Source: Escherichia coli | GTDB lineage: Bacteria; Pseudomonadota; Gammaproteobacteria; Enterobacterales; Enterobacteriaceae | Assembly (NCBI RefSeq): GCF_013315695.1 | Contig: NZ_CP054353.1 | DNA length: 64,000 nucleotides | Reading direction: 5' to 3' (one strand) | Part shown: piece by piece, positions 1-64,000 of the stretch | How positions within the stretch are numbered: position 1 is the first letter of the stretch | How the letters are laid out: each line of letters starts with the position of its first letter | The notes under the pieces: generated by a model | Seen by the model: only the letters and a program-made list of their open reading frames with translations | What the model was told of the DNA's origin: nothing | Database searches by the model: none | Program-made: the position numbers and the translations under genes

Positions 1-603
1 CTGCTTATATAAATGGGCCTGATACCCAGCGACAATACCCAGTAAGAGAAGAATGAACAGAAGTAAATTACGGCAACGTAGCCCGGACGTGCCGGTTAAA
101 GGATGCCTTGTCGGCCAGCCGTATCCCAGCGAAAAACTGATATGCGTTCCAACGGGAATAATGACTATCCACCAGTACTCACCACCGACTAATGAGACTA
201 ACAAAACACCCAGCCAGGGAAGCATAAGATCTGCCAACCAACCTGAAACCATCTGGCGAAATTGATAATCTGCCAGATGTAGCGTGATTATCCAGCCAAC
301 CAGGGTTAATAAAGCGGGAACTAAAAAAAGACATTGTCGCCAGGCGGCTATTTCTCTGTTTTCTGGTGCGCTATCGCCCGCCCACACTCGCCCAGAGAAA
401 AATAGCAGTAATGCGCCCAGCGTCAGCATAAAGACGTTGAGTAGAAGATAAATTGTTGGTGTAAAGAGTAAATTGCAAAACTCAAGAATAGCGGCAAGCC
501 CGGCCCCCAGCATGGCAACAACCGCTGCCAAAAATTGCGCCAGTATGGGGATGCCAAAAAAAGTCATTACCAGCGAGGTCAAAATCCATTTTCCGTTTTG
601 CAT
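1..603 (-). CDS. Hypothetical polytopic inner-membrane protein, 5' part only (about 201 codons in window; 3' end lies beyond position 1)
   Basis: Reverse-strand frame opens with ATG at 603..601 (MQNGKWILTSLVMTFFGIPILAQFLAAVVAML...) and stays open to position 1; several hydrophobic segments. Not in the ORF track, presumably because no stop falls inside the window. Identity not recognised. Confidence 0.45.
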   Translation of the reverse strand, partial: MQNGKWILTSLVMTFFGIPILAQFLAAVVAMLGAGLAAILEFCNLLFTPTIYLLLNVFMLTLGALLLFFSGRVWAGDSAPENREIAAWRQCLFLVPALLTLVGWIITLHLADYQFRQMVSGWLADLMLPWLGVLLVSLVGGEYWWIVIIPVGTHISFSLGYGWPTRHPLTGTSGLRCRNLLLFILLLLGIVAGYQAHLYKQ

Positions 604-686
604 TATTCTTTCCATTCTTGCTGAATGGCGAAATTATACTCCCCGATAACCCTCGCCCCCTCTGGACACTTTTCCTAAATAAAGGC

Positions 687-724
687 GAAAAAAAACGGGA
701 CCTTTTGGCCCCGTTCTGTTTTTT
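687..724 (-). terminator. Rho-independent terminator downstream of glgP (probably bidirectional)
   Basis: Hairpin ACGGGACC-TTTT-GGCCCCGT at about 695..714, flanked by an A-run on one side and a T-run on the other; sits 8-40 nt past the glgP stop. Confidence 0.6.
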
Positions 725-731
725 AGCGAAC

Positions 732-3197
<2,466 letters not shown>

Positions 3198-4631
3198 CTA
3201 TTTCAAGCGATAGTAAAGCTCACGGTACGACTTCGCCGCGACCTGCCAGCTAAAATCCATTGCCATAGCCTGACGTTGCACAAACCGCCACAGTGAAGGA
3301 CGGGACCACAGTACAAAAGCACGTCGAATAGCCCGTAATAGCGACCAGGCATTACTATCTTCAAAGACAAACCCACTGGCGACGCCATCTGCAAGGTTCT
3401 CAAGAGAACAGTCAGAAACCGTATCAGCAAGCCCACCGGTGCGCCGCACTAACGGCAGCGTACCGTACTTCAATCCATAAAGTTGCGTTAAGCCGCACGG
3501 TTCAAAACGGCTGGGCACCAGAATGACGTCCGCGCCGCCCATAATGCGATGCGAAAATGCTTCGTGATAGCCAATCTGAACGCCCACCTGGCCGGGGTAT
3601 TCCGCTGCCGCCGCAAGGAAACCTTCCTGCAGCACCGGATCGCCCGCGCCGAGTAGCGCCAGTTGCCCGCCCTGCTCCAGAAGACCCGGTAAGGCCTCCA
3701 GCACCAGGTCGAGACCTTTCTGGCTGGTCAGACGGCTCACCACTGCAAAAAGCGGCACTTTATCGTCAACCTTAAGCCCCATTGCGATTTGTAACTGGCG
3801 CTTATTTTCCGCTTTATCTTCCAACGTATCGCGGGTGTAACGCGAGGCCAACAGTAAGTCCGTCTCTGGACTCCAGATTTTCTCGTCCACGCCGTTCAGT
3901 ACGCCGGAAAGACGCCCTTCACGGTGACGCTGTTGCAACAGACCTTCCATACCGTAGGCAAACTGCGGTTCGGTGATCTCGCGAGCGTAGGTTGGGCTGA
4001 CTGCCGTAATGTGATCGGCATAGTACAGACCGGCCTTCAGGAAAGAGATTTGTCCGTTGAATTCCAGCCCATGAATATTAAAGAATGACCATGGCAATTG
4101 GATGTCATTCATATGATGTGCATAAAACATGCCTTGATAGGCCAGGTTGTGCACAGTAAACACCGACTTCGCCGGACGCCCGCGCGCCGCCAGATACGCA
4201 GGCGCAAGACCTGCATGCCAGTCGTGCGCATGCACCACATCAGGACGCCAGAATGGGTCAAGCCCGCTGGCCATTTCTGCCCCAACCCACCCCAGCAGCG
4301 CAAAACGCAATACGTTGTCGGTATAGGCAAATAAGTTGGTATCGTGATACGGGCTTCCCGGACGATCATAGAGATGCGGCGCGTCAATCAGGTATATGCC
4401 AACCCCGTTGTAATGACCGAACAACAGCGTGATATGTCCGGCGAAGGTATCACGACGGGATACTACCTGCGCATCGGTCACGCCACGGCGAATATCGGGA
4501 AATGCAGGCAACAGTACGCGAGCGTCAACGCCGTCTGCGATTTGTGCTGCGGGTAATGCCCCAATAACATCAGCCAGACCGCCGGTTTTAAGCAGCGGGA
4601 ACATCTCTGAACATACATGTAAAACCTGCAT
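3198..4631 (-). CDS. glgA: Glycogen synthase (ADP-glucose transglucosylase)
   Basis: 477-aa ORF; N-terminal KTGGLADV motif; sits between glgC and glgP. Confidence 0.97.
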
Positions 4632-5926
4632 TATCGCTCCTGTTTATGCCCTAACTTCCGTAGCATTTCGCGCGTTACCAGCACGATGCCTTCTTCTGAA
4701 CGATAGAAACGACGTGCATCTTCCTCTGCGTTTTCACCAATCACCATGCCTTCCGGGATAACACAAGCACGATCGATGACGCAGCGGCGCAGACGGCACG
4801 AGCGACCTACCCATACTTCCGGTAACAATACGGCGGAATCAATGTTGCAGAATGAATTCACGCGAACGCGCGAGAACAGAACGGACTGCACCACCACCGA
4901 ACCGGAGATCACACAACCGCCGGATACCAGTGAGTTAAGGGTCATCCCGTGGCTACCGGAGCGATCCTGCACGAATTTCGCTGGCGGTAATGATTCATTG
5001 TAGGTGCGAATTGGCCAATTGCGATCGTACATATCCAGTTCCGGCACCACAGAGGCCAGATCGAGGTTCGCTTTCCAGTAAGCTTCAAGCGTACCCACAT
5101 CGCGCCAGTACGGCTCGGCATCCGGGTCGGATTGTACGCAAGAGAGCGGGAACGGATGCGCATAGGCCAGACCGGCTTCGGTGATCTTGGGAATCAAATC
5201 TTTGCCAAAGTCGTGGCTGGAGTTCTCATCGCGATCGTCTTCTTCCAGCAGTTCATACAGATAGTCGGCGTCAAAGACGTAGATACCCATACTCGCCAGA
5301 GATTTGCTCGGATCGTTCGGCATTGACGGTGGGTTAGCAGGTTTTTCAACGAATTCGATAATTTTATCGTTCTCATCAACCGCCATAACGCCAAATGCGG
5401 AGGCTTCTTCAATCGGTACTGGCATACAAGCAACGGTGCAACGTGCGCCTTTTTCGACGTGGTCGATAAGCATACGCGAGTAGTCTTGCTTGTAGATATG
5501 GTCGCCCGCCAGGATCACCACGTATTCCGCTTTATAACGGCGGATAATGTCGAGGTTTTGGGTAACTGCATCTGCGGTGCCGCGATACCAGTTTTCCCCT
5601 TTCATTCTCTGCTGTGCTGGCAGCAGAGCGACAAACTCGTTCATTTCTTCATTGAAGAATGACCAGCCGCGCTGAATGTGCTGCACCAGAGTGTGGGACT
5701 GGTACTGGGTGATCACGCCCATACGACGGATCCCGGAGTTGATGCAGTTAGACAGCGCAAAGTCGATAATGCGGAACTTACCGCCGAAGTGTACGGCCGG
5801 TTTTGCTCGCTTATTGGTTAAATCCTTCAGGCGGGTACCACGTCCTCCCGCCAGTATCAGGGCAACAGATTTCAATGGCAGCTGGCGCGCCAACATTAAG
5901 TGATCGTTCTTCTCTAAACTAACCAT
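4631..5926 (-). CDS. glgC: Glucose-1-phosphate adenylyltransferase
   Basis: ORF track starts 12 codons upstream (5962); the ATG at 5926..5924 with GGAG 8 nt upstream gives the 431-aa protein starting [33 protein letters not shown]; its stop overlaps the glgA start by 1 nt. Confidence 0.95.
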
Positions 5927-5943
5927 GACTAACTCCTTTTTTA

Positions 5944-7917
5944 TCATCTCTGGAACACACACAATCCGTGTGCAGGTCCCTGCCAGACAGCCGTAATCAC
6001 TGGGTTATCCTCTCCAGCGAATGGGGGAATGGCGTGCCACTCCCCAGCAGGTAAAACAATCTCTGTTACCTCAAGCGTGGCGTTAATTGCGATCAAAAAG
6101 CGATCCGAGAGCAGAATTTGCAGCTGTTTCGGCCCGTTTTGCCACTCATCCGTGCTTAAAGGTTGAGCATATCGATTTAGCCAACGGACATTGCCGTCGC
6201 CTTCTTCCCACCAGCGATTCTCCATCAAAGCGGGAATGCGCTTGCGCAGATGGATTAACGCGGCGGTAAATGCGGTTAAACCACTGCTTGCCTGCGACCA
6301 GTCCAACCAGGTTAATTGGTTATCCTGACAGTAGGCATTGTTATTGCCATGCTGGCTGTGACCATGTTCGTCACCGGCCAGTAACATCGGCGTACCCTGG
6401 GAGAGCAACAACGTTGTTAACAGGGCGTGAATGCTGTCGCGCCGCCGTTCAACCAGATCAAGAGTACCGCCTAACCCTTCTTTACCATGATTGTTACTGT
6501 AATTGTTGTTGGTCCCGTCGCGATTTTCTTCTCCGTTTGCTTCATTGTGTTTATGGTTGAAGCAAACGCAGTCGCGAAGCGTAAAACCGTCATGCGCGGT
6601 GACGAGATTAATCGCGGCACTCGGCAGACGACCATTACGTTTAAAAACATCGCTGGAGGCAGCAAAACGCCCGGCAAACGCCCCCAGAGGCAAATCATAA
6701 TGCAGCCAGAAACGACGGGCAGCATCGCGGAAATGATCGTTCCACTCGGCAAACAGCGGCGGGAAATTTCCCACCTGATAACCACCAGGAGCAATATCCC
6801 ACGGTTCAGCAATTAACTTCACCTGCGAGAGCACCGGGCAGTTCTGGATAGCGGTAAACAACGGCGCATCCTGACGGAACTCTGGCGTACGGCCCATGAC
6901 TGCCGCCAGATCAAAGCGGAAACCATCGACGTGGCAGGTTTCTACCCAATAACGCAGGCAAGCGCTGGCATAATCCACTACCGCCGGATGACTCAAATTG
7001 AGCGTGTTACCACAACCGGTCCAGTTGTGATAATCGCCGTCTTCTCTTATCCAATAATAGCTACGGTTGTCGATCCCACGCAGCGAGAATAACGGGCCGT
7101 CGAGGTCTAGTTCCGCACTATGGTTGAGCACGATATCAAGAATGACTTCGATACCCGCTTTATGCAGTGCTTTGATTGCATCGCGAAACTCATCCAGCGC
7201 CGTTTCTGGGGAGCAGGCATACGCCGGATGCAGCGCAAACATCGCCACCGGGTTATAACCCCAGTAGTTACTTAGACCCATACGTTGCAGGCGTGGTTCG
7301 CTGGCAAACTGCGCCACCGGCAGCAGTTCCAGCGCGGTAATGCCCAACTGTTTCAAATAGTTGATCATCACCGGATGCCCGAGGGCTTTATAAGTGCCAC
7401 GGATCTCGACCGGGATCTCCGGATGCAGGTACGTTAATCCTTTGACATGGGCTTCATAAATGATGGTGCTGCCCCATGGCGTGCGCGGCGGGGCATCATC
7501 TTCCCAGTCATAGTGATCAACCACCACTACGCATTTCGGCGCAATGGCGGCGTTGTCGCGATAGTCAGGTTCATTATGACCGGCGTGTAGCAGCGGGTTA
7601 TCTTTAAACTCCCCGTCAATTTGCCGCGCGCAAGGATCAATCAACAACTTCGCCGGGTTAAAGCGATGCCCCTCGGCGGGTTGCCAGGGGCCATGAACGC
7701 GATAACCATAACGCAAACCCGGACGCGCATCCGGCAGATAACCGTGCCAAATGTCGCCACTGTGCCCTGGCAAGTCATAGCGATGTTCCTGGCCATTGGC
7801 GTCAAAGACACACAGCTCTACCCGCTCGGCATGAGCGGAGAAAAGTGTGAAGTTGACGCCCTGACCGTCGTAATGCGCGCCGAGGGGTGCGGGTTTGCCA
7901 ATGGCGAGTTGTGTCAT
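5944..7917 (-). CDS. glgX: Glycogen debranching enzyme
   Basis: 657-aa ORF, GH13-type sequence; overlaps the glgB stop by 4 nt. Confidence 0.97.
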
Positions 7918-10100
7918 TCTGCCTCCCGAACCAGCCAGATAGTGGCCAGCGGTGGTAGTGTCAGGCTTAGTGAATGCTGACGACCGTGGCTGGCAATCTC
8001 ATCGCTGTGTACCGTGCCGCCATTGCCGGCATTACTGCCGTGATAGTGCATGGAATCGGTATTGAGGATCTCACGCCATTTACCCGGCTGGTTAATGCCG
8101 AAGCGATAATCATGACGCGGCACCGGAGTAAAGTTACTGGCAACGATGATTTCGTTACCCTCTTTATCGCGACGCACAAAGATCAGCACCGAGCGTTCTT
8201 TGTCATCCACCACCAGCCATTCAAAGCCGTACGGGTCAAAATCCAGTTCATGCATTGCTTTATGGTGGCGGTAGGTGAGGTTCAGATCGCGCACCAGACG
8301 CTGGACACCGTGGTGCCAGTTATCGCCGCCTTCCAACAGATGCCAGTCGAGGCTGGCGTCATGGTTCCACTCGCGGCCCTGGGCAAATTCGTTCCCCATG
8401 AACAGCAGTTTCTTGCCCGGGAATGCCCACATCCAGCCATAGTAGGCGCGCAGGTTAGCGAATTTCTGCCATGCGTCGCCCGGCATCCGGTCGAGAATCG
8501 ATTTTTTACCGTGGACCACTTCATCATGCGACAACGGTAGGACGAAGTTTTCAGTGTAGTTGTAGAGCATCCCGAAGGTCAGTTTATCGTGATGATACTG
8601 ACGATAAATCGGGTCGAGCTTCATGTAGTCCAGGGTGTCATGCATCCAGCCGAGGTTCCACTTGTACCAGAAGCCCAGACCGCCCATATCCTGTGGACGA
8701 GAAACGCCAGGGAAATCGGTAGACTCCTCCGCCATTGTCACCGCACCGGAAACCTGCTCACCAAGAATACGGTTGGTATTACGCAAGAATTCAATCGCTT
8801 CAAGATTCTCGCGACCGCCAAATTCGTTCGGGATCCACTCCCCCTCTTTACGGCTGTAGTCGCGATAAATCATTGACGCCACCGCATCGACGCGCAGCGC
8901 ATCAATACCAAAACGTTCAATCCAGTAAAGCGCGTTACCGACAAGGAAGTTACTAACTTCACGGCGACCATAGTTGTAGATCAGCGTGTTCCAGTCCTGA
9001 TGATAGCCTTCGCGCGGATCGCTGTGTTCATACAAGTTCGTGCCATCAAATTCGGCAAGCGCAAAGTCATCGGTCGGGAAGTGGCCTGGCACCCAGTCGA
9101 GAATCACGTTCAGACCAGCTGCGTGTGCGGCATCAATGAAATAACGGAAGTCGTCGCGAGTACCAAAACGGCGGGTCGGTGCATACAGGCCGGTTGGCTG
9201 ATAACCCCAACTGCCATCGAAGGGATGCTCGTTAATGGGCAGTAGCTCGAGATGGGTAAAGCCCATCCATTTAGCATAAGGCACAAGTTGATCGGCCAGC
9301 TCGCGGTAGCTTAACCAGAAATTGTTGTCGGTGTGGCGACGCCAGGAGCCCAGGTGAACTTCATAAATAGAGATTGGCGCATCAAACTGATTCGCTTTTT
9401 TGCGCTCTTCAGTCTGCACAACCTTTTCCGGCAGCCCGCAAATAAGAGACGCGGTTTCCGGGCGCATTTGCGCTTCGAAGGCATAAGGGTCGGACTTCAG
9501 ACGCAAGTTGCCATTGGCATCAATCATCTCATATTTATAGAGCTGACCGTTATGCGCCCCAGGGATAAACAGTTCCCAGATGCCGCTCTCTTTACGCAGG
9601 CGCATCGGATGACGGCGACCGTCCCAGTAGTTGAATTGCCCAACCACCGAGACCCGACGGGCGTTTGGAGCCCAGACAGAAAAACGCGTACCTGTGACGC
9701 CATCCATAGTATCTGCATGCGCGCCTAAGGTTTCATACGGGCGCAGGTGAGTACCTTCAGATAATAGCCAGGCATCCATTTCCTGGATTAGCGGACCAAA
9801 ACGGTAAGGATCATCTATCAGGTTTTGCTGACCATGCCAGACAACAGCCAACTGATAGCGGAAAAAATTCTTACGTCGCGGAATGACACCGCTAAAGAAT
9901 CCACGGGAGTCGAGACACTCCAGTTTTGCGAGTTTGCGCCCGGTTTTCGGTTCAATCACCCACACATCGGTAGCGTCGGGTAAAAGGGCACGGACTTCCA
10001 GTCCCGCGGTGGTTTTATGCATCCCCAGTACGGAAAAAGGATCCGCAAAATGGCCTGCAATTAGCGCGTTAATCACGTCTCTATCGATACGATCGGACAT
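7914..10100 (-). CDS. glgB: 1,4-alpha-glucan branching enzyme
   Basis: 728-aa ORF, GH13 branching-enzyme sequence; first gene of glgBXCAP. Confidence 0.97.
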
Positions 10101-10372
10101 GCTTGTCTTCCTGTTTTATTGTGTCACCCCATCCAACTGAATTTTTGACTTCTGGTTGTGACATTTTTTTGACCTGAACGGCGCAGCACTCTGTGCATCC
10201 TCTCTGCGTCGTCCTCACTTCAGGTAAGGCTGTGAATACTCGTGTATTCCGCCACCCTTAAAGAATAGCCAATGCTCTATTTAACTCCCGGTAAATCATG
10301 AAACATCTGCGCTTACTCCTGTATTACGCACTAGCAGGGGCGGCATCGCGCCCCAGATTTAATGAATAAAGA

Positions 10373-11476
10373 TTACGCCAGTTGACGAAGCATCCGACGC
10401 AGCGGCTCCGCGGCCCCCCACAGCAGCTGGTCGCCCACGGTAAAGGCTGACAGGAACTCCGGTCCCATATTCAGCTTACGCAGGCGGCCTACCGGCGTGG
10501 TCAGCGTGCCGGTAACGGCAGCTGGGGTTAGCTCACGCATAGTGATTTCCCGATCGTTCGGAACGACTTTCGCCCACGGATTGTGCGCAGCCAGCAGTTC
10601 TTCCACGGTCGGAATAGACACATCTTTTTTCAATTTAATAGTGAATGCCTGGCTGTGGCAGCGCAATGCCCCGACACGCACACATAAACCATCTACCGGA
10701 ATTACGGAAGATGTGTTGAGGATCTTGTTGGTTTCCGCCTGCCCTTTCCACTCTTCGCGGCTCTGACCGTTATCAAGCTGTTTGTCGATCCACGGAATCA
10801 GGCTACCCGCCAGCGGCACGCCAAAGTTATCTACCGGCAGCTCACCGCTACGGGTTAAGGTTGTGACTTTGCGTTCGATATCGAGAATAGCAGAGGACGG
10901 GGTCGCGAGTTCATCTGCCACATGGCCATACAGATGGCCCATCTGGGTTAATAACTCACGCATATGTCGCGCACCACCGCCGGAAGCGGCCTGGTAGGTT
11001 GCAACGGACACCCAATCAACAAGATCATTGGCGAATAAACCACCCAACGACATCAACATCAGGCTTACGGTACAGTTACCGCCAACAAAAGTCCTGATGC
11101 CATTATTTAATCCGTCGGTAATGACGTCCTGATTGACGGGGTCAAGAATGATGATGGCGTCATCTTTCATGCGCAGAGATGATGCTGCGTCAATCCAGTA
11201 ACCTTGCCATCCGCTTTCACGAAGCTTTGGATAGATTTCGTTGGTATAATCGCCGCCCTGACAGGTCACAATGATATCGAGGGCCTTTAGCGCCTCCAGA
11301 TCAAAGGCATCCTGAAGTGTGCCAGTGGTTCCGCCAAAAGACGGCGCAGCCTGACCAAGCTGAGAAGTAGAAAAGAAGACAGGGCGAATGGCGTCGAAGT
11401 CGCGCTCTTCAACCATGCGTTGCATGAGAACGGAGCCGACCATACCGCGCCAGCCGATAAAACCAACATTTTTCAT
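10373..11476 (-). CDS. asd: Aspartate-semialdehyde dehydrogenase
   Basis: ORF track starts 20 codons upstream; ATG at 11476 gives the 367-aa protein [17 protein letters not shown]... with the active-site [10 protein letters not shown]. Confidence 0.95.
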
Positions 11477-11667
11477 AAGCGTTTTTTCCTGCAAAGATGT
11501 GTGCTGTATAAATGTGCCGGTCTCCTCCTGGCACATCTTTCACCATACAAAAAGCAGCCAAAGTCGCAAGTGAAATTAATCAATGATAGCGAAGCCATCA
11601 GTAATGCGACTTATCCTGCTTTGTTAGCACGCAGAAAGTCCGCGGCAATTATCAGGGAATTTGAGTT

Positions 11668-12261
11668 ATGAATGAAATCATTTCTGCAGCAGTTTTATTG
11701 ATCCTGATTATGGATCCGCTCGGAAACCTACCTATTTTCATGTCCGTACTGAAACATACTGAACCGAAAAGACGGCGGGCAATCATGGTGCGAGAGTTGC
11801 TTATTGCTCTCCTGGTGATGCTGGTGTTCCTGTTTGCGGGTGAGAAAATTCTGGCATTTCTCAGCCTGCGAGCAGAAACCGTCTCCATTTCTGGCGGCAT
11901 CATTCTGTTTCTGATCGCCATTAAGATGATTTTCCCCAGCGCTTCAGGAAATAGCAGCGGGCTTCCGGCAGGTGAAGAGCCGTTTATCGTGCCGTTGGCA
12001 ATTCCGTTAGTCGCCGGGCCGACTATTCTCGCCACGCTGATGTTGTTGTCTCATCAGTACCCGAATCAGATGGGACATCTGGTAATTGCTCTGCTGCTGG
12101 CCTGGGGTGGCACCTTTGTCATCCTGCTACAGTCTTCGCTATTTTTACGTCTGCTGGGCGAGAAAGGGGTGAATGCACTTGAACGCCTGATGGGATTGAT
12201 TCTGGTGATGATGGCAACTCAGATGTTCCTCGACGGCATTCGAATGTGGATGAAGGGGTAA
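11668..12261 (+). CDS. yhgN: MarC-family (UPF0056) inner-membrane protein
   Basis: 197-aa hydrophobic ORF, divergent from asd. Confidence 0.9.
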   Translation: MNEIISAAVLLILIMDPLGNLPIFMSVLKHTEPKRRRAIMVRELLIALLVMLVFLFAGEKILAFLSLRAETVSISGGIILFLIAIKMIFPSASGNSSGLPAGEEPFIVPLAIPLVAGPTILATLMLLSHQYPNQMGHLVIALLLAWGGTFVILLQSSLFLRLLGEKGVNALERLMGLILVMMATQMFLDGIRMWMKG

Positions 12262-12269
12262 GGTTCAAA

Positions 12270-12306
12270 CAGGTGCTGCACACAACCAGACGCGGCACCT
12301 GTTTTA
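12270..12306 (+). terminator. Rho-independent terminator of yhgN
   Basis: CAGGTGC (12270..12276) pairs with GCACCTG (12295..12301), followed by TTTT; ends immediately before the stop of the DprA-like gene on the other strand. Confidence 0.6.
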
Positions 12307-13509
12307 TTACCTGAACTGATAATGACCTTCGCCCAATCGAATAACCCTTCCCTCTTCTTCTGCGCGGTTCAGCCACACACTAATTTGTTCGATGGTTAAA
12401 CCAGTACAAGACGCCAGCCTTTCAATACTTATCGATTCCTTTGCAAGGATCGCCAGTTCCGCCACAAAGAGTTGATAAAAATCGACAGGCGTATGCGCGG
12501 GCATTACTGCGTAATTTGCGTCATCTTCATGCAGCGAAAACAGTTCTGGTTGAACGTTACGGAGTGCTTTGTCATACATCAGCCCAGGAACGTCTGGCAG
12601 TCTGATCGTCACATTCTCAGCCTGTTCAGCACTCCATGACGCCCCATTTTCTACTAATCGTGAATTGGCTGATTGCACATCCTGATTTGGTTTAACCAGA
12701 ACAGGCAGCCACTGATGTTTTAACGCCTCCATCGCTCCGGTTATCGTTCCACCGGTCATTCCCGCACGTACAACCATTGCGCTTTCAGCAAGGCAATAAA
12801 TATATTTATTCCGCGCCATTGCATTGCCGACGGTGAAACGTACCTCTGGGTAAAACGGTGAAATCAACACCAGGTTGCCTGCTATAAGCCCTTCACGCCA
12901 TTTCACTAACGTACTCGTTTTTAACAAGCTATCAGCTAATACGCCAACGGCAGTTCCCCCGGCCTCCAGTGCCGACGCCATTGCACATTCATCAATACCT
13001 CGCGCACCACCAGAGATAACGCAAATCCCCTGTTGGGCCAGTTTCGCTGCCAGTTGTTGGGTATAGCGCAAATCGGCAGTCGGAGCATCTCGCGAGCCAA
13101 CAATCGCCATACCTTCCGCTTGCAGTAATGCTTTATTCCCGCAGCCAAATAAAACGGGAGGTGCATCCGTTCGCAATCGGTTTTTCAAGCGAACGGGATA
13201 ATCGGCATCTCCGCGGGTTAAGATCCATAAACCGGCGCGTTGCCACTTATCTACCGCCAACGCCAGACTATGACCACGCGCCAGCAAGCCAAGAATACGC
13301 TCCTGAGAAATACGCGGATCGCTCCAGCCTGTAAGTTTCTCTTGCGGTTGCGGCACCAGAAGATCGGCGGGACTGATACGTTGGTGCTTCAGCCATAATG
13401 CAAACTTCCCCCATTCACTATTACTAAGAGGTTTATACTCACTCGCCGCCGCGCGAGAAAAATCGCTGGTTAGCAGGAGAGTTGCTTGTGCATTGGCTGA
13501 AAGATTCAT
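12307..13509 (-). CDS. DprA/Smf-like protein; putative partner (PsyrA/RqlI-like) of the upstream helicase
   Basis: 400 aa from ATG at 13509..13507 (the ORF-track start at 13602 lies inside the upstream gene). Rossmann motif VISGGARGIDECAMASAL typical of DprA, and a C-terminal winged-helix-like tail. Start shares one base with the upstream stop (TGATG). Confidence 0.75.
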   Translation of the reverse strand: MNLSANAQATLLLTSDFSRAAASEYKPLSNSEWGKFALWLKHQRISPADLLVPQPQEKLTGWSDPRISQERILGLLARGHSLALAVDKWQRAGLWILTRGDADYPVRLKNRLRTDAPPVLFGCGNKALLQAEGMAIVGSRDAPTADLRYTQQLAAKLAQQGICVISGGARGIDECAMASALEAGGTAVGVLADSLLKTSTLVKWREGLIAGNLVLISPFYPEVRFTVGNAMARNKYIYCLAESAMVVRAGMTGGTITGAMEALKHQWLPVLVKPNQDVQSANSRLVENGASWSAEQAENVTIRLPDVPGLMYDKALRNVQPELFSLHEDDANYAVMPAHTPVDFYQLFVAELAILAKESISIERLASCTGLTIEQISVWLNRAEEEGRVIRLGEGHYQFR

Positions 13510-15605
13510 CAATTTTTTACCGAGGTAGAAGCAAGGGCAAGAGGATAAACCGTCGGGCAACCTGCCTGGCGTAACAGTGCTGTCAGAACTGTCAGCGTCC
13601 ATGCAGAATCCACGATATCATCAACCAGCAACGCCGGACCTGGCATCAAAGGAGGGGTAATCACAAACGCCCCGTCGAGATTTTGACACTGGTGAAAACG
13701 GTTTTGCTGCATTTTCTGCGGTGGATTGTCCACGACTTTTTCAATGGCATCAATAAAAGGTAAGCCAAGTTTCGCCGCCAGTCGCCGGGCAAAATCAGGA
13801 ACCAGGTCGAGGTGCCTTAATGAAGGAACGCAGCATACCCAGGTTGGTTCAGGATGCGGATTCCAGCGTTGGCGAACCATTTCCGCACATGCTTCTACCA
13901 GCTCATCACTTAAGCGCCCCGTTTTTTTCTCCTGTGCTACCTGCTTTCCCCACCCGGAATCTCCCCAACGAGAAAGGATTCGCCCCGTAGATCCTTGTAA
14001 ACCCGCAGGCAAGTTCCCTTTAAATCCGTATTGCGTAAAAGCCCCAGCTGCCACCTGTTTATTGAGATTTAACGGCAGGTCAGCGTGTTTAATAAATAAA
14101 TTTGCCGCATGGAGTAAGCCGCTATCAATGTCGGGCGACAATAACGGATGCTGAAGACAACTGCTACATTTACCACAACGTTCGGCACTTGGCTCATCGA
14201 GTGCACGGCGCAGAAATTGCATTTTGCACTCCTTGGTCGTGATATAGCTTTCAACGTCTGCCAGTTCACTTTTTCTCTGATTCATCAAATGGTTAATTCG
14301 TTCATGATCAGGAGAAAAACTGACGATAGTTCTGCGCCATAATTTCTCGGTATACACCACAGGCGATGGATTTTCCGCTACCAATAATTTCAGTGCTTTT
14401 TCTATTTGCCCATAACGAAGATTCGTCCGTTGTTCAATGCCTCGTAGGGTAAGACCGTCATTCTCGCTAAGTACGTTGAGTATTTCATGAATTTGCGCCT
14501 CCGCAGGAAAGGCGCTTTCACGGAAGAATTGATGAATAGCGCGGTCTTCACCACCACAAAGCAATATGCCAACTGCGGAATCTATAGCACGCCCGGCACG
14601 CCCCACCTGTTGGTAGTAACCGACAATAGACCCCGGCATCTGATAATGAATGACGAAACCTAAATCAGGTTTATCAAACCCCATACCTAATGCCGTCGTC
14701 GCGACCAGCACTTTGATTTTATTTGCCAGCAGTGCCTGCTCCAGATATTCCCTGGCAGTATTAGAATCTTCCGCGCCTTCACAAGTCACGCCGCTGTAGT
14801 AAGCAAATGCACTGATACCATTTTTCCTTAACCACTCGGCGACAAGTTCAGCATCGCGAGTCGTCAGGGTATAAACAATTCCCGATTTGGAAAACTGAGG
14901 GATAACCGTTGCTAACCATGCCAGACGGGATGACTGTTCTCCTAAGACTAAGGCATCAAGCGCCAAACTTTCGCGAGCCAGCGTTCCACGCTGAATCACA
15001 ATGTCACCCAATTGCTGACGGATATCCTCAACAACACGGTTATTCGCTGTCGCGGTTGTACCCAGAACAGGGGTATTCGCAGGCAGTTGGCGCAAAATAT
15101 CTAATATACGTCGGTAATCCGGGCGAAAATCGTGGCCCCAATCAGAGATGCAGTGCGCCTCGTCGACCACAAGCAAGCCAATACGATCGGCTATAGGATA
15201 TAAAACCGTTTCGATAAAGTCCTGGTTTGCCAAACGTTCCGGGGAAACCAGCAAGCAATCGACCTCACCTTGCAGCAACTTATCGCTAATGCGCTGCCAT
15301 TCTTCCCTGTTTGTAGAATTCAACGTTTCAGCCGTAATACCTAACCGTTCAGCGGCGGCAACCTGGTTACGCATCAGGGCAAGCAAAGGAGAGATGATAA
15401 TTGTCGGGCCAGCGCCGCGATCGCGGAAGATTTTACTGGCGATGAAGTACACGGCACTTTTCCCCCAGCCGGTGCGCTGTACAACCAGCAGTTTTCGCCG
15501 CTGATTAACCACTGCATCTATGGCTTCCCATTGCCCTTCCCTGAAAGTAGCGGTGGTATTTCCTAACATCCGCTGTAAAAGCAATTCAGCTCCGTGCTTT
15601 TCCAT
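13509..15605 (-). CDS. RecQ-like DEAH helicase fused to a C-terminal ComF-type PRTase-like domain (PsyrT/RqlH-like)
   Basis: 698 aa. Helicase motifs TGWGKS, VVDEAHCISDWGHDFRPDY, LGTTATA, ATTALGMGFDKPD, YYQQVGRAGRA; CGKCSSC zinc-like motif; C-terminal segment with LLVDDIVDSAWT resembling the PRPP-binding loop of type-I PRTases. Confidence 0.8.
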   Translation of the reverse strand: MEKHGAELLLQRMLGNTTATFREGQWEAIDAVVNQRRKLLVVQRTGWGKSAVYFIASKIFRDRGAGPTIIISPLLALMRNQVAAAERLGITAETLNSTNREEWQRISDKLLQGEVDCLLVSPERLANQDFIETVLYPIADRIGLLVVDEAHCISDWGHDFRPDYRRILDILRQLPANTPVLGTTATANNRVVEDIRQQLGDIVIQRGTLARESLALDALVLGEQSSRLAWLATVIPQFSKSGIVYTLTTRDAELVAEWLRKNGISAFAYYSGVTCEGAEDSNTAREYLEQALLANKIKVLVATTALGMGFDKPDLGFVIHYQMPGSIVGYYQQVGRAGRAIDSAVGILLCGGEDRAIHQFFRESAFPAEAQIHEILNVLSENDGLTLRGIEQRTNLRYGQIEKALKLLVAENPSPVVYTEKLWRRTIVSFSPDHERINHLMNQRKSELADVESYITTKECKMQFLRRALDEPSAERCGKCSSCLQHPLLSPDIDSGLLHAANLFIKHADLPLNLNKQVAAGAFTQYGFKGNLPAGLQGSTGRILSRWGDSGWGKQVAQEKKTGRLSDELVEACAEMVRQRWNPHPEPTWVCCVPSLRHLDLVPDFARRLAAKLGLPFIDAIEKVVDNPPQKMQQNRFHQCQNLDGAFVITPPLMPGPALLVDDIVDSAWTLTVLTALLRQAGCPTVYPLALASTSVKN

Positions 15606-15707
15606 CTTTATCTCCTGCGATCTTTAGGCAGTGATTAGAACGGATTATTAGCAGGTAAATTTGCGAGAGAGATCAAAAAGATGAAGAGAGGAGATAAGAG
15701 AAATGAA

Positions 15708-15735
15708 TTACTGCGAGCAAGCTCGCAGTAATTTG
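15708..15735 (-). terminator. Terminator-like perfect hairpin downstream of gntU
   Basis: TTACTGCGAGC-AA-GCTCGCAGTAA at 15708..15731, about 14 nt past the gntU stop, with T-rich flank. Confidence 0.5.
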
Positions 15736-15744
15736 TCGCAGTAA

Positions 15745-17085
15745 TTAACTCAACAGCTGGAACGCAATCATCCCAACGATGGCACCAACAGTGCCGAGTA
15801 TGGTTTCCATCATGGTCCAGGTTTTCAGCGTTTCGGCTTCGGTCGCGCCGGTAAATTTACCGAACAACCAGAAACCGGCGTCGTTAACGTGGCTGACAAC
15901 AATCGAACCACCGGCGATACAAATCGACAGCGCCGCCATTTGCGCACCGGAGTAGTTCAGTTGTTCAATAACCGGCATCACCAGTCCCACCGCCGTTAAA
16001 CAGGCAACGGTGGCAGAACCCTGAATGATGCGCACTGCAGCTGCCAGCACGAAGCAGGTGATGGCAATCGGCAGGCCCATGCCGGTTAACGCTTCGCCCA
16101 GTGCCGGACCTACGCCTGAGTCAACCAGCACCTGTTTGAACACGCCGCCCGCACCAATCACCAGCAGAATGATCCCCGCCGGTTGCAGCGCGTGACCGCA
16201 AATTTCCATCACTTTATCTTTCGGCATGCCCTGACGCATTGCCAGACCGTAAATCGCCACCAGGCAAGCAACCAGAATCGCGGTAAACGGATGACCAATA
16301 AACTCGAACCATTCGTAAGCAGTAGAGCCTTCTGGCACAAAACGCGCGGCAATGGTTTTCAGCCCCACCAGCACCAGTGGCAACAGGATCAGCGACAGGC
16401 TGAATCCGAAGGACGGCATTTTGCCTTCGCCGAGATGCGGTTCGCTGATGTCGTCAGGAATATGCAACTCCACGTAGCGGCTGATGAAATTACCCCACAG
16501 CGGCCCGGCAATAATCATTCCCGGAATTGCCGCACACAGGCCAATCAGGATCATCCAGCCAAAGTCGGCGTTCATCTGCGATGCCAGCAGCATTGGCGCT
16601 GGTCCAGGCACCAGGAACGCAGCCGCGGCCGCCACGCCTGCAAATAATGGGATTACCAGCTTCACCAGGTTCGTACCGGTGTGGCGCGCCATTGAGAAAG
16701 CAACGCTAATCAGCAGAACAATCGCCACTTCAAAGAACAACGGCAACGCACAGACCAGCCCCGCAAGGCCGATGGCATAATGCGCGCGGCTGTGACCGAA
16801 GGATTTGAGCATTTTGACGGCAATCTGATCGACTGCGCCGGTTTCATGTAAGATCTTGCCAAACATGGCTCCCAGGGCGACAACCACCGCCAGGAAGCCG
16901 AGGGTGCCTCCCATCCCTTTTTCCATCGTCGCTGCGATTTTATCGAGCGGCATACCGGAAAAAAGGCCAGCCCCCATAGACACCACCATTAAAGCCAGGA
17001 AAGCGTGCATACGCGCCTTCATGACTAAAAACAGCAGCAGTAAAACAGACCCTACTGCTGTTAAAACAAGCGTTAATGTAGTCAC
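15745..17085 (-). CDS. gntU: Low-affinity gluconate:H+ symporter
   Basis: 446-aa GntP-family permease; annotated start is GTG at 17085..17083, 3 nt after the gntK stop (see finding on the internal hairpin). Confidence 0.9.
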   Translation of the reverse strand: MTTLTLVLTAVGSVLLLLFLVMKARMHAFLALMVVSMGAGLFSGMPLDKIAATMEKGMGGTLGFLAVVVALGAMFGKILHETGAVDQIAVKMLKSFGHSRAHYAIGLAGLVCALPLFFEVAIVLLISVAFSMARHTGTNLVKLVIPLFAGVAAAAAFLVPGPAPMLLASQMNADFGWMILIGLCAAIPGMIIAGPLWGNFISRYVELHIPDDISEPHLGEGKMPSFGFSLSLILLPLVLVGLKTIAARFVPEGSTAYEWFEFIGHPFTAILVACLVAIYGLAMRQGMPKDKVMEICGHALQPAGIILLVIGAGGVFKQVLVDSGVGPALGEALTGMGLPIAITCFVLAAAVRIIQGSATVACLTAVGLVMPVIEQLNYSGAQMAALSICIAGGSIVVSHVNDAGFWLFGKFTGATEAETLKTWTMMETILGTVGAIVGMIAFQLLS

Positions 17086-17088
17086 TAC

Positions 17089-17616
17089 TTATTTGCCTTT
17101 TTTAATAACCTCAATGGTGCTTGCCACAACACCTTCCAGCGGTTGATCGATATCCACCACCAGTACATCGGTTTCGTCCGCACCCGGCTCCTGCAGCGTT
17201 TCAAACTGCGTCACTAACATTTGGGTTTTAAAGAAATGGCCTTTGCGCGCTTTCAGGCGGCTTTCAATCACATCAAAATCGCCTTTCAGGTAGATGAACG
17301 AGAGATTCGGATTACCTTCACGCAGCAAGTCGCGATAGTGTTTTTTCAGTGCAGAACAGACGATCAGCGACACTTTATTGGTACGCTGCATGGCAAACGC
17401 GGCGTCGTTCAGCGCCTGCAACCACGGTTTGCGATCGTCGTCATTCAGCGGTTCACCAGACGCCATTTTTTCGATATTGCGCCGTGGATGGAGGAAATCG
17501 CCATCAAGAAACGCGGCATGAAGTTGATGCGCCACTTCACTGGCGACCGCAGATTTGCCGCTGCCCGATACGCCCATCAAGACGTAAATGTGGTGATCAT
17601 GGTTAGTCGTGCTCAA
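17089..17616 (-). CDS. gntK: Gluconokinase (thermoresistant)
   Basis: Protein matches GntK from (L)STTNHDHHIYVLMGVSGSGKS (P-loop); the codon at 17616..17614 is TTG, so the gene seems to use a TTG start; the ORF track extends 7 codons further up to another TTG. Confidence 0.9.
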   Translation of the reverse strand: MSTTNHDHHIYVLMGVSGSGKSAVASEVAHQLHAAFLDGDFLHPRRNIEKMASGEPLNDDDRKPWLQALNDAAFAMQRTNKVSLIVCSALKKHYRDLLREGNPNLSFIYLKGDFDVIESRLKARKGHFFKTQMLVTQFETLQEPGADETDVLVVDIDQPLEGVVASTIEVIKKGK

Positions 17617-17646
17617 AGTGGTGCCCCCACAATACAAGAATTAAAA

Positions 17647-17675
17647 ATGTTACGGGTAACTGTTATCGGTAACAT
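17647..17675 (-). promoter_or_regulatory. Tandem GntR operator half-palindromes in the gntK promoter
   Basis: ATGTTACGGGTAAC and TGTTATCGGTAACAT lie adjacent, 10-40 nt upstream of gntK; match the palindromic GntR operator ATGTTACCGGTAACAT. Confidence 0.6.
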
Positions 17676-17754
17676 TGTCCAGCCGGACAATATCAGAAGC
17701 AATATCCATCCGTGCCTTAAGTGTATAAGTGTGAGCTACTTCAAATTTGTGGGC

Positions 17755-18750
17755 TTAAATAGATCCGCCCGGTGACAAGGTGAAACCTAAATCTAACATT
17801 TTCGGTGTCACAGATTCGCCACGAATACGCGCCAGCAGGCGTTCAGCGCCAATACTGCCCATCCGCTCACGCGGCGTCAGTACGCTCGCCAACCGTGGTT
17901 CCATCACCTGACCAATGTCATGACCATGGAAACCGGCAATCGCCATATCGTCAGGAACTTTCAACCCCAGACGCTGGCATTCAAACGCCGCGCCGACCGC
18001 CAGGTCATCATTAGTACAGAACACGCCATCCAGCTGCGGATATTCCCGCCTCGCCTGGCGAATCAGTTCAATACCGGAAGAGTAAGAAGAAGATTGTTCA
18101 ACCATCACGCTATACGGCACCAGGCCTGCATCCAGCATCGCCTGCTCATATCCCTTCTGTTTGATGATAGTACGTTCGTCGAGGCGTGCGCCGAGATAGG
18201 CAATGTGACGATGCCCGCGAGCAATAATGGCGGTGGTCATCTGGCGTGCCGCTTCAAAGTTATCAAAACCGACGGCGATATCGAGACACGGCGACTGGCT
18301 GTCCATCAGTTCCACCACGGGAATCCCCGCCACTTCAATCATCTTTAAGGTGCGCGGCGTGTGCGTACGTTCAGTGAGGATCAGGCCGTCGATATTCCAG
18401 GAGAGCATGGATTCGAGGCGTTCTTGCTCCATTTCCGGTTTATAACCGTAGTGGGCCAGCATGGTCTGATAACCGTGCGCGTCGGTGACGCTTTCGATTC
18501 CGCGTAATACTTCCGCAAAAACCTGGTTGGTGAGAGAAGGTAACAGGACGCCAATCGCCCGGCTGGTGGCGTTAGAGAGGATATCGGGCGCACGATTGGG
18601 AATATAGCCCAGTTCATCAAGAGCGGCGGCAATCTTGCCGCGTAGAGCGACGGAAACCTGCTCCGGGTTACGCAAAAAGCGGCTGACCGTCATTTTGGTC
18701 ACGCCTACACGGTCAGCCACATCCTGAAGTACGGGTCTTTTCTTTTTCAT
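17755..18750 (-). CDS. gntR: LacI-family gluconate repressor
   Basis: 331-aa ORF; N-terminal HTH LQDVADRVGVTKMTVSRFL. Confidence 0.97.
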   Translation of the reverse strand: MKKKRPVLQDVADRVGVTKMTVSRFLRNPEQVSVALRGKIAAALDELGYIPNRAPDILSNATSRAIGVLLPSLTNQVFAEVLRGIESVTDAHGYQTMLAHYGYKPEMEQERLESMLSWNIDGLILTERTHTPRTLKMIEVAGIPVVELMDSQSPCLDIAVGFDNFEAARQMTTAIIARGHRHIAYLGARLDERTIIKQKGYEQAMLDAGLVPYSVMVEQSSSYSSGIELIRQARREYPQLDGVFCTNDDLAVGAAFECQRLGLKVPDDMAIAGFHGHDIGQVMEPRLASVLTPRERMGSIGAERLLARIRGESVTPKMLDLGFTLSPGGSI

Positions 18751-18973
18751 CGTCCTGAAGGTACAAAAGAGATAGATTCTCTTAGTTTAACACGGACGCA
18801 TCAGAACCTTCCCGGGGAAAACAGTGCTTGTTTACAATTATTAGATATACACTAAATCAATTGCATCGCATTGTGCTAACGACGCGGCAAAACCCCGGAA
18901 GCGTACATCAGCACGCGACCGGAGCGAGCGAGGAAGCCTGCAAAAAGGCAGGCTTCAAAGATGCCGTTGAGTT

Positions 18974-19669
18974 TTAAACTGGCGGCAGATCGAACAGTAA
19001 CACTTCGCTGTCGCTATCCGCATGAATGGCGATTGCCTGCTCATCCCAGATTGCCAGACCATCGCTGGTCGAGGCTTTCACGCCGTTAATGGTGACATTG
19101 CCTTTCACCACCTGGATCCAGACGCGGCGTTCAGCGGCAATCTGATGCACTGACTGCTCATCTTTCAGCAATGCCCAACGATACAGTTCCATATCCTGAT
19201 GCACTTTCAGCGAACCATCTCGCGCATCCGGCGAGAGCACCAGCTGTTTGCCCTGTACGGCATCGAAGCGACGCTGTTCATAACGCGGCGTAATGCCGTT
19301 TTCTTCAGGCATGATCCAGATCTGATACAGATGCAGACGCTCGGTGCTGCTTGGGTTGTACTCAGAGTGACGGATACCCGTACCCGCACTCATAATCTGG
19401 AACTCACCCGCCGGAACCTGCTCTTTATTGCCCATGCTGTCCTGGTGCTCAACAGTACCTTCCAGCACGTAGGTCAAAATTTCCATATCTTTATGCGGGT
19501 GAGTGCCAAAGCCCTGCCCTGCTTCAATCACGTCGTCGTTAATCACGCGCAGCGCGGAGAAGCCCATAAAGTTCGGATCGTAATAGTTGGCAAAAGAGAA
19601 AGTATGCCAGGAATCCAGCCAGCCATGATTTGCATGACCACGTTCATTTGCTTTGCGTAAGTAGATCAT
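18974..19669 (-). CDS. yhhW: Pirin-like cupin (quercetin 2,3-dioxygenase)
   Basis: 231-aa ORF with cupin His motifs (GFGTHPHKDMEILTYVLEG). Confidence 0.9.
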   Translation of the reverse strand: MIYLRKANERGHANHGWLDSWHTFSFANYYDPNFMGFSALRVINDDVIEAGQGFGTHPHKDMEILTYVLEGTVEHQDSMGNKEQVPAGEFQIMSAGTGIRHSEYNPSSTERLHLYQIWIMPEENGITPRYEQRRFDAVQGKQLVLSPDARDGSLKVHQDMELYRWALLKDEQSVHQIAAERRVWIQVVKGNVTINGVKASTSDGLAIWDEQAIAIHADSDSEVLLFDLPPV

Positions 19670-19791
19670 TTGTATTCGCCCCCTGAATGTTTTCGATGGG
19701 CTTAGTGTGGACCCGATCTGCCTGGGATGATAGAGGGTGAAAATTGACCCCTCTGTTCAAAAAAATTGAACTATTCGAGGGGCCATCAAAC

Positions 19792-20829
19792 TTACTTCGC
19801 GAGAGTCACTGTGGAGGGAGAGGCTTGCTCAAAACCGCGTTCAAGGATTTCCAAATTGGTAAGAACTTCAGATTCCTTGACGTAATTTGGCGCACCATTG
19901 GTGATGGTTTGGTACAACGCATCATAAACGCGCCCGTAATCGCCCATCTCTGGCTTCATCTCTTCTCTGACCGTCACGCCTTCGTCATTGACATACTCCA
20001 GCACACCGACCGAATCATCCGCTGCGAATCCTGGTTCGCCCGGCATAATATTAGCCTTCAGGCTGGTTTCCTGCTGGTCGATACCGTATTTAATAAACGA
20101 ACCTTTCTTACCGTGAACGATAAATTTCGGATAATCGATTTTCACCAGATGGCTGGTTTTGACGATGGCTTTTAGATCGCCATAAAACAGCTGCGCTTCA
20201 AAGGTGTCGTCCGGATTGGCTTTATTACGCAGGCTGCGGATGTCATAAGCGACGTGATCCGGGCGACCGAACAGAGAAATAATCTGGTCCATCGTATGCA
20301 CACCAAGGCCATAGAACGCGCCATCCTGCGGCAGCCCAGGTTTGGTTTCTGCCACCGGGCGGTAATAGTCAAAATGGCTTTCCACTTCAACAATCTCTCC
20401 CAGCTTACCGCTTTCAATCGCTTTTTTCGCCGTCAGGAAGCAGGAATCAAAGCGACGATTCTGATACGGCGTGACGGTCAGCCCTTTGCTTTTCGCCAAC
20501 GCAAACAGCGCCTTCGCCTGGGCAAGCGTCGGGGTGAACGGTTTTTCGACCAGCACATTTTTCCCGGCTTCCAGCGCGCGCTTCGCGTATTCGAAATGGC
20601 TATCCGCGTGGGTGCAGACGACAACCAGCTTAACATCGGGATCGTTTAGCACTTCGTCGAGATCGCTGGTGAAATGGATATGAGAGTAAATGGGAGCCTG
20701 TTCTTCCGGCTTCGCATGGCGGCGAAAAATATGCGCGACATGCCAGCTATCCTTGCGGTTAAGTACATACGGCAGATGGTAACGGGTGGTGCTTTTGCCG
20801 AAGCCAATAAAGGCGCAGTTGATGACCAT
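19792..20829 (-). CDS. yhhX: Gfo/Idh/MocA-family NAD(P)-dependent oxidoreductase
   Basis: 345-aa ORF; N-terminal Rossmann INCAFIGFGKSTTRYHLPY. Confidence 0.9.
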   Translation of the reverse strand: MVINCAFIGFGKSTTRYHLPYVLNRKDSWHVAHIFRRHAKPEEQAPIYSHIHFTSDLDEVLNDPDVKLVVVCTHADSHFEYAKRALEAGKNVLVEKPFTPTLAQAKALFALAKSKGLTVTPYQNRRFDSCFLTAKKAIESGKLGEIVEVESHFDYYRPVAETKPGLPQDGAFYGLGVHTMDQIISLFGRPDHVAYDIRSLRNKANPDDTFEAQLFYGDLKAIVKTSHLVKIDYPKFIVHGKKGSFIKYGIDQQETSLKANIMPGEPGFAADDSVGVLEYVNDEGVTVREEMKPEMGDYGRVYDALYQTITNGAPNYVKESEVLTNLEILERGFEQASPSTVTLAK

Positions 20830-20950
20830 GATTTCGTCCTTATTAAGGTGGTTATTTACACCTTAGCGCAAAGCGGATGTGGTTCCTACTGGAGTGCGCA
20901 TAACGAACACAAGCACTCTCGTGGATAAATTGAGAACGAAAGATCAAAAA

Positions 20951-21040
20951 AAAAGCCAGCACCCGGCTGGCTAAGTAATACTGGAAGCAATGTGAGCAAT
21001 GTCGTGCTTTCAGGTTCTCCGCGAGGGTCTTCCTGATCGC
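20951..21040 (-). ncRNA. ryhB: RyhB small RNA (Fur-repressed, Hfq-dependent)
   Basis: Reverse complement of 20951..21040 reads GCGATCAGGAAGACCCTCGCGGAGAACCTGAAAGCACGACATTGCTCACATTGCTTCCAGTATTACTTAGCCAGCCGGGTGCTGGCTTTT, the RyhB sequence as I know it, ending in a GCCAGC/GCTGGC terminator hairpin and U-tract. ORF-track entries 20852..21100 and 21010..21225 across it are spurious. Confidence 0.9.
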
Positions 21041-21042
21041 GA

Positions 21043-21065
21043 GACAATAATAATCATTCTCATTC
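21043..21065 (-). promoter_or_regulatory. Fur box overlapping the ryhB promoter
   Basis: Minus strand just upstream of the RyhB 5' end reads GAATGAGAATGATTATTATTGTC, a GATAAT/ATTATC-type Fur-box array. Confidence 0.6.
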
Positions 21066-21162
21066 GCACTTGTCCAACACTTTTTGCAAAAAAAATGCAT
21101 TTGACTCGCATTTGAAAGTCAATGATGTTGAAAGGGACATTTACCCCAAAGAGGACAAAGGA

Positions 21163-21651
21163 ATGAGTGAGATAGTAATACGCCATGCTGAAACGCGGGA
21201 CTACGAGGCCATCAGGCAGATTCACGCCCAGCCGGAGGTGTATTGCAACACACTACAGGTGCCTCATCCTTCCGATTATATGTGGCAGGAGCGACTCGCC
21301 GATCGTCCCGGCATCAAGCAACTTGTCGCCTGTATTGATAGAGACGTCGTGGGCCATCTCACTATTGACGTGCAACAACGCCCACGCCGCAGTCATGTTG
21401 CCGATTTTGGTATCTGTGTCGACTCTCGCTGGAAGAACCGCGGCGTCGCCAGCGCCCTGATGCGCGAAATGATTGATATGTGCGACAACTGGTTGCGGGT
21501 AGATCGTATCGAGCTAACGGTGTTCGTCGATAACGCGCCAGCAATTAAGGTCTATAAAAAATTCGGCTTTAAGATTGAAGGGACTGGCAAAAAGTACGCA
21601 TTACGTAATGGTGAATATGTCGATGCGTATTATATGGCGCGGGTGAAGTAA
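21163..21651 (+). CDS. yhhY: GNAT-family N-acetyltransferase
   Basis: ORF track starts at TTG 21070; ATG at 21163 with AAGGA RBS gives the 162-aa protein MSEIVIRHAETRDYEAIRQIH... Confidence 0.9.
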   Translation: MSEIVIRHAETRDYEAIRQIHAQPEVYCNTLQVPHPSDYMWQERLADRPGIKQLVACIDRDVVGHLTIDVQQRPRRSHVADFGICVDSRWKNRGVASALMREMIDMCDNWLRVDRIELTVFVDNAPAIKVYKKFGFKIEGTGKKYALRNGEYVDAYYMARVK

Positions 21652-21886
21652 GATAGTGCCCTTTTTCTGAGATGGAAAAAGGGCGTCATTCAAAATCGGC
21701 ATATCTTCCTTTAATGTATTTATTTGCCCAATAAATATATTGAGATTTACCTCATAATTACGTCCTAAAGTGTAATATTTTATTATTAATATATACGCCT
21801 ACAATTTCCTGGAGTAAATAAATAACAATTAACAAGCATAATAGTGCCATTAATAAAATAGCATGCCATAAAAGGACTTTTCAGGG

Positions 21887-23065
21887 ATGAGTAATATTGT
21901 TTACCTGACAGTAACGGGAGAACAACAAGGAAGCATCTCCGCAGGTTGTGGGACTTCTGAGTCTACAGGTAATCGCTGGCAGAGCGGGCATGAGGATGAA
22001 ATATTTACATTCTCACTCTTAAATAGTATTACTAATACGGGGCTTGGTTCACAGTTCCATGGTATAACATTTTGTAAATTAATTGATAAAAGCACTCCAT
22101 TATTTATTAATTCCATTAACAATAATGAACAATTATTTATGGGATTTGACTTCTATCGAATAAATAGATTTGGTAGATGGGAAAAGTATTATTATATACA
22201 ACTAAGAGGCGCTTTTTTATCGGCTATTCATCATCAGATCATTGAAAATCAACTGGATACAGAAACAATAACTGTTAGTTATGAATTTATCCTCTGTCAA
22301 CATATTATCGCAAATACCGAGTTCAGCTATTTGGCACTCCCTGAAAATTATAACTGTTTGTTTTTACCAAATTCAAAAAACCAAACAAATAATCGTTTCA
22401 AAACGTTAAACAGCAAAGCTATTGGCAGGCTACTTGCTGCTGGTGGCGTATACAATGGGAACATTGAAGGATTCAGAGATACTGCGGAAAAACTGGGTGG
22501 AGATGCAATAAAAGGCTATGATCAAATACTAAATGAAAAAACAGCGGGCATAGCGATAGCAACAGCATCTATTCTTTTAACAAAGCGTTCTAATGTTGAT
22601 ACATATACAGAAATAAATAGTTACTTAGGCAAACTTAGAGGTCAACAAAAACTTCTTGATGGTATAGACATAATAGAAATAATATACATTAAGAGACCTT
22701 CAAAAGACTTAGCTAACTTACGAAAGGAGTTTAATAAAACTGTAAGAAAAAATTTTCTTATCAAACTTACAAAAACCTCCGAAGCATCTGGAAGATTCAA
22801 CGCCGAAGACCTTTTAAGAATGAGAAAGGGCAATGTTCCTCTAAATTATAATGTTCACCATAAACTATCTCTAGATGATGGTGGTACTAATGATTTCGAA
22901 AATTTAGTATTAATCGAAAACGAACCATATCATAAAGTTTTTACTAACATGCAATCACGAATAGCTAAGGGAATATTAGTAGGTGAAAGCAAAATCACTC
23001 CCTGGGCCATTCCATCTGGCTCAATTTATCCTCCCATGAAAAATATTATGGAACCCACAAAATGA
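21887..23065 (+). CDS. yhhZ: Hcp-family (T6SS tube-like) protein with C-terminal HNH-type nuclease motif; orphan Hcp-toxin fusion
   Basis: 392 aa; Hcp-like N-terminus MSNIVYLTVTGEQQGSISAGCGTSESTGNRWQSGHEDEIFTF; C-terminal NYNVHHKLSLDDGGTNDFENLVLIENEPYHKVF (HH..N..H pattern); AT-rich codon usage. Confidence 0.85.
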   Translation: MSNIVYLTVTGEQQGSISAGCGTSESTGNRWQSGHEDEIFTFSLLNSITNTGLGSQFHGITFCKLIDKSTPLFINSINNNEQLFMGFDFYRINRFGRWEKYYYIQLRGAFLSAIHHQIIENQLDTETITVSYEFILCQHIIANTEFSYLALPENYNCLFLPNSKNQTNNRFKTLNSKAIGRLLAAGGVYNGNIEGFRDTAEKLGGDAIKGYDQILNEKTAGIAIATASILLTKRSNVDTYTEINSYLGKLRGQQKLLDGIDIIEIIYIKRPSKDLANLRKEFNKTVRKNFLIKLTKTSEASGRFNAEDLLRMRKGNVPLNYNVHHKLSLDDGGTNDFENLVLIENEPYHKVFTNMQSRIAKGILVGESKITPWAIPSGSIYPPMKNIMEPTK

Positions 23066-23556
23066 TGACTAAAACCCAAATAAATAAATTAAAAAAAATG
23101 ATGAATGATTTAGACTATCCATTTGAAGCACCGCTCAAGGAATCATTTATTGAAAGTATAATCCAAATAAAATTTAATTCTAATTCAACTAATTGCCTGG
23201 AGAAGTTATGTAATGAAGTTAGTATTCTCTTTAATAATCAACCTGATTATCTTACTTTTTTAAGAGCAATGGATGGATTCGAAGTTAATGGATTACGATT
23301 ATTCAGCCTCTCGATTCCAGAACCTTCAGTTAAAAACCTTTTTGCCGTAAATGAATTTTATAGAAATAATGATGATTTCATAAACCCTGATCTACAAGAA
23401 CGGTTAGTGATCGGGGATGATAGCATTTCAATATTTACTTATGACATTAAAAATAACTTTTTTGAAATTAGAGATAATATTGGCACAGAAAATATATTCA
23501 GTTCGTTTAGTGATTTCTCTTCATTCTTAAACGAAATCATGGACAGTTGTTCATAA
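23062..23556 (+). CDS. yrhA: Hypothetical protein, candidate immunity protein for the YhhZ nuclease
   Basis: 164-aa ORF whose ATG overlaps the yhhZ stop (ATGA); AT-rich; immunity role inferred from arrangement only. Confidence 0.65.
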   Translation: MMTKTQINKLKKMMNDLDYPFEAPLKESFIESIIQIKFNSNSTNCLEKLCNEVSILFNNQPDYLTFLRAMDGFEVNGLRLFSLSIPEPSVKNLFAVNEFYRNNDDFINPDLQERLVIGDDSISIFTYDIKNNFFEIRDNIGTENIFSSFSDFSSFLNEIMDSCS

Positions 23557-24005
23557 TAATCAAAAGGTAACAAAAATCATTATAAACCATGCCATCTTTT
23601 TAGAGATTACCAGCAGAAAATTCCTTGTTCGAAACTTAGCAATGCAAGCTATGGAAAAACTTACAACGGAACTACACTCCTTAAGTGAGATGGACCGAAG
23701 ACATGTAATCTCTATTTTAGCCGAAATAGCTAATGGCTATGATGATTTTAGTGACATGTTGATTTAGTTAGAATTTCACCCGAATCATAAGATTCTGATA
23801 TCTTAAATAAGAAAATCCCGTTCGACGTTCTGAAAAAGAAATCACAAAACATTAGCAGATACTTATTTCGTGACTGTATATTATCCGATGAACTTTTTTC
23901 AAAACCAGCATTTAATAATATCTTTGACGAAGATGAACGCGTCTTTTCTCAAAGTATAACGCAAGAATAATAATATAACGATCAACAATAATATTTATTA
24001 TAATT

Positions 24006-24290
24006 ATGATTACTTATCACGACGCATTCGCGAAAGCGAACCATTACCTTGATGATGCAGATCTCGCCGTCATCATTACTCTACATGGACGCTTTAGCCA
24101 GGGCTGGTATTTCTGTTTCGAAGCACGAGAATTTCTCGAAACTGGTGATGAGGCCGCGCGTTTAGCCGGTAACGCACCTTTTATTATTGATAAAGACAGT
24201 GGTGAAATTCATTCCCTTGGAACGGCAAAGCCGCTGGAAGAATATCTACAGGATTATGAAATAAAAAAGGCTACCTTCGGCTTGCCCTGA
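24006..24290 (+). CDS. yrhB: YrhB-family small protein (reported heat-stable chaperone-like protein)
   Basis: 94-aa ORF MITYHDAFAKANHYLDDADLAVIITLHGRFSQGWYFCFEAREFLETGDEAARLAGNAPFIIDKDSGEIHSLG..., recognised as YrhB. Confidence 0.8.
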   Translation: MITYHDAFAKANHYLDDADLAVIITLHGRFSQGWYFCFEAREFLETGDEAARLAGNAPFIIDKDSGEIHSLGTAKPLEEYLQDYEIKKATFGLP

Positions 24291-24296
24291 CAATAC

Positions 24297-24320
24297 GGCC
24301 CTCTTCCCACGAAGAGGGCC
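24297..24320. terminator. Bidirectional terminator hairpin between convergent yrhB and ggt
   Basis: Perfect 10-bp stem GGCCCTCTTC-CCAC-GAAGAGGGCC between the two stops. Confidence 0.6.
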
Positions 24321-24327
24321 GCTAACC

Positions 24328-26061
24328 TTAATACCCCGCCGTTAAATCATCTACTGAGCGCGGGTCGGATGCGCCGTACAACTCACCGTCAGGCCCAACC
24401 ATAATGCTTTGTGTACTGCCCATCGCCTCTTTCAGCACTACTTTCTGACCTTTTGCTTCCAGCAGCTTGAGCGTATCCGGGCTAAATCCTTTCTCGACAC
24501 GCAGCTCGTCCGGCAACCACTGATGGTGGAAACGCGGTGCATTGGTCGCTTCGGCGACATTCATACCATAATCGATGCTATTCACCACCATTTGCAGCAC
24601 GGTAGTGATGATCCGGCTACCGCCTGGGCTACCAGTCACTAACCAGGTTTTACCGTCTTTCACCACAATGGTTGGTGACATCGACGACAGCGGGCGTTTA
24701 TTCGGCCCGACCGCGTTGGCGTCACCACCCACCAGCCCGTAAACGTTCGGTACGCCAGGTTTGGCGGAGAAATCATCCATCTGGTTATTGAGCAAAATAC
24801 CGCTCTCGCCCGCGACAATGCCCGTCCCGAAGGTGGTGTTCAGCGTATAGGTCACCGCCACCGCGTTACCGTCTTTATCCACCACTGAGTAATGGGTAGT
24901 TTGATTACTCTCATAAGGCGCAAGCTTGCCGGGGCGAATTTCGCTGGATGGCTTCGCTTTATTGATATCGATTTGATCGGCAATAGATTTGGCATAGGCT
25001 TTATTGGTCAGCGCCTGCCACGGTACTTTGACAAAATCCGGGTCGCCAAGATATTCCGAGCGGTCGGCATAGGCGTATTTCTCAGCTTCTGCCATGATTT
25101 GCATCGCGTCGGCGCTGCCAAAGCCGTACTTCTGCATATCGAAGTTTTCCAGAATATTGAGGATTTGTACGATATGGATCCCGCCGGAGGATGGCGGTGG
25201 CATGGAGTAAACCTGATACCCGCGATAATCGCCGCTTATCGGTGTGCGTTCGACCGCTTTATATGCCGCTAAATCTTCTTTGCTGATCAAGCCACCGTTT
25301 TTCTGCATCTCCTGGGCAATCTGTTCCGCTATCGTGCCTTTGTAGAATTCATCCGGGCCGTTTTCGGCAATCATCTCCAGGCTCTTTGCCAGGTTCGCCT
25401 GCACCAGCTTGTCGCCCTTTTTCAGCGGTTCGCCCTCTTTCCAGAAGATAGCTTTGCTGTTTTCGTGGTTCAGCAGCACTTCACTGCCGTAGGTTTTGAG
25501 ATCGTCAGCCAGCGCGTCGTTAACGATAAAACCATCGCGTGCCAGTTTAAACGCCGGTTGCACCACTTTATTCAACGGCATGGTGCCGTATTTATCCAGC
25601 GCCAACGAGAAACCCGCTACCGTACCGGGTGTGCCGGAAGCCAGATGCGAAGTGAGTGATTTTTTGCTGTCCGGGTTGCCCTGATCATCGAGGAACATAT
25701 CGCGGGTCGCTTTGGCGGGTGCCATTTCGCGGAAATCGATAGCCGTGGTATTGCCATTTTTCGAGCGGATCAGCATAAAACCACCGCCGCCCAGATTCCC
25801 TGCCTGCGGATGCGTTACTGCCAGCGCGTAGCCCACCGCCACGGCAGCATCAACGGCATTCCCGCCCTCCTTTAGAATATCTACCCCCACTTGGGTGGCA
25901 GTGGCATCGACAGACGCCACCATCCCCTGTTTCGCGCGTACCGGATGGAAGACATCTTCCTCCACACCATAAGAAACAGGAGGCGCGGCTACCGTACTAA
26001 AACAACTTCCTGTGAGCAGAGCAGCAATGGCCACCCGGCGTAAAAACGTCGGTTTTATCAT
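24328..26061 (-). CDS. ggt: Gamma-glutamyltranspeptidase
   Basis: ORF track starts 9 codons upstream; ATG at 26061 gives MIKPTFLRRVAIAALL... with a signal peptide; catalytic-threonine region TTHYSVVDKDGNAVAVTYTLN. Confidence 0.95.
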   Translation of the reverse strand: MIKPTFLRRVAIAALLTGSCFSTVAAPPVSYGVEEDVFHPVRAKQGMVASVDATATQVGVDILKEGGNAVDAAVAVGYALAVTHPQAGNLGGGGFMLIRSKNGNTTAIDFREMAPAKATRDMFLDDQGNPDSKKSLTSHLASGTPGTVAGFSLALDKYGTMPLNKVVQPAFKLARDGFIVNDALADDLKTYGSEVLLNHENSKAIFWKEGEPLKKGDKLVQANLAKSLEMIAENGPDEFYKGTIAEQIAQEMQKNGGLISKEDLAAYKAVERTPISGDYRGYQVYSMPPPSSGGIHIVQILNILENFDMQKYGFGSADAMQIMAEAEKYAYADRSEYLGDPDFVKVPWQALTNKAYAKSIADQIDINKAKPSSEIRPGKLAPYESNQTTHYSVVDKDGNAVAVTYTLNTTFGTGIVAGESGILLNNQMDDFSAKPGVPNVYGLVGGDANAVGPNKRPLSSMSPTIVVKDGKTWLVTGSPGGSRIITTVLQMVVNSIDYGMNVAEATNAPRFHHQWLPDELRVEKGFSPDTLKLLEAKGQKVVLKEAMGSTQSIMVGPDGELYGASDPRSVDDLTAGY

Positions 26062-26180
26062 CGTTATTCTCCAGAGATTAAGGGGCAACCCCAGCTAAGC
26101 CTGGTATATAACTCTGAATTAATCATCGTTTTGCCGGGAAGCGAGTAAACTTAAAGAATATCTTCAGAGGAGGATACGCG

Positions 26181-26621
26181 ATGAAACGACTTCTGCTTTT
26201 GACGGCACTCCTGCCGTTTGTCGGCTTTGCACAGCCCATTAATACTCTGAACAACCCTAACCAGCCGGGATATCAGATCCCCAGCCAGCAGCGGATGCAA
26301 ACTCAAATGCAGACGCAGCAAATCCAGCAAAAAGGGATGCTGAACCAGCAACTGAAAACGCAAACGCAGCTGCAACAGCAGCATTTAGAAAACCAGATAA
26401 ACAATAATTCTCAGCGGGTGTTGCAGTCACAGCCGGGGGAGCGAAATCCCGCCCGGCAGCAAATGCTGCCCAACACCAACGGCGGGATGTTAAACAGCAA
26501 CCGTAATCCGGATAGTTCGTTGAATCAGCAGCATATGCTGCCGGAGAGGAGAAACGGCGACATGCTGAATCAGCCCAGCACGCCGCAGCCTGACATTCCG
26601 TTGAAAACTATTGGGCCGTAA
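26181..26621 (+). CDS. yhhA: Secreted Gln-rich protein (DUF2756 family)
   Basis: 146-aa ORF with signal peptide [17 protein letters not shown] and a Q-rich low-complexity body. Confidence 0.85.
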
Positions 26622-27351
26622 AGTTCGGACCAATCACGTCAATCGCATCGGTACAGATGCAATCCACGCCCCAGCGCAGCAACTCTGCCGCGCGCTGGGG
26701 TTTATTGACGGTATAAACCAGAATTCGCAGTCCTGCATCTTTCAACTGCATCACTCGCGCTTTATCGAGCAACTTATGATTGAGATGAATAGAGACGCAG
26801 CCCAGTCGCGCGGTCAATTCTCGCCAGTCGTCGCGCCATTCATCAAGCAATAAACCACGCGGCAGTTCCGGTGCTGCCTGTTGCGCGGCTTCTAAAGCAT
26901 CAATCTCAAACGATGACAGCAGCGGCGGCGTCATACCGGTCCACAGTTCGCGTGCCGCCAACGCCACCATTTTGCCCGTTAATGGTCCAGTGCCAGTGGT
27001 GGGTTTGATTTCGATATTCGCCATCATCCCGTGTTTGCGACAACGTTCCGCCACCTGCGAAAGCAACGGCAGTGGCTCACCTTTAAACGCTTTGCTGTAC
27101 CAACTGCCTGCATCCACGCGCAGTAAATCCTGCCAGTTCAGATCGCCCGCGACGCCCCAGCCGTTGCTGGTGCGTTCAAGATTGTCGTCATGGAGCAGGA
27201 AGATCTCGCCATCTTTCGATAACTTCGCGTCAAATTCGATCATCTTATGACCGTATTTTGCCCCGACGTCGATTGCTGCCAGGGTGTTCTCCGGGGCCAG
27301 TTTACCGCCGCCACGATGGGCGACGATGCGGGGATAAGGCCAGTTACTCAT
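26608..27351 (-). CDS. ugpQ: Glycerophosphodiester phosphodiesterase (cytoplasmic)
   Basis: 247-aa ORF; GDPD motif [15 protein letters not shown]; last gene of the ugp operon. Confidence 0.95.
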
Positions 27352-28418
27352 ACTCGTTGTCCTGTTTCACCATCAAAAAGATGTAGCTGATTTTCCGGCA
27401 GATGCAGCCACAGCGTGCTGCCTGCCGTCGGGCGCTCCTGATGTGCCAGTCGCACCACCAGCTTCTGTTCGCCCCAGCGTCCGTGCGCCAGGTTATCTGC
27501 GCCGAGGATCTCCAGCGTGTCCATCACCAGCGGCACACCACCTTCTGCCTGCGAGCTTAGCGCTATATGTTCCGGGCGAATGCCGAGGGTCATTTTACGC
27601 CCGGCATACTGACGGTAGCCACCGTTTAGCGGCAGCGTAATACAACCATCCAGTTCGAAATGCGTACCTTCGTTATTCACGCGACCTGCCAGCAGGTTCA
27701 TCGCCGGGCTGCCGATAAAACTCGCTACAAACAGGCTGGCGGGCTTTTCGTAGACTTCCACTGGCGTGCCAATCTGTTCGGCAACGCCGCCGTTCATCAC
27801 CATTACTCGCTGGGCGAGCGTCATCGCCTCAACCTGATCGTGGGTAACGTAGAGTGAAGTCGTTTTCAGGCGACGGTGCAGCTGTTGCAGTTCAAGACGC
27901 ATCTGCACACGCAGCTTGGCATCGAGGTTAGAGAGCGGCTCATCAAACAGGAACACTGCCGGCTCACGCACAATCGCACGCCCCATCGCCACACGCTGAC
28001 GCTGACCGCCAGATAGCTCACGCGGGCGGCGCTTAAGCAGGCCGTCCAGCTCCAGAATGCGCGCCGCTTCTTTAACACGTTCGGCAATTTGTTGCTTGCC
28101 CATGCCGCGAATTTTCAGCCCCCACGCCATGTTCTCCTCTACGCTCATATGCGGATAGAGCGCGTAGTTCTGGAACACCATCGCAATCCCGCGATCTTTC
28201 GGCTCCATTTCGGTGACACGCTTGCGGTCGATCCAGATATCGCCCGTCGTTACCCGCTCCAGTCCGGCCACCATTCGCAATAACGTCGATTTCCCGCAGC
28301 CAGACGGCCCGACCATCACGATAAATTCGCCATCCGCCACATCAAGGGTCAGCGGTTTAATGACCTGGGTTTTGCCATCCCAGCTTTTGGTTACTGCCTG
28401 TAATTTCAGTCCTGCCAT
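27348..28418 (-). CDS. ugpC: sn-glycerol-3-phosphate ABC transporter ATPase
   Basis: ORF track starts 13 codons upstream; ATG at 28418 gives 356 aa [13 protein letters not shown]...; Walker [10 protein letters not shown] and LSGGQRQR signature. Confidence 0.95.
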
Positions 28419-28419
28419 C

Positions 28420-29265
28420 TTATTTCTCACTATCGACCAGGCCGCGCACGAAGGCACGCTGCATCACTAAAACAATCACTACTGGTGGGATCAGGGTTAA
28501 CAACATCGCCGCCATCACCGAGTTCCATTCCGTGGTGCCTTCGCCTGTGGCGATCATCCCTTTAATCCCTGCTACGGTGGTGCCGAGATCCACATCGGTA
28601 ATAATCAACAACGGCCACAAATACTGGTTCCAGCCGTAGATAAAGGTGATCACAAACAGCGCCGCCAGATTGGTTTTGGACAGCGGAAAAACGATGTCGC
28701 AAAAGAAACGCATTGGTGACGCGCCGTCGATCCGCGCGGCTTCCACCAGCTCATCCGGCAGCGTCATAAAGAACTGGCGGAACAGGAAGGTGGCGGTCGC
28801 CGAGGCCATCAGCGGCAGCGTTAAGCCGGCGTAGCTGTCGAGCATCTTCAGATTGGCGATGACTTCCACCGTCGGGAAGATACGCACTTCAACCGGCAGC
28901 ATCAGGGTGATAAAAATCATCCAGAAGAAGAGGTTACGTAGCGGAAAACGAAACCAGACAATGGCAAATGCCGAGAGCATCGAGACGGTAATTTTGCCGA
29001 GCGTAATGCTGAACGCCATCACGAAGCTGTTAAGCAACATCCGCCAGAACGGCGCACTATTCGTGCCTACCCCGTTTACCCAGATGTTGTGGATGTTTTC
29101 CAGCAGATGTGTGCCGGGGATTAGCGTCATCGGCGCGGCATAGACTTCTTGTTTATCCAGCGTCGCCGCGACAAACGCCACGTACAGCGGGAAGAGGATC
29201 ACCGCGATCCCGAGGATCAGCATGGTATGGCTGAATATTGTCAGCCACGGACGGTTCTCAATCAT
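28420..29265 (-). CDS. ugpE: sn-glycerol-3-phosphate ABC transporter permease
   Basis: 281-aa membrane ORF in the ugp operon. Confidence 0.95.
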
Positions 29266-30149
29266 TGGTAACGTACCTTGCTTTCAACATAGCGGAACTG
29301 CACCACCGTCAGCACGATGACGAGGAACATCAACACCACCGACTGCGCGGCAGACGAAGCCAAATCCAGTCCGGTAAAGCCTTCGCGGTAGATCTTATAA
29401 ATCAGCGTCGTGGTGGCCTGAACGGGTCCGCCGGACGTGGCGGCGTCGATGACCGGGAAAGTATCGAAGAAGGCGTACACCAGGTTCACCACCAGCAGGA
29501 AGAAACTCACCGGAGCGATAAGCGGCAGCGCAATCTTAAAGAAGCGGCGAATCGGGCCTGCACCGTCGATGGCTGCGGCTTCGATCAACGAACGGGGAAT
29601 GGATTGCAGCGCGGCATAGAAGAACAGAAAGTTGTAGCTGATTTGCTTCCACACTGAGGCAAACACCACCAGGAACATCGCCTGACCGCTGTTTTGCGCG
29701 TGGTTCCAGTCGTAGCCGAACTCAGCGAGAAAATGGGTGATCAGCCCGCGACCGGGGTTAAACAGAAAGATCCACAATACGGCGGCAACGGCGGGAGCCA
29801 CGGCATACGGCAGCAGCATCAAAGTTTGATAGAAACGGCTGCCGCGCACGATGTACTCCACCAACGCCGCGAAGAACAGTGACACCAGCAAACCGCTGAC
29901 GGTGACAAAGGTGCTGAATTTTATCGTCGTCCAGAAGGAGTCGAGATAATAGCTGTCATGAAACAGCGCGACGAAGTTATCCAGGCCGACAAACTGGCTG
30001 GAGAAACCAAATGGATCGACACTTTGCAGCGAGTACCACAACGCTTCGCCCGCAGGCCAGATAAAAAAGATAACGGTGATGATGAGCTGCGGCGCGACCA
30101 GCAGATAAGGCAGCCAGCGCGAGCGGAACACCGGACGGGATGATGACAT
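29262..30149 (-). CDS. ugpA: sn-glycerol-3-phosphate ABC transporter permease
   Basis: 295-aa membrane ORF, overlaps ugpE by 4 nt. Confidence 0.95.
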
Positions 30150-30170
30150 TACAGTTAATTCCTGAACTGT

Positions 30171-30238
30171 GCCGGATGCGCTTCGCTTATCCGGCCTACA
30201 CGCGATGCCAGGTCAGATAAGCGAAACGCATCCGACAT
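30171..30238. repeat. REP/BIME palindromic element between ugpA and ugpB
   Basis: GCCGGATGCGCTTCGCTTATCCGGCCTACA (30171..30200) and inverted partner GGTCAGATAAGCGAAACGCATCCGACAT (30211..30238). Confidence 0.7.
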
Positions 30239-30246
30239 TACACTGA

Positions 30247-31563
30247 TTAAGACTTCGTCGATTTCTCAAAGCGGCGCAGTAACTGGTTCCCACGCTCAAC
30301 GGCAGTATCCAGCGCCTGCTGTGGTGTCTTCTTACCGGTCCACACGCTCTCCAGCTCTTCATCCACAATCACGCGGATCTGCGGCATGTTGCCCAGACGC
30401 AGCCCTTTGGTGAACGGCAACGGCGGCTTGTTCAGCATCTGACGCGTCGCAATATCCGCTCCTGGGTTTTTCTCGTAAAAGCCCTGCTCACGGGTCAGGT
30501 CATACGCCGCTTTAGTGATTGGCAGATAGCCGGTTTTCTGATGCCACTCGGCAGCGTTTTCTGGCTTTGCGAGGAAGTCGAGGAACTTCGCCACGCCGGT
30601 GTAGGTTTCTTTATCTTTACCCTGCATTACCCACAGGCTGGCTCCGCCGATAATGGCGTTTTGCGGCGCGTCTTTCGCATCGGCATCGTAAGGCATCATG
30701 CCTACGCCATAGTTAAATTTGGCGTACTCGCGAATGTTGGCGAGAGAACCGGAAGAGGCGGTGGTCATCGCGCAATCACCGTTATAGAACTTCTCGGTGG
30801 ATTCATCCTTACGCCCAACGTAGCTGAAATCGCCCTTCTTGTTCATCTCTTCGAGCATGGCGATGTGTTTCACCTGCTCCGGCTTGTTGAACTCAAGCAC
30901 CGCGTCTGTGCCGTCAAAGCCGTTGTTTTTGCTGGCAAACGGCAGACCGTTCCAGGCGCTAAAGTTTTCCAGTTGGATCCAGCCCTGCCAGCCGCTGGCG
31001 TAGCCGCACTTCATACCGGAGGCTTTCAGTTTCGCGGCATAGTCAGCCAGATCCTGCCAGGTTTTCGGCGGCTGTTCCGGGTCTAAACCGGCTTTCTTGA
31101 AGGCGTCTTTGTTGTAATAGAGAACGGGAGTCGAGCTGTTGAACGGCTGGGAGAGTAAGTGGCCGGTTTTGCTGTCGGAGTAGTAGCCTGAAACCGTCGG
31201 CACAAACTGCGACTCATCGAACTGAATCCCCGCATCTTTAAACACGTCATATACCGGTTTAATGGCTTTCGACGCCATCATGGTGGCGGTGCCAACTTCA
31301 TAAACCTGCAAAATAGCCGGAGCGTTGCCGGTACGAAATGCGGCAATCCCCGCGCTTAAATTCTGTTCGTAGTTGCCTTTATAGGTCGGTACAATTTTGT
31401 AATCCGGGTTTTCGGCGTTAAAACGTTGGGCCAGAGAATCCACCTCTTTACCCAGTTCCCCTTCCATAGAATGCCAGAACGGAATGGTCGTCGCTGCCTG
31501 CGCATTTGCCATTAAAGCCAGTCCGAGCGCCAGTGCTGAAGCTGTATAACGTAACGGTTTCAT
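30247..31563 (-). CDS. ugpB: sn-glycerol-3-phosphate periplasmic binding protein
   Basis: 438-aa ORF with signal peptide [23 protein letters not shown]. Confidence 0.95.
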
Positions 31564-31640
31564 TGATTATCTCTCTTGTTGTACCGAATGCGCGAATTCA
31601 CGCGTTTTATGCTCGCGGGGTAACATGACATGCTCGAATT

Positions 31641-31700
31641 ACAGAAAAATAACTATTTTGTTACATTTTTAAGATAGTAAGGTGTCAGAAAGATGACAAG
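31641..31700 (-). promoter_or_regulatory. Pho-box array of the ugp promoter (PhoB sites)
   Basis: Minus strand reads CTTGTCATCTTTCTGACACC then TTACTATCTTAAAAATGTAA, resembling tandem pho boxes (CTGTCATA-type), about 80-140 nt upstream of ugpB. Confidence 0.5.
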
Positions 31701-31922
31701 GCGGTGACGGCGCGGGCGAGGGAAAATGGGAGATGGGGCACGGATATCCCGAGAATGCACTGAAAAGAGGCGATTAACGGCCAGCTAATCGCCAGAACTC
31801 CTTACCATGAAGAGCAAAAATGGCAGCAAATTCTGCGTCCAGTTTTGCTGCCCGATGAGAGCTACATTTTTCAATTTTAACAAAAGATTGCCGCGACACT
31901 GGTCTAACGGCAAAGAAGATTT

Positions 31923-32669
31923 TCATTGCACCACACTCTGCTTCAGCCGTTCATTGGCGGTCTTAATCCATTCCCGGTGGTGTTTTCTATAATGTGGTTT
32001 TGAACGTTTAGCCGTATCAACCACAGCAATATACTGCTCGTTGGCTTCACGTAACCGACTCATTTTCGCCAACATTTCCGCATAGTAAATACGTGCCTGC
32101 GGGCCGGGGTAATAAGAAACAAGCACCTCAAACTCACTTTCCGCATCAGCGTATTTTTCTTGTGCGGCTAACGCTCTGGCAAATAACAAATGCCCGTCTG
32201 CCGACTGAAAATCGGGGTTATAACGCATCACATCTTCCAGCGTCTGCTGACAGGCGGCGAACTCCTGAATAGCAAATTGCACCTGCGCCAGGCTTAACAT
32301 CATTACCGCTTCATGGGCGAAAATTCCGCTTAACGCCTGCTGATAATGGGGAACGGCTTCGTGATAACGCCCAAGGCGCGCCAGTTCGTTAGCTAACGCA
32401 TAATGGTTTTGATTAGTCTCGGCAATCGCCAGCTCTTCGGTTAATTTGTGCAGGTGGCGTTCCGGGCTGATTTTGTCCTGCAGGCGCATCAGCAAAGTAC
32501 GCCCGTGACGGTCAGCGCCCGTTTCAGGCAGCATGACCATGACGAAATACGCCACGCAGCCAATCACCGGAAAACAGAAGATAATAAAAATCCAGTATCG
32601 CTCTTGTCCGGAGCGATAAGCGTGAATACAGCAAAGCAGTTCAAGCATGACGACAACGGCATAATGCAT
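31923..32669 (-). CDS. Hypothetical membrane-anchored protein: PLDc_N-like two-helix N-terminus plus TPR-like repeat domain
   Basis: 248 aa. N-terminus HAYRSGQERYWIFIIFCFPVIGCVAYFVMVMLPE resembles the PLD-superfamily N-terminal membrane domain (compare cardiolipin synthase N-terminus); the rest is helical-repeat-like. I do not recall a gene between ugpB and livF in K-12. Confidence 0.7.
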   Translation of the reverse strand: MHYAVVVMLELLCCIHAYRSGQERYWIFIIFCFPVIGCVAYFVMVMLPETGADRHGRTLLMRLQDKISPERHLHKLTEELAIAETNQNHYALANELARLGRYHEAVPHYQQALSGIFAHEAVMMLSLAQVQFAIQEFAACQQTLEDVMRYNPDFQSADGHLLFARALAAQEKYADAESEFEVLVSYYPGPQARIYYAEMLAKMSRLREANEQYIAVVDTAKRSKPHYRKHHREWIKTANERLKQSVVQ

Positions 32670-32753
32670 GGGAGGGAACCTTTCCGTGGCAAATAAGTGG
32701 TCTGGTTTTAATCCTCCCGGTCAGTTGAAACAAGTCTGTATACGGACGAAGAA

Positions 32754-32776
32754 CCCGGCAGAAGCTGGCTGCCGGG
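32754..32776 (-). terminator. Hairpin downstream of livF (possible livKHMGF terminator)
   Basis: CCCGGCAG-N7-CTGCCGGG about 12 nt after the livF stop; weak U-tract. Confidence 0.4.
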
Positions 32777-32787
32777 TATTCGATAAT

Positions 32788-33501
32788 TTACCCGCCTAAA
32801 TACGCACTTCTCACCGCTTCGTTTGCCAGCAGCGCATCGCCGGTATCGGAGAGCACCACATGACCGTTTTCCAGCACGTAGCCGCGATCCGCCAGCTTTA
32901 GCGCCTGGTTGGCGTTCTGCTCGACGAGGAAGATGGTCATCCCCTGCTCGCGCAGTTGTTCGATGGTGTCGAAAATTTGCTGGATGATAATCGGTGCCAG
33001 CCCGAGCGATGGCTCATCAAGCAGTAGCAAACGCGGGTTACTCATCAAAGCGCGACCAATCGCCAGCATCTGCTGTTCACCGCCGGACATAGTGCCCGCT
33101 CGCTGAACACGGCGCTCATGCAGACGTGGAAACAGTTCGTAGACCCACTTTATGCGCTCCTGGAACTGGTCGCGTTCGGCAAAAAAGCCGCCCATCGCCA
33201 GGTTCTCTTCCACCGTCATCCGCGAGAAGACGCGACGCCCTTCCGGGACAATCGCTACCGCTTCGCGCATGATTTTCGCCGTCTGCCAGTCGGTAATGTC
33301 TTTATCATCAAACACAATTCGCCCGCTGGTGGCGCGCGGATCGCCGCATAACGTGCCGAGCAAGGTGGTTTTCCCCGCCCCGTTCGCGCCAATCAGCGTG
33401 ACAATTTCGCCCTGATTGATATGCAGGCTCACCTCATGCAGCGCCTGGATTTTGCCGTAGTGGGCGCTGACTTTGTCAAAGGACAACATGACTTTTTCCA
33501 T
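32788..33501 (-). CDS. livF: Branched-chain amino acid ABC transporter ATPase
   Basis: ATG at 33501 (ORF track starts 4 codons upstream at GTG) gives 237 aa MEKVMLSFDKV...; Walker A GANGAGKTT. Confidence 0.95.
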   Translation of the reverse strand: MEKVMLSFDKVSAHYGKIQALHEVSLHINQGEIVTLIGANGAGKTTLLGTLCGDPRATSGRIVFDDKDITDWQTAKIMREAVAIVPEGRRVFSRMTVEENLAMGGFFAERDQFQERIKWVYELFPRLHERRVQRAGTMSGGEQQMLAIGRALMSNPRLLLLDEPSLGLAPIIIQQIFDTIEQLREQGMTIFLVEQNANQALKLADRGYVLENGHVVLSDTGDALLANEAVRSAYLGG

Positions 33502-33502
33502 C

Positions 33503-34270
33503 TTATGCCTCACCTAAATAGGCTCGGATCACGTCCGGGTTATTACGGATCTGCTCCGGTGTACCGTTTGCCAGCGGCGTCCCCTGGTTGACCACGTAAA
33601 TTCGGTCTGAAATTCCCATCACCAGCTTCATATCGTGTTCAATCAACAAGATAGTGGTGTTGTGATGATTACGCAGTTCGGCAATCAGCTCATCCAGCTC
33701 TTTCGTCTCTTTCGGGTTAAGTCCTGCTGCCGGTTCGTCGAGCATTAAAATCTCCGGCTGCGTCACCATGCAGCGGGCGATCTCCAGACGACGCTGGTCG
33801 CCATAGGCCAGGTTACTCGCCTGACGGTTGGCGTGTTCCAGCAAACCAATGCGCTCAAGCCAGGTGGCGGCGCGGTCGAGCGCTTCGCTCTGGGCGCGAC
33901 GGAAAGAAGGCGTTTTCAACAGGCCGGAGAACAGCCCGGTTTTCAGTTGCTGATGCTGTGCCACCAGCAGGTTTTCAATCACCGTCATTTCACGGAACAG
34001 ACGTACATGCTGGAAGGTGCGCACCACGCCCATGCGGGCAATTTGCTGCCCCGGTAAACCTTCCAGATGCTGATCGCGCAGTAAAATGGTGCCGCCGGTG
34101 GGTTTATAGAATCCGGTCAGGCAGTTGAAGACCGTGGTTTTTCCGGCACCGTTAGGGCCGATTAACGAGACGATCTCCTGCGGGTACAGTTCGAGATTGA
34201 CGTTGTTCACCGCCAGCAGGCCGCCGAAGCGCATCATCAGACCGTTAACAGATAATAATGTCTGACTCAT
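33503..34270 (-). CDS. livG: Branched-chain amino acid ABC transporter ATPase
   Basis: 255-aa ORF; Walker [10 protein letters not shown]. Confidence 0.95.
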
Positions 34271-35544
34271 GCCTGCTCTCCTTTCGCTGCGCCGTTCTTC
34301 AGCTTGAGTTGCGGGCGCGTCATGGGCAGCAAGCCCTGCGGACGCCAGATCATCATCAGCACCATCAAACCACCAAGCATTAACATGCTGTATTCGTTGA
34401 AATCACGCATCAACTCGCGCGATACCACCAGCAAAACAGCCGCCAGAATCACTGCAAATTGCGAGCCCATACCGCCGAGCACCACTATCGCCAGCACAAA
34501 CGCCGATTCGGCAAAAGTGAAGGATTCAGGGCTGACAAAGCCCTGGCGCGCAGCAAACAACGTTCCGGCAAAACCGGCAAACGCAGCGCTGATGGTAAAG
34601 GCAGTCAGCTTGATACGACGCGGGCTTAAGCCCAGCGAACGGCAGGCGATCTCGTCTTCACGCAACGCTTCCCACGCACGACCCAGCGGCATCCGCAGCA
34701 GGCGGTTAATGACAAACAGGCTTAACACCACCAGCAGCAACGCCACCAGGTAGAGGAAAATGACGCGATCGGAGGGATCGTATTTCAGGCCAAAGAAATT
34801 ACTGAACGTGTCCCAGCCGCCTTCGCGGGCGGTACGGCTGAACTCGAGGCCGAAGAAAGTCGGTTTCGGGATCTGACTAATTCCGTTCGGGCCACCGGTG
34901 ATTTCAGTGTTATTGAGCAGCAAGATGCGCACAATTTCGCCGAAACCGAGGGTAACGATCGCCAGATAGTCGCCACGTAAACGCAACACCGGGAAGCCGA
35001 GCAGGAAGCCCGCCGCCGCCGCCATCAACCCGGCAATCGGCAGACAGGTCCAGAAGCCCAGACCGTAATAGTGATTGAGCAGCGCAAAAGTGTAAGCGCC
35101 GATGGCGTAAAAGCCGCCGTATCCCAGCACCAGCAGACCAGAAAGACCTACCACCACGTTCAGCCCGAGACCGAGAATAATGTAGATCATGGTCAGGGTG
35201 GCGATATCCACCGTCCCACGTGAAACCATAAACGGCCACGCCACCGCAATCACCAGCAGCGCCACGAGAAACAGCTTTTGCTTCACCGTGGAGCCATCAA
35301 TCGCTGGCAGAATAAACTTAGGCCCGGAAACGCTTTTCAGCCCTTTCTGGAAAGCCGGTCGCAAAATCTGGAAGAAAAAGACCACCGCCGTGCCGATAAA
35401 CACCCACTGCCAACGGATGTCTGAAGCCGTGTCGACCACCAGTTTGGTGCCATCCAGCTCCAGTTGCACGCCCATAAAGACGCCAGCGAGGACAAAGAAC
35501 ATCGCGGCAGAGAGCAGCGCCATTGCAATATGCATCGGTTTCAT
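34267..35544 (-). CDS. livM: Branched-chain amino acid ABC transporter permease
   Basis: 425-aa membrane ORF. Confidence 0.95.
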
Positions 35545-36467
35545 ACTTTCTCTACCTCCGGGCGACCCAGAATACCGGTCGGCATCACCAGCAACACCAG
35601 AATCAGCAGGGCGAATGAGACCACATCTTTATATTCCGTACTCAGATAGGCAGAAGAGAGCGCCTCCGCAATCCCCAGAATCAGGCCGCCAATCATCGCT
35701 CCCGGAATGCTGCCAATCCCACCGAGCACCGCAGCGGTAAAGGCTTTCATCCCGGCCATAAAGCCGATGTAGGGGTTAATTACGCCGTAGAACTGACCGA
35801 GCAGCACACCCGCCACCGCCGCCATCGCCGCGCCAATCACAAAGGTCAGCGCAATCACCCGATCGGTGTTGATGCCAAGCAGGCTCGCCATTTTCAGATC
35901 TTCCGCGCAGGCACGACAGGCGCGCCCCATGCGGGAATAGCGAATGAAAATCGTCAGCGCCAGCATGGCGAGGAAAGTAACAATCCAGATCACCGCCTGC
36001 ATGGTGGTAATAGAGGCAGAGAAGTTTTCGCTATGGCCCACCACCCACTGACCGTTAAACAGGCTCGGCAGCGCCACGTCGCGCGAACCTTCGGTCAGGC
36101 TGACGTAGTTTTGCAGGAAGATAGACATGCCGATTGCGGAAATAAGCGCAATCAGGCGCTTAGAGTTACGCACCGGGCGATAGGCCACCCGTTCGATACT
36201 CCAGCCGTAGGCGCTGGCAATGACGATTGCGCCAACGAATCCCGCCGCCACCAGCAGCCAGCCGGTATCAATTCCCAGCATCATCAGTGCAGCGATGATC
36301 ATAAAGGAGACGTAGCTGCCGATCATATAAACCTCACCGTGGGCGAAGTTGATCATGCCGATAATGCCGTAAACCATGGTGTAGCCGATGGCTATCAGCG
36401 CGTAGGTACTGCCCAGCGTGACGCCGTTAAACATCTGCTGCAAGAAATACAAAAACTGCTCAGACAT
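35541..36467 (-). CDS. livH: Branched-chain amino acid ABC transporter permease
   Basis: 308-aa membrane ORF. Confidence 0.95.
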
Positions 36468-36514
36468 AAGGTAACCTTTCTAAACCCGCCCGTTTTTCAC
36501 GGGCAGTGGGATGA

Positions 36515-37624
36515 TCACTTGGCTGCCGTGGATGAACCGTCGGCGTGCCACTGGAAGACACCAAAATCAAATCCCTTAAGATCGCCTTTTTCATCCCAGT
36601 TCAGCGGCCCAATTACGGTGTTTGCACCGTTAGCTTTTAAATCTTTCACCAGCGCCAGCGGCTCATCGCTGCCGGTACGCTCAAGTGCAGTCGCCAGAGA
36701 TTGCACCGCCGCGTAAGTGATCCAGACATATGGCCCGGACGGATCTTTCTTGTCTGCTTTCAGCGCATCAACGATGTCCTGATTTGCCGGATCCTGGTCA
36801 TAGCGTTTTGGCATAGTGACCAACATGCCTTCGGCAGCATCGCCAGCAATATTCGACAACGACGCATTACCCACACCTTCCGGCCCCATAAACTGGGTTT
36901 TCAGGCCAACGGAACGGGCCTGGCGCAGCATCTGCCCCATTTCCGGGTAGTAACCGCCGTAGTAAACGAAGTCGATGTTTTCTTTTTTCAGGCGGGCGAT
37001 CAGCGCGGAGAAATCTTTCTCTCCAGCGGTAATGCCGTCGAAGAAGACGACGTTGGCGTTAGCCGCTTTCAGCCCGTCCTGCACCGAACGTGCCAGTCCT
37101 TCGCCATACTGTTGTTTGTCGTGAATGATGGCGATGCGCTGGGGCTTCACCGTCTCAAGAATGTATTTTGCCGCCGTTGGCCCCTGGGAAGAGTCCAGCC
37201 CGGCAGTACGCATGATGTATTGATAACCGCGTTGGGTCAGCTCCGGATTGGTCGCTCCCGGCGAGATCATCAGAATACCTTCGTCTTCATAGATATCTGA
37301 TGCAGGTTGGGTAGAGGAGGAACACAGATGACCAATAACATATTTAATGCCGTCGTTAACGATTTTGTTGGCGACCGCAACGGCTTGTTTCGGGTCGCAG
37401 GCGTCGTCATATTCCACGCCAACCAGTTTATCGCCCTTAATTCCCCCTTTGGCATTAATGTCTTTAATTGCCTGACGCGCGCCGTTAAATTCCATATCGC
37501 CCCACTGGGCAATCGGGCCGGACATCGCGCCGACAACGGCGACTTTAATATCGTCAGCCATAGCGGTGTGTGAAATTGTCAGTGCAATCATCCCTGCGAT
37601 GATAGTTTTCGCATTCCGTTTCAT
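36515..37624 (-). CDS. livK: Leucine-specific periplasmic binding protein
   Basis: ATG at 37624 gives 369 aa [32 protein letters not shown]...; ORF track starts 18 codons upstream. Confidence 0.95.
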
Positions 37625-38047
37625 AGTCAAAAATCCCCATTCGTGATGTTGTGTTGCTTTGTTTTTATGTGTTAACAAATCAGACTGTTCTTTTTTTATA
37701 CTGCACTGTTTTTACCTGTCTGATTAAGGGTTTAGCGCAGTACTTTGTGATGATAGCGATTAAAACCCCTATTTTTCAGTCGATTAATAACAGATAATAT
37801 TCTGAATTTATTGATAGATAAACAGAAAAAAGCGCCGTTGTCAGCATAAAATAACGGTACAAAGGGCAGAATAATTCACTACCATTTAGGGGATTATGCT
37901 GGATATTTTTCATTCTCTAATGTTTTAACTTTGTAATTATTGCTGAAAAAAAATTAATCACCTGCCAAAAGAAATAAAAAAGAGAAAGCCTCCGATTAAA
38001 TTATTTCGCTACACTGGTTCCACTTTTGTGATTTACACGGGTTCCCC

Positions 38048-38431
38048 ATGAAGCTGACCATCATTCGATTAGAAAACTTTAGCGACCAGGACCGGATTGA
38101 CCTGCAAAAGATCTGGCCGGAATATTCCCCTTCCTCTTTACAGGTTGACGATAACCACCGCATCTACGCCGCGCGTTTTAACGAGCGCCTGCTCGCGGCC
38201 GTGCGGGTAACCTTAAGCGGCACTGAGGGGGCACTGGATTCCCTGCGCGTGCGGGAAGTCACCCGCCGTCGCGGTGTGGGGCAATATCTGCTGGAAGAGG
38301 TTTTGCGTACCAATCCTGGCGTTTCATGTTGGTGGATGGCGGATGCTGGCGTGGAAGATCGCGGCGTGATGACGGCGTTTATGCGAGCACTGGGATTTAC
38401 GGCACAACAGGGTGGCTGGGAGAAGCGTTAA
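38048..38431 (+). CDS. panM: PanD maturation/regulatory factor (GNAT-like)
   Basis: 127-aa ORF MKLTIIRLENFSDQDRIDLQKIWPEY... between the liv operons. Confidence 0.9.
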   Translation: MKLTIIRLENFSDQDRIDLQKIWPEYSPSSLQVDDNHRIYAARFNERLLAAVRVTLSGTEGALDSLRVREVTRRRGVGQYLLEEVLRTNPGVSCWWMADAGVEDRGVMTAFMRALGFTAQQGGWEKR

Positions 38432-38460
38432 TCGTCAAGTTTGATTTCACAAGTGATATT

Positions 38461-38560
<100 letters not shown>

Positions 38561-38618
38561 TGAAGCAACGTACTCGATATTAGCAATTTGGCGGCAACCC
38601 AAAGTTGCCGATTAATGA

Positions 38619-39722
38619 TTACTTCGCATCGGTCGCCGTGCCGTTGGCGTGCCAGTCAAATACGCCGAACTCAAAGCCTTTCAGATCGCCTTTCTCATCC
38701 CAGCTAAGCGGCCCCATCACCGTATCAACCGAGTTCGCTTTCAGGTATTTAGCGATCTCCGCCGGATCGTCAGACTGATTCAGCCCCGCTTGCAAAGATT
38801 GCAGCGCGGCGTAGGTGGTCCAGACGAACGCGCCGCTTGGGTCCTGTTTTTTCGCTTTGATCGCGTCAACAATCGGTTTGTTCGCCGGAACCTGATCGTA
38901 GTTCTTCGGCTTGGTCACCAGCAGCCCTTCCGCTGATTCGCCTGCAATGTTAGACAGCGAGACGTTAGCCACGCCTTCCGGCCCCATAAACTGAGTTTTC
39001 AACCCTGCCGCGCGTGCCTGACGCAGGATTTGCCCCATTTCCGGGTGATAACCACCGTAGTAAACGAAGTCGATATTCTCTTTCTTCAAACGCGCCACCA
39101 GGGTAGAGAAATCTTTTTCCCCAGCGGTGATACCATCAAAGAACACCACGTTAGCATTGCCTTTCTTCAGGCCGTCCTGCACCGCACGCGCCAGACCTTC
39201 GCCGTACTGCTGTTTGTCGTGGACGATAGCAATACGCTGCGGTTTCACTTTCTCAAGAATATATTTCGCCGCCGTCGGCCCCTGGTCGGAGTCCAGGCCG
39301 GTAGTGCGCAGGATCAGCTGATAGCCACGGGCGGTCAGCTCTGGCGCGGTTGCCGCTGGGGTGATCATTAAAATGCCTTCATCTTCATAGATGTCTGACG
39401 CTGGCTGCGTTGATGAAGAACAGAGGTGACCAATCACATATTTAATGCCGTCGTTAACGACTTTGTTCGCCACCGCAACCGCCTGTTTCGGGTCACAGGC
39501 ATCGTCATATTTCACGATTTGCAGTTTGTTGCCTTTGATACCACCTTTAGCATTGATATCCGCAACCGCCTGCTCAGCACCAGTAAACTCCTGGTCACCG
39601 TACTGCGCCACCGGACCGGACATTGCGCCTACGACGGCGACTTTAATATCTTCTGCCAGAGCCATATTGCTGAATGCCAGCGCGATACATCCTGCCAGTA
39701 ACGCTTTACCCTTTATGTTCAT
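38619..39722 (-). CDS. livJ: Leu/Ile/Val periplasmic binding protein
   Basis: ATG at 39722 gives 367 aa [32 protein letters not shown]...; ORF track starts 33 codons upstream. Confidence 0.95.
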
Positions 39723-39993
39723 CCTGAGAATCCCCACTCTTCTGGTTATTACGTGTGTTGTGATGTTGTTGTGCAGCACTTTATTTCGTTTTATACGTAG
39801 CCACCCGTGCTTTAGCAGCATACTCTGCTAAAACATACCCCATTTTTATGATATTGGAATAGCTATTTTGACAGTTTATTAACAATCTGCGTGGGGATTG
39901 GCGTTTTGCCGGAGGGGGAAACTGATTATTGTAGAGGCCCAAAAAACAAAAACCCCGGACTCTCATCCAGGGTTCTCTGCTTAATAGCGGAAA

Positions 39994-40848
39994 TTACGCT
40001 TCAATGGCAGCGCGCAATTTTTTCATCGCGTTCTTTTCCAGCTGACGCACACGCTCAGCGGAAACACCGTAACGGTCAGCCAGTTCCTGCAACGTGGACT
40101 TGTTGTCTTCGTCCAGCCAGCGCGCGCGGATGATATCCTGGCTACGCTCGTCCAGACCTTGCATCGCGTCGGTCAGACGGTTTGCCGCCTGCTCTTCCCA
40201 GTTATCATCTTCGATGCCGTCAGCAAAGTTAGATGATTTATCCTGCAGATAGAGCACCGGAGCCATCGGCTGGCTGTCGGAATCGTCATCGGAAGACAGG
40301 TCAAAGGTCATGTCCTGTGCCGCCATACGCGATTCCATCTCACGTACGTCTTTGCTGGTTACGCCCAGTTCACGGGCCACCATTTCGACTTCATCCTGAT
40401 TAAACCAGCCCAGACGCTGCTTGGTTTTACGCAGGTTGAAGAACAGTTTGCGCTGCGCTTTGGTGGTCGCAACTTTGACGATACGCCAGTTGCGCAGAAC
40501 GTATTCGTGGATCTCTGCTTTGATCCAGTGAACGGCGAAGGAGACCAGGCGCACACCCACTTCCGGGTTAAAACGGCGCACTGCTTTCATCAGGCCGATG
40601 TTACCTTCCTGAATCAAATCCGCCTGTGGCAGGCCATAGCCCGCATAATTACGAGCAATATGAACAACAAACCGCAGGTGAGACAGGATCAGCGTTTTAG
40701 CTGCTTCCAGATCGCCATGGTAATGCAGCTTTTCAGCCAGCGCCCGCTCCTCGTCAGCCGACAACATCGGCCACGCGTTAGCTGCCCGGATGTAGGAATC
40801 CAGGTTGCCAACTGGGGCTAAAGCTAAACTTTGCATTTTGTCAGTCAT
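39994..40848 (-). CDS. rpoH: RNA polymerase sigma-32 (heat-shock sigma factor)
   Basis: 284-aa ORF with the RpoH-box region [17 protein letters not shown]. Confidence 0.97.
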
Positions 40849-40942
40849 TCAAATCCTCTCAATCGATATCTTCTGGCGCTTCAGTGGTAGCAACAACTGT
40901 GCCAGAGCTTAAGAGCAACGAGGTTATCATTCACTGTTTTAT

Positions 40943-40968
40943 CAGACAGTGATTTTATCCACAAGTTC
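40943..40968 (-). promoter_or_regulatory. Sigma-E-type promoter upstream of rpoH (P3-like)
   Basis: Minus strand reads GAACTT-N15-GTCTGA, matching the sigma-E consensus (GGAACTT ... TCTGA), about 100 nt upstream of the rpoH start. Confidence 0.6.
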
Positions 40969-41042
40969 AATGCAACGCTGTGAATAAATTACGCACAAAA
41001 TGTGACATAGAGATGAAATACCGGGAAGAGACAACGGGGTCT

Positions 41043-41075
41043 CTTTCCCTGCTACGGAACCCATTGCAGGGAAAG
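41043..41075 (-). terminator. Stem-loop just downstream of ftsX (terminator-like, no clear U-tract)
   Basis: Perfect 10-bp inverted repeat CTTTCCCTGC ... GCAGGGAAAG with a 13-nt loop, about 18 nt after the ftsX stop. Confidence 0.35.
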
Positions 41076-41092
41076 AGTATAACACGCTTTTA

Positions 41093-42151
41093 TTATTCAG
41101 GCGTAAAGTGGCGTAAATGTTGTACCGTGGCAAGCCACGCTGCCACCCAGCCAATCATCGAGCATACCAGCAGCAATAGCAGGCATTCATCGAACGATAA
41201 GCCATTGATATCAAACTTTGTTCCGAAAACCTGTGCCACTTCCGCAACCGCCGATGACAAACGCAGTACCAGAATTTCTGACAAAATTAGTGACAACAAT
41301 GCGCCAGAAAATCCCAGCAGTGCGCCACCGTACAGGAACGGGCGCAGGATGAAACCATCCGTCGCACCAATCAGTTTCTGCACGTTAATGGAGTCACGGC
41401 GAGCAAAGATACTCAGGCGCACACTGTTACCGATGACGAGGAACACTGCCGCCACCATCAACACGCCGATCATCGCGGAAACGCGCCCGACCAGCCCGGT
41501 TAACGCCGCCAGACGGGCAAACCAGCTGTCATCCATCCGCACTTCGTCAATGCCGTTGATCTGGGTGATACGATCACGCAGCGTATTCAGTGATTCCGTC
41601 CCCTGAAAATCGAGTTTCGGGATCACCACCGCCACTGCCGGAAGCGGGTTTTCTTCCAGCATATCCAGCGCACCACCAAAACCAGACCAGTTACGGAACT
41701 CGCCCAGTGCGTCTTCACGAGAAAGATAATTCACTTTCTCCACGCCTTGCTCAGCCTGCAACTGTGCCACCACGCCCGCAGCGGCGTCATCATCCAGCGT
41801 TTTTTGCAGATAAACAGTGATTTGCGGTGACGGATAATATTGCGTCGCCGCCTGGTTAACGTTTTTGTACACCATATAACAGACGCTGGGCAGCGTCAGG
41901 GAGATGGCGATAACCATCACCGTTAAAAACGTGGCGAACGGTTTGCTTTTCAGATCTTGCAATGCGCCGTGGAAGGCATAGCGCACCTGTTCGTTGAAAA
42001 CGTTGGTTTTGCGATTTACCGGTTTTGGCGAGGATTTCGCACGTTTCGGCGCGTTACGACCGCCGTCGCCAGAGCCGCCGACCGATTTACGGAAGCGATC
42101 CAGACGCCCGCCAAACTGCCGAATATGATTGATTGCATCGCGCTTATTCAT
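41093..42151 (-). CDS. ftsX: Cell-division ABC-transporter-like permease
   Basis: ATG at 42151 gives 352 aa [20 protein letters not shown]...; ORF track starts 9 codons upstream; overlaps the ftsE 3' end. Confidence 0.95.
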
Positions 42152-42812
42152 GGCCCACGCCTCCATGCAAGTGACCATCGCTCAGGGTGAGCATGCGATA
42201 GGAACGCCGCGAGATCAGGTTGATGTCGTGCGTTGCCATCAATACGGTTACCCCAACGCGGTTAAACTCTTCAAACAGCCGTAGAATCCCTTCCGACAAC
42301 GCGTCGTCCAGGTTACCGGTCGGTTCGTCCGCCAGCAATACCGCGGGCTTGTTCACCACCGCGCGGGCAATGCCAACACGCTGTTGTTCACCGCCCGAAA
42401 GCTGAATAGGGAAGTTCTTCGCTTTGTCCAGTAGCCCGACTTTATCCAGCGCCGCCGACACCCGGCGACGAATATCGTCACCGCTGGCACCGGCGATAAT
42501 CAGCGGGATCGCCACGTTATCGTAGACGGTACGGTCCATCAGCAGATGGTGATCCTGAAAAATCATACCGATCTGACGACGCAGAAATGGCACCTCGCGA
42601 TTTTTCAGTCGCGTGATGTCATGGCCGCTAAACCAGATTTTCCCAGCACTGGGCCGCTCAATCCCACAAATCAGCTTCAGGAGGGTACTTTTCCCTGCGC
42701 CGGAATGACCGGTCAGAAACGCCATCTCACCCGGCTGCATATGGAACGTCACGCCCTGCAGCGCTTGCCTCCCACCGAGATAAGCCTTGCTGACATGTTC
42801 AAAGCGAATCAT
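42144..42812 (-). CDS. ftsE: Cell-division ATPase
   Basis: 222-aa ORF; Walker [10 protein letters not shown] and LSGGEQQRV signature. Confidence 0.97.
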
Positions 42813-42814
42813 TG

Positions 42815-44329
42815 TTAATCCTCTCGGGCAAAAAGTGCCTCAATAAAGTCGTCCGCTTTAAACGGACGCAAATCCTCAATACGTTCGCCGACACCAATGT
42901 AGCGGATAGGAATACCAAACTGGTCAGCCACCGAGAAAATTACCCCACCTTTCGCTGTACCGTCCAGTTTCGTCAACGTAATGCCGGTTAAACCAACCGC
43001 TTCGTGGAACAGTTTGGCCTGGCTTACCGCATTCTGCCCGGTGCTGGCGTCAATTGTCAGCATAACTTCATGCGGGGCTTCAACGTCGAGCTTCTTCATC
43101 ACGCGGACGATTTTCTTCAGCTCTTCCATCAGGTGCGATTTGTTCTGCAAACGTCCGGCGGTATCGGCAATTAATACGTCGATGTTACGTGCCTTCGCAG
43201 CCTGAATGGCATCGAAGATAACAGAGGCAGAATCGGCACCAGTATGCTGAGCAATCACCGGAATATTGTTGCGCTGGCCCCAGACCTGAAGCTGTTCAAC
43301 CGCTGCCGCACGGAAGGTATCGCCCGCCGCCAGCATCACCGATTTACCCTGCTGCTCAAACTGACGCGCCAGCTTACCGATAGTGGTGGTTTTACCCACG
43401 CCGTTGACGCCTACCATCAGGATCACAAACGGCGCTTTGCCTTCGACGTTAAGCGGTTCATCGACTTTTGCCAGAATCTCGCCCATCTCTTCTTTCAACA
43501 GGCCGTAGAGCGCCTCAGCATCGCGAAGCTGCTTGCGGGTCGCGCCTTCGGTCAGATTAGTGATGATTTTGCGCGTAGTTTCCACACCCACGTCGGCAAT
43601 GAGCAGTTGTTCTTCCAGCTCTTCAAACAGATCATCGTCGATTTTTTTGCCACGGAACAGGCTGATAAATCCTGAACCGAGGTTTTCTTTAGTCTTCAGA
43701 AGGCTGCGTTTCAGGCGCGCGAAGAAACCTTCTTTGGTTGGTTTTTCCTGCTCCTGGGCAATTTCTTCAACCAACGGCTCTTCTTCTACCGCAGGAACAA
43801 GCTCCACCGCCTCTTCTGCGGCTTCATCAGCCAACGCCTGCGCTTCCAGCTCTTCGTCGGTAATCTCTTCTTTTGCCGCTTCTTCTTCCGCCGCGTCGAC
43901 AATCTCTACCGTTTCTGCTTCTGCCTGCCATTCTTCTGGCGAAATCTCTTCGGCTTTGACTTCTTCCGGCAGCGGTTGCTCTTCACGCTCACTAGCCACA
44001 GGCTCAGGTGTGGCTTCAGATTCAACTACCGGTTCCGGCTCTGCAATAACTTCCGGTTCGCTAACCGCTTCCGGCTGCGCTTTTTCGTTTTCGGCAACCT
44101 GTTCAGTGACTTGAACGACGTCGGCAGCGAAAGTTTCCGCCTCTGCTTCAGTATGTGTCTGAGGCAGCTCTTCTGTAGGCTGTTCAGCGACCTTCGCAGG
44201 CTCTTGCGCCTGAACGGTCTCTTCTACAACCGGTTGATCGTTCTGGACTTCTGTCTCTTTTTCCGGGGTCTGCTCTTTTTGACCAAAGCCCAGCCAGGAA
44301 AAAAAGCCACGTTTTTTTTCTTTCGCCAT
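42815..44329 (-). CDS. ftsY: Signal recognition particle receptor
   Basis: 504-aa ORF; acidic Glu/Ala-rich N-domain; GTPase motifs GVNGVGKTTTIGKLA and DTAGR. Confidence 0.95.
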   Translation of the reverse strand: MAKEKKRGFFSWLGFGQKEQTPEKETEVQNDQPVVEETVQAQEPAKVAEQPTEELPQTHTEAEAETFAADVVQVTEQVAENEKAQPEAVSEPEVIAEPEPVVESEATPEPVASEREEQPLPEEVKAEEISPEEWQAEAETVEIVDAAEEEAAKEEITDEELEAQALADEAAEEAVELVPAVEEEPLVEEIAQEQEKPTKEGFFARLKRSLLKTKENLGSGFISLFRGKKIDDDLFEELEEQLLIADVGVETTRKIITNLTEGATRKQLRDAEALYGLLKEEMGEILAKVDEPLNVEGKAPFVILMVGVNGVGKTTTIGKLARQFEQQGKSVMLAAGDTFRAAAVEQLQVWGQRNNIPVIAQHTGADSASVIFDAIQAAKARNIDVLIADTAGRLQNKSHLMEELKKIVRVMKKLDVEAPHEVMLTIDASTGQNAVSQAKLFHEAVGLTGITLTKLDGTAKGGVIFSVADQFGIPIRYIGVGERIEDLRPFKADDFIEALFARED

Positions 44330-44481
44330 CTGCGACTACACTCCTCGCTGTTGCTTCATGGCACAGCGTTAACGACGCTATGTACATAGCAGCTATAAAA
44401 ATGATGAAATAGTCTATCACTTAACTTAATTCACATCACCGCCTGCAAGTATGTGTTAACAGGCGGATTGAGCAAATTGTC

Positions 44482-45078
44482 ATGAAAAAACCGAATCATT
44501 CCGGCAGCGGCCAAATCCGCATTATTGGCGGTCAGTGGCGAGGCCGTAAACTCCCGGTTCCGAATAGCCCTGGTCTGCGCCCCACCACCGATCGCGTACG
44601 TGAAACGCTGTTTAACTGGCTGGCGCCAGTCATTGTTGATGCGCAATGTCTGGATTGTTTCGCCGGCAGCGGCGCACTGGGGCTGGAAGCCTTGTCGCGC
44701 TACGCTGCGGGGGCTACGCTGATTGAGATGGAGCGCACAGTTTCTCAGCAGTTAATCAAAAATCTGGCGACGCTGAAAGCAGGCAATGCACGCGTGGTGA
44801 ACAGTAATGCGATGTCATTCCTGGCGCAAAAAGGTACGCCGCATAATATCGTATTTGTCGATCCGCCATTCCGTCGTGGCTTGTTAGAAGAGACGATTAA
44901 TTTACTGGAAGATAACGGCTGGCTGGCTGACGAAGCCTGGGTTTATGTCGAAAGCGAAGTCGAAAACGGTCTGCCCACCGTTCCGGCAAACTGGTCGTTA
45001 TATCGCGAAAAAGTAGCGGGTCAGGTTGCTTATCGCCTGTATCAACGTGAAACACAAGGAGAAAGTGATGCTGATTAA
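44482..45078 (+). CDS. rsmD: 16S rRNA (guanine966-N2)-methyltransferase
   Basis: 198-aa ORF; SAM-binding LDCFAGSGALGLEALSRYA and DPPF motif. Confidence 0.93.
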   Translation: MKKPNHSGSGQIRIIGGQWRGRKLPVPNSPGLRPTTDRVRETLFNWLAPVIVDAQCLDCFAGSGALGLEALSRYAAGATLIEMERTVSQQLIKNLATLKAGNARVVNSNAMSFLAQKGTPHNIVFVDPPFRRGLLEETINLLEDNGWLADEAWVYVESEVENGLPTVPANWSLYREKVAGQVAYRLYQRETQGESDAD

Positions 45079-45337
45079 TATTGGACGCTTGTTAATGCTC
45101 TGCGTATGGGGATTTTTAATCCTTAATATTTTTCAGCCCTTCCCACGCCCGCTGAATATTTTCGTTAATGTGGCGCTGATTTTTACCGTGCTGATGCATG
45201 GTATGCAACTGGCGCTATTGCAATCGACCTTACCAAAAGATGGCCCGCAGATGACGACCGCCGAAAAGGTGCGTATTTTCCTTTTCGGCGTGTTTGAACT
45301 GTTAATCTGGCAGAAGAAATTTAAAGTTAAAAAATAG
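45068..45337 (+). CDS. yhhL: Small inner-membrane protein (DUF1145)
   Basis: ATG at 45068 gives 89 aa MLINIGRLLMLCVWGFLILNIF...; overlaps the rsmD 3' end by 11 nt. Confidence 0.85.
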   Translation: MLINIGRLLMLCVWGFLILNIFQPFPRPLNIFVNVALIFTVLMHGMQLALLQSTLPKDGPQMTTAEKVRIFLFGVFELLIWQKKFKVKK

Positions 45338-45339
45338 CG

Positions 45340-45699
45340 TTATTGCTCACCAACAAAGCTGACAAAGCGCGTTCCTTTATAGCTCAGCGTACCTTTCTCC
45401 CCCACCGTCAGGGCGTGGTACTGCTGAGCATCAAGGCGGAAGGTCTGCTCCAGCCCGCCGCTTTGCGGTTTGAAACTTGCCTCATAGCGCATGCTGGTTC
45501 CAGCCGGAGTGACCTCCTGCTGACGCGAACGGCGATCGTTAATCGGTTTTTCCCGCTTGTTGCTCACCACCACCAGCTTTTGCTGGAGCGGAGCCATATC
45601 ATTATCAGCTTTTTCCCGTCGCTGCTGCATAAAGCGAAACGATGCAGCGACAATAATTAAGCCAATGATAACAATAAAGAAAAGAGGTGGTTTACTCAT
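45340..45699 (-). CDS. yhhM: DUF2500-family protein with N-terminal membrane anchor
   Basis: 119-aa ORF MSKPPLFFIVIIGLIIVAASFRF... Confidence 0.85.
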   Translation of the reverse strand: MSKPPLFFIVIIGLIIVAASFRFMQQRREKADNDMAPLQQKLVVVSNKREKPINDRRSRQQEVTPAGTSMRYEASFKPQSGGLEQTFRLDAQQYHALTVGEKGTLSYKGTRFVSFVGEQ

Positions 45700-45839
45700 C
45701 GTTATCCCTCATCGGAAAATGAGGAAATAAGCATACCCTGCCAGTTATGGTGTTGTCATCCGTCCACCCTCGCCACTAAACTGGAGGCAAGACCGTAAGC
45801 ATTCCGCTTACGAAAAAATAACGAATTCAAGGAACTAAG

Positions 45840-46466
45840 ATGCTTTGGTCGTTTATCGCTGTCTGTCTTTCCGCATGGCTATCTGTGGATGCATCGTATC
45901 GTGGGCCAACCTGGCAACGCTGGGTGTTTAAACCGTTAACCCTTCTTCTCCTGCTGTTGCTGGCCTGGCAAGCGCCGATGTTCGACGCCATTAGCTATCT
46001 GGTGCTGGCGGGGCTGTGTGCCTCACTGCTGGGCGATGCGCTAACCCTGTTGCCACGTCAACGTCTGATGTACGCCATCGGCGCGTTTTTCCTCTCGCAC
46101 CTGCTGTACACCATCTATTTCGCCAGTCAGATGACGCTCTCCTTCTTCTGGCCTCTGCCGTTGGTGCTGTTGGTTCTGGGCGCGCTGTTACTGGCGATTA
46201 TCTGGACGCGTCTGGAAGAGTATCGTTGGCCTATCTGCACGTTTATCGGCATGACGCTGGTGATGGTGTGGCTGGCAGGTGAACTGTGGTTCTTCCGTCC
46301 GACCGCTCCGGCACTCTCTGCGTTTGTCGGCGCTTCGTTGCTGTTTATCAGTAACTTTGTCTGGCTGGGTAGTCACTATCGCCGACGCTTCCGTGCGGAC
46401 AACGCGATTGCTGCGGCCTGCTACTTTGCTGGTCACTTCCTCATCGTCCGCTCGCTGTATCTCTGA
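45840..46466 (+). CDS. yhhN: YhhN-family (TMEM86-like) integral membrane protein
   Basis: 208-aa polytopic membrane ORF. Confidence 0.88.
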
Positions 46467-46475
46467 TAAAACTTG

Positions 46476-46497
46476 ACTCTGGAGTCGACTCCAGAGT
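46476..46497 (+). promoter_or_regulatory. ZntR (MerR-family) operator within the zntA promoter
   Basis: Perfect 22-bp palindrome ACTCTGGAGTCGACTCCAGAGT between a TTGACT -35-like hexamer and a TATCCT -10-like hexamer, the long-spacer layout of MerR-type promoters. Confidence 0.75.
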
Positions 46498-46539
46498 GTA
46501 TCCTTCGGTTAATGAGAAAAAACTTAACCGGAGGATGCC

Positions 46540-48738
46540 ATGTCGACTCCTGACAATCACGGCAAGAAAGCCCCTCAATTTGCTGCGTTCAAACCGCTAA
46601 CCACGGTACAGAACGCCAACGACTGTTGCTGCGACGGCGCATGTTCCAGCACGCCAACGCTCTCTGAAAACGTCTCCGGCACCCGCTATAGCTGGAAAGT
46701 CAGCGGCATGGACTGCGCCGCCTGTGCGCGCAAGGTAGAAAATGCCGTGCGCCAGCTTGCAGGCGTGAATCAGGTGCAGGTGTTGTTCGCCACCGAAAAA
46801 TTGGTAGTCGATGCCGACAATGACATCCGTGCCCAGGTTGAATCTGCGGTGCAAAAAGCGGGCTATTCCCTGCGCGATGAACAGACCACCGACGAACCAC
46901 AAGCATCACGCCTGAAAGAGAATCTGCCGCTGATTACGCTAATCGTGATGATGGCAATCAGCTGGGGTCTGGAGCAGTTCAATCATCCGTTCGGGCAACT
47001 GGCGTTTATCGCGACCACGCTGGTTGGGCTGTACCCGATTGCTCGTCAGGCATTACGGCTGATCAAATCTGGCAGCTACTTCGCCATTGAAACCTTAATG
47101 AGCATAGCCGCTATTGGGGCGCTGTTTATTGGCGCAACGGCTGAAGCTGCGATGGTGTTGCTGCTGTTTTTGATTGGTGAACGACTGGAAGGCTGGGCCG
47201 CCAGCCGCGCGCGTCAGGGCGTTAGCGCGTTAATGGCGCTGAAACCAGAAACCGCCACGCGCCTGCGTAACGGTGAGCGTGAAGAGGTGGCGATTAACAG
47301 CCTGCGACCTGGCGATGTGATTGAAGTCGCCGCAGGTGGGCGTTTGCCTGCCGACGGTAAACTGCTCTCACCGTTTGCCAGTTTTGATGAAAGCGCCCTG
47401 ACCGGAGAATCCATTCCTGTGGAGCGCGCGACGGGCGATAAAGTTCCTGCAGGCGCCACCAGCGTAGACCGTCTGGTAACGCTGGAAGTGCTGTCAGAAC
47501 CGGGTGCCAGCGCCATTGACCGGATTCTGAAACTGATCGAAGAAGCCGAAGAGCGTCGCGCCCCCATTGAGCGGTTTATCGACCGTTTCAGCCGTATCTA
47601 CACGCCAGCGATTATGGCCGTCGCCCTGCTGGTAACGCTGGTGCCGCCGCTGCTGTTTGCCGCCAGCTGGCAGGAGTGGATTTATAAAGGGCTGACGCTG
47701 CTGCTGATTGGTTGCCCGTGTGCGTTAGTTATCTCCACGCCCGCGGCGATTACCTCCGGGCTGGCGGCAGCAGCGCGTCGTGGGGCGTTGATTAAAGGCG
47801 GCGCGGCGCTGGAGCAGCTGGGTCGTGTTACCCAGGTGGCGTTTGATAAAACCGGTACGCTGACCGTCGGTAAACCGCGCGTTACCGCGATTCATCCGGC
47901 AACGGGTATTAGTGAATCTGAACTGCTGACACTGGCGGCGGCGGTCGAGCAAGGCGCGACGCATCCACTGGCACAAGCCATAGTGCGCGAAGCACAGGTT
48001 GCTGAACTCGCCATTCCCACCGCCCAATCACAGCGGGCGCTGGTCGGGTCTGGCATTGAAGCGCAGGTTAACGGTGAGCGCGTGTTGATATGCGCTGCCG
48101 GAAAACATCCTGCTGATGCATTTGCTGGTTTGATTAATGAACTGGAAAGCGCCGGGCAAACGGTAGTGCTGGTAGTACGTAATGATGACGTGCTGGGTGT
48201 CATTGCGTTGCAGGATACCCTGCGCGCCGATGCTGCAACTGCTATCAGTGAACTGAACGCGCTGGGCGTCAAAGGGGTGATCCTCACCGGCGATAATCCA
48301 CGCGCCGCGGCGGCAATTGCCGGGGAGCTGGGGCTGGAATTTAAAGCGGGCCTATTGCCGGAAGATAAAGTCAAAGCGGTGACCGAGCTGAATCAACATG
48401 CGCCGCTGGCGATGGTCGGTGATGGTATTAACGACGCGCCAGCGATGAAAGCCGCCACCATTGGGATTGCAATGGGCAGTGGCACAGACGTGGCGCTGGA
48501 AACCGCCGATGCAGCATTAACCCATAACCACCTGCGCGGCCTGGTGCAGATGATTGAACTGGCACGCGCCACTCACGCCAATATCCGCCAGAACATCACC
48601 ATTGCGCTGGGGCTGAAAGGCGTTTTCCTCGTCACCACACTGTTAGGAATGACCGGGCTATGGCTGGCGGTGCTGGCAGATACGGGTGCGACGGTGCTGG
48701 TGACAGCGAATGCGTTAAGATTGTTGCGCAGGAGATAA
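46540..48738 (+). CDS. zntA: Zn(II)/Cd(II)/Pb(II)-exporting P-type ATPase
   Basis: 732-aa ORF; N-terminal GMDCAACARKVE metal-binding motif, CPC motif GCPCALVISTP, phosphorylation site DKTGTLT. Confidence 0.97.
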   Translation: MSTPDNHGKKAPQFAAFKPLTTVQNANDCCCDGACSSTPTLSENVSGTRYSWKVSGMDCAACARKVENAVRQLAGVNQVQVLFATEKLVVDADNDIRAQVESAVQKAGYSLRDEQTTDEPQASRLKENLPLITLIVMMAISWGLEQFNHPFGQLAFIATTLVGLYPIARQALRLIKSGSYFAIETLMSIAAIGALFIGATAEAAMVLLLFLIGERLEGWAASRARQGVSALMALKPETATRLRNGEREEVAINSLRPGDVIEVAAGGRLPADGKLLSPFASFDESALTGESIPVERATGDKVPAGATSVDRLVTLEVLSEPGASAIDRILKLIEEAEERRAPIERFIDRFSRIYTPAIMAVALLVTLVPPLLFAASWQEWIYKGLTLLLIGCPCALVISTPAAITSGLAAAARRGALIKGGAALEQLGRVTQVAFDKTGTLTVGKPRVTAIHPATGISESELLTLAAAVEQGATHPLAQAIVREAQVAELAIPTAQSQRALVGSGIEAQVNGERVLICAAGKHPADAFAGLINELESAGQTVVLVVRNDDVLGVIALQDTLRADAATAISELNALGVKGVILTGDNPRAAAAIAGELGLEFKAGLLPEDKVKAVTELNQHAPLAMVGDGINDAPAMKAATIGIAMGSGTDVALETADAALTHNHLRGLVQMIELARATHANIRQNITIALGLKGVFLVTTLLGMTGLWLAVLADTGATVLVTANALRLLRRR

Positions 48739-48839
48739 GGCAAACCGATCGCAACATTGAGCGCGATCGGTCCCCTCGCTCCTCTGGGGAGAGGGTTAGG
48801 GTGAGGGGAAAAGGCGGCATCGAAGCCAATCTTTCCCCA

Positions 48840-49085
48840 TCAACCGCCTTTGCGAATCAAATAACGATAAGGCAGTCCATCCGTCTCTTTCGCAACCAGT
48901 TCGTGTTCCATAAAGGTACAAAACCCAGGAATATCGCGTGTCGTCGCCGGATCGTCAGCAATAATCAGCAACGTTTCACCTGGCTGCATATTGCGCACTG
49001 TTTTGCGCACCATCATTACTGGTTCCGGGCAGCGCAGGCCAAGTGCGTCGAGTGTGTGGTCAGGGCTGGAAAAGAGATCGGTCAT
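48840..49085 (-). CDS. tusA: Sulfur-carrier protein (2-thiouridine tRNA modification)
   Basis: 81-aa ORF with the [17 protein letters not shown] motif. Confidence 0.95.
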
Positions 49086-49305
49086 TTTCTTCTCATCACA
49101 TAAAAAAACGGCGCTAGTTTACGCCCTGTGAGTCCGTAAGCAAACCAGGTTAACGATTGCGTGAAAATTAACCATTGCATTGTCAACGTAAAGCAGTATC
49201 ATGCGGCGGCTCGAAAAAAGGGTCAGCACGTTATTATGTTAAGGTAACAGACGTGTCGTACGTATTGGGTTCCCTCACCCCAATGGTTAATCAAAAAGGT
49301 ACAAT

Positions 49306-49971
49306 ATGAACGTTTTCTCGCAAACGCAACGCTATAAGGCGTTGTTCTGGTTATCGTTATTTCATCTTCTGGTGATCACCTCCAGTAACTATCTGGTTCA
49401 GCTTCCCGTCTCCATTTTTGGTTTCCATACCACCTGGGGCGCGTTTAGCTTTCCGTTTATTTTCCTTGCTACCGACCTGACTGTGCGTATTTTTGGCGCA
49501 CCGCTGGCTCGTCGCATCATCTTTGCGGTAATGATCCCCGCATTGCTGATCTCCTACGTCATCTCATCGCTGTTTTATATGGGGTCATGGCAAGGATTCG
49601 GCGCGCTCGCCCACTTCAACCTGTTTGTCGCCCGTATCGCCACCGCCAGTTTCATGGCCTACGCGCTGGGGCAGATCCTCGACGTGCACGTTTTTAACCG
49701 CCTGCGTCAGAGTCGTCGCTGGTGGCTGGCACCGACGGCTTCCACCCTGTTTGGTAACGTCAGCGACACGCTGGCCTTCTTCTTCATTGCCTTCTGGCGC
49801 AGCCCGGATGCCTTTATGGCTGAACACTGGATGGAAATCGCGCTGGTCGATTACTGTTTCAAAGTGTTAATCAGTATCGTTTTCTTCCTGCCAATGTATG
49901 GCGTATTACTCAATATGCTGTTGAAAAGACTGGCAGATAAATCCGGAATCAACGCTTTGCAGGCGAGTTAA
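49306..49971 (+). CDS. yhhQ: Queuosine-precursor transporter (COG1738 membrane protein)
   Basis: 221-aa polytopic membrane ORF. Confidence 0.9.
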   Translation: MNVFSQTQRYKALFWLSLFHLLVITSSNYLVQLPVSIFGFHTTWGAFSFPFIFLATDLTVRIFGAPLARRIIFAVMIPALLISYVISSLFYMGSWQGFGALAHFNLFVARIATASFMAYALGQILDVHVFNRLRQSRRWWLAPTASTLFGNVSDTLAFFFIAFWRSPDAFMAEHWMEIALVDYCFKVLISIVFFLPMYGVLLNMLLKRLADKSGINALQAS

Positions 49972-50043
49972 AGGTTCGTTATCAGAGTTGTGATAAGATG
50001 GATGAATGAGCCGTTATGGCCGTTTATCGAAAGGAAGAAGTCA

Positions 50044-50601
50044 ATGCGCAATCTGGTTAAATATGTCGGAATTGGCCTGCTGGTTATGGGGCTTGCGGCC
50101 TGTGATGATAAAGACACTAACGCTACGGCGCAGGGTTCGGTCGCGGAAAGTAACGCTACCGGGAATCCCGTCAACCTGCTTGATGGCAAGTTAAGTTTCT
50201 CGCTGCCAGCGGATATGACCGACCAGAGCGGTAAGCTGGGAACGCAGGCTAATAACATGCATGTCTGGTCCGACGCCACCGGGCAAAAAGCAGTCATCGT
50301 CATCATGGGCGATGATCCGAAAGAAGATCTGGCGGTGCTGGCGAAGCGCCTGGAAGATCAGCAACGTAGCCGCGATCCGCAGCTGCAAGTGGTAACCAAT
50401 AAAGCCATTGAGCTGAAAGGTCACAAAATGCAGCAGTTAGACAGCATTATCTCCGCGAAAGGCCAGACGGCGTACTCTTCCGTTATTCTGGGTAACGTGG
50501 GTAATCAACTGCTGACCATGCAAATTACGCTGCCCGCTGACGATCAGCAAAAAGCACAGACCACCGCAGAAAACATCATTAATACGCTGGTTATTCAGTA
50601 A
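50044..50601 (+). CDS. dcrB: Periplasmic lipoprotein DcrB
   Basis: ATG at 50044 gives 185 aa with lipobox [20 protein letters not shown]; ORF track starts 18 codons upstream. Confidence 0.9.
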
Positions 50602-50604
50602 GTT

Positions 50605-51822
50605 TTAAGATGATGAGATGGCCTCAGGTACTTCCACCGGAGGCCGTTTTTTTAATCGCCACGTCAGTAATAACGCGATTGCGACCAGTCCCGCCGCCGC
50701 CAGATAAATCACCGGGACGCCCGCCCAACTCATCACCAGCCCAGCCAGTGGTCCGGTCACGCCAAGCGATAAATCCATAAATACGGTGTAAGTTGCCAGC
50801 GCCGCCCCCTGATTTTGCTGCGGAACCGCTTTTACCGCCACTACGCCCAATGCCGGGAACACCAGCGAAAACCCCGCCCCCGCGAGTAAGACGCCGATTT
50901 TCGCCATCCACGGCATAGTCGCCACGCCAACCAGTAGCAGGCCGATTATCTCAACGCTAAAGCAAATCATCGCCACGTTTAAGCCGCCGATACGGTTAAT
51001 GCCGTTAGGAAATAACAAACGCGTACCGACAAACGCACAGCTAAACAGCGTCAGCGCGAAAGCCGCACCGTCCCAACCTTTAGCGTCATAAAACAGCGTG
51101 ATAAAGGTGGCGATAACGCCAAATCCGGCGGAAGCCAGTGCCAGCGCCATACCGTACAGCCAGACGCGCCCAAGCACCGCACGAAACGGCAGCGGTTTGC
51201 CTTTACTGGCTTTTACCGTCGGACGCGGGATCGCCAACAAAATGGCCACCAGCGCCACGCCCATAATGATTAACGCTAACGCCTGCAATCCGCCCCAGTG
51301 ATAAAACACGACACCTAACGGCGCACCCATCGCCATCGCCCCGTAAGTGACAATACCGTTCCACGAAATCACCCGCCCGATATGTAGCGAACCAACCACG
51401 CCAACACCCCACAGGGTCGATCCCGTTCCGGCAAAACTTTGCCCAATCCCAAGGATTACGCGCCCCAGGCACAGTAATAACAGGCTGATGACGGGCAGAC
51501 TGGCGGTTAATCCCGCCGTCAGATATCCCAGACCGCTCAAAAAGCAGCCGCATAAACCGAAGACGACAATCTTTTTGGGTCCCAGCAAATCGGCGTAACG
51601 TCCGGCATGAGGACGGCTCAGCAAGGTGGCGAAATATTGCAGGCTGATAACCAACCCTGCCCAGAAGGCACTAAATCCCATCACATCATGGACATAGCCC
51701 GGTAATACAGCGAGCGGCAACCCGATGGTGAGGTAGCTGGCGAAGTTAAACATGACAATGGAGACAATGCGCAAATTCAGGCGCAATCCGTTTAGCGCGG
51801 GTTCGGCTACGGGTTCGGGCAT
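50605..51822 (-). CDS. yhhS: MFS transporter
   Basis: ATG at 51822 gives 405 aa MPEPVAEPALNGLRLNLRIVSIV...; 12-TM-like. Confidence 0.9.
   Translation of the reverse strand: MPEPVAEPALNGLRLNLRIVSIVMFNFASYLTIGLPLAVLPGYVHDVMGFSAFWAGLVISLQYFATLLSRPHAGRYADLLGPKKIVVFGLCGCFLSGLGYLTAGLTASLPVISLLLLCLGRVILGIGQSFAGTGSTLWGVGVVGSLHIGRVISWNGIVTYGAMAMGAPLGVVFYHWGGLQALALIIMGVALVAILLAIPRPTVKASKGKPLPFRAVLGRVWLYGMALALASAGFGVIATFITLFYDAKGWDGAAFALTLFSCAFVGTRLLFPNGINRIGGLNVAMICFSVEIIGLLLVGVATMPWMAKIGVLLAGAGFSLVFPALGVVAVKAVPQQNQGAALATYTVFMDLSLGVTGPLAGLVMSWAGVPVIYLAAAGLVAIALLLTWRLKKRPPVEVPEAISSS
50620..50653 (+). terminator. Rho-independent terminator of dcrB
   Basis: GGCCTCAGG ... CCGGAGGCC hairpin followed by GTTTTTTT; lies inside the 3' end of convergent yhhS. 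Confidence 0.6.
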
Positions 51823-51953
51823 GAGGATCACCACATTTTTACAACAGTGTTTCATTTTTACCACGTGCTGACGTGAAAATCAGCAGTAAGAATCAGAATA
51901 TTGCTGGCGTGACTCCCGCTACACTTAATACAAAAAGTCACAAGGAAGCCCCA

Positions 51954-53003
51954 ATGGAAACCCCTCAACCCGATAAAACGGGCATGCACATTCTGCTCAA
52001 GCTGGCCTCGCTGGTGGTGATCCTCGCGGGAATTCACGCAGCGGCAGATATCATTGTGCAGCTATTACTGGCGCTGTTTTTTGCCATCGTTCTCAACCCG
52101 CTCGTCACCTGGTTTATTCGTCGGGGAGTACAACGCCCCGTTGCCATTACGATTGTGGTTGTGGTGATGCTGATCGCACTCACCGCGCTGGTCGGCGTAC
52201 TGGCGGCATCGTTTAACGAATTTATCTCTATGCTGCCGAAGTTTAATAAGGAGCTGACGCGCAAACTTTTTAAATTGCAGGAGATGTTGCCTTTTCTTAA
52301 TTTGCATATGTCGCCGGAGCGAATACTGCAGCGGATGGACTCGGAAAAAATGGTTACCTTCACCACGGCGCTAATGACCGGGCTTTCCGGGGCAATGGCG
52401 AGCGTGCTTTTGCTGGTGATGACCGTAGTTTTCATGCTGTTTGAAGTGCGCCACGTCCCTTACAAAATGCGTTTTGCGTTGAATAATCCACAGATTCACA
52501 TCGCCGGACTACACCGCGCCTTAAAAGGTGTTTCGCACTATCTTGCATTGAAGACACTGCTAAGTTTATGGACAGGCGTAATCGTCTGGCTGGGGCTGGC
52601 GCTAATGGGCGTACAGTTTGCGCTGATGTGGGCAGTACTGGCGTTTTTGCTCAACTACGTGCCCAATATCGGCGCGGTAATTTCCGCCGTACCGCCAATG
52701 ATTCAGGTGCTGCTGTTTAATGGCGTTTACGAATGTATTCTGGTCGGCGCATTGTTTTTAGTGGTCCATATGGTCATCGGCAATATTTTAGAACCTCGGA
52801 TGATGGGCCATCGCCTGGGGATGTCCACCATGGTGGTATTTCTTTCATTGTTAATTTGGGGATGGCTGCTCGGCCCGGTAGGGATGCTACTTTCGGTGCC
52901 ATTAACCAGCGTGTGTAAAATCTGGATGGAAACCACCAAAGGCGGTAGCAAACTGGCGATTTTACTGGGGCCAGGCAGACCGAAAAGTCGGTTACCGGGA
53001 TGA
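51954..53003 (+). CDS. yhhT: AI-2E/PerM-family membrane transporter
   Basis: ATG at 51954 gives 349 aa METPQPDKTGMHILLKLASL...; ORF track starts 27 codons upstream. Confidence 0.9.
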   Translation: METPQPDKTGMHILLKLASLVVILAGIHAAADIIVQLLLALFFAIVLNPLVTWFIRRGVQRPVAITIVVVVMLIALTALVGVLAASFNEFISMLPKFNKELTRKLFKLQEMLPFLNLHMSPERILQRMDSEKMVTFTTALMTGLSGAMASVLLLVMTVVFMLFEVRHVPYKMRFALNNPQIHIAGLHRALKGVSHYLALKTLLSLWTGVIVWLGLALMGVQFALMWAVLAFLLNYVPNIGAVISAVPPMIQVLLFNGVYECILVGALFLVVHMVIGNILEPRMMGHRLGMSTMVVFLSLLIWGWLLGPVGMLLSVPLTSVCKIWMETTKGGSKLAILLGPGRPKSRLPG

Positions 53004-53057
53004 GGCGACAAGTGATACGATACGCACTTTCATTTTCCATTAAACGTTGGCCCTGAT

Positions 53058-53645
53058 ATGTATCGGATAGTTCTGGGGAAAGTTTCGACCTTAAGCGCAG
53101 CTCCTCTGCCACCGGGTTTACGCGAGCAAGCACCGCAAGGTCCACGACGCGAACGCTGGCTGGCGGGGCGTGCATTGCTTTCGCACACGCTTTCCCCGCT
53201 ACCGGAGATCATCTATGGCGAACAAGGCAAACCTGCATTCGCGCCGGAAACGCCGCTATGGTTCAACTTAAGCCATAGCGGTGACGATATCGCCCTGCTG
53301 TTGAGCGATGAAGGCGAAGTCGGCTGCGATATCGAAGTGATTCGCCCGCGCGCCAACTGGCGCTGGCTGGCGAACGCCGTATTCAGCCTTGGGGAACATG
53401 CCGAGATGGACGCCGTGCATCCTGATCAGCAACTGGAAATGTTCTGGCGCATCTGGACGCGCAAAGAAGCCATCGTTAAACAGCGTGGCGGCAGCGCCTG
53501 GCAAATCGTCAGCGTAGACAGCACCTATAACTCCTCGCTGTCAGTCAGCCATTGTCAGCTAGAAAATTTAAGCCTGGCGATCTGCACCCCTACCCCCTTT
53601 ACGCTCACCGCCGACAGTGTGCAATGGATCGATTCAGTTAACTGA
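53058..53645 (+). CDS. acpT: 4'-phosphopantetheinyl transferase
   Basis: 195-aa ORF with PPTase-like core (WFNLSHSGDDIALLLS, VGCDIEVIRPR). Confidence 0.9.
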   Translation: MYRIVLGKVSTLSAAPLPPGLREQAPQGPRRERWLAGRALLSHTLSPLPEIIYGEQGKPAFAPETPLWFNLSHSGDDIALLLSDEGEVGCDIEVIRPRANWRWLANAVFSLGEHAEMDAVHPDQQLEMFWRIWTRKEAIVKQRGGSAWQIVSVDSTYNSSLSVSHCQLENLSLAICTPTPFTLTADSVQWIDSVN

Positions 53646-53690
53646 TCCGCCCACCCGACTGCCCATCTATTGATCCAGAACAGGTAATCA

Positions 53691-53718
53691 GTATGACGAA
53701 TACTTAAAATCGTCATAC
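53691..53718 (+). promoter_or_regulatory. NikR operator in the nikA promoter
   Basis: GTATGA-N16-TCATAC dyad (GTATGACGAATACTTAAAATCGTCATAC), the known NikR site architecture, about 40 nt upstream of nikA. Confidence 0.8.
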
Positions 53719-53755
53719 TTATTTCCGCCATCTATTTTAATCCATTGGGGTTACC

Positions 53756-55330
53756 ATGTTCTCTACACTCCGCCGCACTCTATTTGCGCTGCTGGCTTGT
53801 GCGTCTTTTATCGTCCATGCCGCTGCACCAGATGAAATCACCACCGCCTGGCCGGTGAATGTCGGGCCACTAAACCCGCACCTTTACACGCCTAACCAAA
53901 TGTTCGCCCAGAGCATGGTTTATGAACCACTGGTGAAATATCAGGCAGACGGTTCGGTGATCCCGTGGCTGGCAAAAAGCTGGACCCATTCAGAAGATGG
54001 CAAAACCTGGACCTTCACCCTGCGTGATGATGTGAAATTCTCTAACGGTGAACCGTTTGATGCAGAGGCCGCGGCAGAAAACTTCCGCGCTGTGCTCGAC
54101 AACCGTCAACGTCACGCCTGGCTGGAGCTGGCAAACCAGATTGTTGATGTCAAAGCTCTCAGTAAAACCGAGCTGCAAATCACCCTGAAAAGCGCCTACT
54201 ACCCTTTCCTGCAAGAACTGGCCCTGCCCCGTCCTTTCCGCTTTATCGCCCCCTCGCAGTTTAAAAACCACGAAACCATGAACGGAATTAAAGCGCCGAT
54301 TGGCACCGGGCCGTGGGTTTTACAGGAATCGAAACTGAATCAGTACGATGTCTTCGTCCGTAACGAAAACTACTGGGGCGAAAAGCCGGCGATTAAAAAG
54401 ATCACCTTTAACGTGATCCCGGACCCGACTACCCGCGCAGTAGCGTTTGAAACCGGCGATATCGATCTACTATACGGTAATGAAGGGCTATTACCGCTCG
54501 ATACCTTCGCCCGCTTTAGCCAGAACCCGGCTTACCACACCCAACTGTCACAGCCGATCGAAACCGTGATGCTGGCGCTCAATACTGCCAAAGCCCCCAC
54601 CAACGAGCTGGCCGTACGTGAAGCTCTCAATTACGCGGTAAACAAAAAATCGCTGATCGATAACGCGTTGTATGGCACCCAGCAGGTCGCCGACACCCTG
54701 TTTGCCCCTTCCGTGCCCTATGCCAATCTCGGCCTGAAACCGCGCCAGTACGATCCGCAGAAAGCGAAGGCGTTGCTGGAACAAGCAGGCTGGACGCTGC
54801 CCGCAGGCAAAGACATCCGCGAGAAAAATGGTCAGCCGCTGCGCATTGAACTGTCGTTCATCGGCACCGATGCGTTAAGCAAATCAATGGCCGAAATCAT
54901 TCAGGCTGATATGCGCCAGATTGGCGCGGATGTCACGCTGATCGGCGAAGAAGAGAGCAGTATCTATGCTCGTCAGCGCGACGGTCGTTTTGGCATGATT
55001 TTCCACCGTACCTGGGGCGCGCCATACGATCCACACGCCTTCCTGAGTTCAATGCGCGTACCGTCGCACGCTGACTTCCAGGCACAGCAAGGTTTAGCCG
55101 ACAAGCCACTGATTGATAAAGAGATTGGCGAAGTGCTGGCGACACACGACGAAACACAACGTCAGGCACTGTATCGCGACATTCTGACCCGTCTGCATAA
55201 CGAGGCGGTTTATCTGCCCATCAGCTATATCTCAATGATGGTGGTTTCAAAACCGGAACTGGGTAACATCCCCTACGCGCCGATCGCCACCGAAATCCCG
55301 TTCGAACAGATTAAACCGGTGAAACCTTAA
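53756..55330 (+). CDS. nikA: Nickel ABC transporter periplasmic binding protein
   Basis: 524-aa ORF with signal peptide. Confidence 0.95.
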
Positions 55331-56270
55331 TGTTGCGTTATGTATTACGCCGCTTTCTGCTGCTGATCCCGATGGTGCTCGCCGCCTCGGTGATCATTTT
55401 TCTGATGCTGCGCCTCGGCACCGGCGACCCGGCGCTCGATTATCTGCGTCTGTCTAACCTGCCGCCGACGCCGGAAATGCTGGCTTCTACCCGCACCATG
55501 CTGGGGCTGGATCAGCCGTTGTACGTGCAGTACGGAACCTGGTTGTGGAAAGCGCTGCATCTTGACTTTGGTATCTCATTCGCCAGCCAACGCCCGGTGC
55601 TGGACGATATGCTGACCTTCCTGCCCGCCACGCTGGAGCTGGCGGGTGCGGCGCTGGTATTAATTCTGCTCACTTCCGTGCCGCTCGGCATCTGGGCGGC
55701 GCGCCATCGCGACCGCCTGCCGGATTTCGCCGTGCGTTTTATCGCGTTTCTTGGCGTGTCGATGCCTAACTTCTGGTTGGCGTTTTTACTGGTGATGGCA
55801 TTTTCAGTGTATCTGCAATGGCTGCCCGCGATGGGTTACGGCGGCTGGCAGCACATCATTTTGCCTGCGGTTTCCATCGCTTTTATGTCGCTGGCGATTA
55901 ACGCGCGTCTGCTGCGCGCCAGTATGCTGGACGTCGCCGGTCAGCGTCATGTGACCTGGGCGCGACTGCGCGGCCTGAACGACAAACAGACCGAACGCCG
56001 CCACATCCTGCGCAATGCCTCGCTGCCGATGATCACCGCCGTGGGGATGCACATTGGCGAACTGATTGGCGGGACGATGATTATCGAAAACATCTTTGCC
56101 TGGCCGGGCGTCGGGCGCTATGCGGTGTCGGCGATTTTCAACCGTGACTATCCGGTGATCCAGTGCTTTACGCTGATGATGGTGGTGGTTTTTGTGGTCT
56201 GTAATTTGATTGTCGATTTGCTCAACGCCGCGCTGGACCCGCGTATTCGTCGTCATGAAGGAGCCCACGC

Positions 56271-56274
<4 letters not shown>
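55330..56274 (+). CDS. nikB: Nickel ABC transporter permease
   Basis: 314-aa membrane ORF. Confidence 0.95.
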
Positions 56275-59078
<2,804 letters not shown>

Positions 59079-59228
59079 CACCTACCCACGCGCCGTTATT
59101 TCCTGACGGCGCAGTAAATTCCTGCCAAATATCGACTCACGTCACATTTTTTTGATCACGATTTGGTCCCTCAAAATGTGAGACGCTTCGATCCTCTTTT
59201 TCTCCCGTTCACCTACTATACGCTTGAA

Positions 59229-59254
59229 GTTGTCCATGATTGTCCATAGACAAC
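59229..59254 (+). promoter_or_regulatory. Candidate operator dyad upstream of the HutC-type regulator / PTS cluster
   Basis: GTTGTCCATG-N6-CATAGACAAC (arms match 9 of 10), 20-45 nt upstream of the regulator start; contains the GT..AC core common in GntR/HutC operators. Confidence 0.4.
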
Positions 59255-59276
59255 TGTAAATGTTCAGGTGCGCGCC

Positions 59277-60023
59277 ATGAAATCATTAAGTAAGTCGTCA
59301 CAAATACCGCTCTATCAACAAGTGGTGGAGTGGATAAGAGAAAGTATTTATACCGGGGATCTGGTGGAAGACGATCGCATTCCTTCGGAATACCAGATTA
59401 TGGATATGCTGGAAGTGAGTCGGGGAACCGTTAAAAAAGCGGTCGCCCAACTGGTAAAAGAAGGCGTGTTGATTCAGGTCCAGGGGAAGGGAACTTTTGT
59501 CAAAAAAGAGAACGTGGCATATCCGTTAGGTGAAGGATTATTGTCATTCGCGGAATCGCTGGAAAGCCAGAAAATACATTTTACCACTGAAGTTATTACG
59601 TCACGGATTGAACCGGCTAATCGTTATGTGGCAGAGAAATTAAGAATAACGCCCGGTCAGGATATTCTTTACCTTGAGCGTTTACGTTCAATTGGTGATG
59701 AAAAAGCGATGCTGATAGAGAACCGTATCAATATTGAGCTATGCCCCGGCATCGTGGAAATCGATTTTAATCAACATAATTTATTTCCAACAATAGAAAG
59801 TTTGTCGCAAAGAAAAATTCGTTACTCGGAAAGTCGCTATGCCGCGCGATTAATTGGTAATGAACGCGGTCATTTTTTAGATATCAGTGAAGATGCACCC
59901 GTTTTGCATCTGGAGCAGTTAGTCTTTTTCTCCCGAGAGTTACCCGTTGAGTTTGGCAACGTCTGGTTAAAAGGAAATAAATATTATCTGGGCACCGTGC
60001 TGCAACGGCGGGAAGTGAGTTAA
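59277..60023 (+). CDS. GntR/HutC-family transcriptional regulator (HTH plus UTRA-type effector domain)
   Basis: ATG at 59277 with AGGTG RBS (ORF track starts at GTG 59268); N-terminal HTH LVEDDRIPSEYQIMDMLEVSRGTVKKAVAQLVKEG. Confidence 0.8.
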   Translation: MKSLSKSSQIPLYQQVVEWIRESIYTGDLVEDDRIPSEYQIMDMLEVSRGTVKKAVAQLVKEGVLIQVQGKGTFVKKENVAYPLGEGLLSFAESLESQKIHFTTEVITSRIEPANRYVAEKLRITPGQDILYLERLRSIGDEKAMLIENRINIELCPGIVEIDFNQHNLFPTIESLSQRKIRYSESRYAARLIGNERGHFLDISEDAPVLHLEQLVFFSRELPVEFGNVWLKGNKYYLGTVLQRREVS

Positions 60024-60047
60024 ATACACTTTTTTATGAGGAATAAA

Positions 60048-60521
60048 ATGCAAGGCATACAGTTTCAGGAAAATTATATTCAACGACTTCCGGCAGGGTT
60101 AAGCGTTGAACAGATCATCCGTCAGTTAGCGCAACCGTTGGTTGCTGCTGAGCTGGTGGTCCCTGATTTTGCCAATCACGTACTGAAACGTGAGGCGACG
60201 TACCCAACGGGGCTGCCTACCGAACCACCGTGCGTCGCCATTCCGCACACGGACCATAAACATGTCCGGCACAATGCAATTGCCGTCGGTATTTTGCCAG
60301 AGCCGGTAGAGTTTGCCGATATGGGCGGCGACCCTGATCCCGTACCTGTCAGGGTGATTTTTTTGCTCGCCTTAAGTGAAAGTAATAAACAATTAAATGC
60401 CCTGGGCTGGATTATGGAGATGATTCAGGATACGCCCTTTATGCGCGCCCTGCTTACGATGGAAACAACAGAAATACACACAGTAATCTTAAACAAAATG
60501 AATGAACGAGGTGAAATATGA
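60048..60521 (+). CDS. PTS EIIA component, galactitol-type (EIIA-2 fold)
   Basis: ATG at 60048 with GAGGA RBS; phospho-His region CVAIPHTDHKHV; overall similar to GatA-type EIIA. Confidence 0.8.
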   Translation: MQGIQFQENYIQRLPAGLSVEQIIRQLAQPLVAAELVVPDFANHVLKREATYPTGLPTEPPCVAIPHTDHKHVRHNAIAVGILPEPVEFADMGGDPDPVPVRVIFLLALSESNKQLNALGWIMEMIQDTPFMRALLTMETTEIHTVILNKMNERGEI

Positions 60522-60799
60522 GTCAAACCATTTTATTTGTCTGCGCCACAGGTATTGCCACATCCACGGCGGTAACAGAAAAAGTCATGGAGTATTGCAA
60601 AGAGCACGGCCTTAACGTCAATTATTCCCAAACCAACGTTGCCTCTTTACCCGGTAATACCGACGGCGTAGCGCTGGTTGTTTCAACGACTAAAGTGCCT
60701 TATGAACTCGACGTCCCGGTAGTTAACGGCTTGCCGATTATTACCGGTATTGGCGAAGAGAAAGTACTGGCGCAAATTGTTTCGATTCTTAAAAAGTAA
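60518..60799 (+). CDS. PTS EIIB component, galactitol-type
   Basis: 93-aa ORF with phospho-Cys motif ILFVCATGIATS near the N-terminus; ATGA overlap with the EIIA gene. Confidence 0.8.
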   Translation: MSQTILFVCATGIATSTAVTEKVMEYCKEHGLNVNYSQTNVASLPGNTDGVALVVSTTKVPYELDVPVVNGLPIITGIGEEKVLAQIVSILKK

Positions 60800-60872
60800 T
60801 TAATAATTAATTCCAACCCACTCCATCAGGCGCTAACGCGAGGTGCGCTCTCGCCTGAAAAAGAGGTTTATT

Positions 60873-62231
60873 ATGAACGATATCGCGCATACCCTCTATA
60901 ATATTGTGCAATATATATTGGGATTTGGCCCCACGGTAATGTTGCCGTTGGTGTTATTTATTCTTGCTCTCTGTTTTAAAGTAAAACCCGCTAAAGCCTT
61001 ACGCTCGTCATTAACAGTCGGCATTGGTTTTGTCGGTATTTATGCCATTTTCGATATTCTTACCAGCAATGTCGGGCCAGCGGCCCAGGCGATGGTTGAA
61101 CGCACCGGAATTAATTTACCGGTGGTGGATTTAGGCTGGCCGCCGCTTTCCGCTATTACATGGGGTTCGCCAATTGCCCCGTTTGTTATTCCCCTGACCA
61201 TTCTGATTAATGTCGCAATGCTGGCGTTAAATAAAACCCGCACCGTTGATGTAGATATGTGGAACTACTGGCATTTTGCCCTTGCCGGTACGCTGGTTTA
61301 TTACAGCACCGGCAGCCTATTCTTTGGTTTGCTGGCGGCCGCGATTGCCGCAGTGGTGGTGCTAAAACTCGCCGACTGGTCTGCGCCACTGGTACAAAAA
61401 TACTTTGGCCTGGAAGGGATCTCATTGCCGACGCTCTCTTCGGTGGTGTTCTTCCCGGTCGGTCTGCTGGTCGACAAAATCATCGACCATATCCCTGGCC
61501 TCAATCGTATTCATATCGACCCGGAAACCGTACAGAAAAAGTTTGGCATCTTCGGCGAACCGATGATGGTTGGCACTATTCTGGGCATTCTGCTCGGCGT
61601 AATTGCCGGATACGATTTCAAAAAAGTCTTGCTGCTTGGCATCAGCATTGGCGGTGTGATGTTCATCCTGCCACGCATGGTTCGCATCCTGATGGAAGGT
61701 TTATTACCGCTGTCTGAAGCCATTAAAAAGTATCTCAATGCCAAATACCCTGACCGTGACGATCTCTATATAGGACTGGATATCGCCGTTGCCGTAGGTA
61801 ACCCGGCGATTATCTCCACCGCCCTGCTGCTGACGCCAATCTCGGTCTTTATCGCGTTTGTCCTCCCAGGTAATGAAGTCCTGCCGCTTGGCGACCTTGC
61901 CAACCTGGCGGTAATGGCGTCGATGATTGCTTTAGCCAGCCGTGGCAATATTTTCCGCACCGTTCTGGCGGCGATCCCGGTGATTATTGCCGACCTGTGG
62001 ATTGCCACTAAAATCGCGCCGTTTATTACCGGAATGGCGAAAGACGTTAACTTCAAATTTGCCGAAGGCTCCAGCGGCCAGGTTTCCAGTTTCCTTGATG
62101 GCGGTAACCCGTTCCGCTTCTGGCTGCTGGAAATCTTCAACGGCAATCTCATCGCCATTGGTCTGGTGCCGGTTATCGCCCTGATACTGTATGGCATTTT
62201 CCGAATGACGCGGAGCACGGTTTATGCCTGA
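60873..62231 (+). CDS. PTS EIIC permease, galactitol (Gat) family
   Basis: ATG at 60873 with AGAGG RBS (ORF track starts at GTG 60843); conserved blocks GPTVMLP, GIGFVGI, VDLGWPP, GEP, GNIFRT shared with GatC-type EIIC. Confidence 0.8.
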   Translation: MNDIAHTLYNIVQYILGFGPTVMLPLVLFILALCFKVKPAKALRSSLTVGIGFVGIYAIFDILTSNVGPAAQAMVERTGINLPVVDLGWPPLSAITWGSPIAPFVIPLTILINVAMLALNKTRTVDVDMWNYWHFALAGTLVYYSTGSLFFGLLAAAIAAVVVLKLADWSAPLVQKYFGLEGISLPTLSSVVFFPVGLLVDKIIDHIPGLNRIHIDPETVQKKFGIFGEPMMVGTILGILLGVIAGYDFKKVLLLGISIGGVMFILPRMVRILMEGLLPLSEAIKKYLNAKYPDRDDLYIGLDIAVAVGNPAIISTALLLTPISVFIAFVLPGNEVLPLGDLANLAVMASMIALASRGNIFRTVLAAIPVIIADLWIATKIAPFITGMAKDVNFKFAEGSSGQVSSFLDGGNPFRFWLLEIFNGNLIAIGLVPVIALILYGIFRMTRSTVYA

Positions 62232-63732
62232 TAACAGCGCAGCTATCGTTATCGATATTGGCACCACCAATTGCAAAGTCACCTGCTTTTCCTGCCTGGA
62301 TGCAACGACGTTGGGCGCGCATAAATTCGTGACGGCAAAACAGATCTCCCCACAGGGCGATGTCGATTTCGATATCGACGTCCTCTGGCAGGAGGTCCGC
62401 CAGGCAATAGCGCAACTGAGCGCCGCTTCGCCGCTGCCGGTCAGGCGGATAAGCATTGCCAGTTTTGGCGAGTCAGGGGTGTTTCTTGACGAGCATGGCG
62501 AGATCCTGACGCCAATGCTGGCATGGTATGACCGCCGCGGTGAAGAGTACCTGGCAACGCTTAGTGAGGCAGACAGTGCGGCGCTTTATGACATCTGCGG
62601 GCTACCGCTGCACAGCAATTACTCTGCCTTCAAAATGCGTTGGTTGCTGGAGCATTATCCACTGCGTAATCGCCGCGGCCTGCGTTGGCTACATGCGCCG
62701 GAAGTACTGCTCTGGCGGCTGACTGGCGAACAGCGTACGGATATCACCTTAGCCAGCCGTACGCTGTGTCTGGACGTGCGTAAAGGCGAATGGTCAGCGA
62801 AAGCGGCGGCGTTGTTACACGTTCCCTGTTCAGCATTTGCGCCATTGGTGCAGCCAGGCGAGCACGCCGGATGGGTCAGCGAGTCGCTCTGCAAAACGCT
62901 TGGGTTCTTGCAACCGGTCAGCGTGACGCTGGCCGGGCATGACCATATGGTGGGTGCGCGGGCGTTGCAGATGACGCCGGGCGATATCCTTAACTCGACG
63001 GGCACCACAGAAGGCATTCTGCAACTGGATACACAACCGACGCTGGATGAACAGGCCAAACGTGACAAGCTGGCAAACGGCTGTTATTCGCTTGCAAACC
63101 AGTTCACCCTGTTTGCGTCGCTGCCGGTGGGCGGTTTCGCTCTGGAGTGGCTGCGCAACACGTTCCGGCTAACCGATGAGGAGATCGCCGCATCACTTAC
63201 TCGCGGACATGCGGATTACCTGGCGGGGAACTGGTCGCTCGATGACATTCCCGTTTTTATTCCGCATCTTCGCGGTTCGGGTTCGCCCTATAAAAATCGC
63301 CATACCCGAGGATTATTTTATGGGCTTGGCGATACGTTAAATATCGATATGTTAATTGCCAGCGTCTCACTGGGATTAACCATGGAATTTGCCAACTGCT
63401 TCGCCTGTTTTAATGTGCCCGGCACCAGCGCGTTAAAAGTGATAGGTCCGGCAACCCATAATCCCCTTTGGCTGCAATTAAAGGCGGATATTTTACAGCG
63501 TCCGGTTGAAGCAATTGCATTTAACGAGGCGGTTTCTGTCGGAGCATTATTAACCGCCGCACCGGATATTCCACCGCCGCAAGTCACCATAGCCCAACGT
63601 TTGTTACCGAATCGGGCGAGATACCATCAATTACAGCGTTATCAGCACAAATGGAAAAGCTGGTATCAGTTGAAATTACAGCAAGAAGGCGTGATGCCAT
63701 TACATCATCGGGAGGAGCACTATGTTGAGTAA
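62224..63732 (+). CDS. FGGY-family carbohydrate kinase (rhamnulokinase/fuculokinase-like)
   Basis: 502-aa ORF; N-terminal phosphate-binding loop AIVIDIGTTNCKV and the FGGY second motif region AGHDHMVGA; overlaps the EIIC stop by 8 nt. Confidence 0.75.
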   Translation: MPDNSAAIVIDIGTTNCKVTCFSCLDATTLGAHKFVTAKQISPQGDVDFDIDVLWQEVRQAIAQLSAASPLPVRRISIASFGESGVFLDEHGEILTPMLAWYDRRGEEYLATLSEADSAALYDICGLPLHSNYSAFKMRWLLEHYPLRNRRGLRWLHAPEVLLWRLTGEQRTDITLASRTLCLDVRKGEWSAKAAALLHVPCSAFAPLVQPGEHAGWVSESLCKTLGFLQPVSVTLAGHDHMVGARALQMTPGDILNSTGTTEGILQLDTQPTLDEQAKRDKLANGCYSLANQFTLFASLPVGGFALEWLRNTFRLTDEEIAASLTRGHADYLAGNWSLDDIPVFIPHLRGSGSPYKNRHTRGLFYGLGDTLNIDMLIASVSLGLTMEFANCFACFNVPGTSALKVIGPATHNPLWLQLKADILQRPVEAIAFNEAVSVGALLTAAPDIPPPQVTIAQRLLPNRARYHQLQRYQHKWKSWYQLKLQQEGVMPLHHREEHYVE

Positions 63733-63991
63733 AACCGTGGAGGTCAGAAACAGTACTGGCCTGCATGCACGTCCGGCGGCCTGTCTGGCGAAAGCCGCCA
63801 AAAAATATAGCTGTAAAGTGACGCTGCATTATGAAGGTAATGATATTAATGCCACCAGCATGATGAATATTATGCGCGCCGGAATAAAAGGCGGAAAAAC
63901 GGTGGAAATACGCTGCGAAGGTGATGATGAAAACGAGGCAATACAAACTCTCACTACCTTATTTCGCGACCGCTTCGGTGAAGCTGAATAA
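63722..63991 (+). CDS. HPr-like phosphocarrier protein
   Basis: 89-aa ORF with the HPr active-site context NSTGLHARPAA (phospho-His); overlaps the kinase 3' end by 11 nt. Confidence 0.75.
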   Translation: MLSKTVEVRNSTGLHARPAACLAKAAKKYSCKVTLHYEGNDINATSMMNIMRAGIKGGKTVEIRCEGDDENEAIQTLTTLFRDRFGEAE

Positions 63992-64000
63992 TTAACTGAT

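Follow-up and report, generated by a model that had tools for sequence, protein, structure and literature searches.

A seven-gene operon beside nikR in Escherichia coli that may import a ketose through a Gat-type PTS and convert it to a bisphosphate

The window analysed here is a 64,000-nucleotide stretch of E. coli contig NZ_CP054353.1 whose right-hand end, beyond nikR, carries a PTS operon (Table 1; PGAP gene starts were borrowed from NZ_OZ547117, a 100%-identical genome). A first-pass annotation had described six tightly packed genes here, for a HutC regulator, EIIA, EIIB, a Gat-type EIIC, an FGGY kinase and an HPr. All six are found, intact and on the plus strand, including the kinase and HPr genes, whose possible status as pseudogenes had been raised, and adjacent genes overlap in three places (by 4 nt at EIIA/EIIB, 8 nt at EIIC/kinase and 11 nt at kinase/HPr). 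The cluster had also been said to run off the window edge, with downstream enzymes expected beyond position 64000. The operon does continue, but by one gene only: the HPr gene is whole within the window, and in the 100%-identical genome a class II aldolase gene starts 23 nt past the window end and is followed by unrelated genes, leaving it as the sole further member. Likewise, the description of the cluster as self-contained holds for EIIA, EIIB, EIIC and HPr but not for Enzyme I, which the operon does not encode, so that the general PTS is still needed. Genes for a dehydrogenase, an isomerase or a hydrolase are also absent from the seven-gene operon.

Table 1. Features of the operon and of the region upstream of it, in window coordinates.
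Feature	Position	Strand	Basis
Distal CRP-like site ATCGACTCACGTCACA	59131-59146	.	phylogenetic footprint; predicted function
Proximal CRP-like site TGTGAGACGCTTCGAT	59177-59192	.	phylogenetic footprint
-10-like hexamer TACTAT	59214-59219	+	footprint
Putative HutC-type repressor operator AGTTGTCCATGATTGTCCATAGACAACT	59228-59255	.	footprint
GntR/HutC-family transcriptional regulator, 248 aa, operon gene 1	59277-60023	+	ORF + PGAP start
PTS EIIA (PTS_EIIA_2 type), 157 aa, CVAIPHTD	60048-60521	+	ORF, profile match
PTS EIIB (GatB-like), 93 aa, N-terminal Cys, FVCATGIATS	60518-60799	+	ORF, profile match
PTS EIIC, galactitol (Gat) family, 452 aa	60873-62231	+	TIGR00827
FGGY-family kinase, distinct subfamily, 502 aa	62224-63732	+	profile match, motifs, tree
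HPr-family phosphocarrier, 89 aa, GLHARPAA, His15/Arg17/Ser46	63722-63991	+	TIGR01003, alignment
Spacer ahead of aldolase gene, first 9 of 31 nt	63992-64000	+	100%-identical genome
Class II ketose-bisphosphate aldolase, 286 aa, last operon gene	start = equivalent of 64023	+	NZ_OZ547117, L001:18924-19784

The upstream region was footprinted across 13 Enterobacterales upstream regions together with those of Salmonella and Citrobacter. At the distal CRP-like site the 3' half, TCACA, is kept; Escherichia and Citrobacter have a degenerate 5' half, where other Enterobacterales read TGTGA. The proximal site keeps its TGTGA half across all aligned species, and, with the transcription start placed according to the -10-like element, its centre would be at about -41.5. 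The -10-like hexamer reads TATTAT or TATCAT in relatives. Note that the footprint alignment contains no conserved -35 element and that a generic promoter scan of the upstream region performs no better than on shuffled sequence. The putative operator combines TTGTxxAT repeats with the palindrome TTGTC-CATA-GACAA and is near-invariant in 18 of 19 Enterobacterales loci, amid flanks that diverge; operator-related repeats (TTGTACAT/TTGTATATAGACAA) precede the cassette in Selenomonas, Enterococcus, Anaeromonas and Gilliamella. Over its full length the regulator best matches HutC-subfamily models in NCBIfam (PhnF, HutC, TreR), all below their equivalog cut-offs, and its Salmonella orthologue has the Pfam domains GntR (PF00392) and UTRA (PF07702). 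The regulator probably represses the operon at the conserved operator, which would overlap the transcription start, and expression probably depends on cAMP-CRP.

EIIC aligns to 406 of the 407 positions of the EIIC-GAT model TIGR00827 (476 bits, E 7e-143), below the curated cut-off of 542 that defines true members of the galactitol-type subfamily, and its orthologue has the Pfam EIIC-GAT domain (PF03611). It is the most conserved component of the set (89% identity to Salmonella, 77% to Listeria immobilis). GatA and GatB are the best NCBIfam matches of EIIA and EIIB, both below cut-off; the phosphorylation motif AIPH of EIIA and the cysteine motif FVCATG of EIIB are present. On these matches we assign the EII components to the PTS galactitol (Gat) family, TC 4.A.5. 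A polyol substrate is argued against, however, because the operon has no dehydrogenase. HPr scores 103.5 bits against TIGR01003 (cut-off 47.9) and is 33% identical to K-12 PtsH, with His15 and Arg17 invariant in the alignment; its gene is found in every complete Enterobacterales version of the operon. Insulation from the general PTS, which the first-pass annotation suggested for a private HPr, would be one possible role for it.

The kinase is matched by FGGY models only, all below NCBIfam equivalog cut-offs. Its best specificity score is to XylB (143.5 bits against a cut-off of 380), with lower scores to FucK (116 against 471) and RhaB (58 against 528), and it passes for none of the characterised specificity groups in NCBIfam (XylB, GlpK, FucK, RhaB, AraB, LsrK, GntK). 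Among solved structures its best match is a glycerol kinase, at 89 bits. A 98%-identical protein (P0001) and all homologues contain FGGY_N and FGGY_C (PF00370 and PF02782), and across 12 members of the kinase family the motifs DIGTTNxK, AGHDHM (with the catalytic Asp), LNSTGTTEG and VIGPAxxN do not vary. Phylogenetic placement, suggested in the first-pass annotation as a check, unites the cassette kinases with FucK and RhaB in one clade (100% support; neighbour-joining, 50 bootstraps), the cassette clade being sister to these two, its nearest K-12 kin, which have the GHD/SHD catalytic motif in common with it. FucK and RhaB are ketose 1-kinases; XylB is an omega-kinase. Of the enzymes in the set the kinase diverges fastest (36-38% identity where EIIC retains 63-77%), which could mean a looser or different role. 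The role we propose is that of a ketose-phosphate kinase; we know of no demonstrated case of an FGGY kinase acting on a sugar phosphate.

The aldolase belongs to PF01116 and scores 556 bits against NF005943, whose cut-off (364) is passed by all five cassette aldolases scanned against NCBIfam. A GatY- or KbaY-type tagatose-bisphosphate aldolase is argued against by scores below cut-off (239 bits against 383 for GatY, 182 against 542 for KbaY) and by the lack of a GatZ/KbaZ partner; a GatZ-like partner gene is likewise absent from all 80 related loci considered below. The motifs HLDHG, VHG and IHGGSG align with D82/H83, H180 and H208 of AgaY, which means that the enzyme retains the catalytic Asp-His pair and both further zinc-binding His. 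The Asp-Pro of the DPR motif is lost, and at the position of its Arg, KbaY R257, which we take, from what is established for E. coli FBP aldolase and AgaY, to bind the distal phosphate, enteric members have R255 and non-enteric cassette members Lys; the residue is basic in all seven cassette aldolases aligned. Such a residue would also fit a distal carboxylate or sulfonate.

How constant is the association of these two enzymes? Across 80 loci of other species, kinase and aldolase genes adjoin in 78, contig ends cutting the remaining two, and a Gat-type PTS accompanies the pair in 63. The PTS is missing from 17 actinobacterial loci, nearly all of which have at least one further FGGY kinase. Closer inspection of three of these second kinases shows them to be XylB-like (309-330 bits to TIGR01312), and in the tree the second actinobacterial kinases group with XylB (98%), the actinobacterial kinases inside the cassette clade being placed there with 48% support only. 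Of the actinobacterial loci examined in detail, one has an RbsB-type ABC transporter and another ABC-like ORFs. The addition of a Zn-dependent dehydrogenase in 21 loci gives what appear to be polyol variants, following the logic of the galactitol pathway with a kinase of their own; among the 80 loci, no other gene recurs beside the cassette. Judging by these neighbourhoods, kinase and aldolase have stayed paired in different phyla, accompanied by either a PTS or another kinase.

Within E. coli, the operon is present in 1637 of 5426 complete genomes, O157:H7, Nissle, UM146 and SMS-3-5 among them, and at least 80% of the region is kept in 1635 of the 1637 carriers. In K-12 the slot after nikR holds rhsB-yhhH-yrhC-yhhI in its place, rhsB having been reported there previously (PMC2935791). 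The first-pass annotation was thus right both in calling the cluster a strain-variable catabolic module and in placing an Rhs element at this site in K-12. Because the nikR–yhhJ slot also holds the operon in E. whittamii and Citrobacter amalonaticus, and because operon dS is similar to that of the flanking core genes nikA and nikR, we regard the operon as the old state of the slot and the K-12 arrangement as derived, the operon having been lost there. Purifying selection acts strongly on all seven genes (dN/dS 0.01-0.21; regulator 0.079, EIIA 0.088, EIIC 0.010, kinase 0.050, HPr 0.21), and the Sakai copy is free of stop codons.

We propose, as the fairly probable reading of the locus, an inducible seven-gene ketose operon in which PTS import is followed by an FGGY kinase step to a bisphosphate and aldolase cleavage to trioses. 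Enzyme I of the general PTS would phosphorylate the operon's own HPr, which would pass the phosphate on to EIIA and EIIB; the Gat-type EIIC would bring the sugar in as its terminal (omega) phosphate ester; the FGGY kinase would add a second phosphate from ATP, probably at C1; and the class II aldolase would split the ketose bisphosphate into DHAP and glyceraldehyde-3-phosphate. Beyond the operon's own enzymes and Enzyme I, no others would be needed. The order of steps, the position phosphorylated and the role of HPr are those we infer from the sequences. Presented earlier with two explanations for a kinase beside a PTS, a second phosphorylation or a non-PTS intermediate, we favour the former, given that the missing gene turned out to encode a ketose-bisphosphate aldolase and that its pairing with the kinase is so widely conserved.

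Several known systems share parts of this scheme. Salmonella enterica STM3779-STM3785, for which a complete PTS of unknown specificity, a regulator and an aldolase have been described (PMC3604774), is an orthologous seven-gene set (identities: regulator 82%, EIIA 60%, EIIB 84%, EIIC 89%, kinase 63%, aldolase 89%, HPr 47%) that differs in its chromosomal site, in the swapped order of aldolase and HPr, and in its lower GC content. This island is equally uncharacterised: the literature searched contained neither a substrate assignment for the operon nor a biochemical or genetic characterisation of any cassette member. The fruBKA operon resembles ours in coupling a PTS that has its own HPr-like carrier (the FPr domain of FruB) to a dedicated kinase, FruK, which turns the PTS product into the 1,6-bisphosphate that a class II aldolase cleaves; it differs in its fructose-family EII, its PfkB-family kinase, the fusion of HPr to EIIA, and an aldolase, housekeeping FbaA, encoded outside the operon. 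FucK and RhaB each precede a DHAP-releasing aldolase (FucA, RhaD), but their substrates are free 6-deoxy-ketoses and the partner aldolases belong to PF00596, unrelated to PF01116. With gatYZABCD the operon shares Gat-type EIIA, EIIB and EIIC and a class II ketose-bisphosphate aldolase, the end products being DHAP and glyceraldehyde-3-phosphate. GatD and GatZ, however, are absent from our operon, identities are low (EIIA 25%, EIIB 37%, aldolase 36%), and the gat pathway takes its second phosphate via PfkA (PMC9720028), whereas here a kinase is encoded; the Zn-dependent-dehydrogenase variants of other genera are closer gat analogues than the operon itself. The D-tagatose PTS (tagKTH with gatYZ in Klebsiella oxytoca and Salmonella, a related cluster in Bacillus licheniformis) also leads from a ketose monophosphate through a dedicated kinase to a 1,6-bisphosphate and a class II aldolase (PMC9720028), but that aldolase requires GatZ and TagH serves as the phosphocarrier, whereas our operon has an FGGY kinase, a stand-alone NF005943 aldolase and a Gat-type EII. 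Finally, the tag cluster of Nissle and other B2 strains, with an ABC transporter, a tagatose kinase and a tagatose-bisphosphate aldolase, is, like the operon, accessory in E. coli and converts a rare ketohexose into a 1,6-bisphosphate that its own class II aldolase cleaves. It differs in ABC uptake, a sugar kinase of ~320 aa, the use of PfkA for the second phosphate, its accC-yhdT site and its distribution, with 93% of B2 carrying it (PMC9720028).

Could kinase and aldolase be connected in another way? In a fructolysis-like scheme the PTS would deliver a ketose-1-phosphate, the aldolase would cleave it to DHAP and an unphosphorylated aldehyde such as glyceraldehyde, and the FGGY kinase would phosphorylate this aldehyde as a triokinase. 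Glyceraldehyde is a known substrate of glycerol kinases, the kinase's best matches among solved structures; monophosphate cleavage is known for some PF01116 enzymes (IolJ, YdjI), and YdjI is among the aldolase's matches; a two-kinase actinobacterial locus would be compatible too. We nevertheless consider this scheme unlikely, as Arg83, with which GlpK binds glycerol, is Gly in the cassette kinase family, the kinase groups with FucK and RhaB and not with GlpK, and the distal-phosphate basic residue is kept in seven of seven aligned cassette aldolases. It is decidedly improbable, in our view, that the kinase works beside the PTS and not in series with it, on free intracellular sugar that has been dephosphorylated or taken up by a non-PTS route. 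This was one of the two options offered earlier, and parallel kinases are known for other PTS sugars (fructokinase, mannokinase), but it would leave the bisphosphate normally needed by the aldolase family without a maker, and the near-constant adjacency of kinase and aldolase argues for consecutive steps.

Alternatively, the operon might duplicate tagKTH/gatYZ or gatYZABCD as a PTS pathway for D-tagatose or a galactitol-like hexitol. The Gat-type EII, the aldolase's score to the GatY subfamily model and the progression from PTS to kinase to class II aldolase, which the known tagatose pathway also follows (PMC9720028), all point this way, yet we give the idea very little credence. Nissle holds both the intact operon and the tag cluster, and once the latter, ABC-type cluster is deleted it neither grows on nor consumes D-tagatose, with or without oxygen (PMC9720028). 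The operon lacks both a GatD-type dehydrogenase and GatZ. Moreover, its kinase is of the FGGY family whereas TagK is PfkB-type. As for a silenced cryptic remnant that has no present function in E. coli, the Salmonella orthologue is described as an AT-rich, H-NS-repressed island (PMC3604774), so that the operon may go unexpressed in the laboratory; no phenotype is known, and Escherichia has a degenerate distal CRP half-site. If the genes were mere remnants, however, purifying selection of this strength on all seven, dS like that of flanking core genes, a region intact in 1635 of 1637 carriers, and an operator and motifs kept across genera would be hard to understand, and we regard such a status as extremely improbable.

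That the substrate cannot be predicted from sequence, as stated in the first-pass annotation, is still true, but the choice has narrowed to a ketose, most simply a ketohexose. D-tagatose is unlikely, with the proviso that the phenotype of tag-negative Nissle carrying the operon may reflect a lack of induction. D-psicose (D-allulose) is only a lead, and one from two strains only: Nissle, which has the operon, grows on it and MG1655, which does not, fails to (PMC7924626). For growth on D-allulose, K-12 needs overexpression of alsE (PMC12216980). It is a tentative proposal, with odds well against it, that the FGGY enzyme is a ketose-6-phosphate 1-kinase and that the operon enables O157:H7, extraintestinal E. 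coli, Nissle and Salmonella subspecies I to use D-psicose or some other rare ketohexose. If true, this would be, to our knowledge, the first FGGY member to act on a sugar phosphate. D-psicose is now a dietary sweetener, and the question of what the operon does matters since O157:H7, extraintestinal E. coli and Salmonella have it and K-12 has lost it.

Six intact genes follow nikABCDE-nikR on the plus strand of this E. coli chromosome (start codons as annotated by PGAP in a 100%-identical genome), with overlaps of 4, 8 and 11 nt in three gene pairs. Every peptide string quoted in the first-pass annotation is found in them, and NCBIfam profile matches agree with the family it had named for each gene. 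It had also expected downstream enzymes beyond position 64000. Extension through NZ_OZ547117, identical over 59100-64000, yielded a single further gene, encoding a class II aldolase (PF01116) of 286 aa, whose start lies 23 nt beyond the end of the window and which scores 556 bits against NF005943 (cut-off 364). With this one gene added after HPr, the operon comprises seven genes, none of them encoding a dehydrogenase, isomerase, hydrolase or Enzyme I. It is followed by a hicBA toxin-antitoxin pair on the opposite strand and then by yhhJ-rbbA. A scan of the operon region matched no Rfam family; GC content is 42.6% in the regulator, 45.4% in EIIB, 46.7% in HPr, 50.6% in EIIC and 54.5% in the kinase, and 57% in the adjacent nik operon.

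Features of the operon and its upstream region (window coordinates; L001 is the identical genome NZ_OZ547117)
Feature	Position	Strand	Evidence or remark
Distal CRP-like site	59131-59146		Footprint; TGTGA-N6-TCACA in most genera
Proximal TGTGA-containing site	59177-59192		Footprint
-10-like TACTAT	59214-59219		Footprint
28-nt putative operator, AGTTGTCCATGATTGTCCATAGACAACT	59228-59255		Footprint; nearly invariant
Shine-Dalgarno, then ATG	ATG at 59277		Footprint
HutC/GntR-type regulator	59277-60023	+	Best NCBIfam matches PhnF, HutC, TreR
EIIA	60048-60521	+	Best NCBIfam match GatA
EIIB	60518-60799	+	Best NCBIfam match GatB
Gat-type EIIC	60873-62231	+	TIGR00827, 476 bits
FGGY kinase	62224-63732	+	FGGY models only; best XylB, 143.5 bits (equivalog cut-off 380)
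HPr	63722-63991	+	TIGR01003, 103.5 bits (cut-off 47.9)
Class II aldolase	L001:18924-19784		NF005943
hicB-hicA	L001:19834-20465		Between aldolase and yhhJ

The operon proteins miss all specificity-level profile cut-offs, the kinase scoring far below the equivalog cut-off of every FGGY model in NCBIfam, and the literature searched contains no substrate assignment. The Salmonella orthologue is described as a PTS whose specificity is unknown, located on an island repressed by H-NS (PMC3604774); CFT073 c4276-c4280, probably the same operon, figures in a list of uncharacterised metabolic gene sets (PMC2831201); and Sakai ECs4354 appears in stress transcriptomes only. The tagKTH/gatYZ tagatose pathway and fruBKA resemble the operon in combining a PTS, a dedicated kinase and a class II aldolase, and fruBKA additionally has a private HPr-like carrier. 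However, the operon kinase belongs to the FGGY rather than the PfkB type, and its aldolase to the stand-alone NF005943 family, with neither GatZ nor GatD present. On these comparisons, we class the operon as an uncharacterised member of the PTS-linked ketose-bisphosphate pathways that belongs to neither system; the use of a sugar phosphate by its FGGY kinase may be a new element.

Related kinase-aldolase sets, here called cassettes, occur well beyond E. coli. Homologues of the kinase fall into enterobacterial orthologues (60-98% identity) and a broad set (32-40%), and we annotated 80 loci, one genome per species, by our own ORF calling and blastp. Kinase and aldolase are adjacent in 78 of the 80, the two exceptions being truncated by contig ends, and each of the five cassette aldolases that were scanned exceeds the NF005943 cut-off (393-556 bits). 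Type I loci (42) lack a dehydrogenase: in 20 from Enterobacterales the order is regulator-EIIA-EIIB-EIIC-kinase followed by HPr and aldolase in either order, while the other 22 (Enterococcus, Lactobacillales, Selenomonadales, Coriobacteriia and others) mostly place the aldolase directly after the regulator, followed by EIIA-EIIB-EIIC, and end with the kinase. Type II loci (21; Pantoea, Erwinia, Raoultella, Serratia, Gilliamella and Bacillaceae) add a Zn-dependent dehydrogenase, usually adjoining the kinase. Type III loci (17) are confined to Actinobacteria and have no PTS; nearly all contain, besides aldolase and kinase, one or more additional FGGY ORFs. In the three examined closely this second kinase is XylB-like (309-330 bits to TIGR01312), and one of these loci carries an RbsB-type ABC transporter, another ABC-like ORFs. 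A GatZ/KbaZ partner gene is absent from all cassette loci, and across the 80 no further family, such as a hydrolase or isomerase that might hint at the substrate, recurs beside the cassette.

Some loci depart from these layouts. In Pantoea rwandensis, aldolase and regulator are 82% and 69% identical to their E. coli counterparts, and EIIA, EIIB, EIIC and kinase (33-58% identity) fall in the dehydrogenase-linked clade; the order is EIIA-EIIB-EIIC-kinase-dehydrogenase, then regulator-aldolase-HPr-SurE-dehydrogenase, and the modules appear to have recombined. Cassettes of the E. avium group (Enterococcus raffinosus, malodoratus and avium) lie in a larger sugar or polyol island, directly followed by a second class II aldolase and an Mga/PRD-type regulator, with a dehydrogenase in two of the three. 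Four type II loci from Bacillaceae (L072, L074, L080 and L081) combine a pair of adjoining EIIB genes with two or three Zn-dependent dehydrogenases, a hint that their substrates include more than one polyol.

Are the enzymes themselves likely to be functional? Twelve members of the kinase family share the invariant motifs DIGTTNxK, S(F/V)GExG, HSNYS, ASRT, AGHDHM, LNSTGTTEG, IPHxxGxG and VIGPAxxN..WLQLKAD, so both the ATP-binding and the catalytic parts of the enzyme are intact. Residues H130, R179, H241 and H348 are specific to the family and are candidates for lining a phosphate site. A neighbour-joining tree (50 bootstraps) unites the PTS-linked kinases in one clade (100% support), and together with the kinases of the actinobacterial cassettes they group with K-12 FucK and RhaB (100%); the actinobacterial cassette kinases fall within the cassette clade with 48% support only, and the second kinases of the actinobacterial loci join XylB (98%). 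FucK and RhaB phosphorylate 2-ketoses at C1, and XylB at the terminal carbon. The kinase has Gly at the position of the glycerol-binding Arg83 of GlpK. The aldolase retains the catalytic Asp-His and two further zinc-binding His, and its basic residue R255 (Lys outside enteric bacteria) aligns with R257 of KbaY, the Arg of a DPR motif which, from the literature on E. coli FBP-aldolase and AgaY, we take to bind the distal phosphate. No solved structure is nearer to the kinase than glycerol kinase, at only 89 bits, or to the aldolase than AgaY, at 168 bits.

The simplest scheme that uses every operon gene and needs no other has three steps: the PTS would import a ketose as its terminal phosphate, the FGGY kinase would add a second phosphate, probably at C1, and the aldolase would split the ketose bisphosphate into DHAP and glyceraldehyde-3-phosphate. 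We consider this scheme probable, with considerable room for doubt. Its main rival borrows from fructolysis and has the aldolase cleave a ketose-1-phosphate, after which the kinase phosphorylates the freed aldehyde. Three observations speak for serial double phosphorylation: the actinobacterial loci, which have no PTS, nearly all possess an extra FGGY kinase, XylB-like where examined and with ABC-type uptake in two of those examined; the dehydrogenase-bearing variants mirror the galactitol pathway, yet own a kinase; and the distal anion-binding residue is kept in the aldolase. We regard the fructolysis-like order as unlikely and retain PTS, kinase and aldolase, in that sequence, as our working model.

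Which ketose might enter this pathway? D-tagatose is unlikely, since Nissle carries the intact operon yet neither grows on nor consumes this sugar after deletion of its ABC-type tag cluster (PMC9720028). Twelve carbon sources support growth of Nissle but not of MG1655, and among these Nissle-only sources D-psicose, D-arabinose, lactitol and raffinose are given no gene cluster by that study (PMC7924626). Growth of K-12 on D-allulose (D-psicose) requires alsE overexpression (PMC12216980). D-psicose is thus a lead from two strains rather than a finding. Two published systems were set aside: a paper on sulfoglycolysis does not deal with this cluster, and the Klebsiella psicose locus relies on a permease, not on this PTS.

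The operon HPr has His15 and Arg17, is 33% identical to K-12 PtsH, and scores higher with Firmicute-type HPr models (76.7 bits) than with the enterobacterial PtsH model (52). Every complete Enterobacterales locus, whether of type I or of type II, has this HPr, as do some Bacillaceae; it is missing from Lactobacillales, Selenomonadales and Gilliamella loci. It may plausibly serve as a dedicated adaptor that links host Enzyme I to a fast-evolving EIIA; since it encodes no Enzyme I, the operon cannot be completely insulated from the general PTS. Control of the kinase by HPr, as in Gram-positive GlpK, was rejected, Lys occupying the position of the HPr-phosphorylated His232 of Enterococcus GlpK.

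Components diverge at very different rates. EIIC is the slowest (identity to E. coli 89% in Salmonella, 77% in Listeria immobilis, 76% in Enterococcus), followed by aldolase, EIIB and regulator; EIIA, kinase (Salmonella 63%, Firmicutes 36-38%) and HPr (Salmonella about 46-47%) are the fastest. A mosaic origin was rejected as the cause of the low identities of these last three: the rank order is alike in 20 taxa, so the differences reflect rate heterogeneity. Such cross-phylum conservation of EIIC, unusually high for a membrane permease, suggests horizontal spread of the cassette. In Listeria immobilis the cassette (EIIC at L003:6625-8004; kinase 36% identical) lies beside TraG-like and integrase fragments.

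Within E. coli, the operon region is present as one chromosomal copy in 1637 of 5426 complete genomes, 1635 of which hold at least 80% of it; carriers include O157:H7 (Sakai ECs_4349-4355), O145, UM146, SMS-3-5 and Nissle 1917 (ECOLIN_RS19900-19930). The K-12 nikR-yhhJ slot is occupied by rhsB-yhhH-yrhC-yhhI (see also PMC2935791), a junction type found in at least 2103 genomes. The first-pass annotation had thus rightly placed an Rhs element there and judged the module strain-variable. The operon sits in the same slot, without hicBA, in Escherichia whittamii, an Escherichia cryptic-clade strain and Citrobacter amalonaticus. When the window-type allele is compared with that of Sakai, the seven genes give dS values of 0.09-0.24, similar to nikA (0.21) and nikR (0.17), and dN/dS values of 0.010-0.21, HPr being highest yet still constrained. 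Judged by this common slot, nik-like dS and low dN/dS, the operon is an old resident maintained by selection and the K-12 state is derived. The hicBA pair, present in the window-type strain and Sakai, is also missing from this spot in Nissle 1917, as in E. whittamii and C. amalonaticus, and is thus a later insertion; the Salmonella island likewise has a flanking RelE/HTH pair. Upstream of acpT-nikA, Sakai has an extra block of about 15 kb between yhhT and acpT (ECs_4324-4341, L012:2681-17697), with genes for acyl carriers, ketoacyl synthases and acyltransferases; the window-type strain and Nissle lack this block, and in them yhhT lies immediately before acpT.

A generic promoter and terminator scan performed no better than on shuffled sequence, but aligned upstream regions of 13 Enterobacterales show a clear footprint. 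The distal CRP-like site has a degenerate 5' half in Escherichia and Citrobacter, reading ATCGA or CACGA in place of TGTGA, and stays close to consensus in Salmonella, Klebsiella, Rahnella and others. In Escherichia the loss may entail weaker expression or weaker catabolite control. A putative repressor site over the start site, with a CRP-like site near -41.5 (assuming a start about 7 nt after the -10 element), is the design expected of a catabolic operon. Repeats related to the operator (TTGTACAT/TTGTATATAGACAA) are also found ahead of the cassette in Selenomonas, Enterococcus, Anaeromonas and Gilliamella, which argues that regulator and operator travelled with it.

The genes are ordinary in kind; what distinguishes the operon is that it is conserved, maintained by selection and present in important pathogens. 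It marks a metabolic split between laboratory E. coli and the lineages behind most serious disease: A/B1-type strains such as K-12 lack it, and O157:H7, extraintestinal E. coli, Nissle and Salmonella subspecies I all possess it. What was an "unknown PTS" now has a specific, testable three-step pathway and a defined promoter and operator, all predicted. The operon offers a test of whether an FGGY kinase can use a sugar phosphate, and of whether a second, operon-encoded HPr can serve as adaptor for a horizontally spreading PTS. Its substrate, once found, would add a nutrient niche with possible relevance to colonisation of the gut and to what becomes of rare-sugar sweeteners.

Follow-up and report, generated by a model that had tools for sequence, protein, structure and literature searches.

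What does a near-palindromic sequence do that stands directly in front of the regulator gene of a carbohydrate PTS operon, and which of its overlapping symmetries would be read by a protein? The question is raised by positions 59229-59254 of a 64-kb stretch of the Escherichia coli genome, here called the window, meaning the whole stretch of DNA that was analysed. The exact content of these positions is GTTGTCCATGATTGTCCATAGACAAC. The element lies within the 198-bp gap that separates nikR (58677-59078) from the gene of a 248-aa regulator, and it ends 23 nt ahead of the ATG of that gene (59277), which is also the RefSeq start.

The regulator gene is the first of an accessory island that in E. 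coli occupies the interval between nikR and yhhJ. On a single strand, and with short gaps or overlaps between the genes, the island encodes the regulator, EIIA, EIIB, EIIC, an FGGY kinase, an HPr-like protein and a class II aldolase. Of 5426 complete E. coli genomes, 1637 (~30%) contain the island with its promoter region, and the operon is likewise carried by Salmonella and by many gut and plant-associated bacteria; in Salmonella it corresponds to STM3779-3785, with the regulator orthologue STM3785, and adjoins the uhp genes. A HutC-type regulator had been suspected downstream of the element in a preliminary description of this DNA, and the domain content bears this out: the protein combines Pfam domains GntR (PF00392, E = 4e-16) and UTRA (PF07702, E = 1e-26), which places it in the HutC subfamily, and its residues 79-248 match PDB entry 3hfi, a 'Putative regulator' (E = 8e-109). 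In the literature on STM3780-3785, 3HFI and the combination GntR/FGGY/galactitol/aldolase I found no paper characterising the operon or the regulator, and the operator discussed here is apparently undescribed for this operon. The vpe PTS locus of uropathogenic E. coli was considered as the same operon and rejected, being a different island that adjoins deoK.

Both symmetries that were originally described for the element are found exactly as claimed. A repeat finder returns an inverted repeat with arms of 11 nt (59228-59238 and 59245-59255, 91% complementary, 6 nt between them) and an exact direct repeat, TTGTCCAT, at 59230 and 59240, hence with an offset of 10 bp. Nested in the outer inverted repeat is an inner dyad of 14 bp, TTGTCCATAGACAA (59240-59253), which is formed by the second copy of the direct repeat and an inverted third copy and reads TTGT-N6-ACAA. 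Thus, three related boxes can be distinguished in E. coli, which are listed together with the promoter elements and genes in Table 1.

Table 1. Coordinates of the operator, predicted promoter elements and genes in the window
Feature	Position	Strand	Evidence or remark
Composite operator with three TTGTnnAT-type boxes (predicted)	59229-59254		Sequence, repeats, orthologue conservation, top matrix match of the window
Box 1, TTGTCCAT, putative auxiliary half-site in direct orientation	59230-59237	+	Repeat finder; T4 G5 C8 A9 T10 invariant in 24 distinct sites
Box 2, TTGTCCAT, left half of inner dyad, exactly 10 bp past box 1	59240-59247	+	T13 G15 T16 A19 invariant in 24 distinct sites
Box 3, TTGTCTAT on the minus strand (ATAGACAA on the plus strand), right half of inner dyad	59246-59253	-	G22 A23 A26 invariant in 24 distinct sites
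Predicted -10 hexamer TACTAT (conserved as TAnnAT)	59214-59219	+	Columns C116, T118, A119 and T123 conserved in 16-genus alignment
Proximal CRP-like site, TGTGA-GACGCT-TCGAT	59177-59192	+	Left half alone good; centre 29 nt before the -10, about -41.5
Distal CRP-like site, ATCGA-CTCACG-TCACA	59131-59146	+	Left half degenerate in E. coli
GntR/HutC-subfamily regulator gene (248 aa), presumed binding protein	59277-60023	+	Pfam domains, PDB match, RefSeq
PTS EIIA gene	60036-60521	+	RefSeq start equals window position 60048
PTS EIIB gene	60518-60799	+	RefSeq, domain search
PTS EIIC gene, galactitol family	60843-62231	+	RefSeq start equals window position 60873
FGGY-family carbohydrate kinase gene	62224-63732	+	RefSeq, domain search
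HPr-family phosphocarrier gene	63722-63991	+	Class II aldolase gene directly past the window end

A scan with one genome per species yielded 80 loci with relatives of the regulator, from which the Collinsella loci (L056-L081, 42-43% identity) were set aside as paralogues, as they are without a PTS cluster. Far from being lost in orthologous loci, the dyad is kept in 35 of 36 orthologous promoters of the Enterobacterales, over a range of regulator identities from 66 to 100% and always 23-26 nt ahead of the start codon. The single exception is Pantoea sp. BAV 3049 (locus L021, 72% regulator identity), which has no element upstream of the regulator (3870-4000), and whose regulator may share a transcript with the gene upstream. 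In close orthologues (83-100% regulator identity) the element has the motif GTTGTaCATGATTGTCyATAGACAAC, and in distant ones (66-72%) the motif CTTGTkCATAsTyGTAyAyAGAyGATC. Within Escherichia the element is invariant, all intergenic polymorphisms lying upstream of 59207, and in an alignment of 16 genera, in which the DNA upstream of the -10 is largely scrambled, the conspicuous invariant islands are the operator, a TAnnAT hexamer and two motifs with TGTGA. The consensus of the 24 distinct sites is AGTTGTACATAGTTGTATATAGACAACT, in which the invariant positions read TG..CAT in box 1, T.GT..A in box 2 and GA..A in box 3; this consensus could be used to define the regulon in other genomes.

It had been suggested that the same dyad should be sought upstream of the EIIA gene, and it is indeed found there wherever EIIA has a promoter of its own. 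In more distant Enterobacterales the genes are spread over several units, one with EIIA, EIIB, EIIC, FGGY kinase and a dehydrogenase, one with regulator, aldolase and HPr, and one with a second dehydrogenase. In all four split-operon genera examined, a second copy of the operator precedes EIIA, with the form GGTTGAACATrGTTGTACATAGACAAs in Klebsiella (GGTTGAACATAGTTGTACATAGACAAG), Erwinia (GGTTGAACATAGTTGTACATAGACAAC) and Rahnella (GGTTGAACATGGTTGTACATAGACAAC) and a variant in Yersinia (CACTTGCACATGGTTGTATATAGACAAC). No site was found at the third unit of these genera, that of the second dehydrogenase gene.

Outside the Enterobacterales, the regulator gene is found in similar company: a gene set of regulator, EIIA/B/C, FGGY kinase and aldolase, with or without HPr, is shared by Escherichia, Gilliamella, the Enterococcus avium group, Selenomonas/Centipeda, Sporolactobacillus and Atopobiaceae. 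Gilliamella and Enterococcus, which lie outside the training of the matrices described below, have three to five boxes with a phasing of 10 or 20 bp directly upstream of the regulator, all of them in direct orientation. Gilliamella has four direct boxes in 10-bp steps (10/10/10), for example TTGTCCATAGTTGTACATAGTTGTCTATGGATGTATAT; two Enterococcus loci (L049 and L050) also have four boxes at 10/10/10, starting 3-4 nt past a TTTACA-17-TACAAT promoter, and the E. avium group has TTGTACA boxes in exact 20-bp steps (20/20/20). The site in Selenomonas, ATGTACATAGTTGTATATAGACAAGTAAGTACATCT, is a symmetric one of four boxes. The inverted box 3 is kept in E. coli, in the EIIA-promoter sites of the split operons and in Selenomonas, and the 10-bp phasing of boxes 1 and 2 recurs in every taxon examined.

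I therefore read the element as the putative operator of the adjacent HutC-subfamily GntR repressor, serving both its own gene and the PTS operon, and would give this reading a probability of roughly 85%; as a type of control element, such a site is ordinary. An autoregulatory or operon operator had been proposed beforehand, and the orthologous enterobacterial loci, the copies at EIIA and the distant box arrays all speak in favour of it. As judged from the alignments, the conserved recognition unit is the TTGTnnAT box, of which E. coli has three, two direct and one inverted, and the outer 26-bp dyad is a by-product.

The opposite view, that the functional unit is the outer near-palindrome GTTGTCCATG-N6-CATAGACAAC bound by one symmetric dimer, with the direct repeat being incidental, draws on the 10 of 11 complementary positions of the arms in E. 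coli and on a symmetry of 7-9 of 10 positions in close orthologues. However, this symmetry drops to 4-6 of 10 in the distant orthologues (mean over all sites 6.3 of 10), while each box is still conserved there; in the outer arms, 16 nt separate the GT core from the AC core, far more than in the GT-N4-AC that is typical of HutC sites; the boxes of Gilliamella and Enterococcus share one orientation; and the pairing of the arms is no better than the composition of the alignment columns predicts. I consider this view improbable. The outer 10-N6-10 arrangement thus decays, and the inner TTGT-N6-ACAA is the better dyad, with 84.5% of cells paired against 72.7% for the outer one, and a symmetry of 6-7 of 7 in close orthologues (mean 5.4 of 7 over all sites). 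In the distant enterobacterial regulator promoters even box 3 drifts to AGAyGAT, and the symmetry of the inner dyad falls to 3-5 of 7, so that a model of one dimer on one palindrome does not fit everywhere.

In order to see how specific the motif is, two matrices were used. The first, of 26 columns, was trained solely on sites whose regulators show at most 72% identity; its best match in the 64-kb window is 59229 (+) with 22.2 bits, a score that was reached in none of 100 shuffles (highest shuffle score 20.4). The runner-up has 6.1 bits, and further copies of the element, ahead of EIIA, ahead of EIIC or elsewhere in the window, were thus not found. The second matrix, which combines all 24 distinct sites, was run against 860 kb, and in the match lists of the 18 loci that were inspected (313 kb) there was no match of at least 10 bits outside regulator and EIIA promoters. 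This restriction bears on the idea that the element is bound by some other, global factor such as ArcA, which recognises phased, TGT-containing direct repeats. The boxes are indeed direct repeats about one helical turn apart, and the Salmonella EIIA orthologue STM3784 was reported to be less expressed in an arcA mutant (PMC3075218). However, in the 18 loci inspected (313 of 860 kb) the element occurs at the regulator and EIIA promoters only, it is matched nowhere else in the window, it accompanies the regulator gene in Proteobacteria, Firmicutes and Negativicutes alike, and a TTGTnnAT box with ACAA symmetry is GntR-like, all of which makes a global factor a very unlikely occupant.

The dyad could also act mainly as RNA, as a stem-loop at the 5' terminus of the mRNA that affects stability or translation. 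The 65-nt leader does fold into a hairpin on the dyad (-16.1 kcal/mol, z = -2.4), the presence of the whole dyad in the transcript depending on the start site that is assumed below. However, neither dyad shows covariation above the expectation from column composition, with 72.7% of cells paired for the outer dyad against 73.2% in the shuffled expectation, and neither the distant orthologues nor the all-direct arrays retain the hairpin. The conservation is at the level of the sequence, which, with covariation lacking, fits recognition by a protein and not a conserved RNA stem; an RNA role seems even less likely than a global factor.

By itself, the element is statistically unremarkable with respect to both the dyad and the loose box pattern. 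Of inverted repeats whose 10-nt arms differ at no more than 1 position and are separated by 0-10 nt, the window has 56, against 21 +/- 5 in shuffles, and a loose cluster of three boxes is seen in 30% of shuffles. The significance of the element thus comes from its conservation across genomes and not from the frequency of dyads. That it is a chance palindrome without function, for which the abundance of similar dyads in the window could be cited, is hardly credible in view of its conservation across genera and phyla, its duplication at EIIA promoters and its top rank with an independent matrix.

The position of the putative operator relative to the promoter is less straightforward, as a consensus scan gives no sigma-70 promoter on the plus strand and no consensus -35, nor does a terminator scan find a terminator near the site. 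As the promoter scan gave no plus-strand promoter, the -10 was assigned from its conservation (Table 1). The operator begins 10 nt downstream of this conserved hexamer; with a transcription start probably near 59226-59227, it would extend from about +4 to +29. The preliminary description had placed the site over the likely promoter; it does not cover the -35 or -10 hexamers, but it does cover the predicted start and the early transcribed region. Immediately ahead of the ATG, the leader ATGTTCAGGTGCGCGCC (59260-59276) is (near-)invariant in 16 genera, even though third codon positions further downstream vary. Here ATGTTCAG starts exactly 30 bp past box 1, in phase with the boxes, and resembles the fourth box, ATGTAyAT, of Gilliamella; another possibility is pairing with the start-codon region.

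Upstream of the -10, two CRP-like sites suggest a second input. The E. coli sites (59131-59150 and 59173-59192) have 3 core mismatches each and are mirror images of each other with one good half each, detected as inverted repeat I1. For the proximal site, the AAAnTGTGA is invariant in close orthologues and its left half in 16 genera, and distant enterobacterial promoters have better CRP-like sites at the position equivalent to 59177-59192. If transcription starts where predicted, the centre of the proximal site would fall near -41.5, the location expected of TGTGA-N6-TCACA in a class II CRP-dependent promoter. In the other close genera the distal site deviates from TGTGA-N6-TCACA at 0-2 positions, and its centre is at a fixed 91 nt from box 1; its left half has decayed in E. 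coli and Citrobacter. As the centres are 46 bp apart, the distal site would be located near -87.5, outside the textbook positions for class I. Taken together, CRP-like sites that deviate at no more than 2 positions are present in 29 of 35 promoters, and in each group their distance is constant. Between the two sites, TGATC(C/A) (59154-59159), which contains GATC, is (near-)invariant in the 16-genus alignment. Another feature of the gap is a hairpin GCGCCGT-N9-ACGGCGC (59090-59112) directly 3' of the nikR stop, which is invariant in Escherichia and, being without a T-run, was not called as a terminator by the scan. In the Enterococcus promoters L040-L047, the -35/-10 spacer holds a putative cre-like site, TGATACCGATTACA, about 100-130 nt upstream of the regulator ATG; such an input would parallel the CRP input predicted in the Enterobacterales.

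The model that follows is inferred in what it says on binding by the regulator, on stoichiometry and start site, on whether regulation is negative, on the effector and on CRP. As the cluster is co-oriented with the regulator first and has no second site, one operator would serve both autoregulation and control of the operon. The repressor would occupy boxes 1-3, probably as more than one dimer, covering about +4 to +29. One dimer could sit on the dyad of boxes 2 and 3, and a second could be anchored via box 1, an additional half-site that precedes box 2 by one helical turn (10 bp) and lies on the same side of the helix, from where this dimer would reach back to the start site and the -10. Bound in this way, the repressor would block initiation or promoter clearance by RNA polymerase; repression by blocking the polymerase is probable since the operator lies 10 nt past the -10. 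Relief could come from an intermediate of the pathway, probably a sugar phosphate, that binds the UTRA domain and causes release of the repressor, and activation would probably proceed via cAMP-CRP. This gives a testable model of regulation for an uncharacterised carbohydrate PTS operon, in which a predicted promoter is combined with a specific repressor site and a likely input from CRP. A reporter built from regulator and operator could help to find the inducer and the substrate.

How does this predicted operator compare with known ones? Suvorova, Korostelev and Gelfand (2015, PMC4494728) describe sites of the GntR family by the pattern NyGT-Nx-AC-Ny, and most sites of the HutC subfamily by GTMTAKAC, in which GT and AC are 4 nt apart. 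The inner dyad TTGTCCATAGACAA (59240-59253) conforms to the family pattern and departs from the canonical HutC core, as it reads GT-CCATAG-AC with 6 nt between GT and AC; the E. coli site is thus a variant with atypical spacing and not a canonical HutC box. The helix-turn-helix sequence of the regulator, or its group, was not found in the accessible part of the tables of that study. With HutC, TreR, NagR (YvoA) and DasR the regulator shares the wHTH and UTRA domains, NagR/YvoA and DasR being the best solved full-length relatives. The TTGT/ACAA half-sites are common to both kinds of operator, as in a HutC site, TTGTATAGACAA, that appears in the supplement of PMC4494728, and both are located at promoters of catabolic operons to which the regulator gene itself belongs. 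The differences here are the 6-nt instead of 4-nt distance between GT and AC, the third box exactly 10 bp upstream and the all-direct arrangement in some taxa.

Additional boxes are themselves not without precedent. In four HutC orthologous groups, Suvorova and co-workers found an extra box, a weaker half-site, at 7-12 nt from the palindrome centre (PMC4494728), and box 1 fits this general picture. However, whereas their extra box is weaker, box 1 is as conserved as the dyad (invariant TTG..CAT), and its first base is 16-17 nt from the dyad centre. Direct-repeat operators are also known in the GntR family, namely TGTATTAWTT of FarR/MngR, TGGTATT of NagQ and TGGTATAW of NanR (PMC4494728). These likewise have TGT-containing direct boxes at fixed spacing, although box sequence and spacing differ from those described here, and they lack dyad symmetry, unlike the E. 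coli site with its two direct boxes and one inverted box. The palindrome with additional symmetry that is reported for SdhR (PMC4494728) is similar to the four-box symmetric site of Selenomonas.

Exact 10-bp phasing together with GT-N6-AC spacing makes for a modestly unusual operator design within the GntR family. As the array arrangement is conserved in Enterobacterales, Orbales, Enterococcus and Selenomonas, one may speculate, with considerable reserve, that this regulator group as a whole binds arrays of three to five TTGTnnAT boxes, which exact steps of 10 bp (or 20 bp) place on one side of the helix, the inverted box with its GT-N6-AC spacing being optional, in contrast to the single palindrome of NagR, DasR and HutC. 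If true, this would imply cooperative binding of at least two dimers, with a flexible or asymmetric placement of the winged helices, spread over the transcription start.

The genes downstream give an indication of what the operon may be used for. The gene content suggests a ketohexose or hexitol route, in which a Gat-family PTS would deliver a sugar phosphate that the FGGY kinase converts to a bisphosphate, to be cleaved by the GatY-like aldolase. In E. coli the operon is without a dehydrogenase, which points to a ketose as the likely substrate, and in the split-operon genera the presence of two Zn-dependent dehydrogenases, with or without a SurE-like phosphatase, points to a probable polyol. 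With the gat operon of E. coli it shares the Gat-family EIIA, EIIB and EIIC and a GatY-like class II aldolase. However, the regulator of the gat operon, GatR, is of the DeoR type, whereas the operon described here has a HutC-type regulator, an FGGY kinase and an HPr-like protein, no dehydrogenase, and a different location, at nikR/yhhJ. At the far end of the island, directly past the end of the window and between the aldolase gene and yhhJ, strain SMS-3-5 carries a hicB antitoxin gene and a frameshifted hicA toxin gene (L001, 15334-15964).

Follow-up and report, generated by a model that had tools for sequence, protein, structure and literature searches.

The spacer between the EIIB and EIIC genes of an accessory PTS operon in Escherichia coli carries a predicted RNA hairpin (60826-60858, plus strand, of the 64,000-nt stretch of DNA that was analysed, referred to here as the window) that is conserved across the Enterobacterales, is probably functional and appears to be constrained in sequence along one of its strands. 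Judging by this pattern of conservation, the hairpin probably tunes the expression of the genes downstream. An earlier note on this DNA had described a stem-loop between two genes of the PTS operon, immediately ahead of the EIIC ribosome-binding site, and that feature is genuine. It is a newly described instance of a familiar feature; the intercistronic hairpin as such is well known, and no long-standing question is opened by it. If functional, it would constitute the one post-transcriptional control point within a widely distributed sugar PTS island.

The operon and its island

The operon runs in the order GntR regulator-EIIA-EIIB-EIIC-kinase-HPr-aldolase and is an accessory unit inserted after nikR, in an island between nikR and hicAB/yhhJ (59268-64000 and beyond). 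The gene for the GntR/UTRA regulator (59268-60023; ORF list, Pfam and RefSeq) is followed by the EIIA gene (60036-60521; RefSeq start at 60048) and by the EIIB gene (PTS_IIB; 60518-60799, plus strand; Pfam PF02302 and RefSeq), which is the cistron 5' of the spacer and ends in a TAA stop at 60797-60799. The cistron 3' of the spacer, also on the plus strand, encodes an EIIC of the EIIC-GAT (galactitol) family (60873-62231) from an ATG at 60873 that is also the RefSeq start, and is followed by genes for an FGGY kinase (62224-63732), HPr (63722-63991) and, just past the end of the window, a class II aldolase. Both the ORF list and the RefSeq annotation show the EIIB-EIIC spacer, at 73 nt, to be the sole sizeable gap in this series; the EIIA/EIIB, EIIC/kinase and kinase/HPr junctions overlap, and those that remain either overlap or nearly abut.

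Of 5426 complete E. coli genomes, 1633 (approximately 30%), O157:H7 and ST131 included, carry the island locus, each as a single copy. Its distribution across families is sporadic, and it is clearly mobile. The 481 nt surrounding the hairpin are 100% identical to strain 2014C-3075. Between positions 1-40000 of the window and the sequence of that strain (NZ_CP027447.1), several test points are without shared exact 40-mers, and an offset of 20 bp is reached at 40 kb; upstream of the identical part the two are thus not collinear, or not identical, and the window belongs to another strain. The Salmonella counterpart of the operon is STM3779-3785, an island reported to be rich in A+T and silenced by H-NS, with a sugar specificity that is unknown (PMC3604774). 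In Salmonella enterica, a published analysis lists the island among the gains of the subspecies I ancestor. The literature found on the operon consists of such island-level mentions; identity with the vpe operon, which adjoins deoK, was ruled out.

A candidate GntR/HutC-type operator, the palindrome TTGTCCATAGACAA at 59240-59253, lies 5' of the regulator gene and directly follows a direct half-copy, TTGTCCATGA, at 59230-59239. The core of the palindrome, TGTCYATRGACA, recurs at the corresponding position in 15 of 17 orthologous loci. The transcriptional control site of the operon is, on this sequence evidence, likely to be this candidate rather than any site in the spacer. The conserved block of the spacer is unrelated to the TGTCYATRGACA motif and was rejected as a GntR/HutC operator. 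Elsewhere in the window, the ryhB sRNA gene occupies 20946-21040 on the minus strand, between the yhhX and yhhY homologues, and matches the K-12 copy exactly; no ncRNA is entered at that position in the RefSeq table for strain 2014C-3075.

Anatomy and predicted fold of the hairpin

The inverted repeat reported by the earlier note is confirmed as a perfect 7-bp repeat, TCAGGCG (60826-60832) and CGCCTGA (60852-60858), enclosing a GC-rich core of 19 nt. The repeat had also been placed about 5 nt ahead of the AGAGG motif, and while the proximity holds, the measured distance is 3 nt, with the SD sequence AGAGG at 60862-60866 and the EIIC ATG at 60873. The spacer begins with an A/U-rich part (60800-60825, plus strand; 31% G+C), the sequence of which drifts, yet is A/T-rich in every orthologue, and which is a candidate single-stranded RNase E entry region. 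Within the predicted hairpin, the arms enclose an inner stem formed by 60837-60839 with 60845-60847, and the 5' arm together with most of the loop makes up a near-invariant block, CAGGCGCTAACGCGAGGT (60827-60844, plus strand), which is the truly conserved part of the element. The A-rich linker that follows (60859-60872, plus strand) bears the SD at a spacing of 6 nt from the start codon, all of it outside the stem, and the alignment shows a conserved RGRGG.

Folding of the intercistronic region, the check that had been proposed for the stem-loop, returned the hairpin (((((((....(((.....)))....))))))) at -14.5 kcal/mol, and the same hairpin was obtained in a 111-nt context; its stability relative to shuffled sequence, on the other hand, is weak, with a folding z-score of -1.75 and 12 of 200 composition-matched shuffles folding as well. 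Ranked by energy among all 33-nt windows, the hairpin is within the top 0.8%. The window contains 193 perfect 7-bp inverted repeats whose arms are 3-25 nt apart, 53 of them with GC-rich arms, and shuffles give 88 +/- 13. Against chance, the fold alone is weak and unremarkable. The antisense strand of 60826-60858 folds at -20.1 kcal/mol, compared to -14.5 kcal/mol for the sense strand, through a 5-bp inner stem using G.U pairs, and is the stabler of the two in 5 of 19 sequences, that of the window among them; no U-tract 3' of the antisense fold and no antisense promoter are evident.

An in-frame GTG at 60843, within the hairpin, opens an ORF of 462 amino acids and is not a conserved start. Some Salmonella database entries give EIIC proteins of 465 and 478 amino acids with extended N-termini; these extended starts are argued to be mis-called because of the conserved N-terminus MN(D/E)(I/L)AH and the position of the SD. 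An upstream ORF or alternative start served by the SD-like GAGGT was also rejected, its AUG or GUG not being conserved.

Conservation across the Enterobacterales

The orthologue set was assembled from EIIC of one genome per species, with the addition of Salmonella, Gibbsiella, E. albertii, several assemblies and one metagenomic variant. Each of the 25 distinct orthologue sequences from the Enterobacterales, which represent approximately 17 genera, carries the element, with its GGCGCT motif 42-45 nt from the EIIC ATG, and a covariance model search found exactly one copy per locus, always in the EIIB-EIIC spacer. A pattern scan of metagenomes yielded 7 true matches among 26 and gained one new variant. 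Six diverse E. coli lineages share an invariant element between variable flanks.

In pairwise comparisons the block CAGGCGCTAACGCGAGGT (60827-60844) has a mean identity of 0.88. The 3' half of the element reaches 0.64, the part of the spacer ahead of the element 0.44, and the third codon positions of EIIC, 5% of which are invariant, 0.52. Since the synonymous sites are near saturation and the spacer has diverged to such an extent, the identity of the block argues for purifying selection on the element rather than recency. The sequence comparison suggests that conservation lies chiefly in the 5' arm and the loop, and less in the stem as it was originally drawn.

Pairing and its evolution

The 3' partner of the 5' strand differs by clade. 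The outer stem described in the earlier note is kept in Escherichia and Citrobacter, and in an Erwinia-like clade it is both kept and extended by UAACG/CGUUA with a bulged C. Together with an inner UAAC/GUUA helix, the outer stem accounts for 81% paired cells in the Escherichia and Erwinia-like clades, compared to 18-43% in slid controls. The Salmonella/Klebsiella/Cedecea clade, the largest with 14 distinct sequences, presents a degraded outer stem, with pair 6-28 broken in 9 of the 14. The minimum-energy fold of the Salmonella/Klebsiella clade is instead a shorter hairpin, CCAGGC-G-CU...AG-GUCUGG, in which the same 5' strand is predicted to pair with a nearer CUGG strand, and this short hairpin is 99% paired versus 12-61% in slid controls. 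The earlier expectation of a conserved and stable structure therefore has a mixed outcome: the position and the 5' strand are kept among the orthologues, and the stem is swapped in the largest clade, where its outer part is broken.

Natural substitutions mostly, though not always, preserve pairing. Pair-preserving variants include a C-G to U.G change in E. coli TUM9975, G.U to A-U in H11S18, G.U to G-C in Enterobacteriaceae 89 and A-U to G-C in E. cancerogenus and Pantoea, while in Gibbsiella the loop sequence is rewritten and a 10-bp hairpin still forms. Two stem positions carry G.U in 10 and 6 of 20 sequences, respectively, and these pairs, which work only in the sense-strand RNA, argue that the element is one of RNA and not of DNA. 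Significant covariation was not detected, with one double-sided change per model and values not exceeding those of shuffles, and folding z-scores of the orthologues span only +0.4 to -2.4. A hairpin on the invariant 5' strand is possible in every case, but one single conserved secondary structure is not proven.

Comparison with standard element classes

The hairpin falls outside the REP, terminator, RAT, thermometer and Rfam classes, as the defining features of each were sought and not found. It resembles a Rho-independent terminator as a GC-rich hairpin in a transcribed spacer, but differs in having no U-tract on either strand; the 3' flank is AAAAAGAGG and the minus-strand flank UGGAGUGGG, a terminator scan was silent, and neither a terminator nor an attenuator is indicated. 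A consensus scan of the spacer found no promoter-like site or terminator. The short GC-rich palindrome between operon genes, with CAGGC/GCCTG-like arm words, also recalls the REP/BIME elements, in which the order of the arms is presumably the opposite. A REP/BIME or other dispersed repeat was rejected, with one place per genome in all 1633 of the 1633 E. coli genomes with a match (481-nt and 49-nt queries). The window holds no second copy, a 3-mismatch scan giving 4 matches against 2.8 expected and a covariance-model search giving none. Rfam returned no match to the spacer at E<=10 in E. coli or E<=1 in Salmonella; noise elsewhere comprised a weak STnc410 match in EIIA (E=8).

An SD-sequestering hairpin or RNA thermometer is at odds with the placement of both the SD (60862-66) and the AUG (60873) 3' of the stem. 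A BglG/SacY-type RAT target was likewise discarded, the proteins of the operon being GntR/UTRA, EIIA, EIIB, EIIC, FGGY kinase and HPr, with no terminator present. Likenesses to sigma54, sigmaE and LacI/PurR-type half-sites, judged by eye, failed on spacing or symmetry. A possible anti-SD in codons 7-8 (ACC CTC) was set aside, as a hand estimate from the codon alignment put its third-position conservation apparently no higher than the 0.52 average.

A possible role in setting operon expression

The purifying selection on the element makes a role in setting the expression of the operon reasonable, and to this extent the earlier proposal of differential expression within the PTS operon stands, although its option of an RBS occluder does not. 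The spacer is laid out as an A/U-rich stretch, a GC-rich hairpin and an A-rich linker bearing the SD, and forms the only break in an otherwise overlapping string of genes; this layout, and its position at the sole break in a coupled operon, favour a post-transcriptional role. An A/U-rich single strand with a GC-rich hairpin is the classical layout of an RNase E entry site beside a protective stem. By analogy, the hairpin may serve as a segment boundary or stabiliser and as an organiser of the initiation region, a reading that is preferred here tentatively, with somewhat less than even confidence. As a cis-acting RNA on the sense-strand mRNA of the operon, it would set the expression of EIIC and the following genes by a mechanism other than RBS occlusion. 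It would uncouple EIIC from EIIB, could provide a structured 5' boundary for EIIC-kinase-HPr-aldolase, or a 3' boundary for EIIA/EIIB, against RNase E and exonucleases, and, by pairing the SD-like and anti-SD-like sequences of the spacer with each other, would keep the authentic SD in an open linker.

Intercistronic stabiliser or processing hairpins are exemplified by the malE-malF REP, Rhodobacter pufBA-pufLM and papB-papA. The hairpin described here is similar, in a comparison of sequence and prediction, in that a GC-rich stem-loop stands beside an A/U-rich single strand in an operon spacer, and a stable hairpin between co-transcribed genes, as is typical of the class, was found (-14.5 kcal/mol; 73-nt spacer; same-strand, otherwise overlapping genes). 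As in those systems, segments of unequal stability could give rise to unequal protein ratios. It differs from the malE-malF REP, a dispersed element, in being single-copy and operon-specific. It differs from a pure exonuclease barrier in that the sequence of the loop and of one strand does not vary across genera, and herein lies a drawback of the stabiliser model, as a purely structural barrier would need no invariant 5' strand and loop. A search of the literature and of published datasets for transcript-level or transcript-end records of this operon found none, and the supplements of the RNase E TIER-seq and iRIL-seq studies contain no entries under the STM tags.

Pairing with ArcZ and other alternatives

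As a structural barrier alone leaves the sequence invariance unexplained, 24 sRNAs annotated in E. coli K-12 were screened against the block using RNAduplex. The strongest duplex among the 24 was formed by nt 70-83 of ArcZ (CCUGGUGUUGGCGC), at -24.4 kcal/mol, in which GUGUUGGCGC pairs with GCGCUAACGC (10 bp), followed by a 1x1 loop and by CCU/AGG (3 bp), such that the complementarity covers block positions 60830-60839 and 60841-60843. Full-length RNAduplex runs against the whole spacer gave long duplexes and were uninformative, and a Spot 42 match to GAGGUCUGG (7-9 bp) was confined to one clade and at chance level. ArcZ is a core enterobacterial sRNA with a range restricted to the Enterobacterales, and its docking would explain the invariant 5' strand, the drifting 3' strand and the confinement of the element to this order. 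The conserved seed of ArcZ follows the RNase E cleavage site and mediates 330 of 335 RIL-seq interactions (PMC11331407), and it is exactly this seed of the processed RNA, CCCUGGUGUUGGCGCA, that would dock on the invariant 5' strand if the element were an ArcZ-responsive site, an alternative that is considered unlikely. Such docking would unfold the hairpin and, via Hfq and RNase E, change how EIIC is translated or how the mRNA decays, and the acquired PTS would thereby be tied to oxygen/ArcAB status.

Across the orthologues, the predicted ArcZ duplex reaches -20 kcal/mol or better in 23 of 25 sequences, and the unpaired G60840 is variable, with a G-to-C change in E. cancerogenus, Pantoea and Izhakiella that would produce 14 contiguous bp at -28 kcal/mol. 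In Salmonella, mutation of arcA lowers STM3784 (EIIA) 3.2-fold (PMC3075218); ArcA represses arcZ, and ArcZ is known to target acquired genes, such as the horizontally acquired STM3216 (PMC11331407). The site shares with the ArcZ targets rpoS leader, tpx, sdaC, STM3216 and flhD a seed complementarity of 13-14 bp. It also resembles them as an Enterobacterales-wide site in an mRNA leader, no more than about 45 nt from the start codon, on a transcript that is, like STM3216, horizontally acquired (PMC11331407). Unlike those targets, however, it is buried in a stable hairpin, its energy is no outlier against the local background, and several orthologues present a central mismatch. A60835, which pairs midway along the helix, is replaced by C or U in 8 of 25 orthologues and in a further one by G, which leaves a G.U wobble; in Gibbsiella the complementarity is gone but the hairpin is retained.

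The background for such a match is also high, as 73 of 127,966 18-mers of the window pair with the seed as well or better. Correction for accessibility leaves the E. coli site with a score of just -5.7 to -6.0 kcal/mol, at rank 19 of 55 among neighbouring initiation regions, these having been taken from genes of strain 2014C-3075, whereas the Salmonella-type site, at -12.1, would rank within about the top 7-9%. The accessibility-corrected score of GlmZ, which pairs via a non-seed region, equals that of ArcZ, and therefore a match of this size is expected by chance at about the 0.1 level. Holding the site open in silico did not sequester the SD, and the datasets and supplements searched contained no ArcZ chimera or regulation at this locus. 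A riboregulatory switch, with the 5' strand as a landing pad for the ArcZ seed or for another trans-acting RNA or protein, would place EIIC and the downstream catabolic genes under post-transcriptional ArcAB/oxygen control in E. coli, Salmonella and at least 15 other genera; on the modelled duplexes this broader proposal is likewise doubtful. Were the ArcZ lead true, a horizontally acquired metabolic operon would join the ArcZ regulon.

Sequence invariance of one strand and the loop, at a fixed distance from the ATG and in a single-copy, operon-specific motif, would also be expected of a translational operator or aptamer, in which a small ligand or a protein, perhaps one of the operon's own, binds the block. 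As the hairpin occupies the 30S platform zone (-47 to -15), a bound factor would block or help EIIC initiation. RNAalifold does predict an alternative state, comprised of an 18-nt hairpin within the block plus a helix in which 4 bp join the 3' arm to the SD; this helix shows a U-A to C-G change in 3 sequences. This alternative helix has, however, just 4 bp, and complementarity to the SD follows automatically from the SD-like 5' arm; no protein of the operon bears an RNA-binding domain, the Gibbsiella loop sequence is changed, and the element is very small. Such an operator or aptamer is accordingly judged improbable.

The absence of any function, with the inverted repeat arising by chance and its conservation only apparent, as a product of the recent horizontal spread of the island, would be in keeping with an accessory and mobile locus found in 30% of E. 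coli and sporadically across families, with the commonness of 7-bp inverted repeats and with the weak folding z-score. It is nevertheless highly improbable in light of the identity of the block (0.88) when set against near-saturated synonymous sites (0.52) and spacer (0.44).

There is very little to commend the option, put forward in the earlier note, that the stem-loop or an extension of it hides the EIIC SD and thereby throttles EIIC synthesis. The minimum-energy fold of the window sequence does lengthen the hairpin by 3 bp, through pairing of CUC (60821-23) with GAG in the SD, and the SD is predicted to be mostly paired in all orthologues (P(unpaired) of approximately 0.2-0.3). The SD nevertheless lies beyond the stem in every orthologue and its pairing partners vary among species, and the 3 additional pairs are lost from ST131-type E. 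coli, which has CUA, and do not occur in other genera. In silico, disruption of the arms, scrambling of the element and holding the 5' strand open shifted the opening energy of the initiation region inconsistently and by less than 1 kcal/mol on average. Mean opening energies were 7.1 kcal/mol with the hairpin intact, 6.9, 6.7 and 8.5 kcal/mol in arm-complemented or stem-restored variants, and 8.0 kcal/mol when scrambled, and holding the 5' strand open gave 5.9 versus 6.4 kcal/mol; arm mutations thus gave no consistent rise in predicted accessibility. With the SD outside the stem and accessibility unmoved by disruption, an RBS occluder is not supported.

Finally, an inverted repeat acting on double-stranded DNA, as an operator or other protein-binding site or as a cruciform, is scarcely credible: in E. 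coli the two arms match in full by Watson-Crick pairing, folding is stronger in the antisense strand (-20.1 kcal/mol) and GCGCTAACGC is a near-palindrome, but other genera pair the arms only via G.U, a mismatch in DNA and in the antisense strand, conservation is limited to one half, the spacer is without a promoter-like site, and the likely GntR/HutC operator is the different motif TGTCYATRGACA 5' of the regulator gene.

The EIIC junction in other lineages

Orthologues from Firmicutes, Selenomonads and actinobacteria lack the element. Enterococcus EIIC shares 76-78% identity with the E. coli protein, and in the Enterococcus and other Firmicute operons EIIB and EIIC nearly abut, with a GGAG SD within EIIB and without the hairpin element. 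The high identity of EIIC and the abutting Firmicute genes together suggest a transfer between phyla, with the structured spacer arising only on the enterobacterial side. If the hairpin is functional, a Firmicute-like operon would have been refitted for enterobacterial expression by the insertion of a structured spacer before the membrane permease gene. In Selenomonadaceae, Atopobiaceae and Thermogemmatispora, inverted repeats that look by eye as if they could form hairpins, and that bear no sequence similarity to the enterobacterial element, lie just 5' of EIIC, and hairpins at the EIIC junction may represent a recurrent solution in unrelated lineages.
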